A stretch of 57,301 nt of DNA from an uncultured Clostridium sp. (GTDB lineage: Bacteria > Bacillota > Clostridia > TANB77 > CAG-508): NCBI GenBank assembly GCA_947088765.1, contig CAMUHU010000001.1, forward strand, positions 1-57,301. The letters run 5' to 3'. Positions within the stretch are counted from its first letter, which is position 1, and every line of letters begins with the position of its first letter. A program made the position numbers and the translations under genes. This document shows, in pieces, positions 1-57,301 of this stretch. The notes under the pieces were generated by a model, which saw only the letters and a program-made list of their open reading frames with translations, had not been told where the DNA came from and searched no databases.

Positions 1-73
1 ATTTTTAGGGCTTATGTTTAAAAATTTTTGGGACATTTTCAAAAATCATTGACAGGGAAAAATCTGTATATTT

Positions 74-559
74 TTATATCATTGGAAAATTTGGTCCTCC
101 TGGGAAATTTGGTCCAGGTCTCATTGGTGGCCTTCCTGGTCTTCTCCTTAATAATTCTTTTATAATCAAAATTCTTATTAGATCCCTTAATAAGAAATTG
201 TTTTGTCTAGGTTCTTCTACTTTTCTTACATTTTGTGAATTATTTGTTCTAACTTCATTGCTACTTTTTTTAACGTCTTTTACTTCTCTTGTTTCTTCTG
301 TCATTGCATTATAAACTTCATCTGTCATACTTCTTACCATTTCTTCATTTATTACTCCAGTAGCTCTCATACACACTTTTTGTACCATTGGTTGTATCAT
401 TCTATATATGTCTGGATATAAATTTTCTAAATCCATGTTTTCATAACTACTGCCTCTTTGCATGTCATATATATTTTCTGGCATTTGATATGTATTCTGA
501 GGTCTTATATTATAACCTAATACATTTTGCATATATTCTTCATAATTTGAATTATACAT
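74..559 (-). CDS. hypothetical protein with Pro/Gly-rich C-terminus
   Basis: 161-aa ORF with RBS AGGGAGGATAATTT directly upstream of the ATG. No family recognised. Confidence 0.5.
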   Translation of the reverse strand: MYNSNYEEYMQNVLGYNIRPQNTYQMPENIYDMQRGSSYENMDLENLYPDIYRMIQPMVQKVCMRATGVINEEMVRSMTDEVYNAMTEETREVKDVKKSSNEVRTNNSQNVRKVEEPRQNNFLLRDLIRILIIKELLRRRPGRPPMRPGPNFPGGPNFPMI

Positions 560-685
560 AAAATTATCCTCCCTAATTTATTCTCGTATATTGTATTCTT
601 CATTTTTATATTTGGTGAATATTGATTTAATTTTATATATATTCTTTATATTGAAAATGTAATTTTTTTATATGTAATCGTTATA

Positions 686-1834
686 TTAGCCTATTTTTCT
701 TTTGTGTTTTGATACTATATTAGTCGCAATCATAAATATAATAGTAAATATTAAAATAATTCCCATGTTTATTAATATTGGTTTTATTGTTTCAAAGTTT
801 ACTATTTCTAATTGTTTTATCATATCATTACTGTTTATATAATAATATGATGGTAATATATGTGCAATTTTTATTACAGTGTCTGGTAACCATTCTAAAG
901 GTACAAATGCGCCACATAAGAAGCTTGAACCCAATGCTACGACATTTATAATTCCATTTATTGCATTTTTGTTTCTTACTAAGTTTCCTATTAAAAATGC
1001 GATTGTTACAGCACAAATTGTAAATATAAATGAGTTTAAAATATATATTAGCCCATGTGTAGTAAACATTATATCTCCAATTAGAATAAAACTTAACAGT
1101 ACATAGAATATCCATAACACTATTGCAAACAGACTATTTGATATAAGTAATTGTAAATTATACTTTCTATAATTCATACTACTTATAATTGTTCTTTTTG
1201 CTATTTTTTCTTCTTTAAAACTAGAAAGTATCAGACAAATTACATATACACAACCTGCTAATATACTATAGTTTGCAAAATTGAAGAAGAAGGAAGCTTT
1301 ATTTAGATTATCTGTATCTAATTTAGAGGTAATTTGTATTTCTGTTTGCTTTGATAATGCTTCATTTATGTTATTTATTAGTTCTTCTTCATTTTCTGTA
1401 TTACCCTCATATGTATTTGCTATTTTTATATATCTTTCTAACATCATTTCTGCAAGACTTGCTTGATAATCTCCTGTACTTTTTATTTCAATTTCAGGAT
1501 TTTCTCCTTTTAAAAATTCCTCTCTATAGTTTTCTGGTATGTATATAATATAATTTACATCTCTGTAGAATAAAGCATCATTAATAGCTTGTTCATTATT
1601 TTCTATCTCTTTTATATTACTATTCTCTTTTATATACTCTATTAGGTTTTTAGTTATCCCTTCTTCTTTATCTTTATTTATAATTAAAATGTCTGGTTTA
1701 CTTGCTACAAAGTTTGTACTATTTTCACTTGTTTGCATATTAAATGCACCAAAGAAAACTAAAATTACTGTATACAAAATAATAGGCATTTTACTTTTAT
1801 TTAATACTTTTAAAAATGTTTTAAATACTGTCAT
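686..1834 (-). CDS. ABC-2 type transporter permease
   Basis: 382 aa with an N-terminal TM, a large external loop and a C-terminal cluster of TM helices. Overlaps the upstream permease ORF by 14 nt (operon). Confidence 0.75.
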   Translation of the reverse strand: MTVFKTFLKVLNKSKMPIILYTVILVFFGAFNMQTSENSTNFVASKPDILIINKDKEEGITKNLIEYIKENSNIKEIENNEQAINDALFYRDVNYIIYIPENYREEFLKGENPEIEIKSTGDYQASLAEMMLERYIKIANTYEGNTENEEELINNINEALSKQTEIQITSKLDTDNLNKASFFFNFANYSILAGCVYVICLILSSFKEEKIAKRTIISSMNYRKYNLQLLISNSLFAIVLWIFYVLLSFILIGDIMFTTHGLIYILNSFIFTICAVTIAFLIGNLVRNKNAINGIINVVALGSSFLCGAFVPLEWLPDTVIKIAHILPSYYYINSNDMIKQLEIVNFETIKPILINMGIILIFTIIFMIATNIVSKHKRKIG

Positions 1835-3011
1835 ATTTCTGCCTCCTTAAACTTGTATAAGAGATAATTACCATTATTATAGCAAATATTAGCAAACTTA
1901 TTATATTAAAATAATATCTATCTAATGTATCATAATAGTATAATGAATAAAATCCATCTGTTATCATACTAGCAGGATTTATTTTATTTATAATTGAGGC
2001 ATTTTTATCTATAATATATTTCATTGTAATTCCCATCATTCCAGACAGAAAACACCCAAACATTGTGACTGCTATAACAATTCCTGTTTTTACATTTTCA
2101 TTTGCTTTAAGTATTGTCCCAATTGCTAATCCCATTGATAGTCCAGCTAGACTTCCTACTATTCCTAATAAAATTATTAGTGGTAAATTAGTTCCATAAT
2201 CTACTTTTAATACAAATATTGTATAAATAAATAATAAAGTTAAACCTACTAATTGTGTTATATAACTTGCTAAAATACTACTAAAAATCACTTTTCCTTT
2301 TGGAGTTGGTGCTATTGATACTCTTTTTCCATTGCTACTCATATTTGCTAAATTTTTATTAATAGCAACCATTCCAAGTATTCCACCATATAAGCAAGCC
2401 ATTGCGATTAATGTGTAAAATTCTATCATTGTATAACTTAAATTGTTATTTGATATGTCTGTTATCTTTGCTTCTTGATTTTGTGTTTTTTCCAATACAT
2501 TTTTATATATTTTTTCATAATCTAAATTGTATAAATTATAAACTCCTGAACTTAGTTCTTTATTTATCTCTTTATCCATTAAACTTTCTACTATTTGTCC
2601 ACTAGTAGTAATTTCTTCTACTACATATTTTAATATTGTTTCATTAATTCCACTTGTAGTAACTACTACTTTTGGATTATCTTCTTCTAATATCATATAT
2701 CCTGTTATTTCATCTTTTTCTAATAGTTGTTTTGCTTCTTCTTCTGTAACATACTTTGTATTAAATAATCGGTCTTCATTTTCTTCATCACTTAATGTTT
2801 TAAATGCTTCTTTAAATAATTCATTATTTTGAAATTCATCATTATCTACTATTGCTATATCTATTATTTCTAATTTTTCACTATTTTCAATATTAGAAAA
2901 TGCCATATTGAAAAATGTTCCTAATATAATTGGAAAGGCAAAGGTCCAAAATATTAGCATTTTATCCCTAAAGAGAGTTTTTAAGGCATATTTAAAATTA
3001 TGTATAAACAT
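1821..3011 (-). CDS. ABC-2 type transporter permease
   Basis: 396 aa with the same topology as the neighbouring permease. Its start overlaps the ATPase stop by 1 nt (TAATG). Confidence 0.75.
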   Translation of the reverse strand: MFIHNFKYALKTLFRDKMLIFWTFAFPIILGTFFNMAFSNIENSEKLEIIDIAIVDNDEFQNNELFKEAFKTLSDEENEDRLFNTKYVTEEEAKQLLEKDEITGYMILEEDNPKVVVTTSGINETILKYVVEEITTSGQIVESLMDKEINKELSSGVYNLYNLDYEKIYKNVLEKTQNQEAKITDISNNNLSYTMIEFYTLIAMACLYGGILGMVAINKNLANMSSNGKRVSIAPTPKGKVIFSSILASYITQLVGLTLLFIYTIFVLKVDYGTNLPLIILLGIVGSLAGLSMGLAIGTILKANENVKTGIVIAVTMFGCFLSGMMGITMKYIIDKNASIINKINPASMITDGFYSLYYYDTLDRYYFNIISLLIFAIIMVIISYTSLRRQKYDSI

Positions 3012-3950
3012 TAGTCTCTAAGTTCCTTCCCTGTTAATTCTAAGAATACATCATTAAGTGTTGGTCTTTCTGAATAAATTTTATTATATCTAATACTCTC
3101 TTTCTTTAGATAATCAATTAACTCTACTAAGTTGTTTTTGCCTTTTTTATATGTAACAAGTAATATATTTCCATTGTATGTTACATCATCTACATTTTCT
3201 AGTTTTTTTATTTCCTCAATATATTTTTCATCTAAATTGTTTACCTCTACTGTTACTTTTTCTTCTATTTTTGCTAGTTCTTTTAATTCATCTGTTGTTC
3301 CTGTTGCTAACACTTTTCCTTTATCTAAGATTATTACTCTATCACATATAATTTCGACTTCTTCCATATAATGTGTAGTATAAACTATGGTTGCACCATT
3401 ATTTCTTAACTTTTGAATTCCATCTAATATATTGTTTCTGCTTTGTGGATCAACTGCAACAGTTGGTTCGTCTAGGAAAATTAGCTTTGGTTTATGTGCT
3501 ATTCCGCAGGCTATGTTTAATCTTCTTAAAAGTCCTCCTGATAATTGTTTTGGATAAAACTTTTTAAATTCCTCTAGTCCTACTAATTCTATTGCTTCCT
3601 CTATATATTGTTTTCTTATATTTTTGTCTTTTATATATAATCCGCAGAAATAGTCTATATTTTCATATACTGTTAGTTCTTCAAATACTGCTACATCTTG
3701 AAATACAATTCCTAATTTTTCTTTTATATCATAAGCATCTGGACTCATTTCTTTTCCAAATATCTTTATACTTCCTTCACTAAAATTTAATAATGATAAT
3801 ATACAATTTATTGTTGTTGATTTACCACTTCCATTTGGTCCGTAATAGTCCTAATATTTCTCCTTCATGTACTTCAAATGATAGATCGTCTATAGCTTTT
3901 AATCCTTTGTACTGTTTTGTTAAATTCTTAATTTCTATAATGTTGTTCAT
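3011..3950 (-). pseudogene. ABC transporter ATP-binding protein interrupted by a +1 frameshift at CGG
   Basis: ATG at 3950 gives MNNIIEIKNLTKQYKG...EILGLL, then CGG ACC AAA TGG AAG TGG TAA. Skipping the C (complement of 3842) restores GPNGSGKSTT (Walker A), the LSGG signature and Walker B LIFLDEPT down to 3011. Confidence 0.85.
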
Positions 3951-4015
3951 TTATTTATTCCCCTTTCTAAAAGCATAAGAGCATTAGAAATTCTATTTCT
4001 TATAACTTTTGTTAT

Positions 4016-4044
4016 ATTATAATACCTATTATAATATTTGTCTA
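4016..4044 (-). promoter_or_regulatory. sigmaA-type promoter of the ABC-2 operon
   Basis: Minus strand TAGACA, 17 nt, TATAAT. Confidence 0.6.
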
Positions 4045-4103
4045 TACCTTTTTATATAGTTGATTTTTATGTGAATTTGAAGTATAATGATATGGGAAAG
4101 TAG

Positions 4104-4143
4104 AGGCGGAAGTCATTTCTTTTTTAGATAATGACTCCCGCCT
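4104..4143 (-). terminator. hairpin downstream of the AAA+ ATPase gene
   Basis: AGGCGGAAGTCATT / AATGACTCCCGCCT arms. The single mismatch is a G:U on the minus strand. The U-tract is weak. Confidence 0.5.
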
Positions 4144-4197
4144 TGAAAAATGTATGCACATTTGGAATGTTCACAAATTAACTGTGTACATTTTCTA

Positions 4198-5400
4198 TTA
4201 TCTTTCTAATAACCATTCAATTATATTTTTGTGAATAATTCCATCTCTTGAAAAATTAGCTTTGTCTAATGAAAGAACATATTTAGGATAATTGTCTTCT
4301 ATTTCTTTAAAAGCTCCAAATTCTCTATCTTGAACTTTATCATTTTGTAATAAGTATGCAACTTGAAAATATAATTTTTCTTCTGTTTTTGTTGCAATAA
4401 AATCAATTTCTACATCTTTTGTTTTTCCTATATAAACATCATATCCTCTTTCTAATAATTCATTATATACAACATTTTCAATTGCAAAGCTCTTGTTTAT
4501 TTCAAAGTTATTGTTTTTTATCCCAGCTATTCCTAGATCTGTCATATAGTATTTATTTAATGTTTTTAAAATTGCTCTTCCATGAATATCATATCTATAT
4601 ATTTTCTTTATCATTAAAGCTTTGCATAATGCATCTAAATACATATATAATGTTTCAGTTGATACAGATTTTCCTTCGTTCTTTAAAAAATTTATAACAT
4701 TCTCTGCAGAAAATTGACGCCCCGTAGTATCTACAATATATTGTAATAATAAATTAAACAAGACTGTATCCTTTAGTCCTAATCTTTCTACTACATCTCT
4801 TAATATAATAGAATCAAATACACTATGTAGATAGTCTTTTATATTACTTTCATCAGTAAATTGGGTTCTATTAGGAAGTCCACCCCATTTAACAAAATCC
4901 CAAAAAGTTTCTTCTGATTTAGCTTCTTTATTAGTAAGCTCTATAAATTCTTTATAGCTTAATGGATAAATATTAAATAATACATATCTTCCAGATAGAA
5001 CGGTTGATAATTCATTTGATAATAGCTTACTATTAGATCCAGTAATAAATATACTTATATTATCTAAAGATGCTCTTAATGAATTTACTACATCTTCAAA
5101 TCTTTCTACTTTCTGAATTTCATCTAAAAATACATAATACTTATTATTATCTACTATTTTCTCTTTTATATATGTATTTAATTTTTTATAATCTTGTAAT
5201 TCTTCAAATTCTATAAATTCGAAATTTACATATATTATATGTTTCTCATCTATCTTTTTTTCTTTTAATTCATTCATTATTTGTTTTAAGATTACAGATT
5301 TTCCACACCTTCTTATTCCAACTAATATTTTTATAAGATCACTATCATAAAAACCTCTTATTCTTGATAAATACATTTCTCTTTTTAACATTTCTATCAC
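4198..5400 (-). CDS. AAA+ ATPase (AAA_14 / DUF4143 family)
   Basis: 400 aa with Walker A GIRRCGKS and the length and layout typical of the DUF4143 ATPase family. A consensus promoter lies upstream. Confidence 0.8.
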   Translation of the reverse strand: MIEMLKREMYLSRIRGFYDSDLIKILVGIRRCGKSVILKQIMNELKEKKIDEKHIIYVNFEFIEFEELQDYKKLNTYIKEKIVDNNKYYVFLDEIQKVERFEDVVNSLRASLDNISIFITGSNSKLLSNELSTVLSGRYVLFNIYPLSYKEFIELTNKEAKSEETFWDFVKWGGLPNRTQFTDESNIKDYLHSVFDSIILRDVVERLGLKDTVLFNLLLQYIVDTTGRQFSAENVINFLKNEGKSVSTETLYMYLDALCKALMIKKIYRYDIHGRAILKTLNKYYMTDLGIAGIKNNNFEINKSFAIENVVYNELLERGYDVYIGKTKDVEIDFIATKTEEKLYFQVAYLLQNDKVQDREFGAFKEIEDNYPKYVLSLDKANFSRDGIIHKNIIEWLLER

Positions 5401-5408
5401 CTATACTA

Positions 5409-5437
5409 ATTATAATCTAATATATTATATTTGTCAA
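5409..5437 (-). promoter_or_regulatory. consensus sigmaA promoter of the AAA+ ATPase gene
   Basis: Minus strand TTGACA, 17 nt, TATAAT. Confidence 0.7.
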
Positions 5438-5509
5438 GTTATTTCGTAAAAGAGAAATAGCCCTTTAATTTTCAAAATATCTTTCGTTTTTGAGAAATAT
5501 ATTTATAAT

Positions 5510-5535
5510 GGGCAGACACAAGGCCTGCCCCTACA
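5510..5535 (-). repeat. GTAG-headed GC-rich hairpin (REP-like)
   Basis: Plus strand GGGCAGacacaaggCCTGCCCCTACA, about 30 nt downstream of the ddh stop. Confidence 0.7.
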
Positions 5536-5565
5536 GAAAACTGCTCCCATTTCCACCTTTTTCTG

Positions 5566-6552
5566 TTATAATAAAGTTTTTATTAACTCTTCCTCTGATA
5601 ATGGACTTATTAATTGTGGTGCAATAGAGAACATTGTTCTTGCTCCACTTTCTCCATTCTTGTTCATACGATATGCTGCTCTTGCAACTGCAACTAATAC
5701 AGCTCCTGTAAATTCAGGATTTGAGGCAAGGTTCAGTTTATATTCTATTACCTCTTTGTTTCCAACTCCTGTTACTCCACTGTGAAGTACACTACCTCCA
5801 TGTGGTAATCCTGAATGTTCTCTTAATAGGTGTTCTTCACTTATGAAGTGAACTGTCGTGTCGTAGTCAGCAAAATAATTTGGCATATTCTTTATTTCTG
5901 CTTCTATTTTTACCTCATCTGCTCCCTCTTCAAGAACTACAAAACATTCTCTTAAATGCTTTTCTCTTGTTGTTAAATTAGGATTTTCTCCGTTTCTTAC
6001 ACGATTTACAGCTTCTTCGATAGGTATTGTGTATTGACGAGCATCTTTTACTCCTTCAATACGACGTATCGCATCAGAGTGTCCTTGGCTAACTCCTTTT
6101 CCCCAAAAAGTATATGTATTACCTTTTGGTAATATTGAATTAGCATATAGTCTGTTTAGTGAGAACATTCCTGGATCCCAACCACATGAGATGACTCCAA
6201 TTGTTTCTCCTCTTTTGGCTTCCTCATTAACCTTTGCATAATGCTCTGGTATTTTTGCATGTGTGTCAAAGCTATCTACTACATTAAACATTTTTGCTAA
6301 CATTGGCGTCTGCTCTGGTAAGTCTGTTGCAGATCCCCCACATGCAATCATTACATCAATTTTTCCCTTATATTCTTGAACACTATTAGTTGAAACTACT
6401 GTTACCTTTTCTTTTAATTGTGAAGCAACATCTTCTGGATTTCTTCTAGTGAATATAGCAACTAATTCCATATCTGGATTTTGTTTGATTGCCTCCAGTA
6501 CTCCTTTTCCTAAGTTTCCAAATCCATAGATTCCAATCCTAATTTTTTCCAT
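5566..6552 (-). CDS. ddh: meso-diaminopimelate D-dehydrogenase
   Basis: MEKIRIGIYGFGNLGKG Rossmann N-terminus and overall resemblance to Ddh. Start moved from the ORF-track 6606 to ATG 6552, which has a GGAAGGA RBS. Confidence 0.8.
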   Translation of the reverse strand: MEKIRIGIYGFGNLGKGVLEAIKQNPDMELVAIFTRRNPEDVASQLKEKVTVVSTNSVQEYKGKIDVMIACGGSATDLPEQTPMLAKMFNVVDSFDTHAKIPEHYAKVNEEAKRGETIGVISCGWDPGMFSLNRLYANSILPKGNTYTFWGKGVSQGHSDAIRRIEGVKDARQYTIPIEEAVNRVRNGENPNLTTREKHLRECFVVLEEGADEVKIEAEIKNMPNYFADYDTTVHFISEEHLLREHSGLPHGGSVLHSGVTGVGNKEVIEYKLNLASNPEFTGAVLVAVARAAYRMNKNGESGARTMFSIAPQLISPLSEEELIKTLL

Positions 6553-6703
6553 ATAATATCCTTCCTCTCTAAGATATAAGTCTTGATTGGTAAATAATAT
6601 TTTCAATTATTTTTCAATCTTTATCTTTTCTGTATATTATTAAAAATTATATTATATTATGATAATAGTTGCAAGTGTTTCTATTATACTTTAAAGTAAA
6701 AAT

Positions 6704-6728
6704 AGACGCCCTCTGGGCGTCCTTACAG
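6704..6728 (-). repeat. REP-like hairpin, GTAA variant, probable terminator
   Basis: Plus strand AGACGCCCtctGGGCGTCCTTACAG. On the minus strand it is followed by TATTTTTAC. It lies 24 nt after the permease stop. Confidence 0.65.
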
Positions 6729-6752
6729 TAAATGTTCAATATACGAATTTTA

Positions 6753-8843
6753 TTACTCTTCTTTTATTATATTTTTGCTTCCAAAATAAGTTGCTAGGAA
6801 ATATGCTCCATAGATTATTCCCATAACGATTACTGTTGCTATTATTGATGGTAATAAATCTTTTTTTTCGGCAAGTCCTGATAACATTTCTAATACAAAT
6901 TGTATTCCAAATATTGAGTGTATTATAGCTAATATTAATGGTATTCCAAAAAATATTCCTATTTGCCTGAACAATGCTTTGTTTATCATTTTTTCATCAC
7001 AACCTATTTTTCTTAAAATTTCATATCTTTGTTTATTGTCTGAACTTTCTGTTAGTTGTTTTAATGCTAAAATTGCAGCACTTGCTATTAAAAATATTAT
7101 TCCTAAGTAAATTGCTATAAAAGTTACTATTGTTGCTAAACCTACACTTGCTTCCATTATAGATATTTTGCTTATTCCTGTTATGTTTAATCCTTTATCA
7201 GATAATCTTTTTAATAATTCAGAATTATCACTTGAAAATATTTCTTCTACTTTTTCTATTTCTTTATCTGTCTTTGCATTATAATTTGCTACTAAAAAGC
7301 TCTTTTCTTTTGACTCCTCTGTTAAAGCACAATTATCTGGTACTAAGATAATTCCTGTATTTGTATGGCTTGTTGATATTTCAATAAATCCAGTTTTACA
7401 TTCATTATATTTTGATTTATATTGTTTTCCTGCTATTGTAAATATATTTTCACCTATACTTAACACTTGATTTCTTAACGAAGCAATATTATCAAAATTG
7501 CAAATTACTATATATTCATCATCATTTAGTTCATATTGTTCTATTCCATATAGTTTTGCTATTTTATTATAGTCTGATATTTTTACTATTTCTTCTGGTG
7601 TACTATAATTCATCATTGCGTATAATCGTTTTATATTTTCTATTTCGCTTCCAAAAAATTTTTCTAATGTTAATTCATTGGTTGCATATATTGGTATTTC
7701 TATCACATCTTTTAATACTTTCATATCTAGTCCATTATTTACTAAAGTTTCTTGTACTGTTATTCTAGAGTCTTCTTGTTGTTCTTTTGAGTATGTTACT
7801 TTATTTCCAAATCTATTTATATAACTTTCGGGTAAATTTGCTGTCTTATATAGGTTTATATCTACTGGTGTCATTTCTACTAAACCTCTCTCTAACGTGT
7901 TTCTTAAAGCTAGACTAGATGATAATATTGTAATTGTCATAAATAGCATCAAACAAATAACACTCATACTTATAACTGTTGTATTAATTTTATTATTTAT
8001 CTGTCTTAATACAAACATATTTGTACCTTTTAAGTATATATTTTTCATTATTTGTACTATTCTTAATATAAAACCTGATAAAGACCAAAATATTCCTAGC
8101 GTTCCTCCAATTCCCATTAATATTGGTGGTAACAACTTAAAAGCTTTATCCATAGATCGAATATCAGCTGTTACTTTCCAATAAGCATATCCTAAAATAC
8201 TTGCAGATATAAAAAATACTAAAATAGATATTATTGGATTTCTCATTTTTATTTCTTCATTTTTCTTTACTGCATTTAATAAATTTATAAGTTTATATCT
8301 TGAAACAGTCATAGTATTAAAGAACATTACTGCAATATACATTACTCCAAAGTATATGCAGGTTTTTATACAGGCATCTTTTGAAAATACAAACTTATAT
8401 TCATTCATATTTGCTTCAAACATTTTTGCAACTATTATTGACATAAATTGTGAGGCAAATATACCTATAATAAGTCCTACTGCAAGTGAAATTATACCTA
8501 CAAATATTGTTTCTAATAGTATGATTTTTGATATTTGTCTTTTTCCCATTCCTAGTGTCATGTATATTCCAAATTCTTTTTTTCTTCTATTGATTAAGAA
8601 ATTGTTTGCATATACAATTAGTAATCCCAATATAATTGCTACAAATACTGATATCATTCCAAGCATACTTATCATAAGTTTTATTATTTCTTTTTGTGAC
8701 TGTGATACTTGTAACATCGCTTGTTGGCTATCTAATGAGTTGAACATATAAAAGATTGCGACTCCTAATACTAATGTTAAAAAATAGATTGCATAGTCTT
8801 TTATACTTTTTTTCATATTATTCCAAGATAACTTAAATAACAT
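6753..8843 (-). CDS. FtsX-like ABC transporter permease (BceB/MacB-like)
   Basis: 696 aa with about 10 TM helices in two FtsX-type bundles separated by a large loop. Overlaps the ATPase gene by 11 nt. Confidence 0.8.
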   Translation of the reverse strand: MLFKLSWNNMKKSIKDYAIYFLTLVLGVAIFYMFNSLDSQQAMLQVSQSQKEIIKLMISMLGMISVFVAIILGLLIVYANNFLINRRKKEFGIYMTLGMGKRQISKIILLETIFVGIISLAVGLIIGIFASQFMSIIVAKMFEANMNEYKFVFSKDACIKTCIYFGVMYIAVMFFNTMTVSRYKLINLLNAVKKNEEIKMRNPIISILVFFISASILGYAYWKVTADIRSMDKAFKLLPPILMGIGGTLGIFWSLSGFILRIVQIMKNIYLKGTNMFVLRQINNKINTTVISMSVICLMLFMTITILSSSLALRNTLERGLVEMTPVDINLYKTANLPESYINRFGNKVTYSKEQQEDSRITVQETLVNNGLDMKVLKDVIEIPIYATNELTLEKFFGSEIENIKRLYAMMNYSTPEEIVKISDYNKIAKLYGIEQYELNDDEYIVICNFDNIASLRNQVLSIGENIFTIAGKQYKSKYNECKTGFIEISTSHTNTGIILVPDNCALTEESKEKSFLVANYNAKTDKEIEKVEEIFSSDNSELLKRLSDKGLNITGISKISIMEASVGLATIVTFIAIYLGIIFLIASAAILALKQLTESSDNKQRYEILRKIGCDEKMINKALFRQIGIFFGIPLILAIIHSIFGIQFVLEMLSGLAEKKDLLPSIIATVIVMGIIYGAYFLATYFGSKNIIKEE

Positions 8844-9600
8844 CGTTCAAATCACCTCCAAGAAGTGTTTGTACTTCAATTATTTTTTCAAAAAATTGTT
8901 TTCTTGTGTCATTTCCTTTTATCAATTCATTAAAGATTTTTCCGTCTTTTATAAATAGTATTCTATTTGCATAAGATGCTGTAAAAGCATCATGTGTAAC
9001 CATTAAAATAGTTGCTTGTAATTTCTGATTTAAAAATTCAAAGTTTTCTAATAATTGTCTTGCTGATTTTGAGTCTAATGCTCCTGTTGGCTCATCTGCA
9101 AGTACTAGTTTAGGATTTGTTATAATTGCTCTTGCTGATGCAATTCTTTGCTTTTGTCCTCCTGATACTTGATATGGATATTTTTTTAGTATCTCTTTTA
9201 TTCCTAATTTTTCTGCAATAGCATTTACTTTTCCATCTATTTCTGATGAACTTACTTTTTGTATTGTTAATGCAATCGCAATGTTTTCATATGCTGTTAG
9301 AGTGTCTAATAAATTAAAGTCTTGAAATATAAATCCTAGTTCTTCTCTTCTAAATCTGTTTAATTTGTTCCCTTTTAATTTTGTTATGTCTTCTCCATTA
9401 ATAATTATATGTCCTGATGTTACTTTGTCTATTGTTGATATTGTGTTTAATAATGTGGTTTTCCCCGAACCACTTGCACCCATTATACCTACGAATTCTC
9501 CTTTGTTTACATCAAAGCTAATATTGTCTATGGCTTTTGTTAAATTTGATTTACTTCCATAATATTTTTCTATGTTTTTTACTTGTAATATTTTTTCCAT
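8833..9600 (-). CDS. ABC transporter ATP-binding protein (BceA/MacB-type)
   Basis: Walker A GASGSGKTT, signature SGGQKQR, Walker B LVLADEPTGALD. RBS GGAAGGAG. Confidence 0.9.
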   Translation of the reverse strand: MEKILQVKNIEKYYGSKSNLTKAIDNISFDVNKGEFVGIMGASGSGKTTLLNTISTIDKVTSGHIIINGEDITKLKGNKLNRFRREELGFIFQDFNLLDTLTAYENIAIALTIQKVSSSEIDGKVNAIAEKLGIKEILKKYPYQVSGGQKQRIASARAIITNPKLVLADEPTGALDSKSARQLLENFEFLNQKLQATILMVTHDAFTASYANRILFIKDGKIFNELIKGNDTRKQFFEKIIEVQTLLGGDLNDVI

Positions 9601-9625
9601 GTGAAATCTCCTTCCATTTTGTTAG

Positions 9626-9689
9626 ACTTGAAAAAGATAGATTTTTAAAGTGTTAAGGGGAGACTTTAAAAAATGTATCTTTTCCAAGT
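9626..9689 (-). promoter_or_regulatory. long AT-rich hairpin immediately 5' of the ABC ATPase RBS
   Basis: ACTTGAAAAAGATAGATTTTTAAAGT / ACTTTAAAAAATGTATCTTTTCCAAGT arms of about 26 nt with an 11-nt loop. It ends about 15 nt before GGAAGGAG. Confidence 0.5.
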
Positions 9690-9699
9690 TTATTTTTAG

Positions 9700-9909
9700 T
9701 TGTTTACAGCATCACTTCATTCCGCTGCATAAGTTATCCGTAAAACTCCTCTGTCGTTAACGGCTTTTTTATTGTTTACAGCGTCACTTTGTTCCGCTGC
9801 ATAAGTTATCCGTAAAACTCCTCTGTCGTTAACGGCTTTTTTATTGTTTACAGCGTCACTTTGTTCCGCTGCATAAGTTATCCGTAAAACTCCTCTGTCG
9901 TTAACGGCT
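9700..9909 (-). repeat. three tandem 72-bp direct repeats in the leader of the BceAB-like ABC operon
   Basis: Units start at 9700, 9772 and 9844. Units 2 and 3 are identical and unit 1 differs at 3 positions. Each unit contains two short hairpins. Confidence 0.9.
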
Positions 9910-9996
9910 AACTTAACTATAACCTCTTTTTTTGATATTTGCCATCGATTTATATTACATTAACCTTACATTTTTGTAACATTTCTTTTTTACACC

Positions 9997-10052
9997 AAAA
10001 AACGTAACTAAGATTTTGTATGCAGTGTAAACTGCTACGAAATCTTAGTTAC
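9997..10052 (-). terminator. intrinsic terminator of the L,D-transpeptidase gene
   Basis: Hairpin of about 20 bp, GTAACTAAGATTT...AAATCTTAGTTAC, followed by UUUUUU on the minus strand. Confidence 0.8.
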
Positions 10053-10076
10053 TCCATAATTTTCTTTTTCTATTTA

Positions 10077-11048
10077 CTAAATATTTTCTGACTTTGAATT
10101 CTTGTCTGAAGTTAATGGTAATGTTCCTGTTTCTGTTGTATCTCCTTCAGATGGTGCTCCAGTCTCTACATAAGTTCTCCATGGATTTTTAGGGTCTGGA
10201 TCTGTTGGATCCCATTTCTTTAATTTTTCATCATATGATGATATTTTCTTTGATGTTGGTTTTCCTAATGGTCCTGGGTCAGATGAATAATAGAATTCTA
10301 CTTGTGTACCTTTTGGGCAATTGTCATAGATCCATTTTGCATCTTCTACTGTAAGCCTTATACATCCTAATGATGCATCTGTTCCTAGTTTATCATATTC
10401 CCACCATTCTAGCGTGTCTTTTGCTCTTTTTTGGTATGGTACTGAATGAAATAAAATATGTCCTGTTATTCTAACTGCATATTGTCCATATACATCTCCT
10501 TGTAGTAATCTCCATGTATACATATCTGAGGTTCTATATACTCCTGATTTTGGTGTTGCTTCTCCTATTGAACATAACATTGCTTTTACAGGTACTGTAT
10601 ATTTTCCTTTTGAGTCTTTTGTGTATATAGTTACTACATTTTCTTTGTTATTTATTTTTATATAATATGTATTTTTGTCTTTTTTTGTAGTATCTATTTT
10701 GTTGTCATTGTCTTTATTATTCACATTTTCCTCCCCTTGCTCATTGCTATTTGGGTTATTATTTTCATTATTGGGGTTATTATCATTGTTGTTATTATTG
10801 TTTTCGCTATCTTTATTATTTTCGTCATCCTGCTTTTTATCATCTATTACAACTTTTATTATATTCTCTTCTTCTTTTTCCTTTTGAGCTATATTTTCTT
10901 TTATATTATTCTCAAAAACGTTGTTTTGTGAATTAGTGTCATTAAATACCACAGCATTTACAGCTATGATTAAAAGAATTACTATTAGTAGCAATATCAT
11001 TAATAGTAGTAATAATTTAGCTTCTTTTTTTAATTTTCGCTTTTTCAT
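10077..11048 (-). CDS. L,D-transpeptidase (YkuD domain) with Asn/Asp-rich linker
   Basis: N-terminal TM, a low-complexity N/D/E linker, and a C-terminal HSVPY...GCIRL catalytic motif. Confidence 0.8.
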   Translation of the reverse strand: MKKRKLKKEAKLLLLLMILLLIVILLIIAVNAVVFNDTNSQNNVFENNIKENIAQKEKEEENIIKVVIDDKKQDDENNKDSENNNNNNDNNPNNENNNPNSNEQGEENVNNKDNDNKIDTTKKDKNTYYIKINNKENVVTIYTKDSKGKYTVPVKAMLCSIGEATPKSGVYRTSDMYTWRLLQGDVYGQYAVRITGHILFHSVPYQKRAKDTLEWWEYDKLGTDASLGCIRLTVEDAKWIYDNCPKGTQVEFYYSSDPGPLGKPTSKKISSYDEKLKKWDPTDPDPKNPWRTYVETGAPSEGDTTETGTLPLTSDKNSKSENI

Positions 11049-11129
11049 TTTTTATATCATTTCCTTCCTTAAAAGTCGAAATTTTGGGAAAGATTATTTG
11101 GGTTGTTATTAACATATGTATTTCACTCT

Positions 11130-11318
11130 TTAGCATATATATATTGCAATTCCTCCCATTATAGCTATTATGAAACCTGATACCCTTAATATCATCGCTG
11201 AACTGTTTTTGTCGGAATCACTGAAAAATCTTTTTGATAGGTCTCTTGCATCACATATACTTATTACTCCTATTGCTACTATTATTAATCCTATTATTTT
11301 TACAATTAATGCTCCCAT
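11130..11318 (-). CDS. small membrane protein (2 TM)
   Basis: 62-aa ORF with two hydrophobic helices. No family recognised. Confidence 0.45.
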   Translation of the reverse strand: MGALIVKIIGLIIVAIGVISICDARDLSKRFFSDSDKNSSAMILRVSGFIIAIMGGIAIYIC

Positions 11319-11380
11319 TACAATATTCTCCTTGTTTTTTATATTATGATAAATTTGTTTTAAATATTTATGGAAATTCC

Positions 11381-11414
11381 TTCGAAGAACGGGCGATTAC
11401 TAATCGCCCCTACA
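11381..11414 (-). repeat. REP-like hairpin (CGATTA subfamily) overlapping the tex stop codon
   Basis: Plus strand TTCGAAGAACGGGCGATTActaATCGCCCCTACA. The TAG of the GTAG head is the tex stop codon (11410-11412). Confidence 0.8.
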
Positions 11415-13560
11415 GCTTCATGCTTAATGATATTTTCTGTCTATCTTTGTCTATTTTTATGACTTTTACTTTTACTATGTCTCCTACTGATACTATGTCT
11501 GATGGATTTTTTATATAACTATTACTCATTTCTGATATGTGTACTAGTCCATCATGTTTTACTCCTATGTCTATAAATGCTCCAAAGTCTATTACGTTTC
11601 TTACTGTTCCTGTTAGTACCATTCCTTCTGTTAAGTCTTCTAGTTTTAATACATCACTTCTTAGTATTGGTTTTGGCATTTCTTCTCTTGGGTCTCTTCC
11701 TGGTTTTGTTAGTTCTTCTATTATGTCTTGTAGTGTCATTTCTCCTATTTCTAATTCTTTTGCTGTTTCTTTTATGTTTATGTATTTTAGTTTTTCTTTT
11801 AATTCTTTTAGTTTGTCTTTGTTTCTTAAGTCTTCTTTTTCAAATCCTGCTTTGTTTAATAGTTTTTCTGTTTGCTCATAGTTGTCTGGATGTACTGCTG
11901 TTATGTCTAGTGCATTGTCTCCGTCTGATATTCTTAAAAATCCTGAACATTGCTCATATGCTACATTTCCTAGTTTTGGTACTTTTAGTAATTGCTTTCT
12001 GTTTTTGAATTTTCCGTTTTCGTCTCTATATTTTACTATGTTTTTTGCAATTCCTGAGTTTACTCCTGATACATATGATAGTAGTGATGGTGTTGCTATA
12101 TTTACGTCTACTCCAACTTTATTTACTGCGTCTTCTACTACTCCTGTTAGACTTTCGTTTAATGTTTTTTGGTTTACATCGTGTTGATATTGCCCTACTC
12201 CAATGGCTTTTGGGTCTATTTTTACAAGTTCTGCTAATGGGTCTTGTAATCTTCTTGCAATTGATATTGCTCCTCTTATTGAAACATTTATGTCTGGATA
12301 TTCTTCTGTTGCTAGTTTTGATGCTGAATAAACTGATGCTCCTGCTTCACTAACTATTGCATAATGTACTTCTCTATCTACTTCTTTTATCATGTCTGCT
12401 ACAAACATTTCTGATTCTCGTGATGCTGTTCCATTTCCAATGGCTATCATATCTATTTCATCTTTTTTTATTAGTTTTATTAGTTTTTCTTTTGCCCCTT
12501 CTACATCATTTTGTGGTGCTGTTGGATATACTGTTTCTGTATCTAATACTTTTCCTGTTTCGTCTATTACTGCTATTTTACAACCTGTTCTATATGCTGG
12601 GTCAAATCCCATAACTGTTTTTCCTTTTATTGGTGCTCCTAATAATAGTTGTTTTGCATTTTTTCCAAATACTTTTATTGCTTTGTCATCTGCTTTTTCT
12701 GTTAAATCACTTCTTATTTCTCTTTCTATTGATGGTTCTATTAGTCTTTTAAATGCATCTAATATGGTTGCTTTTAACATTTCTTCAAATTGTGTTTTTC
12801 CTTTTATAATGTCTCTTTCTATATATGCTATTATTTTATCTTCTGGCTTTTCTATTTTTACTTTTATTGCTTCTTCTTTTTCTCCTCTATTTATTGCTAG
12901 TATTCTATGACTTGGTATTTGATTGATTTTTTCTTTATAGTCATAATACATCTCATAATTTGTTTGTTCATCTTCTTTTGATGCTTTTGTTACTATATAG
13001 CCTTCTCTATAACAATATCCTTTTATCTTTTTTCTATATCTTGCATCATCTGATATGTTTTCTGCTATTATGTCTAATGCTCCTGCTATTGCTTCTTCTA
13101 TTGAGTTTACTCCTTTTTCTTCGTCTATATATTGTTCTGCAATTTTATTTATGTCTTCTGTTTCTTCTTGTGTATAGATTATTATACTTAATGGTTCTAA
13201 TCCTTTTGCTTTTGCAACTGTTGCTCTTGTTTTTTTCTTTTGCTTATATGGTCTATAAATATCTTCTACCTCTGCTAATGTAATTGCATTTTCTATTGCT
13301 GTTTCTAGTTCCTCTGTCATTTTTCCTTGTTCTTCAATAGATTTTTTTACTTCTTCTTTTCTGGTTTCTAGGTTTCTTAAATATGTAAGTCTTTCATTTA
13401 AGTTTCTTAAAGTTTCATCACTTAAACCACCTGTGACCTCTTTTCTATATCTCGCTATAAATGGTATTGTGTTTCCTTCGTCTATTAATTTTATTGTATT
13501 TTCTACTTGTGTATTTTTAATTTGTAATTCGTTTGCTATTGTTTGTATTATTTTTTCCAT
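11410..13560 (-). CDS. tex: Tex-like transcription accessory protein with S1 RNA-binding domain
   Basis: 716 aa with a Tex N-terminal region, YqgF-like and HhH regions and a C-terminal S1 domain (GTVRNVIDFGAFIDIG). Confidence 0.9.
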   Translation of the reverse strand: MEKIIQTIANELQIKNTQVENTIKLIDEGNTIPFIARYRKEVTGGLSDETLRNLNERLTYLRNLETRKEEVKKSIEEQGKMTEELETAIENAITLAEVEDIYRPYKQKKKTRATVAKAKGLEPLSIIIYTQEETEDINKIAEQYIDEEKGVNSIEEAIAGALDIIAENISDDARYRKKIKGYCYREGYIVTKASKEDEQTNYEMYYDYKEKINQIPSHRILAINRGEKEEAIKVKIEKPEDKIIAYIERDIIKGKTQFEEMLKATILDAFKRLIEPSIEREIRSDLTEKADDKAIKVFGKNAKQLLLGAPIKGKTVMGFDPAYRTGCKIAVIDETGKVLDTETVYPTAPQNDVEGAKEKLIKLIKKDEIDMIAIGNGTASRESEMFVADMIKEVDREVHYAIVSEAGASVYSASKLATEEYPDINVSIRGAISIARRLQDPLAELVKIDPKAIGVGQYQHDVNQKTLNESLTGVVEDAVNKVGVDVNIATPSLLSYVSGVNSGIAKNIVKYRDENGKFKNRKQLLKVPKLGNVAYEQCSGFLRISDGDNALDITAVHPDNYEQTEKLLNKAGFEKEDLRNKDKLKELKEKLKYINIKETAKELEIGEMTLQDIIEELTKPGRDPREEMPKPILRSDVLKLEDLTEGMVLTGTVRNVIDFGAFIDIGVKHDGLVHISEMSNSYIKNPSDIVSVGDIVKVKVIKIDKDRQKISLSMKL

Positions 13561-13718
13561 TCGTTTATCCCTCTCTTTTGAATATTTTTGTTTAATCTTC
13601 CTTAAAAATGTCTCTTTCTGAAAAGCAAGTAATCTGTATGACTCATAAAGCCAATTTTTGAATAATTTGAAACTGTGTCATTTTCATAAAAGCAATCACA
13701 TAAATAATAATTTATCAT

Positions 13719-15476
13719 TTAATCTAAATATTTCTTTATTTCGTTAATTATATTTTGAACCGATATTCCATTTTTCTTTAGCAATTCTTCAGGTTTAAAG
13801 TACGAATGGAATTCTTTAGATATTCCGTAATTTTTTACCAGCATATTACTTGTTCCATAGAATGATGCAATTGTTTGTCCATAACCTCCTATTAATTCCC
13901 CATCTTCTAAAGTAATAATTAATTTATGATTCTGTTTTAATGAATTCAGTAATTCTTCATCTAATCCAGTTAAAAATCGTGGATTAATTACTGTAATGTC
14001 TAAGCCTAATTCTTCTTTTACTTTTTTAGCCACTTCTATCGCTATAGGAAGTATTGGACCTACTGCAAAAATTGCAACAGTATTTCCACTTAATTCCACT
14101 TTATTTTTATTATATATAGAATAATCTGTGTTATCCTCTATCCCAGTAGAAATAAAGTTTTCTAGCACTCTTATTCCTATTGGGTGTTTTTTCTGAGTTG
14201 TTGCAAATTTGAACATTTGATTATATTCTTCTTTAGTTGTTGGTGCTAAATATATGAAATTTGGGATATGTGCAAACATTTGAATATCACATAAAGCAAT
14301 ATGCGTATTTGAATTTGGTCCATATACTCCTGGATGTAAAACTAACATTGTTGCAGGATTATCATTTAAGCATAAATCGTGAGACATTTGGTCGTAAGTT
14401 CTTTGAAAAAATGGTGCAAATGCTCCAAATACTGCTGTCCCACCATTTTTTGCAATGCCACTTGCCATTGCAACTGCATTTTCTTCTGCTATTCCTACAT
14501 CTACAAATTGACCTCTTTTTGCATATTCTTCACGCACACCTTTAACAAATCCTAATCCAGCTGGTGTAGCTGCACTTATTACAACTGCCTTTTCATTTGT
14601 ATCTAATAGTTTTTTTAAACTATCAAAAAGCGTTGTATCCTCTTTTACATCTAGTTCATTTTTTGAACTTCCATCTTCTATATTAAATGGTCCTCCTGAA
14701 TGCCATGATTCCCTGTTTTCTTCTGCATATTTTAATCCTTTTCCTTTTATTGTATGAATATGAAGAACTATTGGATGGTCTATATTTCTAACACTTTCAA
14801 ATAATTCTACTAATGATTTTATGTCATGTCCATTTTCTAAATATTTATAATCTAAGCCAAATGCTCTAAACATATTATTATAAAATGTTCCATTTGATTC
14901 TCTTAGCTCTTTTAAGTTCTTATATATTCCTCCATGATTTTCTGCAATACATTGTTCATTGTCATTTATAATAATTATTAGATTGTGATTATATTCTCCT
15001 GCATAATCTAGTCCCTCTAGTGCCTCTCCTCCTGAAAGAGAACCATCTCCAATAATTGCTATAATGTTTTCATTTTTTTTACTTACATCTCTTCCTTTTG
15101 CTAATCCTAAAGCTAAAGATATAGAAGTTGATGTATGTCCTATTGTAAACATATCATGTTCACTTTCTAATGGATTAGTATATCCTGTAACATCTCCAAA
15201 GTGTTCTGCATTTGTATATGCTTCTTTTCGCCCCGTTAATATTTTGTGTGGGTAGCATTGATGTGATACATCAAATACAAATTTATCTTTTGGTGAGTTA
15301 AAAACATAGTGCATTGCAACAGTAACTTCAACTATTCCAAGATTTGGTCCACTATGGCCTCCTACATTACTTATTCTATTAATTAATGCTTTTCTTGTTT
15401 CATTTGCCAATTCTTCTAATTCTTCTACCTTTAATTTCTTAATGTCCTCTGGACCATTTATTTTTTCTAAATACAT
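13719..15476 (-). CDS. dxs: 1-deoxy-D-xylulose-5-phosphate synthase family protein
   Basis: N-terminus LEKINGPEDIKKL...GGHSGPNLG...HQCYPHKILTGR matches the DXS pattern, followed by TPP and transketolase-like domains. Start set at ATG 15476, downstream of a GGGAGGA RBS. Confidence 0.7.
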   Translation of the reverse strand: MYLEKINGPEDIKKLKVEELEELANETRKALINRISNVGGHSGPNLGIVEVTVAMHYVFNSPKDKFVFDVSHQCYPHKILTGRKEAYTNAEHFGDVTGYTNPLESEHDMFTIGHTSTSISLALGLAKGRDVSKKNENIIAIIGDGSLSGGEALEGLDYAGEYNHNLIIIINDNEQCIAENHGGIYKNLKELRESNGTFYNNMFRAFGLDYKYLENGHDIKSLVELFESVRNIDHPIVLHIHTIKGKGLKYAEENRESWHSGGPFNIEDGSSKNELDVKEDTTLFDSLKKLLDTNEKAVVISAATPAGLGFVKGVREEYAKRGQFVDVGIAEENAVAMASGIAKNGGTAVFGAFAPFFQRTYDQMSHDLCLNDNPATMLVLHPGVYGPNSNTHIALCDIQMFAHIPNFIYLAPTTKEEYNQMFKFATTQKKHPIGIRVLENFISTGIEDNTDYSIYNKNKVELSGNTVAIFAVGPILPIAIEVAKKVKEELGLDITVINPRFLTGLDEELLNSLKQNHKLIITLEDGELIGGYGQTIASFYGTSNMLVKNYGISKEFHSYFKPEELLKKNGISVQNIINEIKKYLD

Positions 15477-15549
15477 TTTTATTCCTCCCATCTAAATTCA
15501 TTCCCAAACCATGCTTAGCATACCTATTCCATTTCTTAATTTTATATTT

Positions 15550-16743
15550 TTACTCTCCTACTAAACTTTCTTTATAAATCTCTATTAATTTATCTATGAA
15601 TAAGTCTTGTCTATAGTTATTTTTAGCATATTCAGCTAAATACTTAGAATCAAATTTAACTTCATCATTTAATATTTTAGAAATAGCATTTTCTAATTCT
15701 AAAGTATCTTCTTCTTTTATCAAGATACCGCCTTTATTATTTACAAAATTTGGTAATTCCCCCTTATTTGTAGCTACAACAGGTGTACCACATGCAATTG
15801 CTTCTAATGCAACTAACCCAAATGCCTCTTTTCTTGATGGTACAGCACAAACATCTGAAATATTATATATCTTTCTTAAGGTATCGTGATTTTGATTTCC
15901 TAAAAAAACTACATTTTTTAATTCTAATCCTTCTGCCATTTTTTTAAGATTATTTAGTTCTTCCCCATCACCTACAATTAAAGTTAATATATTTTCTTTT
16001 TCATAATTTTTAGCAGACTGTAATAATAAGTCCACACCTTTATTTTTCGCTAATCTTCCTGCAAAACATACTATTTTATCATATTTTTTGAATATTTGAA
16101 ATTCTTTCAATACTTCTTCTTTACTATAATCTTCTTTATAAAATATTTTCTCATCATATCCATTTAATATAGTAACTACTTTTTCATTATTTTCTTTAAA
16201 TATACTATTAATAATTTGTTTACTATTATTTGATATCGCAATTATTCTTTTACATCTATCTGTTACTTCATACATAATTTTATGAAATTTTGGCCAAACT
16301 TCATATCCCATAAGATCAGAGCCATGACAAGTTATTACAACTGGAATATTATAATCTAATGCTACATTTGATATAATCCATATATGTTGTGCATGTATAA
16401 CATCTGGCTTAAATTCTAATATTTCTTCTTCTATTGCTTTTCTAAAAGCATCTCTATATTGTTGTAATTGTAAATCTGTCATATCACCAAATAATAAACT
16501 ACTTCTAGGATGTGGATCAATGCAACCGAAATTAAAATCTAATTGTCCTTCAATTTCCTCTTTGTATTTAAAAAATACTGGATGTAATTTTATACCTTTT
16601 AAATCTGAAAAATAACTTGTATTTTCTGGACTTATAATACAAGTTTCATGTCCCCTTTTTTTTAAGCTTTTTGCAATATTTGCAACATAAACTCCACTTC
16701 CTGAACCTTGAAGCGGAAAATGATTTATTAATAAAATTTTCAT
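15550..16743 (-). CDS. glycosyltransferase family 4
   Basis: 397 aa with an N-terminal GSGSGVY motif and a C-terminal GT1/GT4 fold motif (EAFGLVALEAIACGTPVV). Confidence 0.8.
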   Translation of the reverse strand: MKILLINHFPLQGSGSGVYVANIAKSLKKRGHETCIISPENTSYFSDLKGIKLHPVFFKYKEEIEGQLDFNFGCIDPHPRSSLLFGDMTDLQLQQYRDAFRKAIEEEILEFKPDVIHAQHIWIISNVALDYNIPVVITCHGSDLMGYEVWPKFHKIMYEVTDRCKRIIAISNNSKQIINSIFKENNEKVVTILNGYDEKIFYKEDYSKEEVLKEFQIFKKYDKIVCFAGRLAKNKGVDLLLQSAKNYEKENILTLIVGDGEELNNLKKMAEGLELKNVVFLGNQNHDTLRKIYNISDVCAVPSRKEAFGLVALEAIACGTPVVATNKGELPNFVNNKGGILIKEEDTLELENAISKILNDEVKFDSKYLAEYAKNNYRQDLFIDKLIEIYKESLVGE

Positions 16744-16841
16744 TTTTGCACCTTTTCCTTTTATTTATAATTCAATATCGTATTTATTTTATCATATTTT
16801 GACAGATTTAGTCAATGGCTATATTTAACCATATTTTTATA

Positions 16842-16887
16842 CAAAAATTCCTTAGGATAATAGATTGTTTAATATACTCCTAAGGAA
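16842..16887 (-). terminator. intrinsic terminator of the DUF218 gene
   Basis: TTCCTTAGGA / TCCTAAGGAA stem followed by TTTTTG on the minus strand. Confidence 0.75.
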
Positions 16888-16913
16888 TTAATTTATATTT
16901 CTAATTATTTACT

Positions 16914-17945
16914 TTATCTACTCATCTCTCTATCTATAGTTGCTATCTCTGGTTCATCAATTTCACCTCTAATGAAAACATTTCTATTATACCCAATTTC
17001 CTCTCTAAGCATTTGTGTTAATTTTGGTTCAGTACAATATATCCTTTTTAATTCATGCTTAAATGCTATTTCATTGAATTTTGGAGCATTTAAAATAGCT
17101 TTTAGACTATCATATTGTTCTAAGTCCAGTGTAGAAGGACACCATGTTAATTTAATTTTATCTCCAAATACTTTCTTAAACTGTCTTGTTGCCCTACTAC
17201 CATGAGTACATGTTGTTACAAGTATTGCTGTCTTAATCTGTAAACCTGTTTCTATTTCTTCTGAATCAAAAATATTCTTACAAAATTCGGCATTCTCTTG
17301 TGTAGTTGTTGACATTGCTTCTGTTAGAATATCTTCTGGATTTATTCCTACATCTTCTAAAAATTCGTCTGTTAACTTTTTTGTATGTTCTTGATAATCT
17401 TCATCATATTGTTCTTTAATAAGTGTTTCTGCTCCCCAATCTGCTTCTGTACGGTCATTCCATTCCTGTCCTTCTATCAATTCATTGTTCATATAGTCCT
17501 CTAGTGATTTAGGATGCATAATAGCTTTTTTATCCCTATCTTTACCTATACCCCCTGTAAATATTATTTTTTTGACAATCCCTAATTTATATAATTCAAA
17601 TGCTTTTATGGCTCTTTCTCTAGTAGTTGGTAACCCAATATTTCCTAAAACTATAGCTATATCTGCTTTATTTTCACTTGCATTTTCATCTTTTGCTAAA
17701 TCTGTTATATTATTTCCTATTACAAAATCAAAAAGTTCTTCTGGTGTTAATTCATTACCATCTGGAGTTTTAATACTCTTTATATCTTTTGAATTATCTA
17801 TCCATGTCAAATGCCTTGTTACTGTATCTCCGTTTTTAATTTCCTTTATTTTCTTATCTTTGTCTGCTTTAAGTCTTTCTTCATCTATATAATTTGGATC
17901 TTCATTGTCAATTATTAATTGTGATAGTTTGTATGTTTTTTGCAT
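16914..17945 (-). CDS. DUF218 (YdcF/SanA-like) domain protein
   Basis: 343 aa. The central IAIVLGN...IIFTGGIG segment is typical of DUF218. Confidence 0.55.
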   Translation of the reverse strand: MQKTYKLSQLIIDNEDPNYIDEERLKADKDKKIKEIKNGDTVTRHLTWIDNSKDIKSIKTPDGNELTPEELFDFVIGNNITDLAKDENASENKADIAIVLGNIGLPTTRERAIKAFELYKLGIVKKIIFTGGIGKDRDKKAIMHPKSLEDYMNNELIEGQEWNDRTEADWGAETLIKEQYDEDYQEHTKKLTDEFLEDVGINPEDILTEAMSTTTQENAEFCKNIFDSEEIETGLQIKTAILVTTCTHGSRATRQFKKVFGDKIKLTWCPSTLDLEQYDSLKAILNAPKFNEIAFKHELKRIYCTEPKLTQMLREEIGYNRNVFIRGEIDEPEIATIDREMSR

Positions 17946-18127
17946 TATATCTTCCTCCTTTTATTAATTTATCTTTCACTATTGTTTTTATTATAACATA
18001 TAACATCAAAATTGCAATATATTTTTGTCACCTAAACTGTAACAGGTTACTGTATAATGGTTTTATTATATAAATTTGTGTTTGTGGGGAGGATGAATTT
18101 TTAGGTGAATTTAAAATTGTAGAGAGA

Positions 18128-18156
18128 TGTAGGGGCGATTAGCAATCGCCCGTTCT
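18128..18156 (+). repeat. REP-like hairpin (CGATTA subfamily)
   Basis: TGTAGGGGCGATTagcAATCGCCCGTTCT. Confidence 0.8.
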
Positions 18157-18193
18157 AACAAAGGCTTGCTAAAAAACTTATATTCTTAAGCAT

Positions 18194-18231
18194 GTTCTTC
18201 GAAGGGCGGGCGATTAATAATCGCCCCTACA
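18194..18231 (-). repeat. REP-like hairpin (CGATTA subfamily)
   Basis: Plus strand GTTCTTCGAAGGGCGGGCGATTAataATCGCCCCTACA, inverted relative to the copy at 18128. Confidence 0.8.
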
Positions 18232-18327
18232 ACGTATATTTATAATTTTGTATAAATTTAAAAACATATAATCATCCCCACAACCCCCAATTTATGTAAT
18301 TAGCCCCATTATCTAGTAACTGTAACA

Positions 18328-18342
18328 GGGATGCCCCTACAT
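18328..18342 (-). repeat. degenerate REP-like half element
   Basis: Plus strand GGGATGCCCCTACAT. Only the head and one arm are recognisable. Confidence 0.3.
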
Positions 18343-18456
18343 TTATGCAATATTTTATAATTAACAAATTTTATCATACCAACAACTCCCAATTTAGGTA
18401 TATCCCAATTTCCATATGTTGTAGAATAATATCAAAGACACGATTTACTCGTGTCC

Positions 18457-19134
18457 TTATTTACAAAATCTATGATTTCCTATTGTTACAGTCATTGGTC
18501 TTGACCATATCCAAGCACTTGTTGCTGTGTTTGGATTAAAGTAATATATTGCTCCATATGATGGATCCCATCCATTTAGTGCGTCTTGTGCTGCTTTTCT
18601 TGCTGTTGAGTCTGGTGTTAAGTTTATTTGTCCATCACTTACTGCATCAAATGCTCCTCTTTCATATATTACTCCTGATATTGTATTTGGAAAAGATGAG
18701 CTTCTTACTCTATTTAGTACTACCGCTGCTACTGCTACTTGTCCTGTATATGTTTCTCCTCTTGCTTCTGAATATACTAGTCTACTTAATAGGTTTAGAT
18801 TATTGTTGCTTGAGGTTGAACTTCCTCCTCCACTTGATGAACTACTCATTATTCCCATTGCATTTAACGTTTTGGTTCCTGCTATTCCATCTACGGTAAG
18901 TCCATTTGACCTTTGGAAATACTTTACTGCTGCTAGTGTTTGGCTTCCATATATTCCATCTACATTTCCATTATAATATCCCCATCTCTTTAGTTTTGTT
19001 TGTATTTGACTTACTTCTGTTCCTCTTGAACCATATCTTGATAATGCTATACTATTTGTTTCAAATACTATTAATATTAAAGTTATTACTAATACAATTA
19101 GAAGTATTATTGATTTATTTCTTCTCAGTTTCAT
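18457..19134 (-). CDS. sleB: SleB-type spore cortex-lytic cell wall hydrolase
   Basis: Signal/TM segment, a peptidoglycan-binding repeat (GSRGTEVSQIQTKLKRWGYYNGNVDGIYG...) and a C-terminal Hydrolase_2 region (VYSEARGE...AVAAVVLNR). Confidence 0.8.
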   Translation of the reverse strand: MKLRRNKSIILLIVLVITLILIVFETNSIALSRYGSRGTEVSQIQTKLKRWGYYNGNVDGIYGSQTLAAVKYFQRSNGLTVDGIAGTKTLNAMGIMSSSSSGGGSSTSSNNNLNLLSRLVYSEARGETYTGQVAVAAVVLNRVRSSSFPNTISGVIYERGAFDAVSDGQINLTPDSTARKAAQDALNGWDPSYGAIYYFNPNTATSAWIWSRPMTVTIGNHRFCK

Positions 19135-19158
19135 ATTTGTCTCCTTTTATATTAAAAT

Positions 19159-19210
19159 AAAAAAACGAATTTTAAGAATTGCTAAGCGGTAGGAACCGCA
19201 AAGCAATTCT
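19159..19210 (-). terminator. compound hairpin plus U-tract immediately upstream of the sleB RBS
   Basis: AGAATTGC-GCGGT-ACCGC-GCAATTCT, then TAAAATTCGTTTTTTT on the minus strand. Confidence 0.55.
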
Positions 19211-19270
19211 AATAATCCGCATAATTATCTTCTATGGAAATTTATCATACTATGATAAATTTCCTAGAAT

Positions 19271-19318
19271 ATAAATAACCTTATTTAGATTTATTTTTTT
19301 CCAAATAAGGTTTTTTTA
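19271..19318 (-). terminator. fhs terminator (bidirectional-looking)
   Basis: AACCTTATTT...AAATAAGGTT hairpin flanked by an A-run and a T-run. Confidence 0.6.
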
Positions 19319-19327
19319 TTCATTTTT

Positions 19328-27990: not shown

Positions 27991-28125
27991 TTGACAAATA
28001 TAAATTGTTCTTCTAATTGTGTCTATCAAAAAAATGGTAAATGCTGCTTTGAAAATGTATCTACTCAAAAAATCACTCCCAATTTAAATTGTGCTTACTT
28101 TTTCGAGCAAAATACAAAAAAATAG
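27991..28125 (+). CDS. small Cys-rich protein (TTG start)
   Basis: 44-aa ORF (M)TNINCSSNCVYQKNGKCCFENVSTQKITPNLNCAYFFEQNTKK with RBS GAGGTGA, followed by a bidirectional terminator. Confidence 0.4.
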   Translation: MTNINCSSNCVYQKNGKCCFENVSTQKITPNLNCAYFFEQNTKK

Positions 28126-28152
28126 GATCCATCTTCTGAATCCTATTTTTTC
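28114..28152. terminator. bidirectional terminator between convergent genes
   Basis: AATAGGAT / ATCCTATT stem flanked by an A-run and a T-run. Confidence 0.7.
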
Positions 28153-28157
28153 ACATT

Positions 28158-29417
28158 TTATTCTTCGACAGCAGGTTGTTTTGGAGTTTTTTCTTTCTCT
28201 TTTTTAGCTATTATATTTCTTATTATTAATCCTATTCCTGTTGTAAGTATAATAAAGTTACATAGTCCACCGATATATGGTAATTTTTGTAATATCCATA
28301 CACATAGTGCTATTAACATTAGTAAACATATTTCTAATACTTTATTATTTTTAGCTACTTCTATCTTATCTTTTAATATTCCTGTTATTGAAATTGAAAA
28401 TATTGCTGAACTAATATATATAATTATAGTCATCATTAACCATGCAATTATACTTATTGGCATTCCTATTGATGTAAATAGTAACATTATAGATATTATA
28501 AATGCTATAAATATTACTGCCCAAGTTACTAATCCAACTACAAATGCTATTATAGATTTTTCTTTTAAGTCTTTTGTAATAGCTTCTGTAAATCTTGGTG
28601 ATAATAATTTTAGTACGAAATATATTACAAGTGCATATATAATTGAAGTAACTGCACTAAATGCATAATCTTTTATTTTTTCAGCAAATGTAATTTCTAC
28701 AGAGGTCTCTTCTTCTAATTTAAAGTTTATTTCACCATATGTTACAACATCTTTTAAACCTTCTATTTCTTTTCCACTTGTATAATTGAAATCTCCTCCT
28801 AATAATACTGATGTTTTTTCATCTTTTACATCAATATTATGTGCTGTTAAGTATATATCTCTATAAACTGTTCCTCTTAATTTTACATCTGTTGCAACTA
28901 TTTTAATATCTCTACTAATATATGCTTTTTCCATTAGTTCAAATTTTTCAGATGCACTGTATATATCATATATTGTACCATTTACTTTTACTTCTTGTGC
29001 AAATACATATAATGAGTCTTCTACATATGCTCTATCCGAAAATTCAACTGTTCCATTTGCAAAAATGAATACTGAACCTTTTACTTCTCCTGTAAATTTT
29101 ACATCTCCATTTACAATAATATATGCATTTCCATCAATTAGTTTATCCATCTCATAGTCTGTATCTTCAAATACATATAAATCCGAATATGTTATATCAT
29201 AATTTGGTAAATTATTTGTTCCTGAATCACTATCACCTTCTGGAATGAGCTCAGATATTGGCATTGTTCCATCTTCTTCTGGTGCAGGTTCAGATATTGG
29301 CATTATCCCTTCTTCTGTTGATGTTCTAGGTTGAATTTCTTTTGCAAAACAAAATGTACCTAATGTAGATACTAAAAGTATTAAAGTCATTAATACTACG
29401 CTAATTTTCTTTCTCAT
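28158..29417 (-). CDS. membrane protein with bactofilin-like beta-rich domain
   Basis: 419 aa with a signal/TM segment, a duplicated E(E/D)G(I/T)MPISE(P/L) motif, a repetitive beta-strand region and 5-6 C-terminal TM helices. Confidence 0.55.
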   Translation of the reverse strand: MRKKISVVLMTLILLVSTLGTFCFAKEIQPRTSTEEGIMPISEPAPEEDGTMPISELIPEGDSDSGTNNLPNYDITYSDLYVFEDTDYEMDKLIDGNAYIIVNGDVKFTGEVKGSVFIFANGTVEFSDRAYVEDSLYVFAQEVKVNGTIYDIYSASEKFELMEKAYISRDIKIVATDVKLRGTVYRDIYLTAHNIDVKDEKTSVLLGGDFNYTSGKEIEGLKDVVTYGEINFKLEEETSVEITFAEKIKDYAFSAVTSIIYALVIYFVLKLLSPRFTEAITKDLKEKSIIAFVVGLVTWAVIFIAFIISIMLLFTSIGMPISIIAWLMMTIIIYISSAIFSISITGILKDKIEVAKNNKVLEICLLMLIALCVWILQKLPYIGGLCNFIILTTGIGLIIRNIIAKKEKEKTPKQPAVEE

Positions 29418-29502
29418 TTAATTCTCTCCTTTTTATATTCTTCTCTTGTCTTAAAACTTGATAAAAATATATTATCATAATGTTAACCTTTTTGCAAGTT
29501 TT

Positions 29503-30324
29503 TTATAAAATATATTTTTTTAAAAAGTCTGCTACTCCCTCTTCTTCATTTGATAATGTAATATAGTCAGCAATTTTTTTTAATTCTTCATCTGCATTTT
29601 TCATTGCTACTGTGTTTCCACAGCTTTCAAACATTGTTATATCATTAATTCTATCTCCAAAACATATAGTTTCTTCTTTTTTTATATTCATTGATTTTAA
29701 GAATTTATTTATTGCTGTTCCTTTATCTACAAATTTGTTGTTTATAAATATGTAATATGGTTCTTTAGAGTTCACTTCTTTTTTTATATAGTCTTTACTA
29801 TAATTGGCTATTTTTAGATTTTCTTTTAATGCTATATATCCTTCACATTCTTTCATATCATAATAGTTATTACTATTAATTATTATTTGAAAGATATCTA
29901 CATTTTTTATTTCTTTTATATTTCTTATTATAGTTCTATTTGTATACATATTACTACAAAATATATTATTTCCAATTTGTTCTTTTTCTATGTTTAATAC
30001 TAATTCTAAGTTGTGTTTATTACAATACTCCCAAAGTTCCTCTATTTCACTATATCCTATACTATTTTTATAGAAATTAGTATTGGTTTTACAATTATAT
30101 ATTTGTGCTCCATTTGATGAAATAGTATAATCTGAGGCACGTACATCTTTGCTATATTTACATACATCCCTATTGCTTCTTCCTGAACATAATATAACAT
30201 AAATGCCTTTATCTTTTATAGCTTTAATTGGAATTTTTGTTGCTTCTGTTATTTGTTTAGTACTATTTGTGAGTGTTCCATCAACATCTAAAAATACAGC
30301 TTTAATATTTTTTAAATTTCCCAT
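29503..30324 (-). CDS. Cof-type HAD-IIB family hydrolase
   Basis: 273 aa with FLDVDGTL motif I and a C-terminal GDRINDITM motif. Confidence 0.8.
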   Translation of the reverse strand: MGNLKNIKAVFLDVDGTLTNSTKQITEATKIPIKAIKDKGIYVILCSGRSNRDVCKYSKDVRASDYTISSNGAQIYNCKTNTNFYKNSIGYSEIEELWEYCNKHNLELVLNIEKEQIGNNIFCSNMYTNRTIIRNIKEIKNVDIFQIIINSNNYYDMKECEGYIALKENLKIANYSKDYIKKEVNSKEPYYIFINNKFVDKGTAINKFLKSMNIKKEETICFGDRINDITMFESCGNTVAMKNADEELKKIADYITLSNEEEGVADFLKKYIL

Positions 30325-30397
30325 ATTTTCTGGTCTCCCATTTTATAACATCTCTAATTATTTTAACATATTTTTAGACATCTTGTAAATCATTATT

Positions 30398-31273
30398 TTA
30401 TAAAATCACATCTCTTTTTAATTTATTGTTTTGTATTATTCCTATTCCTATAAATTTTTCTTTTTCATCATATATCCTATATGTTCCATCTTTATGGTTA
30501 GAGTTTATTTTTACCCCATTTAAAAATACATCTAATTGCTTTTTATTTATTGATATTTTTTCTTTTTTTTCTAATACTTTTTCTATACTTATTATTTTCT
30601 CTTTTAAAAATTTCACATCATTTTTATTGTTTTTTAATTCTTGTATTTTTATGGATTCATTTATATTGAATTCTCCAACTTGAATTCGATTAAGTTCTTT
30701 CATATATCCAATTGTTCCCAATTTTTTAGCTATATCTTCACATAAAGTTCTTATATATGTACCTTTTGAACATTCAATTCTAATTTCTATTTGGTTATTC
30801 TGAATATCAATTTTATTTAATTCTAAATTATAAATTTCTATGTTCCTTACCGGAACTTCTATCTTCTCACCTTTTCTTGCATAATCATATAATTTTTTTC
30901 CGTTTACTTTTATCGCTGAATACATTGGTGGTATTTGAGTTTGCTTACCTTTAAATGATTTAAGAGTTTTATTTATATTTTCTTCTAATAATATATTTTT
31001 ATTTATTTTACTAGTTTCTAAAACTTTACCTTCTCCATCAGCAGTGTCTGTTTTTATTCCTAATTGCAAAGTAGCCTCATATATTTTATCATGATTTACT
31101 AGGTATTTGGATATTTTAGTTCCTTTTCCTATTAAAATGGGTAATACCCCTGTTGCATTAGGGTCTAATGTTCCTGTATGTCCTACCTTTTCATTTAATG
31201 TATGTTTTACTATTTGAACTACATCGTTTGAGGTATATTCTTTTTCTTTATTTATTATTATTATTCCATCCAT
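30398..31273 (-). CDS. truB: tRNA pseudouridine(55) synthase
   Basis: 291 aa with the GHTGTLDPNATGVLPI catalytic Asp motif. Confidence 0.9.
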   Translation of the reverse strand: MDGIIIINKEKEYTSNDVVQIVKHTLNEKVGHTGTLDPNATGVLPILIGKGTKISKYLVNHDKIYEATLQLGIKTDTADGEGKVLETSKINKNILLEENINKTLKSFKGKQTQIPPMYSAIKVNGKKLYDYARKGEKIEVPVRNIEIYNLELNKIDIQNNQIEIRIECSKGTYIRTLCEDIAKKLGTIGYMKELNRIQVGEFNINESIKIQELKNNKNDVKFLKEKIISIEKVLEKKEKISINKKQLDVFLNGVKINSNHKDGTYRIYDEKEKFIGIGIIQNNKLKRDVIL

Positions 31274-31288
31274 GTTTTTTCCTTAATA

Positions 31289-32242
31289 CTATTCTAGATA
31301 TGTTTTTACACGACTGATCATCTTTTCTTTGGCTTCTTCTAAAGTCATATTCATTGTACATCCTGCTGCTTTTTCATGTCCTCCACCTGCAAACATTATA
31401 CATATATCTGATACATTTACATAGTCTTTTGAACGAAGTGATGCCTTATATTCTCCTTCTTCTATTTCTCTTAAAAATATTGAAACTTCAACTCCTTCAA
31501 CATCTCTACCAAATTCTACTAATCCTTCATGGTCTCCTTCTTCTGCATTAACTTCTTCTATGTCTTGTTTTGTTATATATGTGAATGTTATTTTTCCATC
31601 TTCTAAAAATTCCATTCTGTCTATTACCTTTTTTGTAAGTAAAAAGTTTGCTTTACTTTTTGTTTGTAATACTCTTTTATATGTATCAGATACTTTTACA
31701 CCTTTTCTTAATAATTCAGCTACAAATTCAAAGGTTTCGGTTGTTACTCCATCATATTTAAATCCACCAGTATCTGTTATTATTCCTGTTAATATGCATG
31801 TTCCAATTTCTTTGTCTATTTCTATTCCCAATTTTCTTAATACTATTATTAAGATTTGGGCACATGCTGGTGCAACAGGATCTACATAGTTGAAATCTGC
31901 AAACATTTTGTTGCTTCCATGATGGTCTATACATATTGTTGTTTTTGCTTCTTCAAAATATGGCTCATACCCTTTTAATCTCTTTGTGTCTGTACAGTCT
32001 AACGCTATTGCTAAATCATATTTTATGTCTCTTCCTTCTGTTTTTATTTCATTTGCACTTGGTAAAAAGTTAAATACTCTAGAATGCGTTGGCATAACTA
32101 TGTCTACGTCTTTTCCTATACTTTTTAAGGCTAAGTACATTGCTAGACTGCTTCCGATTGCATCTCCATCTGGTGTCTCATGGGTTTCTATTAATATAGT
32201 ATTTGCATTTTCGATTTCTCTCTTTATGTCATCTAATGTCAT
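31289..32242 (-). CDS. nrnA: DHH family phosphoesterase (NrnA-like)
   Basis: 317 aa with DHH motifs (HETPDGDAIGS, DHH, GGGH) and a DHHA1 C-terminus. Confidence 0.8.
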   Translation of the reverse strand: MTLDDIKREIENANTILIETHETPDGDAIGSSLAMYLALKSIGKDVDIVMPTHSRVFNFLPSANEIKTEGRDIKYDLAIALDCTDTKRLKGYEPYFEEAKTTICIDHHGSNKMFADFNYVDPVAPACAQILIIVLRKLGIEIDKEIGTCILTGIITDTGGFKYDGVTTETFEFVAELLRKGVKVSDTYKRVLQTKSKANFLLTKKVIDRMEFLEDGKITFTYITKQDIEEVNAEEGDHEGLVEFGRDVEGVEVSIFLREIEEGEYKASLRSKDYVNVSDICIMFAGGGHEKAAGCTMNMTLEEAKEKMISRVKTYLE

Positions 32243-32270
32243 TGTTATTCTCCTTTTATATGATATTTAG

Positions 32271-32290
32271 AAGGGGCATTTGCCCCTATA
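32271..32290 (-). repeat. REP-like hairpin, ATAG variant
   Basis: Plus strand AAGGGGCAtttGCCCCTATA, 1 nt after the rbfA stop. Confidence 0.55.
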
Positions 32291-32291
32291 T

Positions 32292-32663
32292 TTATTCATC
32301 TTTGTTTTTAGGTTTCTCGGGTAATATTTCTTTTAAAATTTTGTCAATTCTTTCTCCATATTCTATTGAATCATCTAATACAAATATTATTTCTGGTGTT
32401 ATTCTTAGGTTTATCCTTTTAGCAACTTCTGTTCTGACAAATCCTGATGATTTTTTTAGTGCTGATAAAGTTTCTTTTGTGTCTTTTGAGTTTAATATGC
32501 TAACATATATTTGCGCATATTTTAAGTCTGGCGTAATTTTTGCTTTTGTTACACTTATTAGCCCTGTTATGTTAGGGTTTTTTAGGTCATATGATATTAT
32601 ATTGCTTATTTCTTTTTTTAATTCCTCATCTATACGACCTAGTCTATTTGAATTTTTATTCAT
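32292..32663 (-). CDS. rbfA: ribosome-binding factor A
   Basis: 123 aa, RbfA pattern (RLGRIDEELKKEISNII...LRITPEIIF), downstream of infB. Confidence 0.9.
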   Translation of the reverse strand: MNKNSNRLGRIDEELKKEISNIISYDLKNPNITGLISVTKAKITPDLKYAQIYVSILNSKDTKETLSALKKSSGFVRTEVAKRINLRITPEIIFVLDDSIEYGERIDKILKEILPEKPKNKDE

Positions 32664-32727
32664 GTTTGTTTCCTTTCATTATAGTTAAATTTTATTATAT
32701 TTTGTAAATATAGACGCATCTATACTA

Positions 32728-32900
32728 CATTCATAATTAATAAATTTGAGAAATTATTTGAGTGAAATTGAGGTTAGAAAATGTTATAATTTCAATTATA
32801 GGGAATCTCGAGCCTGTCGAGAGGGCGCTGTAATTGAAATTATTACATTCTCTCCGAAATTGAGAGGGATAGAATTTCGAGAATTTATTAATTATGAATG
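32728..32900. repeat. 173-bp compound palindrome in the infB-rbfA spacer
   Basis: Perfect 19-bp inverted ends CATTCATAATTAATAAATT / AATTTATTAATTATGAATG. The inner stem is ATAATTTCAATTA / TAATTGAAATTAT around CTCGAgcctgTCGAG. Direct GAAATTGAG(A)GG repeats occur on both arms. Confidence 0.8.
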
Positions 32901-32914
32901 TATTGACCTCTTGA

Positions 32915-32942
32915 GGCGGACGCCCAAAGTGCGCCCCTACAT
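32915..32942 (-). repeat. REP-like hairpin (GACGCC subfamily)
   Basis: Plus strand GGCGGACGCCCAAAGTGCGCCCCTACAT, 9 nt after the infB stop. Confidence 0.75.
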
Positions 32943-32951
32943 TTCATTCGC

Positions 32952-35945
32952 TTATTTACCAAGACTCTTTTTGGTTTCTTCCATTTTGAAAATTTCTAAT
33001 GTATCTCCTTCTATAATATCATTATATTTTTCTATTTGTAGTCCGCATTCATATCCTTCTGTTACTTCTTTTACGTCGTCTTTGAATCTTTTTAGCGATT
33101 CTAGTTTTCCTTCATGTATTACTACATTGTCTCTTATTACTCTTACTCCTGCATGACGTTCTATTTTTCCACTTGTTACATAACATCCTGCAATTGAGCC
33201 TAATGAGCTTACTTTGAATATTTGACGAATTTCTGCATTTCCTATTACTTTTTCTTCGAATTTTGGATCTAACATTCCTGTCATGGCATCTTTTACATCT
33301 TCAATTGCATTGTATATTACTGAATATGTCTTTATTTCAATTTCTTCTTTTTCTGCTGCTATTTTTGCTAGTGGCTCTGGTCTTACATTAAATGCTATGA
33401 TAATTGCATGTGCAACTTTTGCTAAGGTTATATCTGATTCTGTTACTCCACCAACGTTTGCATGTATTACTTTTACTTTTACTTCTTCATTAGATAACTT
33501 TTCTAAACTTGATTGTACTGCTTCTACTGAACCTTGTAAGTCTGCTTTTACTATTAAGTTTAATTCTTTTAGCTTTCCTTTTTCAATTTGGCTAAATAAG
33601 TCGTTTAATGATAATTTTGAAATTGAATTTATTGATTTTTCTCTCGCTTGACGTTTTCTCTTTTCTATTAAGTGTTTTGCTGTTTTTTCATCATCTACTT
33701 CATAGAAAATTTCTCCTGCCTCTGGTACCTCTGTTAATCCTAAAACTTCTACTGGTGTTGATGGTCCAGCTTTCTTTACTTTCTTTCCATATTCATTTGT
33801 CATTGCTTTAATTTTACCAATTACAGAACCAACTACTATCATGTCACCCGTATCTAATGTACCACGTTGTACAAGCATTGTTGCAAGTGGTCCTCTAGTT
33901 TTGTCTAGTCTTGCTTCTATTACAGTACCTTTAGATTGTTTATTAGGGTTTGCTTTTAATTCTTGCATATCTGCTACTAATAATACCATTTCTAGTAATC
34001 CATCTATGTTTATTCTTTTCTTTGCTGAAATTTCAACAAATACTGTGTTTCCTCCCCATTCTTCTGGTACTAACTCATATTTCATTAATTCTTCTTTTAC
34101 TTTTTGTGGATTAGCACCTTCTACATCAATTTTATTAATTGCAACTATTATAGGAATTCCTGCTGATTTTGCGTGGTTTATGGCTTCAACAGTTTGAGGC
34201 ATTACTCCATCATTTGCTGCAACTACTAATATTGCAATATCTGTTACTTGTGCTCCTCTTGCTCTCATTCCAGTAAATGCTTCATGTCCTGGCGTGTCTA
34301 AAAATGTTATTTCTCTACCATTAACCATTACTTTATAAGCACCTATTTTTTGGGTAATTCCACCTGCTTCTCCTTCTATTACATTAGTTTGTCTAATAGC
34401 GTCTAGAAGTGATGTTTTACCATGGTCTACATGACCCATAACTACTATAACTGGTGGACGTGTTATCATTTCTTCTGGTTTATCTTCTGTATCATCAAAT
34501 AGTATTTCCTCATCTGTTATTATTTCTTTTTTCTTTGCTGTTATTCCAAATTCTCCTGCTATTAAGAATGCTGTATCAAAATCAATATCATTATTTATTG
34601 TTGCCATTATTCCATAATTTAATAATTTTTTTATAACGTCTCCTGATGTTTTTTTCATTTCTACTGCTAAATCTTTTACTGTAATTGATTCTGGTATTGT
34701 TATTTCTGTTAGCTCAAAGATTTTTTGTTTGTTTCTTTCTTCTTGATTACTGTTTTTCTTCTTGTTTTTCTTCTCTCTTCTCTTACTTAGATCGTAATAA
34801 TCTAGCATTCCGCCTTCTTGGTCATCAAACATGTTTGATAATCTATTTGTCTGTTTTAAATCTTTTAGTTTTCCACTATCAAAGTTTTCATTACCATTGA
34901 TTTTTCTTGATTTAGCATTCTTTTTAGCTTTTGTCTCATCTGTTTTAATTGTTTTTTGCTTGTTTTTATTATACTCTCTAGTAATTTCTTTTTCTCCAAA
35001 ATCTGTCTCCATGATATTTTTTATATTTTTTTCAATTCCTTTTTCATCAAGTGCTCTATTATTTCTAAATCCGTTATTATTATTGGTCCTATTATAATTA
35101 TTATTTCTATTGAAACCATTATTTTGATATCTATTTCCAGTATTGCTTCCATTTCTATCAAAATTTCTGCTATTGTTCCTGTTTCCATAGCTTTGATTGT
35201 TATTGTTTCGATCTTGGTAATTGTTATTTCTATTAAATCCATTACTTTGGTTTCTTCTATCATTGTTGTTTTTATCAAAGTTTCTATTGTTTCTGTTTGC
35301 ATAATTTCTACTATTATTTCTCTCAAAATTTTTCTCGTTGTTCATGTTTTTATGAATATTTTCAGTAGTCTTCTTTGTTACAATTTCTTTATGTTCTTCA
35401 GAAACTTTTGGGGGCTCTATTTCTTTCTTCTCTTCTTTAACTTCAGGTACTAATTTTATTTTTTCTGTTTTATCTACTTCTTTTTTTACTTCTTCTTGTG
35501 TAACTGTATCCACTTTTTTCTTTTTATTTAATCCAAAAAGTTCACTCACTGTCATAGGTTTTGTTGGTTTATTTCTATATACAATGTTGTAATTATTATT
35601 CTTTCTCTCTACAACTTTTCCAGCTTCTTTCTTAATTTTCTCAACAGTAACATTATCTTCTTTATTACTTTCCTCTTCTTCTGAAATTATTACTGCTCTC
35701 CTGATGATTACTGGTGCATTTTCATCTTGTTTCTTTTCTTGTGTATTTGTTTTTTTCTCTTTATTATCCATACTTTGACTTTTCATTTCCTTACTAAATT
35801 TATTTTTAATTTTTTTTACCATTTGCTCATCAATAGTGCTTAAATGGTTTTTAACATTTGCTCCTAATTCATTTGCTATTGATACAATCTCTTTACTTGC
35901 TACCCCTAATTGTTTTGCTAATTCATGTATTTTTATTTTATCCAT
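32952..35945 (-). CDS. infB: translation initiation factor IF-2
   Basis: Start set at [14 protein letters not shown] (ATG 35945, RBS GGGGGTGA). Asn/Arg-rich linker, then the GTPase domain ([24 protein letters not shown]). Confidence 0.95.
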
Positions 35946-36291
35946 ATAGCAAATCACCCCCAAATTCTTTAATAAGCTTTTCAATTTCTTCTGATAAGCT
36001 CTTCGATTTTATTCCTATAATTGCTTTATTACTTTTTCCTATAGTTTGGCTTATTTCATCAATATCTCCAAATTCTAATATTGGTATATTGTTTTTGTCA
36101 CAAATGCCTTTGATATTTTTCTTAGTTCTTTCCGACGCATTTTCTGCAACAATTACTAATTTTACTCTATGCTTTCCTATCTCCTCAATTGTTGCATCAT
36201 TTCCGCAAACTATTTTTCCTGCTTTAGCAGATATTCCAAGCATACCTAGTACTTTTCTCTTCTGGTATGCCCCCTTGGCTTTTATATTCAA
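35938..36291 (-). CDS. L7Ae/YlxQ family RNA-binding protein
   Basis: 117 aa, TTG start with RBS AAGGGGGA, lying between nusA and infB as ylxQ does in Bacillus. Confidence 0.7.
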
Positions 36292-36311
36292 AGATTTTCC
36301 CCCTTGAGATT

Positions 36312-37418
36312 CTATTCTTCTTCACTTTGTTCTTCATTTTCTTCATCTTCTTGCATATTTGCTAGCATTTCTCTAAATTGTGTTTCTGATTTTATATCTA
36401 TTTTCCACCCTGTAAGTCTTGCCGCTAGTCTAGCGTTTTGACCAGTTTTTCCTATTGCAAGTGATAATTGGTCATCTTTTACTATTACTCTTGCTTGTTT
36501 TTCTTCTTCTTGAATATCAACTGCCATTACTTGTGCTGGTAATAGAGCTGATGCTATAAATATTGATGGGTCTTCATTCCATTCAATAACATCTATTTTT
36601 TCTCCTGCTAATTCATTTATTATATTTTGAATTCTTACACCTTTTTGTCCAACACATGAACCAACTGGATCTATATTTTCATCTGCTGATGCTACTGCTA
36701 CTTTACACCTATTTCCTGGGTCTCTGGCTACACTTTTTACCTCTATTAATCCTTCGTATATTTCTGGTATTTCTAATTGGAATAATTTTTTTACAAAATC
36801 TCCTGACGCTCTTGATATTATAACTTGTGGATTTCCTTTGTTTCCTCTTACTACATCTACTACATATCCTTTTATTTTATCATTTACACTATAACTTTCT
36901 GTTGGTATTTGCTCTTTTTTAGGCATAATTCCTTCGAGTTTTCCTAAGTCAACTATTATTACTCCTGTATCTGCTTTTTGCACTATTCCTGATAGAATTT
37001 CTCCTTTTCTTTCATTAAATTCTCCAAATACTAGGTTTCTTTCTGCTTCTCTCAATTTCTGAATGATAACTTGTTTTGCTGTTTGTGCTGCTATTCTTCC
37101 AAAGTTTTTTGGAATTATCTCTATATCTACTGTTTCTCCTTCTAGAACTGCTGGATTAATTTTTTGTGCTTCTTTCATAGAAATTTGCAATATTGGATCT
37201 TCCATATCTTTTACTACTTCTTTTACTGAATATATATGTGTTTCTCCTGTTATTTCATCTAATGTTACTTTAACATTGTCACTTGAATCATAGTTTCTTT
37301 TATATGCTGTAACTAATGCTGTTTCAATGGATTCTAATAAGTATTTTTTTTCTATTCCTTTCTCTTTTTCTAATAAAATTAATGCTTGTTCTAGTTCTTT
37401 ATTATCTATAGCTTTCAT
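36312..37418 (-). CDS. nusA: transcription termination/antitermination factor NusA
   Basis: 368 aa with the NusA N-terminal domain, an S1 domain and two KH domains. Confidence 0.95.
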   Translation of the reverse strand: MKAIDNKELEQALILLEKEKGIEKKYLLESIETALVTAYKRNYDSSDNVKVTLDEITGETHIYSVKEVVKDMEDPILQISMKEAQKINPAVLEGETVDIEIIPKNFGRIAAQTAKQVIIQKLREAERNLVFGEFNERKGEILSGIVQKADTGVIIVDLGKLEGIMPKKEQIPTESYSVNDKIKGYVVDVVRGNKGNPQVIISRASGDFVKKLFQLEIPEIYEGLIEVKSVARDPGNRCKVAVASADENIDPVGSCVGQKGVRIQNIINELAGEKIDVIEWNEDPSIFIASALLPAQVMAVDIQEEEKQARVIVKDDQLSLAIGKTGQNARLAARLTGWKIDIKSETQFREMLANMQEDEENEEQSEEE

Positions 37419-37440
37419 TTCTTAATCATTCCTTTCTTTA

Positions 37441-37894
37441 TTACCATTCAAATTTGAGCTTTATTAAAGATATATTTTTTCTTTCTATCTCTACTATTTC
37501 TTCTTGTTGTAAGTAAATTTTATTATCATCATATTTATTTAATATTCCTTCTATTTGCTTTTGATTGTTTATTGGCTTAAATAAATTTATTGTAATTTTT
37601 TTGCCTATATTTTCCTCTAAATGTCTTTCTTTTCTTAAAACTCTTTCAACTCCTGGAGATGAGATTTCTAAAAAATATTGCTCTTTTATATAGTCTGCTT
37701 TGTCTAAAATATCATTTATACCATTATTAACTTTTTCACAGTCATTTAAATCTATTCCGTTTTTCACTGTCTATGAATATTCTTAAGAAATAATCTTTCC
37801 CTTCTTTAGAATACTCTACATCATATAATTCATATCCAAGTTCTTTAATCTTAGGAAAAATGAGAGTTTCAACTTTTTCTTCAATATTTGCCAA
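37441..37894 (-). pseudogene. rimP: ribosome maturation factor RimP interrupted by a +1 frameshift at CGG
   Basis: TTG start at 37894 behind an AAAGGAGG RBS. The frame reads ...RIFIDSE AAA CGG AAT AGA TTT AAA TGA. Skipping the C (complement of 37759) continues GIDLNDCEKVNN...SSPGVERVL to 37441. Confidence 0.85.
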
Positions 37895-37984
37895 TATATA
37901 ATCCTCCTTTGAATAAAATAGCACTATTTTATATGTCTTACGGATTTCTCAAAATGCTACTACTTCCTTTTACTTTTATATTCA

Positions 37985-38016
37985 TAATCAAAGGGTGGAA
38001 TTTGCTTCCACCCTTT
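37985..38016 (-). terminator. terminator upstream of the rimP operon
   Basis: AAAGGGTGGAAtttgcTTCCACCCTTT. Confidence 0.75.
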
Positions 38017-38098
38017 CTGTATTCTCATTTTGTATGAAATTATTATACTATCTATTTCCGTAGTTGTCAATAGTTTTGAGAATAATTTTTTAACCAAA

Positions 38099-38125
38099 CG
38101 GACGCCCAAAGGGCGCCCCTACAAC
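38099..38125 (-). repeat. REP-like hairpin (GACGCC subfamily)
   Basis: Plus strand CGGACGCCCaaaGGGCGCCCCTACAAC, 3 nt after the oxidoreductase stop. A canonical terminator lies about 85 nt further downstream. Confidence 0.8.
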
Positions 38126-38128
38126 ATT

Positions 38129-39574
38129 TTATGCATTTTCTGCTAATACATGTGCCATTTGTATTCCGCTTGCGGAAGCCATTATTAGACCTCGTGTTAA
38201 TCCCCCTCCATCTCCTATTGAATATAATCCTTCTACACTTGTTTTAAAATTATTATCTATTATTAATTGGTTTGAATAAAATTTTATTTCTGCTGCATAT
38301 AGTAGATTGTCTGGATTGGCAAATCCTGGTATTACTTTGTCCATTGCTTTTATAAATTCTAGTATATCTACCATTGTCCTATATCCTATTGCATATGTAA
38401 TGTCTCCTGCTATTGCTGTTTTTAGTGTTGGAATAACACTGTTTTTTTCTAACTCTTCTTGCCATGTTCTTTTTCCTTCTAATATATCTCCTAGTCTTTG
38501 TACTAATATATTTCCTTTTCCTAATTGATTTGCATTTTCTGCAATATTCATTCCATATTTTATTGGCTCTTTGAATGGATTATTGAAATGGTGTGATGCA
38601 AGTAATGCTAAATTTGTGTTTGTGCTTTTTCTATCTTTATATGCATGTCCATTTACTAATGTTAAATTGTTGTCATATACTTCATTTGCTACAAATCCAC
38701 TTGGATTTTGACAGAATGTTCTTACTTTGTCTCCATATGGTGGTAAATACCCAACAAATTTTCCTTCATACATATATTTATTTACATCTTTCATTACTTC
38801 ATCTGGTAGTTCATATCTAACTCCAATATCTACTACTCCTGCTCTATTTTCAATTGAGTGTTTATCACACATTGTTGCGAGCCATTCTGCACCTTTTCTT
38901 CCAATTCCTAAAACTATATTTTCTGAATATATCTTTTTTGTTTCTCCTGTATGCCCTGATTTCTCTATTACTACACCTTTTGCATGACTATTTTCAATTA
39001 TTAAGTCTTTTACATTTGTCTCAAACATTATTTCTATATTGTTTTCTAATAAATATTCTTCTATTTTTTTATATAGCTCATGACTCTTTTCTGTACCTAA
39101 ATGTCTTATTGGGCAATTGCATAATAATATTCCATTTTCTTTTGCTCTATCCGAAATTTTTTTAATTTCCTCTAAGTTTTCTAGTCCCTCTACTTTTGTA
39201 TCCGCTCCAAATTTTAGGTATATGTCATCTGCATAAAACATTAATTCTTTTGTTTTCTCTACTCCTAAATATTCTTGTAGACTTCCTCCAACCTCTATGT
39301 GGTCATCATCTTTGTTAGGTAAAGTTAACTTTCCATCTGAAAATGCTCCTGCTCCTGAAAAACCACTTGTTATATTACAATATGGCTTACATTTTACACA
39401 TTTGCCTGTTTTTTCTATTGGACAATTTCTATTTTCTACTCTTTTTCCTTGTTCTATCATTAATATCTTTTTATTTTTGTTCAATCCTAATTGTATTAAT
39501 TCATATGCAGTAAATGCACCACTTGGTCCTGCTCCAACTATTATTACATCATATTTTTCGTCTATTTTAATCAT
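38129..39574 (-). CDS. FAD-dependent oxidoreductase (COG2509-like)
   Basis: 481 aa with an N-terminal DVIIVGAGPSGAF dinucleotide-binding motif. Confidence 0.7.
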   Translation of the reverse strand: MIKIDEKYDVIIVGAGPSGAFTAYELIQLGLNKNKKILMIEQGKRVENRNCPIEKTGKCVKCKPYCNITSGFSGAGAFSDGKLTLPNKDDDHIEVGGSLQEYLGVEKTKELMFYADDIYLKFGADTKVEGLENLEEIKKISDRAKENGILLCNCPIRHLGTEKSHELYKKIEEYLLENNIEIMFETNVKDLIIENSHAKGVVIEKSGHTGETKKIYSENIVLGIGRKGAEWLATMCDKHSIENRAGVVDIGVRYELPDEVMKDVNKYMYEGKFVGYLPPYGDKVRTFCQNPSGFVANEVYDNNLTLVNGHAYKDRKSTNTNLALLASHHFNNPFKEPIKYGMNIAENANQLGKGNILVQRLGDILEGKRTWQEELEKNSVIPTLKTAIAGDITYAIGYRTMVDILEFIKAMDKVIPGFANPDNLLYAAEIKFYSNQLIIDNNFKTSVEGLYSIGDGGGLTRGLIMASASGIQMAHVLAENA

Positions 39575-39645
39575 TCCTTCCTAGATATAATATTAATAAT
39601 CTTTATTTACTTTATATTAGCATAAAAAGAAGTAATTATCAATAT

Positions 39646-40659
39646 TTACCTTTGCACCTCTGTCAAATATTCCATTATTTGTATTGCATTAGTTGCTGCT
39701 CCTTTTCTTATATTGTCTGCTACTACCCAAAGGTTTACTCCATTTTCTATGCTGTTATCTCTTCTTATTCTACCAACATAAACTTCATCTGTTCCTGTTG
39801 CACTTGTCGCTATTGGATATATTTCATTTTTTATATCATCTTGAATTATTATTCCTTTTGAAGCTTTTAATGTTTCTAATAGTTCATTATCATCAAATTT
39901 ATTTTCAAATTCTATGTTTATTGATTCACTATGTGAGTTCATTACAGGTACTCTTACTGTTGTTGCTGTTATTTTTAAATCTGGTCTATGTAAAATCTTT
40001 CTTGTTTCATTTATCATTTTTTCTTCTTCTTTTGTATATCCATTATCCAAAAATACATCTATATGAGGTAAACAGTTATTAAATATTTCATATTTGAATT
40101 TTTCTAATTCATATTTATTTTTATTCTCAGAATTTCTTATTCCATTTTCTAAATCATTTATTCCATGTTTTCCAGCTCCAGAAACGGCTTGATATGTAGA
40201 GTATACTATTCTTTTTATCTTATATTTGTCTTCTAATGGTTTTAATGCTACTACTGCTTGAATTGTAGAACAGTTTGGATTTGCTATTATACCATGATGT
40301 TTTTTTGCATCTTCTATATTTACTTCTGGTACTACTAATGGCACATCTTCGTCCATTCTAAATGCACTACTATTATCTATTACAATACATCCTTTACTTA
40401 CAGCTATTGGTGAATATCTCTTAGATGTTCCTCCTCCAGCAGAAAATAATGCAAAATCAAATTTTTCATCAAATGAATCTTCTTTTAATTCTTTAATCTC
40501 ATACTCTTTATTCATAAATACTATCTTTTTTCCAGCAGATTTCTCTGATGCAAAAAATACATATTCAGATATTGGAAGTTCTTTTTCTTCTAATACCTTT
40601 CTCATCATTTCGCCTACTACCCCTGTTGCACCTACCACTGCTACTTTATACTCTTTCAT
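39646..40659 (-). CDS. asd: aspartate-semialdehyde dehydrogenase
   Basis: 337 aa with VAVVGATGVVG at the N-terminus and the active-site region IANPNCSTIQ. Confidence 0.9.
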   Translation of the reverse strand: MKEYKVAVVGATGVVGEMMRKVLEEKELPISEYVFFASEKSAGKKIVFMNKEYEIKELKEDSFDEKFDFALFSAGGGTSKRYSPIAVSKGCIVIDNSSAFRMDEDVPLVVPEVNIEDAKKHHGIIANPNCSTIQAVVALKPLEDKYKIKRIVYSTYQAVSGAGKHGINDLENGIRNSENKNKYELEKFKYEIFNNCLPHIDVFLDNGYTKEEEKMINETRKILHRPDLKITATTVRVPVMNSHSESINIEFENKFDDNELLETLKASKGIIIQDDIKNEIYPIATSATGTDEVYVGRIRRDNSIENGVNLWVVADNIRKGAATNAIQIMEYLTEVQR

Positions 40660-40710
40660 AATTTATCACCCTTTCTAAAATTCTTTTAAATTATTTGCAT
40701 CTCCTTTTCA

Positions 40711-40736
40711 CGGACGCCCACATGGCGCCCCTACAT
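40711..40736 (-). repeat. REP-like hairpin (GACGCC subfamily)
   Basis: Plus strand CGGACGCCcacatGGCGCCCCTACAT, about 50 nt upstream of the asd start. Confidence 0.8.
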
Positions 40737-40920
40737 TTGTTCATAATATTTTATTATTATATTAAATGTTATAAATTTTCCTATTCCAATTTATGCACAT
40801 TTTTTACGTCCCCAATGTGCACTGATTCTTTTTCAATTTTGTAACCAAATTCTTTAAAATGAATAGTATATAACATAACAAATGAAATGCAGAACAATTT
40901 TTTATAGGAGGTTGTAAGAA

Positions 40921-41022
40921 ATGAACAATTGTTGCTCAAATAATAGTGAAATTTTATGGTTCATTATTCTATTCCTACTACTATTTTGTTGCGGTTGTGG
41001 TAACAGATGTTGTTGTGACTAA
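40921..41022 (+). CDS. YjcZ-like tiny Cys-rich membrane peptide
   Basis: 33-aa ORF MNNCCSNNSEILWFIILFLLLFCCGCGNRCCCD with RBS AGGAGG. Confidence 0.55.
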   Translation: MNNCCSNNSEILWFIILFLLLFCCGCGNRCCCD

Positions 41023-41107
41023 TGCAAAATAAGTAATTATTTCTTTTTATCAATCCACTCTAAAAAAGAGTTGGAAAATACTTAAAGTAAACAAGGAGGT
41101 GAATGTA

Positions 41108-41245
41108 ATGCCAGAAAATAGATGTTGCGGTGGTGGATGTGGCGGATTTGGATTCGGCGGTGATTGCTGTTGGATAATAATCCTTATAATCTTACTATTC
41201 TGTTGTTGTGGAAACAATAACAATGGTTGTGGATGCGGTTGCTAA
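41108..41245 (+). CDS. YjcZ-like tiny Cys/Gly-rich membrane peptide
   Basis: 45-aa ORF MPENRCCGGGCGGFGFGGDCCWIIILIILLFCCCGNNNNGCGCGC with RBS AAGGAGGTG. Paralogous to the preceding peptide. Confidence 0.55.
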   Translation: MPENRCCGGGCGGFGFGGDCCWIIILIILLFCCCGNNNNGCGCGC

Positions 41246-41364
41246 TAACAACCCAACTTATTAATCGTGAAAAATTTACGTAGTAAATTTTGCTCGATTT
41301 AAAGTGATGTTGGTATTAGCAATAGCAATGTTAGTTGCGGTTGCTAATACCTTTTACAATCTCA

Positions 41365-41390
41365 GGGCACGGTACGCCGTGCCCCTACAT
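41365..41390 (-). repeat. REP-like hairpin
   Basis: Plus strand GGGCACGGtaCGCCGTGCCCCTACAT, 1 nt after the obg stop codon. Confidence 0.8.
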
Positions 41391-41391
41391 C

Positions 41392-42663
<1,272 letters not shown>

Positions 42664-42700
42664 TTAAATTCCCTCCTTTCCATAACAATTATTATTAATC

Positions 42701-42723
42701 GTAGGGGCACATTGCATGTGCCC
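42701..42723 (+). repeat. REP-like hairpin (CACATG subfamily), left half of inverted doublet
   Basis: GTAGGGGCACATTGCATGTGCCC. Confidence 0.85.
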
Positions 42724-42746
42724 TTTTGATTTGAATGATTTTCAAT

Positions 42747-42769
42747 GGGCACATGCAATGTGCCCCTAC
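42747..42769 (-). repeat. REP-like hairpin (CACATG subfamily), right half of inverted doublet
   Basis: Plus strand GGGCACATGCAATGTGCCCCTAC, the exact reverse complement of 42701-42723. It lies 12 nt after the trpS stop. Confidence 0.85.
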
Positions 42770-42781
42770 AATTTTATTTTT

Positions 42782-43792
42782 CTATATTTCAAAATAGTTT
42801 AACATCATAGCTTTTTTTACTTTTTGCATAGTATCTTTAGCTTCTTTTCTTGCTTTTTCTGTACCTTCTATTAATATTTTATCTACTATTTCTGGATGTT
42901 CTTCATAATACTTTCTTTTTTCTCTTATAGGTTGTAGTTCTTTATTTATATTGTTTGCTAATTGTTTTTTGCATGCTACACATCCTCTTAGTCCTTTTCT
43001 ACATTCTTCACATACTGCTTTACATTCTTCTTCTGTACTAAATAATTTATGATAATATGAAACCATACATATATCAGGATTTCCTAAATCGTCTTTTTTT
43101 ATTCTATTAGGATCTGTTACTGCATTCATGACCTTTTTATTTACTTCTTCTTCTGTGTCTGATAAATAAATAGCATTTCCAAGCGATTTTCCCATTTTTT
43201 CATTCCCATCTAGTCCTTTTATTCTTTTTTCATTAGATAAAACTGCTTCTGGTTCAATTAAGACATCTCCATATATACTGTTAAATTTTCTAACAATCTC
43301 TCTACATTGCTCAATTAATGGTAATTGGTCTTCTCCAACAGGTACTAATTCTCCACCAAATGTAGTTATATCTGCTGCTTGACTTACTGGATATCCTAAA
43401 AATCCATATGTTACACTTTCTCCAAATAGTTCCTTTTTTTGCGCTATTTCTGTTTTTACTGTCGGATTTCTTTGTAAACGTGCAATTGTTACTAGATTAG
43501 AATAATAAATCGTAAGTTCTGCTGTTTCTGGTATCATTGATTGTATGTATATAGTTGTTTTGTTAGGGTCAATTCCAACAGATAAATAGTCCATCGCTAC
43601 TTCTCTTACATTTTTTCTAACTTTTTCTGGATTATTAAAATTATCTGTTAATGCCTGTACATCTGCTATTAATATATATTGGTCATACCCTTCATTTTGC
43701 ATTTTTACTCTATTTTTTAAAGAGCCAAAATAATGACCTATATGTAGTTTTCCAGTTGGTCTATCTCCTGTTAATATTCTTTTTTTTGCCAT
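42782..43792 (-). CDS. trpS: tryptophan--tRNA ligase
   Basis: 336 aa with a HIGH-type motif (GKLHIGHY) and a KMSKS-type motif (KMGKS). Confidence 0.95.
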   Translation of the reverse strand: MAKKRILTGDRPTGKLHIGHYFGSLKNRVKMQNEGYDQYILIADVQALTDNFNNPEKVRKNVREVAMDYLSVGIDPNKTTIYIQSMIPETAELTIYYSNLVTIARLQRNPTVKTEIAQKKELFGESVTYGFLGYPVSQAADITTFGGELVPVGEDQLPLIEQCREIVRKFNSIYGDVLIEPEAVLSNEKRIKGLDGNEKMGKSLGNAIYLSDTEEEVNKKVMNAVTDPNRIKKDDLGNPDICMVSYYHKLFSTEEECKAVCEECRKGLRGCVACKKQLANNINKELQPIREKRKYYEEHPEIVDKILIEGTEKARKEAKDTMQKVKKAMMLNYFEI

Positions 43793-43818
43793 AAATAACC
43801 TCCATTCTAGTATTTAGA

Positions 43819-44265
43819 CTATTTCATGTTTTTATTTTCTATTTCTGAAATTAAATTTACTCTTTCAGCATGTCTTCCACCTTCAAATGGTGTAGCTAAA
43901 AACATTCTTACAATGCAAATAGCTTCATTTACACTTATATAATCAGCACCTAAACCTAAAATATTTGCATCATTATGCATTCTTGAAAATTTAGCCGTTA
44001 TTTCATTATAACATGGCGTAGCTCTTACCCCTTTAAATTTGTTTGCAACTATTGACATTCCTATCCCTGACCTGCAAATTAATATTCCTGTTTCTGCTTG
44101 TTTGTCTTGTACCTTTTTAGCAACTTTTTCTGCAAATTCAGGATAATTAACACTTTCTTCTGAATTTGTTCCAACATCTTCATATTCTATTCCCGCTTCT
44201 TCAAGATATTTTTTTACTTCCTCCTTTAATTTATATCCTCCATGATCACTACCTATTACTACCAT
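43819..44265 (-). CDS. rpiB: ribose-5-phosphate isomerase B
   Basis: 148 aa, RpiB/LacA/LacB pattern (IGSDHGGYKLKE...CRSGIGMSI). Confidence 0.9.
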   Translation of the reverse strand: MVVIGSDHGGYKLKEEVKKYLEEAGIEYEDVGTNSEESVNYPEFAEKVAKKVQDKQAETGILICRSGIGMSIVANKFKGVRATPCYNEITAKFSRMHNDANILGLGADYISVNEAICIVRMFLATPFEGGRHAERVNLISEIENKNMK

Positions 44266-44294
44266 AAATTTTCTTCCTTTCTTTTCTTTAATTT

Positions 44295-44954
44295 CTAATT
44301 ATTAAACACAATACCATCAATACAATTATCATAAATGAATTGTTTTATTTTACAATTATCATTTGTACTATAAAAGTTTGATAGTAAAATATTAAATTCT
44401 TCTAATTTTTTATCTGGAATTTTGATAATTCCTACACCATTCTCTATCATAATTTTATTTGCGCAAATATTACTTGTCCTTTTGTTTCCATCCCAAAATA
44501 ATTGATTTCTCATTCCATATAACATATATTCAATTGCTCTTTCTGTAGAATTTTCTATATCTAATATCTGTTTTACATCACTTTTAACATTTTCTATATT
44601 AGGAATTTCTGGAATATAATCTGTCCCTGATATTTCTACCCTTCCATTCCTTAGAGTTCCCCATGAAAGGCTTTCGTTTCTTGCAACATATTCATTTACT
44701 TTACAAATAAAATCAATATTAAATTCTTTATCAATATTGCTTATTACATATTTCCAAGCATCTCTTAAATTTAATATACATTGTATTTCATCTACTTTTA
44801 AGTCAGGAACATTTACTCCTTCTAGTATTGTTTTTGTTTGAGGAAATGTTATATTTAAACCTTCCATTCTTGCATTTGCATAAACATTATCTACTAAATT
44901 TCTCTTTGCTAAGAATATATTTTGTTCTATTGTTAATTTATATTTATTCTGCAT
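44295..44954 (-). CDS. Fic/Doc family protein with non-canonical motif
   Basis: The core QLFWDGNKRTSN resembles the Doc-type HxFxDxNKR motif, but the catalytic His position is Gln. The start is uncertain: ATG 44954 is preferred over TTG 44984, which has no RBS. Confidence 0.55.
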   Translation of the reverse strand: MQNKYKLTIEQNIFLAKRNLVDNVYANARMEGLNITFPQTKTILEGVNVPDLKVDEIQCILNLRDAWKYVISNIDKEFNIDFICKVNEYVARNESLSWGTLRNGRVEISGTDYIPEIPNIENVKSDVKQILDIENSTERAIEYMLYGMRNQLFWDGNKRTSNICANKIMIENGVGIIKIPDKKLEEFNILLSNFYSTNDNCKIKQFIYDNCIDGIVFNN

Positions 44955-45118
44955 ATATTTTTTCCATTCCTTTCTAATGGTCAAACCAATTTTGAAAAAG
45001 AATTAGTATATTGCCAATATTTTTTTTAATTTTTTCTTTTCCAGAAAAAATTTATTATTTTCAAACATATATGCAAAGTATATCATATATTTATATTCTT
45101 TACAATATAATTTTTAGT

Positions 45119-46180
45119 ATGAAAAGAAGAAGTTTTAAATTTATGTTATTTTCTGTAAAAGAAAATTTATTATCAATTATTTTTGTTTTATTTACAATAT
45201 CACTTGTGGTATTTTCAAAGTCTAACTTGTCTGCTGCAAAAACAGGTTTATCATTATGGGCAAACTCTGTTGTTCCATCACTTTTTCCTTTTTTTATTGC
45301 AACAGAGCTTTTAAGTTATACAAATGTAATTTCTACACTTGGAACTCGTCTAAATTTCTTGATGAGACCACTTTTTAATGTTCCTGGAGAAGGTTCCTTC
45401 CCTTTTATTATGGGAATAATTAGTGGATATCCAACAGGTGCAAAAATTGTTTCTAAGTTTAAAAATGATGGTATTTGTACATCAGTTGAAGCTGAACGAC
45501 TTCTAGCTTTTACTAATAATTCAGGTCCTCTTTTTATAATTGGAACTGTTGGTATATCCCTTTTTGATGATTTACAAGTTGGTATATTGCTTCTAATTAC
45601 ACATATATTGGCATGTATTACAGTTGGTATTATTTTTAGATTTTGGAAATATGATAAATCACATAAGTCTTCATCAAAATATGCTTCTAAATCTTCTAGT
45701 AATTCATCTGCTAATATAAGTAGTTTGGGAAAAATATTAGGTGCAAGTATTACAAGTGCAACTCGTACTGTAGTTCTTATTGGTGGCTTTGTTGTTCTTT
45801 TTAGTGTTATTATTTCTATTGTTAATAACAGCGGAATTTTAGATTTACTTTGTAAAATTATTAATCCATTTTTAAGAACGCTAAATATAGATTCTAGATT
45901 TTCCTCTGGACTAATAAGTGGCATTATTGAACTTACAAATGGTGTGAGTATTATATCTTCTATATCTGTAAAAGCAATTTCTACAAACATTATATTTTGC
46001 GCATTCTTACTCGGTTTTGGCGGTATTTCTGTAGTTTTACAAGTGTTTAGTATAGTTTCAGAGGCTGGTATTTCAATAAAGCCATATATTTGGGGTAAGT
46101 TATTACAGGGGGTTTTTGCTGCATTATATACTTACTTAATTATAAGTAATTTTCAAATTTTTAATTTGGATTTAATTTAA
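45119..46180 (+). CDS. ylbJ: YlbJ-like sporulation integral membrane protein (nucleoside-recognition domains)
   Basis: About 353 aa, polytopic, with the YlbJ-like N-terminus (..AAKTGLSLWANSVVPSLFPFFIATELL). The start is uncertain because there is no clear RBS. Confidence 0.65.
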   Translation: MKRRSFKFMLFSVKENLLSIIFVLFTISLVVFSKSNLSAAKTGLSLWANSVVPSLFPFFIATELLSYTNVISTLGTRLNFLMRPLFNVPGEGSFPFIMGIISGYPTGAKIVSKFKNDGICTSVEAERLLAFTNNSGPLFIIGTVGISLFDDLQVGILLLITHILACITVGIIFRFWKYDKSHKSSSKYASKSSSNSSANISSLGKILGASITSATRTVVLIGGFVVLFSVIISIVNNSGILDLLCKIINPFLRTLNIDSRFSSGLISGIIELTNGVSIISSISVKAISTNIIFCAFLLGFGGISVVLQVFSIVSEAGISIKPYIWGKLLQGVFAALYTYLIISNFQIFNLDLI

Positions 46181-46533
46181 TATCTTCTGTATCTAGTATT
46201 ACATCCACATGATGAATTATTATCTAAGTTTTGAGTGTTTAATGTGGTATTAATACTATTTACAGTTGTACAGTTTGTTGTATGATTACAATTATTATCT
46301 CTTATAATTCTTAAAATTAGTCTTGTGATTATTGCTGATATAAATGCAAGGATTGTATATAGAATGGCAAATATTAGGAAATTGGCATCGAAAAATGCAA
46401 ATGTAACAACTAAAAATATGGCAAAGAATATTGCTGCTACTTTTATAGGGCAATGCAATATGGTCTCAAATACGCTCGCAAGTATAATGGTTGCAATTGG
46501 TAATGCAAATAATAACAATAATAAATTAGTCAT
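46177..46533 (-). CDS. hypothetical membrane protein with Cys/Asn-rich tail
   Basis: 118 aa with three TM helices and then a DNNCNHTTNCTT...SSCGCNTRYRRY tail. Confidence 0.45.
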   Translation of the reverse strand: MTNLLLLLFALPIATIILASVFETILHCPIKVAAIFFAIFLVVTFAFFDANFLIFAILYTILAFISAIITRLILRIIRDNNCNHTTNCTTVNSINTTLNTQNLDNNSSCGCNTRYRRY

Positions 46534-46637
46534 ATATATGTATCTCCTTTATTTTTCAATTTTATATATACTATTCATTTTATGAAAATTTGTTACAAAG
46601 AATAGAGGATTTGCACTTTTATGCGTCCAGTATATAG

Positions 46638-46674
46638 TAAAAAACACCCAGCGGTCGCATATGCAACCGCTGAG
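46638..46674 (-). terminator. terminator of the 140-aa island gene
   Basis: CAGCGGTTGCATATGCGACCGCTG, then GGGTGTTTTTT on the minus strand. Confidence 0.75.
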
Positions 46675-46693
46675 TAAAAGTATTTACTTATCT

Positions 46694-47116
46694 TTATTCC
46701 AATTCTTTAGCCAATTGAGCTAAATGTTTGCTTACTTCAACTACATCAACCTGTCTGTCAACTGGTACACATTTTACAGTTCCATATTCATTACCATCAT
46801 ATGATACCCATTCTTCTCCATTAGTAAACACTTCTAACAACCAATCAACTATATCCTTATTAGTCAGCTCTTCTTGCCCCATATTATAGAAGTCCTTTAC
46901 CATTTCTTCTATAGTGCCAGTGAATTCATCCTGGCTATCTGGTCCGTCAACGCTTGTAAATCTACAGTTTTCGATTGTGACTTGCTTGCTGTCTACCTGA
47001 ATTTTGTTCTGTAAATCTCGTAATTTAATGTCACCTCCATACTTTGTTCTCAGTTCCTCTAAAAACCGAACCTTCTCTTTGATACTCAAAACGAGCAGTT
47101 TTTGTTTGTAACTCAT
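46694..47116 (-). CDS. hypothetical acidic protein (GC-richer island)
   Basis: 140-aa ORF with RBS AAAGGAGAGAAG and a downstream terminator. Contains an in-frame CGG at 47066-47068. Confidence 0.5.
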   Translation of the reverse strand: MSYKQKLLVLSIKEKVRFLEELRTKYGGDIKLRDLQNKIQVDSKQVTIENCRFTSVDGPDSQDEFTGTIEEMVKDFYNMGQEELTNKDIVDWLLEVFTNGEEWVSYDGNEYGTVKCVPVDRQVDVVEVSKHLAQLAKELE

Positions 47117-47231
47117 AAGCTTCTCTCCTTTTTGTTATATTTTTTACAAAGTGTTCTCGACACTTACATTTTATATTTTAGCAAATTTATGTTTAAATGT
47201 CAATTTTATGTTAATTATGCAATTATATAAA

Positions 47232-47260
47232 TTGACTTTTCTAGAGAAATTTGTTACAAT
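47232..47260 (+). promoter_or_regulatory. sigmaA-type promoter of the 139-aa island gene
   Basis: TTGACT, 17 nt, TACAAT. Confidence 0.6.
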
Positions 47261-47341
47261 AATATTAGTTATGTAGATTACATATAGCTAATAAAAAAAA
47301 TGGCTCTTAGAGCAAGTCCTACATGGGCGGAAAGGAAATTT

Positions 47342-47761
47342 ATGAAAAATTTACGGTTTAAAAAAGGAGCAGTAGTTAAATTCTGTATAGTTGGCTGTGA
47401 CACTCTCTGGGGCAGGGTAGTTAATCTTGCTGATACTGAAGTTGAAATCTGTTATCAACAGCAGGTATCAACTACTGGAGAGCTCTTTTCTAAAGATTTG
47501 CCTTATGACAATAAATTCATCACTGCCGATACTGATCATTTCGTAACTATTGATGCAGAAAAGATCTGTACGTGGGAGTATTATCGTTTTTCTTATTGCA
47601 ATAGATCTACAACATATTTCTGTAGATCTATTGAAGAGTTTAATTCTCTTCATATAAGTCATTATAAAAACGGTATCTGTACAGGCGATGAGAACGGCGT
47701 AGCTCCCTCAAGTGAAAGTCCAAAGGTTGATGTGGCTTTTGCAGGTGAGTTTAAAGGCTAA
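47342..47761 (+). CDS. hypothetical Cys-rich protein (GC-richer island)
   Basis: Start set at MKNLRFKKG with RBS GGAAAGGAAA. Has a promoter and a terminator. Contains an in-frame CGG at 47354-47356. Confidence 0.5.
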   Translation: MKNLRFKKGAVVKFCIVGCDTLWGRVVNLADTEVEICYQQQVSTTGELFSKDLPYDNKFITADTDHFVTIDAEKICTWEYYRFSYCNRSTTYFCRSIEEFNSLHISHYKNGICTGDENGVAPSSESPKVDVAFAGEFKG

Positions 47762-47792
47762 TTTTTTTAACTGATTTAATATTTTTCATATG

Positions 47793-47822
47793 AGGCGGTG
47801 CCATTTCAGCACCGCCTTTTTA
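47793..47822 (+). terminator. terminator of the 139-aa island gene
   Basis: AGGCGGTGCcatttcaGCACCGCCT followed by TTTTT. Confidence 0.85.
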
Positions 47823-47918
47823 AATTGTTAAATTTTGATTTTTTGTTATGTATTCCCAGTAATAAATTTTCAAATTTGCTAACAATAGGAGTAATATGAT
47901 TTACGATTTCATATTGAA

Positions 47919-48044
47919 AAATTTCAAAAATAATCAGCATCTTGCGTCGTTAAACTACATTTGAAATCAAATCAACGTACAATAGTACGCCTCATTGATT
48001 TCAAATTTGTTTGCCTAGCAATATACTAATTATTTTTAAAATTT
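47919..48044 (-). repeat. long-hairpin element, copy B
   Basis: 27-bp closing stem whose 3 transition differences are G:U only on the minus strand. The core TGAGGCGTACTATTGTACGTTGA is near-identical to copy C. Confidence 0.8.
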
Positions 48045-48074
48045 AGTTTTTATCTTAGAAAGGAATGTTAATTT

Positions 48075-49400
48075 ATGAAAAGAAAATTTTTATTTATTTT
48101 ATTGTTAGCTTTTGCTTTTTTCGCATTTTTTACTCTTACAGATAATGTAAAAGCGGCTCAACCATCTTATGGAGATGATGGTAATGGATATATTACTCTT
48201 GGTTCTCAAAAATGTTTTTTTGCAAATGGTACACATATTAGTATAGAAGAAAGAGATGATGGAGCTCAAGGAGCTAAAATCGTATGGCTTGATGGAACTG
48301 AAACTAAAACTGTAAATGTTCCTAGTGATATTAACGTATTTGGTGGAGCTCACCATGATGCTACTAATTATCCAAGTACCAAAATTACTATGAATGGCGG
48401 AACTGTTAAAAATATATTTGGTGGCGGTCTTCACCAAAGTTCTGTCACAAATGCAGAGGTTGTTATTAATGGAGGAAAAGTAACTGGTAGTGTAACTGGT
48501 GGTGGTGCAAACATATTTGCTAATAGTGATTCTGGTTCGCACACAGGTTCAAGCTTTGAAACAGTAGTTATTAATGCAACTACTACTATAAATAATGGTA
48601 GTGCATTTACTGTTTATGGCGGTGGTGAAGGATATTCTACTACGAATAATGCAACACTTAACATTAATGGTGGTACTCTTAGTTATGTTACTGCTGGTGG
48701 TTCTAATGGAACTACAGGTAATGCAAATGTTAAAATTACAAGTGGCCAAATTGCTTTATTGCAGAGTGTTAACCGTGGACAGGTTTCTTCAGCAGACATG
48801 CGTGTACTAGGTGGTACTATTGATAAACTTTATGTAGGTGGAGAAACAGAAGATTCAAATGTTACTGGTTCTATTGGTTCTGTAGGTCTAGATATCACTG
48901 GTGGTTCTGTTGTTAATAATTTATACATTGGTAAAAGTGGTGGACAATTAATTGGAACAAATGGAAATAATACTAAAGTAGATGTTGATCTTTACCTTGG
49001 TGCAACTGTAAATATACCAAACCCAAGCGAGTTTCAAAATATCCCAGTTACACATTATGTTTTTGTAACAATAGATGATAACAGATTTGAATTAGAAACT
49101 GGAAAAACTTTAGCTGATATTCCTGAGTTACCAGCTATAAAAAATGTAGCAGGTAAAGAGTTTGTTCATTTTGTTAAGGCTGATACAGGTGAGGTTTTTG
49201 ATGAAGCAACTCAAATTAATAGTAATACAGATTTAAAAACAGTTTATAAAACGGTAGAAAAACCAGCTCCTGAGGTTGTACCAGATAAAAAAGATGAGAC
49301 TCCAAAAACAGGTGAAAATAATATATTTAATATTATAGCTATAACTTCATTAATTTTCTCATTAGTAGGATTTGTTATTGCAAGTAAGATAAAAAGATAG
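48075..49400 (+). CDS. cell-wall anchored surface protein (beta-helix repeats, TPKTG sorting signal)
   Basis: Signal peptide, about 7 Gly-rich repeats (NGGTVKNIFGGG, NGGKVTGSVTGGG, ...), and a C-terminal TPKTG plus hydrophobic helix plus KIKR tail. Confidence 0.75.
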   Translation: MKRKFLFILLLAFAFFAFFTLTDNVKAAQPSYGDDGNGYITLGSQKCFFANGTHISIEERDDGAQGAKIVWLDGTETKTVNVPSDINVFGGAHHDATNYPSTKITMNGGTVKNIFGGGLHQSSVTNAEVVINGGKVTGSVTGGGANIFANSDSGSHTGSSFETVVINATTTINNGSAFTVYGGGEGYSTTNNATLNINGGTLSYVTAGGSNGTTGNANVKITSGQIALLQSVNRGQVSSADMRVLGGTIDKLYVGGETEDSNVTGSIGSVGLDITGGSVVNNLYIGKSGGQLIGTNGNNTKVDVDLYLGATVNIPNPSEFQNIPVTHYVFVTIDDNRFELETGKTLADIPELPAIKNVAGKEFVHFVKADTGEVFDEATQINSNTDLKTVYKTVEKPAPEVVPDKKDETPKTGENNIFNIIAITSLIFSLVGFVIASKIKR

Positions 49401-49406
49401 TCATAT

Positions 49407-49442
49407 AAAGGGAGTTGTAATTTTCAAACACTCCCTTTTACA
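49407..49442 (+). terminator. terminator of the surface protein gene
   Basis: AAAGGGAGT...ACTCCCTTTT. Confidence 0.75.
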
Positions 49443-49455
49443 ATATCATATACTT

Positions 49456-49483
49456 GCGGATGCACGAAGGGCACCCCCACAAT
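49456..49483 (-). repeat. REP-like hairpin, GTGG variant
   Basis: Plus strand GCGGATGCACGAAGGGCACCCCCACAAT, which on the minus strand reads ATTGTGGGGGTGCCCTTCGTGCATCCGC. Confidence 0.5.
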
Positions 49484-49547
49484 CTCAATGTGATTTATAT
49501 GCAGAGTAATAATAATTTTTTATATTAAAAAAAGGAGTAAAATAAAA

Positions 49548-50351
49548 ATGAAAGAAGATAAAAGAAATAATTTTGCTATTATAAAATATTTGACTATAAT
49601 AATTTTTTCTATATTAATTTTAGTATGTGTTATATTTTTAATAACAAGTAAGTATATAGAATATAAAGAGAAAAAGGATTATGAGTTTTTAGCTGATTAT
49701 ATAGGCAATAACGAGGAAAAGGGTGTTTTTACAGATAGTTCACAGGCTAAAGCACAAGATAAATCAGAAAAAATTTTAAAATTGGAAGAATTAAATAATA
49801 AATATGAAGATGTTGTAGCTTGGCTAGAAATACCTGGTACTAGTATTAATTATCCAGTTGTACAGTCTCATAATAATGTATTCTATTTAGACCATACATA
49901 TAAGAAAACATATTCATCTAGAGGGTCTATTTTTTTGGATAAAGATGTGAATTTTGAAAGACCAAGTGATAATTTTTTAATTTACGGTCATAGAAGCAAA
50001 AGTGGTTCAATGTTTGAGGGATTATTGAAATATGAAAATGAAGGTTTTTATCAAGAACATAAAATAATTAATTTCTCTACATTAAAAGAAGATACAGAAT
50101 ATGAAATTTTAGCAGTATTTCGCTCAAAAGTATATAATAAATCTGACACAAATGTATTTAGATATTATTTTTTTATAAATGCTGAAAATGAGAGTGAATA
50201 TAATGATTTTGTATCAAATTCTAAAAATGCTTCTCTTTATGATACTGGTGTTAATGCTTCTTATGGTGAACAACTATTAACTCTTTCTACATGTGCATAT
50301 CATACAGAAGATGGTCGATTTGTGATTGTTGCAAAGAAAAAAACAAGTTAG
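49548..50351 (+). CDS. srtB: class B sortase
   Basis: 267 aa with an N-terminal TM, an IYGHR motif and the catalytic LLTLSTC motif. Confidence 0.85.
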   Translation: MKEDKRNNFAIIKYLTIIIFSILILVCVIFLITSKYIEYKEKKDYEFLADYIGNNEEKGVFTDSSQAKAQDKSEKILKLEELNNKYEDVVAWLEIPGTSINYPVVQSHNNVFYLDHTYKKTYSSRGSIFLDKDVNFERPSDNFLIYGHRSKSGSMFEGLLKYENEGFYQEHKIINFSTLKEDTEYEILAVFRSKVYNKSDTNVFRYYFFINAENESEYNDFVSNSKNASLYDTGVNASYGEQLLTLSTCAYHTEDGRFVIVAKKKTS

Positions 50352-50353
50352 AA

Positions 50354-51092
50354 TTATTCATATTTTACTTCTACTAGATACAACCCCTGTGGTGGCAAAG
50401 TCTTTCCAGCTCTTTCTCTCTTTTTAGAAACAATTATTTCTGGTATTTCTTCTGGTTTTATTTTGCCTAATCCTACTTCTAATAATGTTCCAGATATTAT
50501 TCTTACCATATTATATAAAAAACCATTTCCTGTTAATTCTATATATATTCTGTCTCCGTGTTTTGTAACATCTGCTTTATATATTGTTCTTACACTACTT
50601 TTCGATGATGTTCCACTTGCTTTAAATGCTTTAAAATCATGTTCTCCTTCAAAGTATTTTGATGCTTTTTGCATTGCTTGTATATTTAGCTTTCCAGGAA
50701 AGCAATATTCCATACTTCTATATATTGCTGTTCCATATTCTGAGTTATTTATTATATATCTATATGTTTTTTGTTTGCAATTAAATCTACTATGAAATCT
50801 TTCATCTACTTCTTCTGCTTTTTGTATTCTTATTGATTTTTTTAGATATGTATTTATTGCCATTGGTATTTTTTCTATTGGAATATTAGAGTTAGTTTTA
50901 AAGTTTGCAACTTGTCCGAAGTGCATGAACACCTGCATCTGTTCTACCAGATGCATTTAATTCTACTACCTCACCTGTAATTCTTTGTATTACTTGTTCT
51001 ATCTCCCCTTGAATATTTAATTTATTGGGCTGTTTTTGCCATCCATTAAACCCGCTTCCATCATATTCTATTGTTAATTTTATGTTTCTCAT
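50354..51092 (-). pseudogene. truA: tRNA pseudouridine(38-40) synthase TruA interrupted by a +1 frameshift at CGG
   Basis: [21 protein letters not shown]...[35 protein letters not shown]. Skipping the C (complement of 50918) continues [13 protein letters not shown]... to 50354. Confidence 0.85.
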
Positions 51093-51105
51093 AATTTTAT
51101 TTCCT

Positions 51106-51801
51106 TTATTCAACTCTTTTTTCTTCTTGAACTTTTTTCAATCTTCTCCAATTGTAACTTCCATATATGTCATTTATTAATAATAGTATAGGTCCTACTA
51201 ATACAGAAATTAATGCAGTTTCTCCTGCAATTACTGGAATTATCCATAATGTAATTATAACTATATCATTTGCTATGTAACAAAATAATGAAAGTTCACT
51301 TCTTCTAGCTTCAAAATAACTTGCTAATACACTTGTTACAACTGATATAGAACTTATTACTAATAAATCTGTATTAAATGCTTTCAATAAAAAGTAATAT
51401 ATCCAAAATAATATTAATTGAGATGCTAATGCAATAATTATTTCTTTTCTTGGTAATGTATTAACAATTACTACATCATCTTCCTTATCTTGATTTCTTA
51501 GCCAACTTATAATTCCTATTATCATTATTGGAAATGTTAAAAATATTGTTATAATCAATTCTCCATAATATCCTTGATTATATGATACTATTCCATAGAA
51601 AAATGTACTTATAAATCCTACAAAGTAACATTCAATTTTTCCCTTTGACATTAATAATGCTGTTACTAAATATAGAGATGTATATAAAGTATCTATTATA
51701 GTTCCTTTAAATATTATAGATGATAATATAGAAACAGTTAAACCACATATTAAAAATGTCAATTCAAATTTCGTCCAATCCTTAAAATAGTTCTTTATCA
51801 T
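51106..51801 (-). CDS. pnuC: nicotinamide riboside transporter PnuC
   Basis: 231 aa with 7-8 TM helices and the PnuC-like N-terminus ([12 protein letters not shown]). Confidence 0.8.
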
Positions 51802-51958
51802 TTTTTCTCCTTCTATTTTATATTAAAATTTATATGTAATATTCCTTTATTTAGTCCTTATATATTATATACAATTTTTGTATCTTTTCAATAAGTTTTA
51901 TCTATAATTTTATAAAAATCGGTGTACTCTATCACAGAATACACCATTTTCAATGATT

Positions 51959-52189
51959 TTAGGCATTCCTAAAAGGAAATGCCTGAGTAGGTTCACCTGG
52001 TCCATAAAACCGGATGTGTCTGCTTTGAAAGTTGCCAAAAAAATAATCAATTCCTGCTTTGGCAAAATCCAAATTTAGGTTTTGGGTTGGTTCATTTTCT
52101 CTCTTTTTGCTGTTATAACAGTAAACACACCTCAAATTACATTTACTGGTCAAAAAGAAAGAAATCATTTCTTTGTTGACATGTGGCAT
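51959..52189 (-). pseudogene. radical SAM enzyme N-terminal fragment (truncated remnant)
   Basis: 76 aa starting MPHVNK with RBS AAAGGAG. It has a CNLRCVYC (CxxxCxxC) cluster and a GPGEP motif, then a stop and a terminator. There is no room for the rest of the enzyme before pnuC. Confidence 0.6.
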
Positions 52190-52281
52190 ACTTTCAACTC
52201 CTTTCATCATTATTTGGTTCTTGATTTCACATATACATCTATAAATCGTGAACCCCTTGTTGTAAGAATGCTTCCGATATT

Positions 52282-52310
52282 ATTATAGCATAAAAGTTAC
52301 ATTTTGTAAA
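52282..52310 (-). promoter_or_regulatory. near-consensus sigmaA promoter in front of the radical SAM remnant
   Basis: Minus strand TTTACA, 17 nt, TATAAT. Confidence 0.65.
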
Positions 52311-52315
52311 TAAAG

Positions 52316-52355
52316 CAAAAAAACAGAGTTCCTCTTAATACTTTTCAAGGAACTC
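52316..52355 (-). terminator. terminator of the PIN/AbrB operon (overlaps the PIN stop codon)
   Basis: GAGTTCCTTgaaaagtattaAGAGGAACTC, then TGTTTTTTT on the minus strand. Confidence 0.75.
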
Positions 52356-52736
52356 AGTAGCATTCATAATTTCAGGCTTATCTATATTAATATCATTAAA
52401 ATCTTTATCTCCTGTTATAAATATATCTACATTTTCAATAATTGCTGTATGTAAAATTATATAATCGTCTTTATCTCTAATTTCAAACAATTTATTTTCT
52501 ATATTCATTGGAGAATAAACTAAGTCATATGGAAAATTTTTCAGAAATTCATCTAAATCTTTTTGATCTACTTTAAATTTAGTATTTACTAATTCCTTTA
52601 ATTCCTCTACAGTATATGAACAAATTATTATTTCGTGCTCCTTAGATAGTTTATTGATTAATTTGTTCATTTTATTGCTTTTAAATACAAATGCCGAAAT
52701 AAGAATGTTTGTATTTAACATTATTCTCATTACCAA
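52335..52736 (-). CDS. PIN-domain toxin
   Basis: 133 aa with the PIN acidic residues (LNTNILISA..., ...ITGDKDF). Overlaps the antitoxin gene by 7 nt. Confidence 0.8.
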   Translation of the reverse strand: MVMRIMLNTNILISAFVFKSNKMNKLINKLSKEHEIIICSYTVEELKELVNTKFKVDQKDLDEFLKNFPYDLVYSPMNIENKLFEIRDKDDYIILHTAIIENVDIFITGDKDFNDINIDKPEIMNATEFLEKY

Positions 52737-52990
52737 GCCTTCTTTCTGTTCTTTCTAAATTCTTTTATCATTTCTACAACATCTTCTTCTGTTTCTAATC
52801 CAAGCCTTTCTGCTTCTCCTTCAAATGCTTTTTGTATTTTTTCTAATGCTATCATTGCAGAATTCTGAATAACAATGTCTTCTCCTTTTTGAATAAAAAT
52901 AATTTTACTACCTTCCTTTAAATCTAATAATTCTCTAATAGACTTTGGAATGGTTATCTGACCTTTTGTAGTTACCTTTGCTAATTCCAT
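52730..52990 (-). CDS. AbrB/MazE/SpoVT family antitoxin
   Basis: Start set at MELAKVTTKGQITIPKSIRELL (SpoVT-AbrB fold signature) with RBS AGAGGGG. The ORF-track extension to 53116 crosses a REP-like hairpin. Confidence 0.8.
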   Translation of the reverse strand: MELAKVTTKGQITIPKSIRELLDLKEGSKIIFIQKGEDIVIQNSAMIALEKIQKAFEGEAERLGLETEEDVVEMIKEFRKNRKKAW

Positions 52991-53104
52991 AAAATCGCCC
53001 CTCTTTTTCTCCTTACTTTCCTTACTAATATTGTATGATATTTTTCTTAATTTATCAATATTTTTCTTAAATTTTACTGATAAATTATTAATATTCTTCT
53101 TAAA

Positions 53105-53128
53105 GGGCACATGCATGTGCCCCTACAG
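53105..53128 (-). repeat. REP-like hairpin (CACATG subfamily)
   Basis: Plus strand GGGCACATGCATGTGCCCCTACAG. The GTAG head starts 2 nt after the gltX stop. Confidence 0.85.
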
Positions 53129-54781
53129 TTATTTTATTGCTTTTTCTAGCCTTCTTATTACACTGTCTTTTCCTAATACTTGCATTATTTCGTACATATC
53201 TGGCGTATTTGCTTTTCCTGTTAATGAAATTCTTATGACAGTTGATATATCTCCTACATGCCCTTTGTAGTTTTCTGGATTTGCTTTATATTCTTTTACT
53301 TCTCTTGCATATCCAGATTCTTCTGCTAAGTCTTTCATTTTATTGAACCATGTTTCTTTATCGTCTGATATATTAAAGTATTTTTCAATATATGTGTTTA
53401 CTATATTTTTTATTTCTTCTTTGTCATTTATTTTCTGATATTCATATTGAATTTCTTGGTTTAAATACCTTTCATCATACATATATTCTATGTTTTCTTT
53501 TATTGTAGACCATTTTGATATGTCTTTTCTTGGCTTTTCATTTCCACGTTCTATTCCTAATACTTTTAATGTGTATTCTGTATCTTTTTCTAATAATTCT
53601 TTTAAGTCATTATCATACATATTTGCCCATGATAATGCTTTTTCATATACTGTTTTTGCATCATATTTTGATATTACTGTTTTTGATATGTCTAGTAGTT
53701 TTACCATATCAAATAATGCTCCACTTACACTCATTTTGTTTAATAATAATTCAAATTCATCTATTGAAGCATTTTTGTTTTGCTTTCTCCATAATTCAAA
53801 ATTTGAATTTGCTATATTTAATAAATATTCTTTTACTGCTTCTGATGGAATTCCCTCTTTTGCATAATATTCAACTGCAGCTTCTGGATCTTTTCTTTTA
53901 CTTAGTTTTCTTTTTGCTCCATTTTCTTCTTTTAATATTGGTGCTATATGACAGTATTTTGGTGCTTTAAATCCTAAGACTTGAAATAATTGAACATGTA
54001 CTGGTAATGATGATAACCACTCATCTCCACGTATTACATGTGTTGTTCCCATAAGATGATCATCAACTGCATGTGCAAAGTGATATGTTGGTAGCCCATC
54101 TGATTTTATTATTACTATGTCTTGATTATTTTCAGGGAATGTCACATTTCCTTTTATAACATCTTTAAATTTTACTTTTCTTTCTGCATCTCCTGGTGAT
54201 TTTAGTCTTATTATATATTCTTCTCCATTTTTTATTTTTTCTGCTGCTTCTGTAATTGGAAGATTTCTATATTTAGCCCAAACTCCATAGTATCCCGGTA
54301 TTACTTTTGCTTCTTCTTGTTTTTTTCTCATTTCTTCTAGTTCTTCTGGTGTACAAAAACAAGGATATGCTAATCTATTTTCTATTAAATATTTTGCATA
54401 GGCTTGATATATTTCTTTTCTTTGACTTTGTTTATATGGACCATAGTTCCCAAAGGATTCTTCTTCATTTTTCATTCCTTCGTCTGGTGTTATATCAAAT
54501 TTTTCTAATGCTTCTATTATTCCTGTTACACCATTTTCTACTTCTCTTTTTTGGTCTGTATCTTCAACTCTTAAAAAGAATACTCCATTTGTTTGCGCTG
54601 TAACTTTTCTTGCTATTAATGCAGAATATAATCCTCCTATATGTACAAATCCTGTTGGACTAGGAGCAAATCTTGTTACTATTGCTCCTTCTGGTAATTC
54701 TCTTGTAGGATATTTTTCTTCATAATATGATATATCCTTTATTTCTGGAAATATTAAATTTGCTAAATCTTTATAATCCAT
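53129..54781 (-). CDS. gltX: glutamate--tRNA ligase
   Basis: HIGH-type motif (PTGFVHIGG) and KMSKS-type motif (KLSKRK). Start set at MDYKDLANL (ATG 54781, 9 nt after the GGAGAGGA RBS). Confidence 0.9.
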   Translation of the reverse strand: MDYKDLANLIFPEIKDISYYEEKYPTRELPEGAIVTRFAPSPTGFVHIGGLYSALIARKVTAQTNGVFFLRVEDTDQKREVENGVTGIIEALEKFDITPDEGMKNEEESFGNYGPYKQSQRKEIYQAYAKYLIENRLAYPCFCTPEELEEMRKKQEEAKVIPGYYGVWAKYRNLPITEAAEKIKNGEEYIIRLKSPGDAERKVKFKDVIKGNVTFPENNQDIVIIKSDGLPTYHFAHAVDDHLMGTTHVIRGDEWLSSLPVHVQLFQVLGFKAPKYCHIAPILKEENGAKRKLSKRKDPEAAVEYYAKEGIPSEAVKEYLLNIANSNFELWRKQNKNASIDEFELLLNKMSVSGALFDMVKLLDISKTVISKYDAKTVYEKALSWANMYDNDLKELLEKDTEYTLKVLGIERGNEKPRKDISKWSTIKENIEYMYDERYLNQEIQYEYQKINDKEEIKNIVNTYIEKYFNISDDKETWFNKMKDLAEESGYAREVKEYKANPENYKGHVGDISTVIRISLTGKANTPDMYEIMQVLGKDSVIRRLEKAIK

Positions 54782-54818
54782 ATTTTTCATTCCTCTCCTA
54801 ATTATTATCAATATGATA

Positions 54819-54941
54819 GGTTGGAAAAGAATTATTATTTGGCTAGGCACGCGATGGAGATATTCCATGAGGCGTACTAATGTACGTTGAATGGAAATCG
54901 ACTGAGCAGTAACAACGCCAAATGATGATTATCTTCCAACC
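54819..54941 (+). repeat. long-hairpin element, copy C
   Basis: 25-bp closing stem (54819-54843 / 54917-54941). Core blocks are TTGGCTAGGC...TTCCAT GAGGCGTACtaatGTACGTTGA ATGGAA...AACAACGCCA. Confidence 0.8.
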
Positions 54942-54946
54942 ATATA

Positions 54947-57028
54947 TTATGCGTCAATAATTATTGGCAACACCATCGGATTTCTCTTATTCTTTTGATA
55001 TAAATAATCTCTTATTTTATCTTTTACTGTAGATTTTATTGTTACCCATTCTTTTACATTATTATCTTCAAGATTTGCTAATGTATTTCTTACAATTCTT
55101 TTTATCTCTTCCATTAAGTTTTCTGATTCTCTTACATATACAAATCCTCTTGAGATGATGTCTGGTCCTGATACTACTTGCCCTTCACTATTCATAGATA
55201 TTACAACTACTATTAATCCATCTTGAGATAAATGTTGTCTGTCTTTTAAAACTATATTTCCAACATCACCTATGCCTAAACCATCTATTAATACTTTTCC
55301 ACTTTGAACACTACCTGTTATTTTTCCTTCATCTGGAGTTAGTTCTAGCACTTTTCCATTGCTTAAAATGAATATATTTTCATTTGGAATTCCCATTAAT
55401 TTTGCTGTATCACTATGTGCTACTAATTGTCTATATTCACCATGTACTGGTATAAAATATTTAGGTTTTGTAAGTGCTAATATTAGTTTTTGTTCTTCTT
55501 GTGCGGCATGTCCTGATACATGTATATTCTGTAATGAGCTGTATACAACTTCGGCACCTATTTTCATTAAGTCATCTATTACTTTTGATACAAATTTCTC
55601 GTTACCTGGTATCGGTGTTGCTGAAATAATAACTAAATCGTTTGGTGTAATTTGAACTTTTTTATGTTCTCCTGATGCCATTCTTGTTAATGCTGACATT
55701 GGCTCTCCCTGTGAACCTGTTGTTATTATTGTTAAGGCTTCTTCTGGATATTTATTTATTAATTCTATATCTACTATTGTATTTTCTGGTACATCCATAT
55801 AACCTAATTTAGAAGCAGTTTCTATTACTTTTACCATGCTTCTACCACATATAGCAACTTTTCTACCATATTTTACTGATGAGTTTATTATTTGTTGAAC
55901 TCTATGAACGTTTGATGAGAATGTAGCTATTACAATTCTCTTTTTACAGTTTACAAATAGATTATCAAATACTTCTCCTATTGTACTTTCTGAGTTTGTA
56001 AATCCTTTTTTCTCTGCATTTGTACTGTCTGACATTAGGGCTAATACCCCTTCATTTCCCAATTCAGCAAAACGTCCTAAATCTACTTTTTGTCCATCTA
56101 TTGGTGTATAATCTATTTTAAAATCTCCTGTATGGACTATTACTCCTGCTGGTGTGTGTAGTGCAAGTCCTACTGCATCTGGTATACTATGTGCTGTTCT
56201 TATAAATTCAATTTTCATTTTTCCTAAATTTATTATTTGTTTTTGGTCTACTATGTTTAATTTTGTTGACCTTAATAAATGGTGTTCTTCTAATTTATTT
56301 TCTATTAATGCTATTGTAAATCTAGTTGCATATATTGGTACATTAATTTGTTTTAACAAATATGGTATTCCTCCAATATGGTCTTCATGTCCATGTGTTA
56401 TTACTAGTCCTTTTATTTTGTCTTTGTTTTTTACAAGATAACTCATGTCTGCTATTACAAAGTCTACTCCTAACATATCTTCTGTTGGAAATGCTAGTCC
56501 ACAGTCTACTATGACAATTTCATCTTCATATTCAAACACAGTTATATTTTTTCCAATTTCTAGTAATCCACCTAATGGTATTATTTTAATTGCGCTTGCT
56601 TTAAATCTAAATTCTTCTTTTCTTCTAGTTCTTGGCTTTCTATTATTTTCTCTTCTTTTTGTAGCTACTTTTTTATATTCTATCTTTGAATCAATTTTTA
56701 TCTCTGCTTCGTTATTTTCTATTTTAGGTTCTATTTTTATTTCAGGTCTCTTGTTTTCTTTCTTAGGTTCTATTTTTATTTCAGGTATTTTATCTTCTGT
56801 TTTAAGTTTGTTTTTTACTTTTACTTTTTTATTTTCTGTCTTAAATTCCTTTTTTATTTCTGTTTTTTCTTCGTTTTTTACTCTTTTGTTATAATTATTA
56901 GTCCTTCTTCTCTTTTTTACTTCTTCTTTTTTCTCTGGTATAGAATCTACTGTTAGATTCTCTATTTTGTCTTCTCTCATTTTTTCTTTTTCAATCCTCT
57001 CTTCTCTTTTTTGTTTTTTAATATACAT
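54947..57028 (-). CDS. rnj: ribonuclease J with about 145-aa Lys/Glu-rich N-terminal extension
   Basis: Metallo-beta-lactamase core (IIPLGGLLEIGKN, HGHEDHIGG), beta-CASP and C-terminal domains. No SD before ATG 57028, so the start is uncertain. Confidence 0.85.
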   Translation of the reverse strand: MYIKKQKREERIEKEKMREDKIENLTVDSIPEKKEEVKKRRRTNNYNKRVKNEEKTEIKKEFKTENKKVKVKNKLKTEDKIPEIKIEPKKENKRPEIKIEPKIENNEAEIKIDSKIEYKKVATKRRENNRKPRTRRKEEFRFKASAIKIIPLGGLLEIGKNITVFEYEDEIVIVDCGLAFPTEDMLGVDFVIADMSYLVKNKDKIKGLVITHGHEDHIGGIPYLLKQINVPIYATRFTIALIENKLEEHHLLRSTKLNIVDQKQIINLGKMKIEFIRTAHSIPDAVGLALHTPAGVIVHTGDFKIDYTPIDGQKVDLGRFAELGNEGVLALMSDSTNAEKKGFTNSESTIGEVFDNLFVNCKKRIVIATFSSNVHRVQQIINSSVKYGRKVAICGRSMVKVIETASKLGYMDVPENTIVDIELINKYPEEALTIITTGSQGEPMSALTRMASGEHKKVQITPNDLVIISATPIPGNEKFVSKVIDDLMKIGAEVVYSSLQNIHVSGHAAQEEQKLILALTKPKYFIPVHGEYRQLVAHSDTAKLMGIPNENIFILSNGKVLELTPDEGKITGSVQSGKVLIDGLGIGDVGNIVLKDRQHLSQDGLIVVVISMNSEGQVVSGPDIISRGFVYVRESENLMEEIKRIVRNTLANLEDNNVKEWVTIKSTVKDKIRDYLYQKNKRNPMVLPIIIDA
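56687..56803 (-). repeat. three tandem 39-bp repeats encoding the 13-aa (P/A)EIKI(E/D)(P/S)K.. repeats of the RNase J extension
   Basis: Units start at 56687, 56726 and 56765. The first 22 nt (AGGTTCTATTTTTATTTCAGGT) are identical between units 2 and 3. Confidence 0.7.
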
Positions 57029-57191
57029 GTGAAAAGTAAGTGTGAGTTTTCCACATTCTTTTCCACATAAAACACAAGCTACGATGTACTCACATATTCA
57101 CACCGCTTTTTTAATATTTAATTTTTCCGTTCAACAAATTTAAAATATTAAAAATCTCATCTTTTACCATTTCTGGCAATAGCTGTTTTCT

Positions 57192-57220
57192 ATTATACTA
57201 CCGTATATTAGTTTTGTCAA
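57192..57220 (-). promoter_or_regulatory. consensus sigmaA promoter of rnj (about 155-nt leader)
   Basis: Minus strand TTGACA, 17 nt, TATAAT. Confidence 0.65.

Positions 57221-57301: not shown

Follow-up and report, generated by a model that had tools for sequence, protein, structure and literature searches.

GTAG-tagged REP elements in an AT-rich uncultured Clostridium and their association with RAYT transposase genes in other genomes

Results

A family of GTAG-headed hairpins in the window

The window, i.e. the whole stretch of 57,301 nucleotides (57 kb) analyzed here, has a GC content of 25-31% (about 28%) and encodes Obg, TrpRS, IF-2, Asd, GluRS, diaminopimelate dehydrogenase, SleB, SecG and a sortase, which is the housekeeping set of a spore-forming Firmicute. 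Short GC-rich hairpins tagged with GTAG lie between these genes. The initial annotation of this DNA had counted at least 15 such hairpins; we found a family member at all 15 of the positions that it gave, 12 of them with the exact head (GTAGGGGC). The window contains 13 exact heads and three variants, all of them intergenic. The variant heads that had been described, GTAA, ATAG and GTGG, were seen at 6704, 32271 and 49456, respectively, the last being a decayed copy with a broken stem. Enrichment over shuffled sequence, which had been proposed as a check, was pronounced: GTAGGGGC was counted 13 times in the 57-kb window, where dinucleotide-preserving shuffles predict 0.25 and none of 100 gave as many as 13, and the fuller pattern GTAGGGGCRMWT-N2-3-AWKYGCCC, which describes the two commonest subfamilies, has 7 occurrences for an expectation of 0.00. 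Only three GC-rich hairpins in the window have no head (21105, 24817 and 18437). Rfam contains no family that covers the elements, its sole match in the window being a ZTP riboswitch elsewhere. One exact head had not been listed in the annotation: it lies at 18333..18340 on the minus strand (head 18340), has no hairpin and belongs to a neighboring repeat module, where it stands at the end of the outer module.

The repeated unit is 22-25 nt long and consists of T-GTAG, an 8-bp GC-rich stem that starts with GGGC, a loop of 2-5 nt and a return stem that ends in G(C/T)CC. This anatomy is shared by 12 of the 13 exact-head copies (stem 8 bp, range 6-9; loop 2-5 nt), and single units are predicted to fold as RNA with energies of -12.5 to -17.6 kcal/mol. 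A larger sample of AT-rich DNA, made up of the window and 30 loci and totaling 275 kb, contains 83 heads; the base at position -1 of the head is T in 76 of the 83 copies (p = 3e-26). The head is not an artefact of selecting for it, because when hairpin bodies were searched for without reference to the head, 26 out of 26 carried GTAG (once GTAA) on exactly one side.

Five subfamilies coexist in the window, and their stems differ in sequence and yet stay self-complementary, as had been noted. The ACAT subfamily (after the head, GGGCACAT-tgc-ATGTGCCC; heads 26535, 42701, 42769 and 53126) includes a copy at 26535..26557 on the plus strand, downstream of the plus-strand L28 gene (rpmB) and of rpmB's own AT-rich terminator hairpin, and a copy with a 2-nt loop at 53105..53126 on the minus strand, 2 nt past the GluRS stop codon. 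The GATT subfamily (GGGCGATT-nnn-AATCGCCC; heads 11413, 18129 and 18230) is represented by a minus-strand copy at 11391..11413, in which ORF 11410..13560 takes its stop codon from the TAG of the head, and by a head-outside (HH) dimer at 18129..18230 (units 18129-18151(+) and 18208-18230(-), 102 nt in total), which is nested between two inverted module copies of ~90 nt. To the GCGCCC subfamily (GGGCGCCC-ttt-GGGCGTCC; heads 32940, 38122 and 40734, plus 6704 and 49456) belong five minus-strand copies: 32918..32940, with one G·T pair and 11 nt past the IF-2 stop codon; 38100..38122, also with one G·T pair, 6 nt past a stop codon and followed by a perfect consensus promoter at 38070..38042(-); 40712..40734, in the obg-asd intergenic region; the GTAA variant at 6704..6726 (GTAA-GGACGCCC-aga-GGGCGTCT); and the decayed GTGG copy at 49456..49479, which is antisense to the flanking plus-strand genes. 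The ACGG subfamily (GGGCACGG-cgta-CCGTGCCC; head 41388) has a minus-strand copy at 41365..41388, 3 nt past the obg stop codon, and the AGGC subfamily (head 5534) one at 5510..5534(-) that reads GTAG-GGGCAGGC-cttgt-GTCTGCCC, with one G·T pair, 31 nt past the stop codon of the diaminopimelate dehydrogenase gene (RNA fold -14.7 kcal/mol). A short REP-like variant at 32272..32289(-) reads ATAG-GGGCA-aat-TGCCCC. In the GCGCCC and AGGC types the G·T pair occupies the same stem position in every copy, both in the window and in other genomes. This shared wobble points to copying from master sequences, as independent selection for stable hairpins would not yield it.

The doublet between trpS and obg

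At 42701..42769 two identical ACAT units (42701-42723(+) and 42747-42769(-)) form an HH dimer that lies between the trpS stop codon, 12 nt upstream, and the ribosome-binding site of obg. The description of this doublet as an exact 23-nt inverted pair with a 23-nt spacer proved correct, both arms reading GTAGGGGCACATTGCATGTGCCC, and the whole is predicted to fold with -53.6 kcal/mol (z = -11.6). It is one of two HH dimers in the window (18129/18230 and 42701/42769), and HH is the commonest dimer arrangement overall (52 HH, 15 TT and 39 HT). Among the 52 HH dimers the spacers are unrelated and the two partners often belong to different subfamilies; singletons are the predominant form. Neither the window nor the 112 loci listed in the scan described below yielded a second copy of the 69-nt doublet; an 83% match of the whole doublet to an Omnitrophota locus involves the REP arms alone, the spacers being unrelated. 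BIME-like clusters with conserved linkers are present in three metagenome-assembled genome (MAG) loci (L105, L132 and L162). The doublet had been called REPIN/BIME-like. It is an ordinary head-outside REP dimer, but its replication as a unit, as in a REPIN, is unsupported because dimer spacers are not conserved, and its strict REPIN status is unproven.

The adjacency of trpS and obg is conserved in metagenome relatives whose Obg is 67-72% identical to that of the window (closest about 72%), which allowed the comparison of occupied and empty sites that had been suggested. In 12 relatives the trpS-obg spacer is 8-57 nt long and REP-free, i.e. the site is empty. In the window it is occupied and measures 118 nt, made up of 12 nt, the 69-nt dimer and 37 nt that include the obg ribosome-binding site; subtracting the dimer leaves 49 nt. 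The dimer therefore behaves as an insertion.

Distribution of the elements among these relatives is patchy. In most of those at 67-72% Obg identity, about 21 kb contain no GTAGGGGC, compared with at least 6 in the same region of the window. One relative lineage does have copies, and there two loci that are about 99% identical (L239 and L237) differ by the presence or absence of two 3-kb pilin-like cassettes that contain them. These 3-kb insertions, which resemble genomic islands, were considered as RAYT carriers and rejected, since they are pilin-like cassettes with REPs at their edge.

Position and orientation relative to genes

In the 275 kb of AT-rich DNA, copies located between co-directional genes are sense-oriented in 37 cases and antisense in 7 (p = 5e-6), most of the antisense copies belonging to a dimer as its second arm. 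Singletons are found near the upstream gene: their median fractional spacer position is 0.13 from the upstream stop codon (KS p = 9e-5), and they commonly follow it at 2-13 nt. Three heads (11413 in the window, 4954 in L118 and 5815 in L205) supply the stop codon with their own TAG. The claim that 12 of the 15 heads in the window are on the minus strand holds (10 of the 13 exact heads), but the bias follows the direction of the local gene rather than simply the minus strand, since the plus-strand copy at 26535 follows the plus-strand L28 gene. As most genes are on the leading strand, orientation relative to transcription is inseparable from orientation relative to replication (single-strand transposition), and only 26535 argues for transcription.

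We analyzed the tails of 75 copies: at least five T within the 8 nt past the stem are present in 20 of them, 18 are A-rich there, and 55 have no U-tract. A consensus terminator scan of the 30-50 kb part of the window flagged three family members, namely 38118(-), the antisense arm at 42703(+) and the 32272 variant. The clear terminators in this part of the window (46676 and 47792) are unlike the REPs, as they have 10-14-bp stems followed by a T-run. A stem-loop directly before a U-tract, the arrangement of an intrinsic (Rho-independent) terminator, is not what characterizes the family. The elements are mostly sense-oriented, abut stop codons and are usually poor in U-tracts, which argues that they are not ordinary terminators; the shared T-GTAG head and G·T wobble likewise show that they are not unrelated to one another. 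By extrapolation from work on E. coli REPs (Newbury 1987, cited in PMC5581495), the transcribed elements would probably hinder 3' exonucleases or act as attenuators and would not be canonical terminators.

The same elements in other genomes

Scanning one genome per species with the pattern GTAGGGGCACAT-N2-3-ATGTGCCC returned at least 112 loci. The matches listed fall into two groups: (i) MAGs of Planctomycetota, Omnitrophota, Armatimonadota, Chloroflexota, Kapaibacteria, Cyanobacteria, Acidobacteriota, Elusimicrobia and Fusobacteria, and (ii) four AT-rich (25-31% GC) MAGs of uncultured gut Clostridia (MGBC122997, MGBC114284, Lapin-022 bin15 and a Clostridiaceae bin). All five subfamilies of the window, including the identical G·T positions, recur in the AT-rich clostridial MAG loci, as do the BIME-like clusters with their conserved linkers. 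No synteny was detected between the window and the 112 REP-bearing loci listed, and there were no shared orthologues usable for gauging relatedness. In viral contigs of 45-68% GC, a looser pattern revealed the frame GTAGGGGC...GCCC with other stems (GAAT and GCAT); these elements appear to be REP families belonging to other phyla.

RAYT genes among identical REPs

No RAYT was found in the 57-kb window by a Pfam search of its ORFs or by tblastn with clostridial RAYTs, and ORF 47300..47761 (153 aa), considered as a candidate Y1 transposase, has no Pfam match. Because none lies in the window, a RAYT in the window's own genome can only be inferred. In three AT-rich clostridial contigs (L119, L206 and L302), RAYT genes are situated among REPs identical to those of the window. 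The minus-strand genes at 1783-2451 in L119 and 990-1757 in L206 encode proteins with HUH and Y motifs that match Pfam Y1_Tnp. Against the NCBIfam model of the REP-associated tyrosine transposase (NF047646, REP_Tyr_transpos; cutoff 80 bits) the two score 82.7 and 78.3 bits, respectively, compared with 31 and 28 bits against IS200. Around both genes lie ACAT REPs that match those of the window exactly. The RAYT of L302 (29% GC) is 74% identical to that of L206 and has the same REP 116 nt upstream. The expectation of a Y1 transposase accompanied by inverted copies was thus borne out in part: RAYTs do occur amid identical REPs elsewhere, but the flanking REPs are direct rather than inverted, and the window itself has no such gene.

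In the structure of E. coli TnpA-REP (4ER8) the residues that contact GTAG have been assigned (PMC6006769), and in a local alignment W94, Q95, E100, H101 and R104 are identical in the clostridial RAYT, as are Y115 and N119. The conserved contact residues lend indirect support to the predicted binding and cleavage of the single-stranded REP by the RAYT. Relatives of the clostridial RAYT number more than 7,600 at E <= 1e-10 and include proteins annotated 'REP element-mobilizing transposase RayT', and further homologues adjoin the same REP type in loci from Pirellulales, Omnitrophota, Acidobacteriota and Kapaibacteria.

A REP embedded in the RAYT coding sequence

Every RAYT of this clade has a REP within its own coding sequence, just after the HUH motif, where it is kept by compensatory changes. 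The embedded REP is translated as G-T-x-x-R/C-A-P-T. The motif G-[TH]-x-x-[CR]-A-P-T directly follows the HUH strand in 40 of the 40 closest homologues, and in the alignment with ISDra2 TnpA the stretch after this strand is a 17-residue insertion. The strict motif is present in 91 of 118 matches that have the HUH motif, most of the others showing degenerate or flipped versions. In 73 of these 91 the two middle residues come from mutually reverse-complementary codons (LQ, MH, VH, AR and TR), although only 52 of the 400 ordered residue pairs permit such codons; the outer residue pair is T...R (ACG/CGT) in 72 and T...C (ACA/TGT) in 9.

At the DNA level, GTAGGGGCAC-N8-GTGCCC occupies the embedded position in ten genes from at least four phyla, and several of the embedded REPs are perfect double-headed palindromes of 28 nt, GTAGGGGCAC-N8-GTGCCCCTAC. 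We tested the embedded 9-bp stem for covariation, using RAYT-gene DNA from exact-protein look-ups (the viral-contig scan gave 4 loci, which was too few). The stem is paired in 100% of cells, three positions vary on both sides, and its interior changes only by compensatory pairs. None of 500 shuffles reached the observed covariation score, and no slid register gave any compensatory change. The palindrome of L301 is the same but is translated in another frame (VGAHCNVPL). L291, L301 and L302 have the same REP just outside the gene as well; within the DNA examined, L293, L298 and L300 have the internal copy only. Positions 35-104 of L168, considered as REPs flanking a RAYT, were rejected because they lie inside the ORF. 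Descriptions of an embedded REP were found neither in Nunvar 2010, Di Nocera 2013, Bertels 2017, Quentin 2018 or Corneloup 2021 nor in a full-text literature search, which is not proof of novelty.

Discussion

The hairpins of the window are genuine GTAG REP elements, every REP feature that could be tested having been found. This agrees with the architecture proposed in the initial annotation, and the evidence comprises the GTAG head with its short GC-rich palindrome, the subfamilies, the inverted doublets, the insertion behavior and the association with RAYTs. The explanation that we favor, with a probability of roughly 0.85, is that they are non-autonomous GTAG-tagged REPs made and maintained by a RAYT encoded elsewhere in the genome, with a possible secondary role in RNA. 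On the basis of what is known of the family, this enzyme (a TnpA-REP of the HUH/Y1 type) would generate and maintain the REPs by binding the folded hairpin on single-stranded DNA, reading GTAG, and cutting and rejoining beside the head. The putative single-stranded substrate would be T-GTAG-GGGCACAT...ATGTGCCC, i.e. T-GTAG-GGGCACATTGCATGTGCCC. TnpA-REP is reported to use GTAG as a guide and to cut between a C and a T beside the REP, so that the T stays attached to the REP (Corneloup 2021, PMC8266576), and the near-invariant T at position -1 would fit the boundary left by such a cleavage. Copies that are harmless, or that are useful as transcribed stem-loops past stop codons, would then be retained; once transcribed, they are predicted to form stable 3' stem-loops of -12 to -18 kcal/mol (-54 for the dimer).

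The lack of a RAYT in 57 kb would also be seen if the hairpins were fossils, i.e. true REPs whose RAYT has been lost and whose copies persist through useful transcribed hairpins or slow decay. Decayed copies do exist (49456 and the head-only 18340), the REP-free state of most relatives in the obg region indicates that lineages can be without REPs, and the marked preference for sense orientation close to stop codons suggests that position is under selection. However, elements of 65-75% GC in a genome of 28% GC should decay fast, yet most stems are perfect, and the arms of the doublet are identical both to each other and to RAYT-adjacent copies in other species. Moreover, RAYTs are usually single-copy (PMC5581495), so absence from a 57-kb sample is expected. 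We regard loss of the RAYT as improbable, though it deserves consideration.

It is far less probable that the family consists of ordinary Rho-independent terminators, or of unrelated stabilizing hairpins that are alike through the constraint of a GC stem. Such a reading would account for the sense orientation of most copies downstream of genes, for the three hits of the consensus scan and for the terminator-like tails at 38118(-) and 42703(+), but not for identical 23-mers in which an unpaired T-GTAG head is conserved and the G·T wobble recurs from copy to copy and from genome to genome, nor for the association of RAYT genes with the same sequence. Besides the 55 of 75 copies that have no U-tract and the different build of the window's clear terminators, the location of the dimer, inside the conserved trpS-obg pair and upstream of the obg ribosome-binding site, also speaks against termination. 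A short conserved motif that is enriched between genes and sometimes forms inverted pairs downstream of them could, finally, be a DNA uptake sequence (DUS/USS-like) or the recognition sequence of another protein, paired by chance. We give this hardly any weight: several subfamilies share one head despite different stems, these elements accompany RAYT genes in at least 10 phyla, a copy lies in frame within the RAYT gene, and there is no evidence of a link to competence.

The embedded REP, although outside the window, physically couples enzyme and substrate in this RAYT clade. We suggest only tentatively that the embedded copy is functional, either as a master template that seeds or homogenizes the dispersed REPs or as a site of RAYT self-regulation. 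A function of this kind, if real, would explain how an identical 23-mer can occur in at least 10 phyla with RAYTs that are only about 31% identical. If the embedded REP is new, it offers a handle on transposase-substrate co-evolution that is invisible to surveys of extragenic flanks only.

To our knowledge, REP/RAYT systems have been studied almost entirely in Proteobacteria, and we know of no demonstration by anyone of the in vivo copying of REPs or of the reason for their persistence. A dense family with multiple subfamilies in a gut Firmicute of 28% GC is a useful contrast case, and the sharp contrast of the elements with the base composition makes it easy to follow their birth and decay. 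Sense-oriented copies just past stop codons make effects on mRNA 3' ends and on translation termination testable in a setting where the RNases differ, i.e. that of Gram-positive bacteria. In annotation, REPs account for GC-rich hairpins, for odd TAG stop codons and, in the predicted proteins of uncultured Clostridia and many other phyla, for peptides such as 'VGAHCMCP' and 'GTLQRAPT'.

Comparison with known systems

The REPs of the window and the clostridial RAYTs share with the IS200/IS605 elements IS608 and ISDra2 subterminal hairpins, a 5' guide tetranucleotide and, presumably, the Y1 HUH chemistry and strand-specific action on single-stranded DNA. They differ in that the clostridial RAYTs score about 30 bits with the IS200 model and 78-83 bits with the RAYT model, and in that the repeats are 23-nt hairpins dispersed alone rather than the two ends of a transposase-carrying element. 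The E. coli REP/BIME system with TnpA-REP (RAYT group 2, 4ER8) has an HUH/Y1 enzyme with the same catalytic and GTAG-contact residues; this enzyme recognizes a folded single-stranded REP with a 5' GTAG, and its cleavage between C and T fits the T at -1 in the window (PMC8266576). E. coli REPs, in contrast, are longer and have a bulged stem, and the clostridial RAYT shows local similarity only to 4ER8 (E = 0.0035) and has a REP-encoded insertion of ~17 residues after the HUH strand.

REPINs are likewise built from two inverted REPs that form a long hairpin and go with a single-copy RAYT, and the window's dimer, at 69 nt and -53.6 kcal/mol, resembles them in this respect. A REPIN is a replicating unit, spacer included (Bertels & Rainey 2011, PMC3116915), whereas the dimers described here have unrelated spacers (52 HH dimers) and partners of mixed subfamilies, among a predominance of singletons.

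In build, the elements also resemble the GTAG-tagged REPs classified into families GTAG-1 to GTAG-24 by Di Nocera, De Gregorio & Rocco 2013 (PMC3733652). In these too GTAG stands unpaired at one end, the stems measure 6-9 bp and may contain G·T pairs, and the loops are 2-5 nt long; their stems change in a complementary manner between sub-families, and they typically form HH dimers 20-100 bp apart. They are found mostly downstream of ORFs, where the head may supply the TAG stop codon, with occasional copies inside ORFs. The hosts given in PMC3733652 are Proteobacteria, Cyanobacteria, Chloroflexi and the PVC group, with Firmicutes or Clostridia never mentioned, and Group 1 RAYTs are stated to be 'also found in the Clostridia' (PMC5581495). 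The suggestion that a clostridial family would be new therefore stands for the host phylum relative to the main surveys, but GTAG REPs outside Proteobacteria (PMC3733652) and Group 1 RAYTs in Clostridia (PMC5581495) had already been reported. What distinguishes the window from the GTAG REPs of PMC3733652 is its host, an AT-rich (about 28% GC) uncultured gut Firmicute, the coexistence of five subfamilies, and the T that near-invariably precedes the head.

A REP within the RAYT coding sequence

In the genes of the RAYT (REP-associated tyrosine transposase) clade a REP lies within the coding sequence, directly past the strand that carries the catalytic HUH motif, and is translated as the peptide G-T-x-x-R/C-A-P-T. 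This was the case in all ten genes located, which come from loci of other genomes and metagenomes: L119 (2066-2089), L206 (1219-1242), L302 (10297-10320), L301 (10257-10280), L300 (10276-10299), L291 (8481-8504), L293 (10294-10317), L298 (1728-1751), L299 (7550-7573) and L168 (35-58). The interior of the embedded stem varies by compensatory pairs only; pairing is 100%, with three covarying pairs, and the observed score was reached in none of 500 shuffles. We found no description of a REP inside RAYT genes in the REP/RAYT literature that could be searched.

Some RAYT proteins contain further in-frame copies away from the embedded site, at L206 1390-1412 and 1629-1651, at L119 1820-1842, and in proteins P0003-P0011, P0021, P0033 and P0034. 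In the AT-rich clostridial subset the motif VGAHCMCP close to the N-terminus is such a copy in translation, and in RAYTs outside this subset the extra copies are tandem or C-terminal. The occurrence of in-frame copies at these other positions indicates that REPs enter the RAYT gene repeatedly and leave the frame intact.

Sequences surrounding the REPs in the window

A conserved module of ∼90 nt, distinct from the REPs, ends directly against the REP head. It contains an extended -10-like TGgATAAT, GGGGAGGATGA, which resembles a ribosome-binding site, and TTGTAGAGAgAT, and might represent either a very short ORF or a small RNA. Two mutually inverted modules (18037-18128, plus strand; 18231-18340, minus strand) enclose the GATT REP dimer in the window, and others lie at L118 ∼5250-5345 and at L132 ∼4590-4650 and ∼20-85.

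The REP at 38100-38122 is followed after ∼30 nt by a perfect sigma-70 consensus promoter (TTGACA-17-TATAAT; 38070..38042, minus strand), which precedes the rimP-nusA-infB genes; this REP therefore marks the end of a transcription unit, and the next unit starts directly after it. The GC-rich hairpin at 24817-24839, GGGCACGA-N7-TCGTGCCC, is similar to REP bodies, has AAAG or TTTT at the position of the GTAG head, and is possibly a relative that has decayed, or else an ordinary terminator. Another GC-rich hairpin, at 21105-21126, was rejected as a family member, being part of a ZMP/ZTP riboswitch (21116-21196, minus strand; Rfam RF01750, score 45.1 bits, gathering threshold 39).

Among the window genes, L28 (rpmB, ∼26300-26497, plus strand) has a 1-nt frameshift near 26340, repair of which gives a full-length match to TIGR00009. 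The RimP ORF (37441-37767, minus strand) lacks ∼45 N-terminal residues, and only the N-terminal portion of a radical-SAM enzyme is encoded at 51959-52210 (minus strand); all three are likely to reflect assembly indel errors. Two small Cys/Gly-rich ORFs convergent with obg (40921-41022 and 41099-41245, plus strand) encode a hydrophobic core, e.g. ...CCGGGCGGFGFGGDCCWIIILIILLFCCCG..., and had no match in NCBIfam.

REPs in other genomes

Contigs L239 and L237 are ∼99% identical and are set apart by two 3-kb insertions (L239 4692-7808 and 11278-14275), which carry genes for pilin-like proteins (N-terminal KGITLIALIITIIVMLILV) and are bordered on the upstream side by GTAG REPs; at the insertion junction past obg, AATGGTTTGATTAA is duplicated.

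Among the matches listed from the REP-pattern scan (loci L099-L210), the 23-mer GTAGGGGCACATTGCATGTGCCC is identical in MAGs from at least 10 phyla, with GC contents of 25-63%. The RAYTs of phyla sharing it are only ∼31% identical (L206 vs L117). That one 23-mer is shared despite such divergence suggests that the REP sequence is under strong constraint or has been transferred repeatedly.

Follow-up and report, generated by a model that had tools for sequence, protein, structure and literature searches.

The window considered here, i.e. the whole 57,301-nt stretch of DNA from an uncultured Clostridium sp. that was analyzed, carries the genes rnj (54947-57028) and gltX (53129-54781), both on the minus strand. 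The rnj product is RNase J, and RNase J Pfam domains are present in homologues of this flanking gene. The whole spacer between the two genes is filled by an imperfect hairpin of 123 bases, which we call copy C. Its parts and immediate surroundings are as follows.

54819..54941, plus strand: copy C, a complete hairpin element (from sequence, fold, and the covariance model R1)
54819..54843, plus strand: 5′ arm of helix P1, GGTTGGAAAAGAATTATTATTTGGC, bearing the conserved A-tract and the G of a conserved G·A mismatch
54844..54848, plus strand: 5′ internal-loop block UAGGC, within GCTAGGC at 54842-54848
54869..54890, plus strand: apical block GA-GGCGTAC-TAAT-GTACGTT-GA (from sequence and alignments)
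54911..54916, plus strand: 3′ internal-loop block AACAAC, opposite UAGGC (from alignment column counts)
54917..54941, plus strand: 3′ arm of helix P1, GCCAAATGATGATTATCTTCCAACC, bearing the T-tract and the G residues that pair as G:U with the 5′ arm
54782..54818, minus strand: 37-nt spacer from copy C to the gltX ATG (54781), with the Shine–Dalgarno sequence AGGAGAGGAAUG
54947..54949, minus strand: rnj stop codon, 5 nt beyond the 3′ end of copy C and convergent with it

The covariance model R1, which was built from 62 aligned copies of the element, almost all of them AT-rich, scores copy C at 114.4 bits across 54814-54948. The apical block pairs through a tandem G·A, two invariant G:U pairs, and a 5-bp Watson–Crick helix with the loop TAAT, and the inner helix below it is TTCCAT/ATGGAA. 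When folded as RNA, the plus strand of copy C reaches −54.9 kcal/mol (z −8.25) and the minus strand −38.9 kcal/mol; with DNA parameters the gap between the strands is smaller than with RNA parameters (−23.4 vs −19.5).

Copy C has company. By R1, the copy number of the window is four to five in 57 kb, made up by copy C and the following.

26736..26949, plus strand: copy A, whose two halves are each matched separately by R1
27212..27300, minus strand: copy D, an inverted repeat and apex-deleted derivative that retains P1, CTAGGC, and P2 (R1 32.9 bits, E 2.3e-5)
47919..48044, minus strand: copy B (R1 127.4 bits)
19153..19234, plus strand: possibly a degenerate relative, whose arms resemble P1 but whose short core differs, matched weakly by R1 with filters off (22.8 bits, E 0.009)

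A preliminary description of this DNA, made by eye from the letters, had proposed that A, B, and C follow one plan and had named a covariance model as a check; the shared features and the R1 scores of B and C (127 and 114 bits) confirm that the three are homologous, and the model also brought to light copy D. Copy A scores no more than 16 bits, owing to an apical insertion of about 110 nt in which two extra hairpins take the place of the apical helix; its RNA fold reaches −73 kcal/mol compared with −44.8 kcal/mol on the opposite strand. A 24-aa SpoVM-like ORF starts 32 nt away from copy A, and a 49-aa ORF (26949-27098) has its stop overlapped by the 3′ end of the copy. Copy B lies 32 nt upstream of a plus-strand surface-protein gene (48075-49400), to which it is antisense, and with DNA parameters its strands fold at −28.1 and −22.3. 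Copy D is likewise antisense to the gene that follows it, nth (27326-27964, plus strand), from which it is separated by 30 nt, and the possible degenerate relative lies about 20 nt upstream of a minus-strand gene start. The string GCTAGGC occurs three times in the window, once each in A, B, and C, where 1.42 occurrences are expected by chance.

How large is the family to which these copies belong? A scan of species-representative genomes (one genome per species) with the pattern GCTAGGC-N15-23-TGAGGC-N8-12-ACGTTGA gave at least 115 loci. About 105 of the loci listed come from metagenome-assembled genomes (MAGs) of uncultured gut Clostridia, often with several copies per MAG, and the animals that host these bacteria include mouse, rabbit, chicken, and others. 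One of the MAGs is of the window's own species (L007, MGBC105370) and has an element that is 99% identical. Beyond the Clostridia, four Nitrospirae loci (L040, L043, L072, and L090) and two deltaproteobacterial loci (L008 and L106) hold clear homologues with GC-rich stems. Searching the listed loci with R1 yielded at least 112 distinct copies, including additional ones within the same 8-kb pieces; for example, Nitrospirae locus L040 holds a second and a third copy. A metagenome scan, with a pattern biased to GC-rich variants, gave at least 120 contigs with a GC content of 51-71%, which come from soil, rhizosphere, sediment, and groundwater, and R1 matches these GC-rich contigs end to end at 40-88 bits, with several copies per contig. 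The family thus delimited has hundreds of members across phyla, is absent from Rfam, and is uncatalogued. Rfam 15 at the gathering threshold found across the whole window only a ZMP/ZTP riboswitch elsewhere and no match for the element, a permissive Rfam search (E up to 10) of 54700-55050 returned noise only, and Rfam on 14 of the GC-rich loci returned one tRNA and again no match for the element, in keeping with the early remark that the hairpin could not be matched to a familiar RNA family. Nothing of relevance came from searching the literature for its sequence strings. The element was also compared with ribozymes, group II domain 5, K-turn or C/D RNAs, 6S RNA, and Y RNA, which were set aside; it does not fit their consensus sequences, and Rfam gave no match.

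Members of the family are 120-135 nt long and consist of four helices and internal loops. The outermost helix, P1, has about 25 bp (arms of 24-27 nt) with one conserved G·A mismatch in the 62-copy alignment. Moving inward, P1 is followed by the UAGGC/AACRAC loop, by P2 (4 bp), by GA opposite GAA, and by P3 (∼12 bp); above P3, a U·U pair and tandem G·A pairs lead to P4, GGCGUAC/GUACGUU, which includes two G:U pairs. UAGGC is identical in 62/62 aligned copies, a block that was fixed by the scan pattern, and in GC-rich homologues the block containing it reads GC(A/G/T)AGGC; AACRAC, which lies outside the genome scan pattern, is conserved in the family. The A-tract columns are nearly invariant in three alignments of copies, and the A5/T5 tracts are invariant and do not covary. 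The GC-rich copies have termini of the form YYYY-GCAGGATGCTCAAAAAG ... CTTTTTCAGCATCCTGC-TA, again with invariant A and T tracts, and a variant found at L019, L069, and L109 carries an extra stem-loop in place of AACA in the 3′ loop.

The helices covary, as the preliminary description had claimed for the inner ones from three copies. RNAalifold finds compensatory changes in 21/29 predicted pairs of the 62-copy alignment, and in the independent GC-rich set, in which 85% of cells are paired, two-sided changes occur in 41/48 pairs; 0/500 shuffles come up to these figures, and in slid controls the pairing is 32-41%. In the GC-rich set, helix 4 has 99.7% pairing, and its two G:U positions are G:U in 110/114 and 114/114 sequences. 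Such covariation is compatible with a DNA palindrome too, which gives the same signal as a structured RNA. For example, in one orthologous group the 5′ arm has gone from GAAAAAGAATT to GAAAGATAATT and is now perfectly complementary to the 3′ arm; the change removed both an A·C and the conserved G·A mismatch, the outcome expected if one arm of a DNA palindrome is corrected against the other. Since compensatory change may also arise by arm-to-arm correction, these data do not show an RNA gene.

The two strands of the element are not equivalent. The better folding of one strand, first seen in the window, holds for the family: the named strand is more stable than its complement in 124/127 distinct copies, with a median difference of 12 kcal/mol. 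A preference for G:U over A:C had also been put forward as a sign of selection for a single-strand fold, and here the outcome is divided. The excess itself is real family-wide, with 407 G:U cells vs 81 A:C cells in the structural alignment; however, 190 of the 407 belong to the two invariant apical G:U pairs and 167 sit in five further columns, and outside these seven fixed columns the count is 50 G:U vs 51 A:C, so that the argument from G:U for a general selection on single-strand folding fails there. Because the G:U excess is concentrated in seven columns, the asymmetry is a matter of fixed features, i.e. G:U pairs, tandem G·A pairs, and purine-rich loops, rather than of a general tolerance of wobble pairs.

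The constant feature of the family is the position of the 3′ end, which lies against the stop codon of an opposite-strand gene. In the Clostridia, whose neighboring genes were called with a simple ORF caller, the spacing between the 3′ end and the convergent stop shows a cluster at −1 to +5 and a minor class at −13, in which a TAA within P1 is used. From the 5′ end to the next start codon there are typically 22-45 nt, and the start-side and stop-side anchors each occur independently. Among the Clostridial copies with two neighbors, 70/89 are antisense to both and 11/89 are co-oriented with both. Read in the sense of the genes, the order is stop codon, hairpin, short purine-rich tail, Shine–Dalgarno, ATG. 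The tail is (T)AGAT, or AGATTTGTGCCTTGAG in a subfamily, and the sole tail sequence linked to the element is AGATTTGTGCC; an element-borne Shine–Dalgarno was rejected, as GAAAGGAAUG follows many copies but is also native at genes without copies. In the GC-rich set, a reverse-complement stop triplet stands exactly at the P1 end in 54/97 copies, against a background of 2-4 per position, and an antisense ORF of at least 60 codons ends at the P1 end in 61/97, with TAG in 37, TAA in 14, and TGA in 10. This preference for TAG and TAA over TGA is surprising in GC-rich genomes. The gene arrangements around GC-rich copies are tandem-antisense (35), convergent (28), tandem-sense (13), and divergent (10), and the flanks are ordinary housekeeping genes, e.g. 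nadA, ileS-lspA, and uppP in L194. The stereotyped placement reported at the outset from the copies in the window, where C lies between the gltX ATG and the rnj stop at 37 and 5 nt and A overlaps an ORF stop, is thus borne out. B and D are oriented opposite to A and C, and likewise their neighboring genes, in a window that is otherwise uniform in gene direction and skew and has no clear replication switch. As B and D follow the local genes within this uniformly skewed window, orientation tracks the gene and not replication, and an orientation set by replication is unlikely.

Comparison with relatives, which were gathered via GltX homologues, indicates that the sites are not permanently occupied. 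The rnj-gltX spacers of six relatives, with the identity of their GltX to that of the window, are as follows.

L119, GltX 91% identical: a different palindromic repeat, of the GTAGGGGC REP type
L120, GltX 90% identical: empty spacer of 27 nt
L116, GltX 89% identical: a different palindromic repeat, of the GGGACG type
L121, GltX 86% identical: a different palindromic repeat, of the GTAGGGGC REP type
L117, GltX 84% identical: empty spacer of 27 nt
L118, GltX 77% identical: a terminator and a promoter

The repeats in the spacers of L116, L119, and L121 are unrelated to the element. R1 found no copy in L116-L120 (∼95 kb in total) and one copy in L121, between the rpiB stop and trpS; this rpiB-trpS site is empty in L116 and L117 and holds in L119 a P1-only remnant with a tail. 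Copies are gained and lost between close relatives, and the empty sites that the preliminary description suggested looking for exist at both rnj-gltX and rpiB-trpS. Where a copy is shared by orthologous loci, its conservation exceeds that of 250 nt of flanking, mostly coding DNA in 7/7 pairs; in one such pair, for example, the element is 94% identical and the flanks are 73% and 86% identical.

If copies come and go, what moves them? Clustering of about 2,500 flanking ORFs (∼1.6 Mb, in 8-kb pieces around copies) revealed no enriched transposase or other family; what did cluster were ABC ATPases, large serine recombinases in small number, and artefactual frames that run across the element. A serine recombinase adjoins copies in six loci, which represent about four independent sites, and was judged insufficient as the mover. 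No RAYT (IS200/IS605-type Y1) gene, which repeats would flank in a REPtron, was found near copies in the ∼1.6 Mb of 8-kb pieces. A blastn search of 72,556 plasmids and 50,697 phages found neither copies nor matching insertion-sequence ends, and viral contigs held no copies. Split copies with cargo genes were also sought; none flank an ORF in the loci, which show small insertions only. A TA target-site duplication is not demonstrable: TA stands at both ends in 18/101 maximal palindromes, TA being self-complementary and the genome AT-rich, the GC-rich ends YYYY (5′) and TA (3′) form no direct repeat, and the outermost P1 bases vary among Clostridial copies. As for a coding role on the gene-sense strand, GC-rich open frames do cluster by similarity; this role was rejected because the differences in loop length are not multiples of three and stops abound in AT-rich copies.

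Two groups of known interspersed palindromes come closest to the element. REPs lie mainly between unidirectional and convergent ORFs, near the upstream 3′ end; flanking ORFs often take their TAG stop from a REP terminus, and G:T pairing is frequent in REPs (Di Nocera et al. 2013, PMC3733652). With REP, BIME, and REPIN sequences the element shares a multi-copy, extragenic, imperfectly palindromic nature and a presence that varies between related genomes, as well as this placement close to the upstream 3′ end between unidirectional or convergent ORFs, the termini that often give a TAG stop, the one-strand G:T pairs, and the conserved stem mismatches (PMC3733652). In contrast to a REP, which is a short GC-rich stem-loop of 20-40 nt, the element with its 120-135 nt is three to four times longer; its most conserved part is the interior core and not the stem ends, and its core is common to several phyla. 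A REP is, moreover, defined by an unpaired GTAG/CGTC end tag, which the element family lacks; in gene sense, GTAG stands at the P1 end in only 6/93 copies, compared with TTAG in 12, CTAG in 12, CTAA in 8, and none in 28; tails ending in TAG or TAA are common, but they are not GTAG. MITEs fold as long RNA stem-loops (Delihas 2011, PMC3184786), and with those such as ERIC/IRU (127 bp), Correia/NEMIS, RUP, and bcr1 the element has in common a length of about 125 nt, long terminal inverted repeats that fold to a rod, no coding capacity, an intergenic position inside transcription units, insertion polymorphism, and an orientation-dependent RNA structure (PMC3184786, PMC3733652). The P1 arms provide the terminal inverted repeats, the core is non-coding, with loop indels that break reading frames, and presence/absence polymorphism is seen at orthologous sites. 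Unlike MITEs, the element has no demonstrable target-site duplication, its extreme termini are variable (Clostridial copies), its stop-codon placement and antisense bias are far stricter, and its range extends from gut Clostridia to soil Nitrospirae.

The traits of the element match those of REPs and MITEs. The REP tag and size fail, and of the MITE features a demonstrable target-site duplication is lacking, as is, among the plasmids and phages searched, a parent insertion sequence whose transposase would act in trans. We therefore regard it most likely as a variant of REP/MITE-type palindromes that is new, complex, of unusual length, and wide in distribution; that copy C is a member of a large, non-autonomous family of REP-, REPIN-, or MITE-like interspersed palindromes of about 125 nt is a proposal to which we give an even chance. 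We envision that the element moves to new sites, or did so in the past, in the form of a single-stranded hairpin. The enzyme, whose gene would lie elsewhere, would read UAGGC/AACRAC, the A5/T5 tracts, the G·A mismatch, the tandem G·A, and the fixed G:U pairs, by analogy with the recognition of REP hairpins by HUH tyrosine transposases (RAYTs). Copies would survive right after a stop codon and ahead of the ribosome-binding site of the next gene, and they would be kept in the orientation that places the weaker hairpin in the mRNA and the stronger hairpin with its U-tract on the antisense strand, a bias that may stem from selection against a strong hairpin and U-tract in the sense transcript. Once settled, the element would be co-transcribed and may serve as an intercistronic or 3′-end stem-loop with the A-tract, stem, and U-tract layout of a bidirectional terminator; a terminator-like or 3′-end-stabilizing role would explain both the invariant A5/T5 tracts and the copies that are conserved in place. 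Several observations stand against the REP/MITE reading. Copies that were purely selfish and decaying would not be expected to be better conserved than the coding DNA beside them, a core that is nearly identical across phyla is unusual for MITEs, and there is no enriched transposase, no demonstrable target-site duplication, no GTAG/CGTC tag, and no plasmid, phage, or viral vector copy in the sets searched.

Another reading is a new class of single-strand hairpin element, distinct from REP/RAYT systems, from DDE-type MITEs, and from attC sites and ranging from gut Clostridia to soil Nitrospirae and Deltaproteobacteria, that either propagates itself with its own stop-codon-targeting machinery or is a protein-bound RNA module maintained by the host; we consider such a class a minority possibility, with perhaps half the weight of the REP/MITE reading. 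Somewhat less probable still, and in our estimation unlikely, is a cis-acting RNA module that the host maintains, i.e. a polar or bidirectional terminator, an insulator, or an mRNA 3′-end hairpin kept by selection at each locus, whose strong strand would stop antisense or convergent transcription and whose weak strand would let operon transcription pass. The invariant A5/T5 tracts around a GC-richer inner stem on both strands, the copies at gene 3′ ends (including the 28 GC-rich ones between convergent genes), the seven orthologous pairs (7/7) in which the element is better conserved than flanking coding DNA, and an orientation bias that follows local gene direction all speak for this module. 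With bidirectional terminators the element shares an A-tract, stem-loop, and U-tract at gene ends and between convergent genes, but it is a hairpin of about 100 nt with conserved internal loops, its A and U tracts are paired to one another within a stem that runs 6-10 bp further, and a terminator requires neither such loops nor an outer stem past the U-tract. Many copies, moreover, sit in tight operons 25-40 nt before the next start codon, and as Clostridial copies lie only 25-40 nt from the next essential gene, without a promoter in between, efficient termination in the sense direction is unlikely. A simple terminator scan made no call at copy C and called only the apical hairpin at copy B. 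Nor does a module of this kind account for cores that are nearly the same in different phyla, for sites empty in close relatives, or for sites at which other repeats stand instead.

Could the element strand instead encode an independently transcribed, structured ncRNA, antisense to the flanking genes and bound by a protein at its purine-rich loops? The strong covariation of the helices, the tandem G·A and fixed G:U pairs, which are typical RNA motifs and present on one strand only, a strand preference that is larger with RNA than with DNA parameters, and the variants with extra stem-loops at the apex or in the 3′ loop, which are common in structured RNAs, are consistent with such a gene. Its transcription is harder to accommodate. 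No conserved −35/−10 pair was found on either strand, in or beside the element, with promoter-scan matches at background level, and no conserved promoter precedes the 5′ arm; the start would fall in the ribosome-binding site of the neighbor at more than 100 loci, and the 3′ end lies against a coding region with no free terminator. Taken with the parity of G:U and A:C outside the seven columns, an A5:U5 pairing that is invariant rather than covarying, presence and absence among close relatives, and the lack of an Rfam match, these points make the ncRNA gene improbable in our view. An integron attC-type site, folded on the bottom strand as ssDNA after an ORF stop and used by a tyrosine recombinase, is by a wide measure more improbable than that. 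An attC site is a hairpin of 57-141 nt right after an ORF stop, with the folding strand antisense to the ORF, an apex of varying length, extrahelical bases, and an invariant AAC triplet. The element matches attC in position and polarity, it too has a strand-specific hairpin with a variable apex and a conserved AAC, and GCTAGGC resembles the GTTRRRY core. However, the AAC of the element is not paired with the GTT of an R box and stands instead in the loop opposite UAGGC, the R″/R′ boxes (RYYYAAC paired with GTTRRRY) at the base and the L-box pairing are lacking, the two motifs follow one another in the opposite order to attC, and the flanks are housekeeping genes in conserved synteny rather than cassettes, with no integrase in any locus examined. 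Integrons are not known from Firmicutes.

If confirmed, the family of which copy C is a part would count as one of the interspersed repeats with the widest distribution in bacteria, with one conserved architecture of about 125 nt in animal-gut Clostridia, whose genomes are about 1.5 Mb, and in GC-rich bacteria of soil, sediment, and groundwater. Its strict placement would offer a clean system for learning how palindromic repeats choose and keep their sites, and the family could show what effects such repeats have on antisense transcription, operon polarity, and termination. From the conserved asymmetry of the loops, a specific protein that binds or cleaves the element is predicted, and it could be identified. 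A family model would also improve the annotation of intergenic regions in MAGs and prevent spurious small-ORF and sRNA calls.

Both a reduced and an enlarged form of the hairpin element were found in related genomes:

L119 (a relative fetched through its GltX homologue), 12190-12245, between rpiB and trpS: a remnant of outer stem P1 only, with outer arms GGTTGAAAAAATAATT-ATAA-TTAATTTTTTCCAACC and then the tail AGATTTGTGCCTTGAG
L019, 2865-2996; L069, 4539-4670; L109, 3100-3231 (loci from the genome scan): a variant with an extra stem-loop of ~50 nt (GCGAGTAAAATTTAT...ATAAATTTTTCACGC) in place of the AACA of the 3' loop

Because the remnant keeps the tail together with the outer P1 arms, the tail is part of the hairpin element, and because those arms are all of the stem structure that it has, internal deletion of the element does occur. 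The variant with the extra stem-loop is present in at least three genomes. Additionally, orthologous copies differ by a two-position change in the 5' arm, which in L047 and L076, as compared with L015, L033 and L036, makes this arm exactly complementary to the 3' arm at the cost of the G·A mismatch that the family otherwise conserves; the change looks like an arm-to-arm, quasipalindrome correction at the level of DNA. The ends of copies were also compared in GC-rich contigs from soil, sediment and groundwater (L122-L241), where, among the matches listed, four pyrimidines in a row make up the 5' flank and the stop codons flush with the element are TAG in 37 cases, TAA in 14 and TGA in 10, a preference for TAG despite hosts of 51-71% GC.

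What do the genes beside the copies suggest? Large serine recombinase genes, with Resolvase, Recombinase, Zn_ribbon_recom and DUF4368 domains, abut or adjoin copies in at least six loci (L010, L052, L084, L086, L093 and L094), which represent about four independent sites, numbers too small for enrichment to be called. One locus from a Nitrospirae MAG, L040, has two copies in tandem at one end and the following features at the other:

418-553, plus strand: a divergent hairpin copy
565-1821, plus strand: a Csm6-like CARF/HEPN gene (Pfam Cas_Cas02710, 1e-20)

The gene lies immediately downstream of the divergent copy and in the same orientation, an association that is probably coincidental.

The window itself carries several other features:

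18128-18231 and 42697-42773: inverted doublets of GTAG-tagged REPs, with sequences TGTAGGGGCGATTAGCAATCGCCC... and TTGTAGGGGCACATTGCATGTGCCC...
21116-21196, minus strand: a ZMP/ZTP (pfl) riboswitch (Rfam, 45.1 bits)
26630-26703, minus strand: a 24-aa ORF, MTIVVKKVPKFLRGFVKLIFGIKD, adjoining hairpin copy A
32726-32902: nested long inverted repeats, with 30-nt arms 90% complementary and 26-nt arms 88%

The riboswitch is the sole Rfam match in the window at the gathering threshold. Judged by its predicted peptide, the 24-aa ORF resembles SpoVM, in line with what the preliminary description had assumed. For the nested inverted repeats, our covariance model, built from 62 aligned hairpin copies, shows no kinship with the hairpin family, giving just weak hairpin-like matches. 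The REP doublets look like REPINs, and they form a second repeat family in the window, unrelated to the hairpin family.

The same GTAG-tagged REP type occupies the rnj-gltX spacer of the relatives L119 and L121, and a third kind of palindromic repeat is found at rnj in the relative L116, whose GltX is 89% identical to that of the window:

L116, 9878-9990, directly 3' of the rnj stop codon: a palindromic repeat with direct and inverted AAACTTTTTGGGACG repeats

Several families of repeats share the rnj-gltX spacer as a hotspot.
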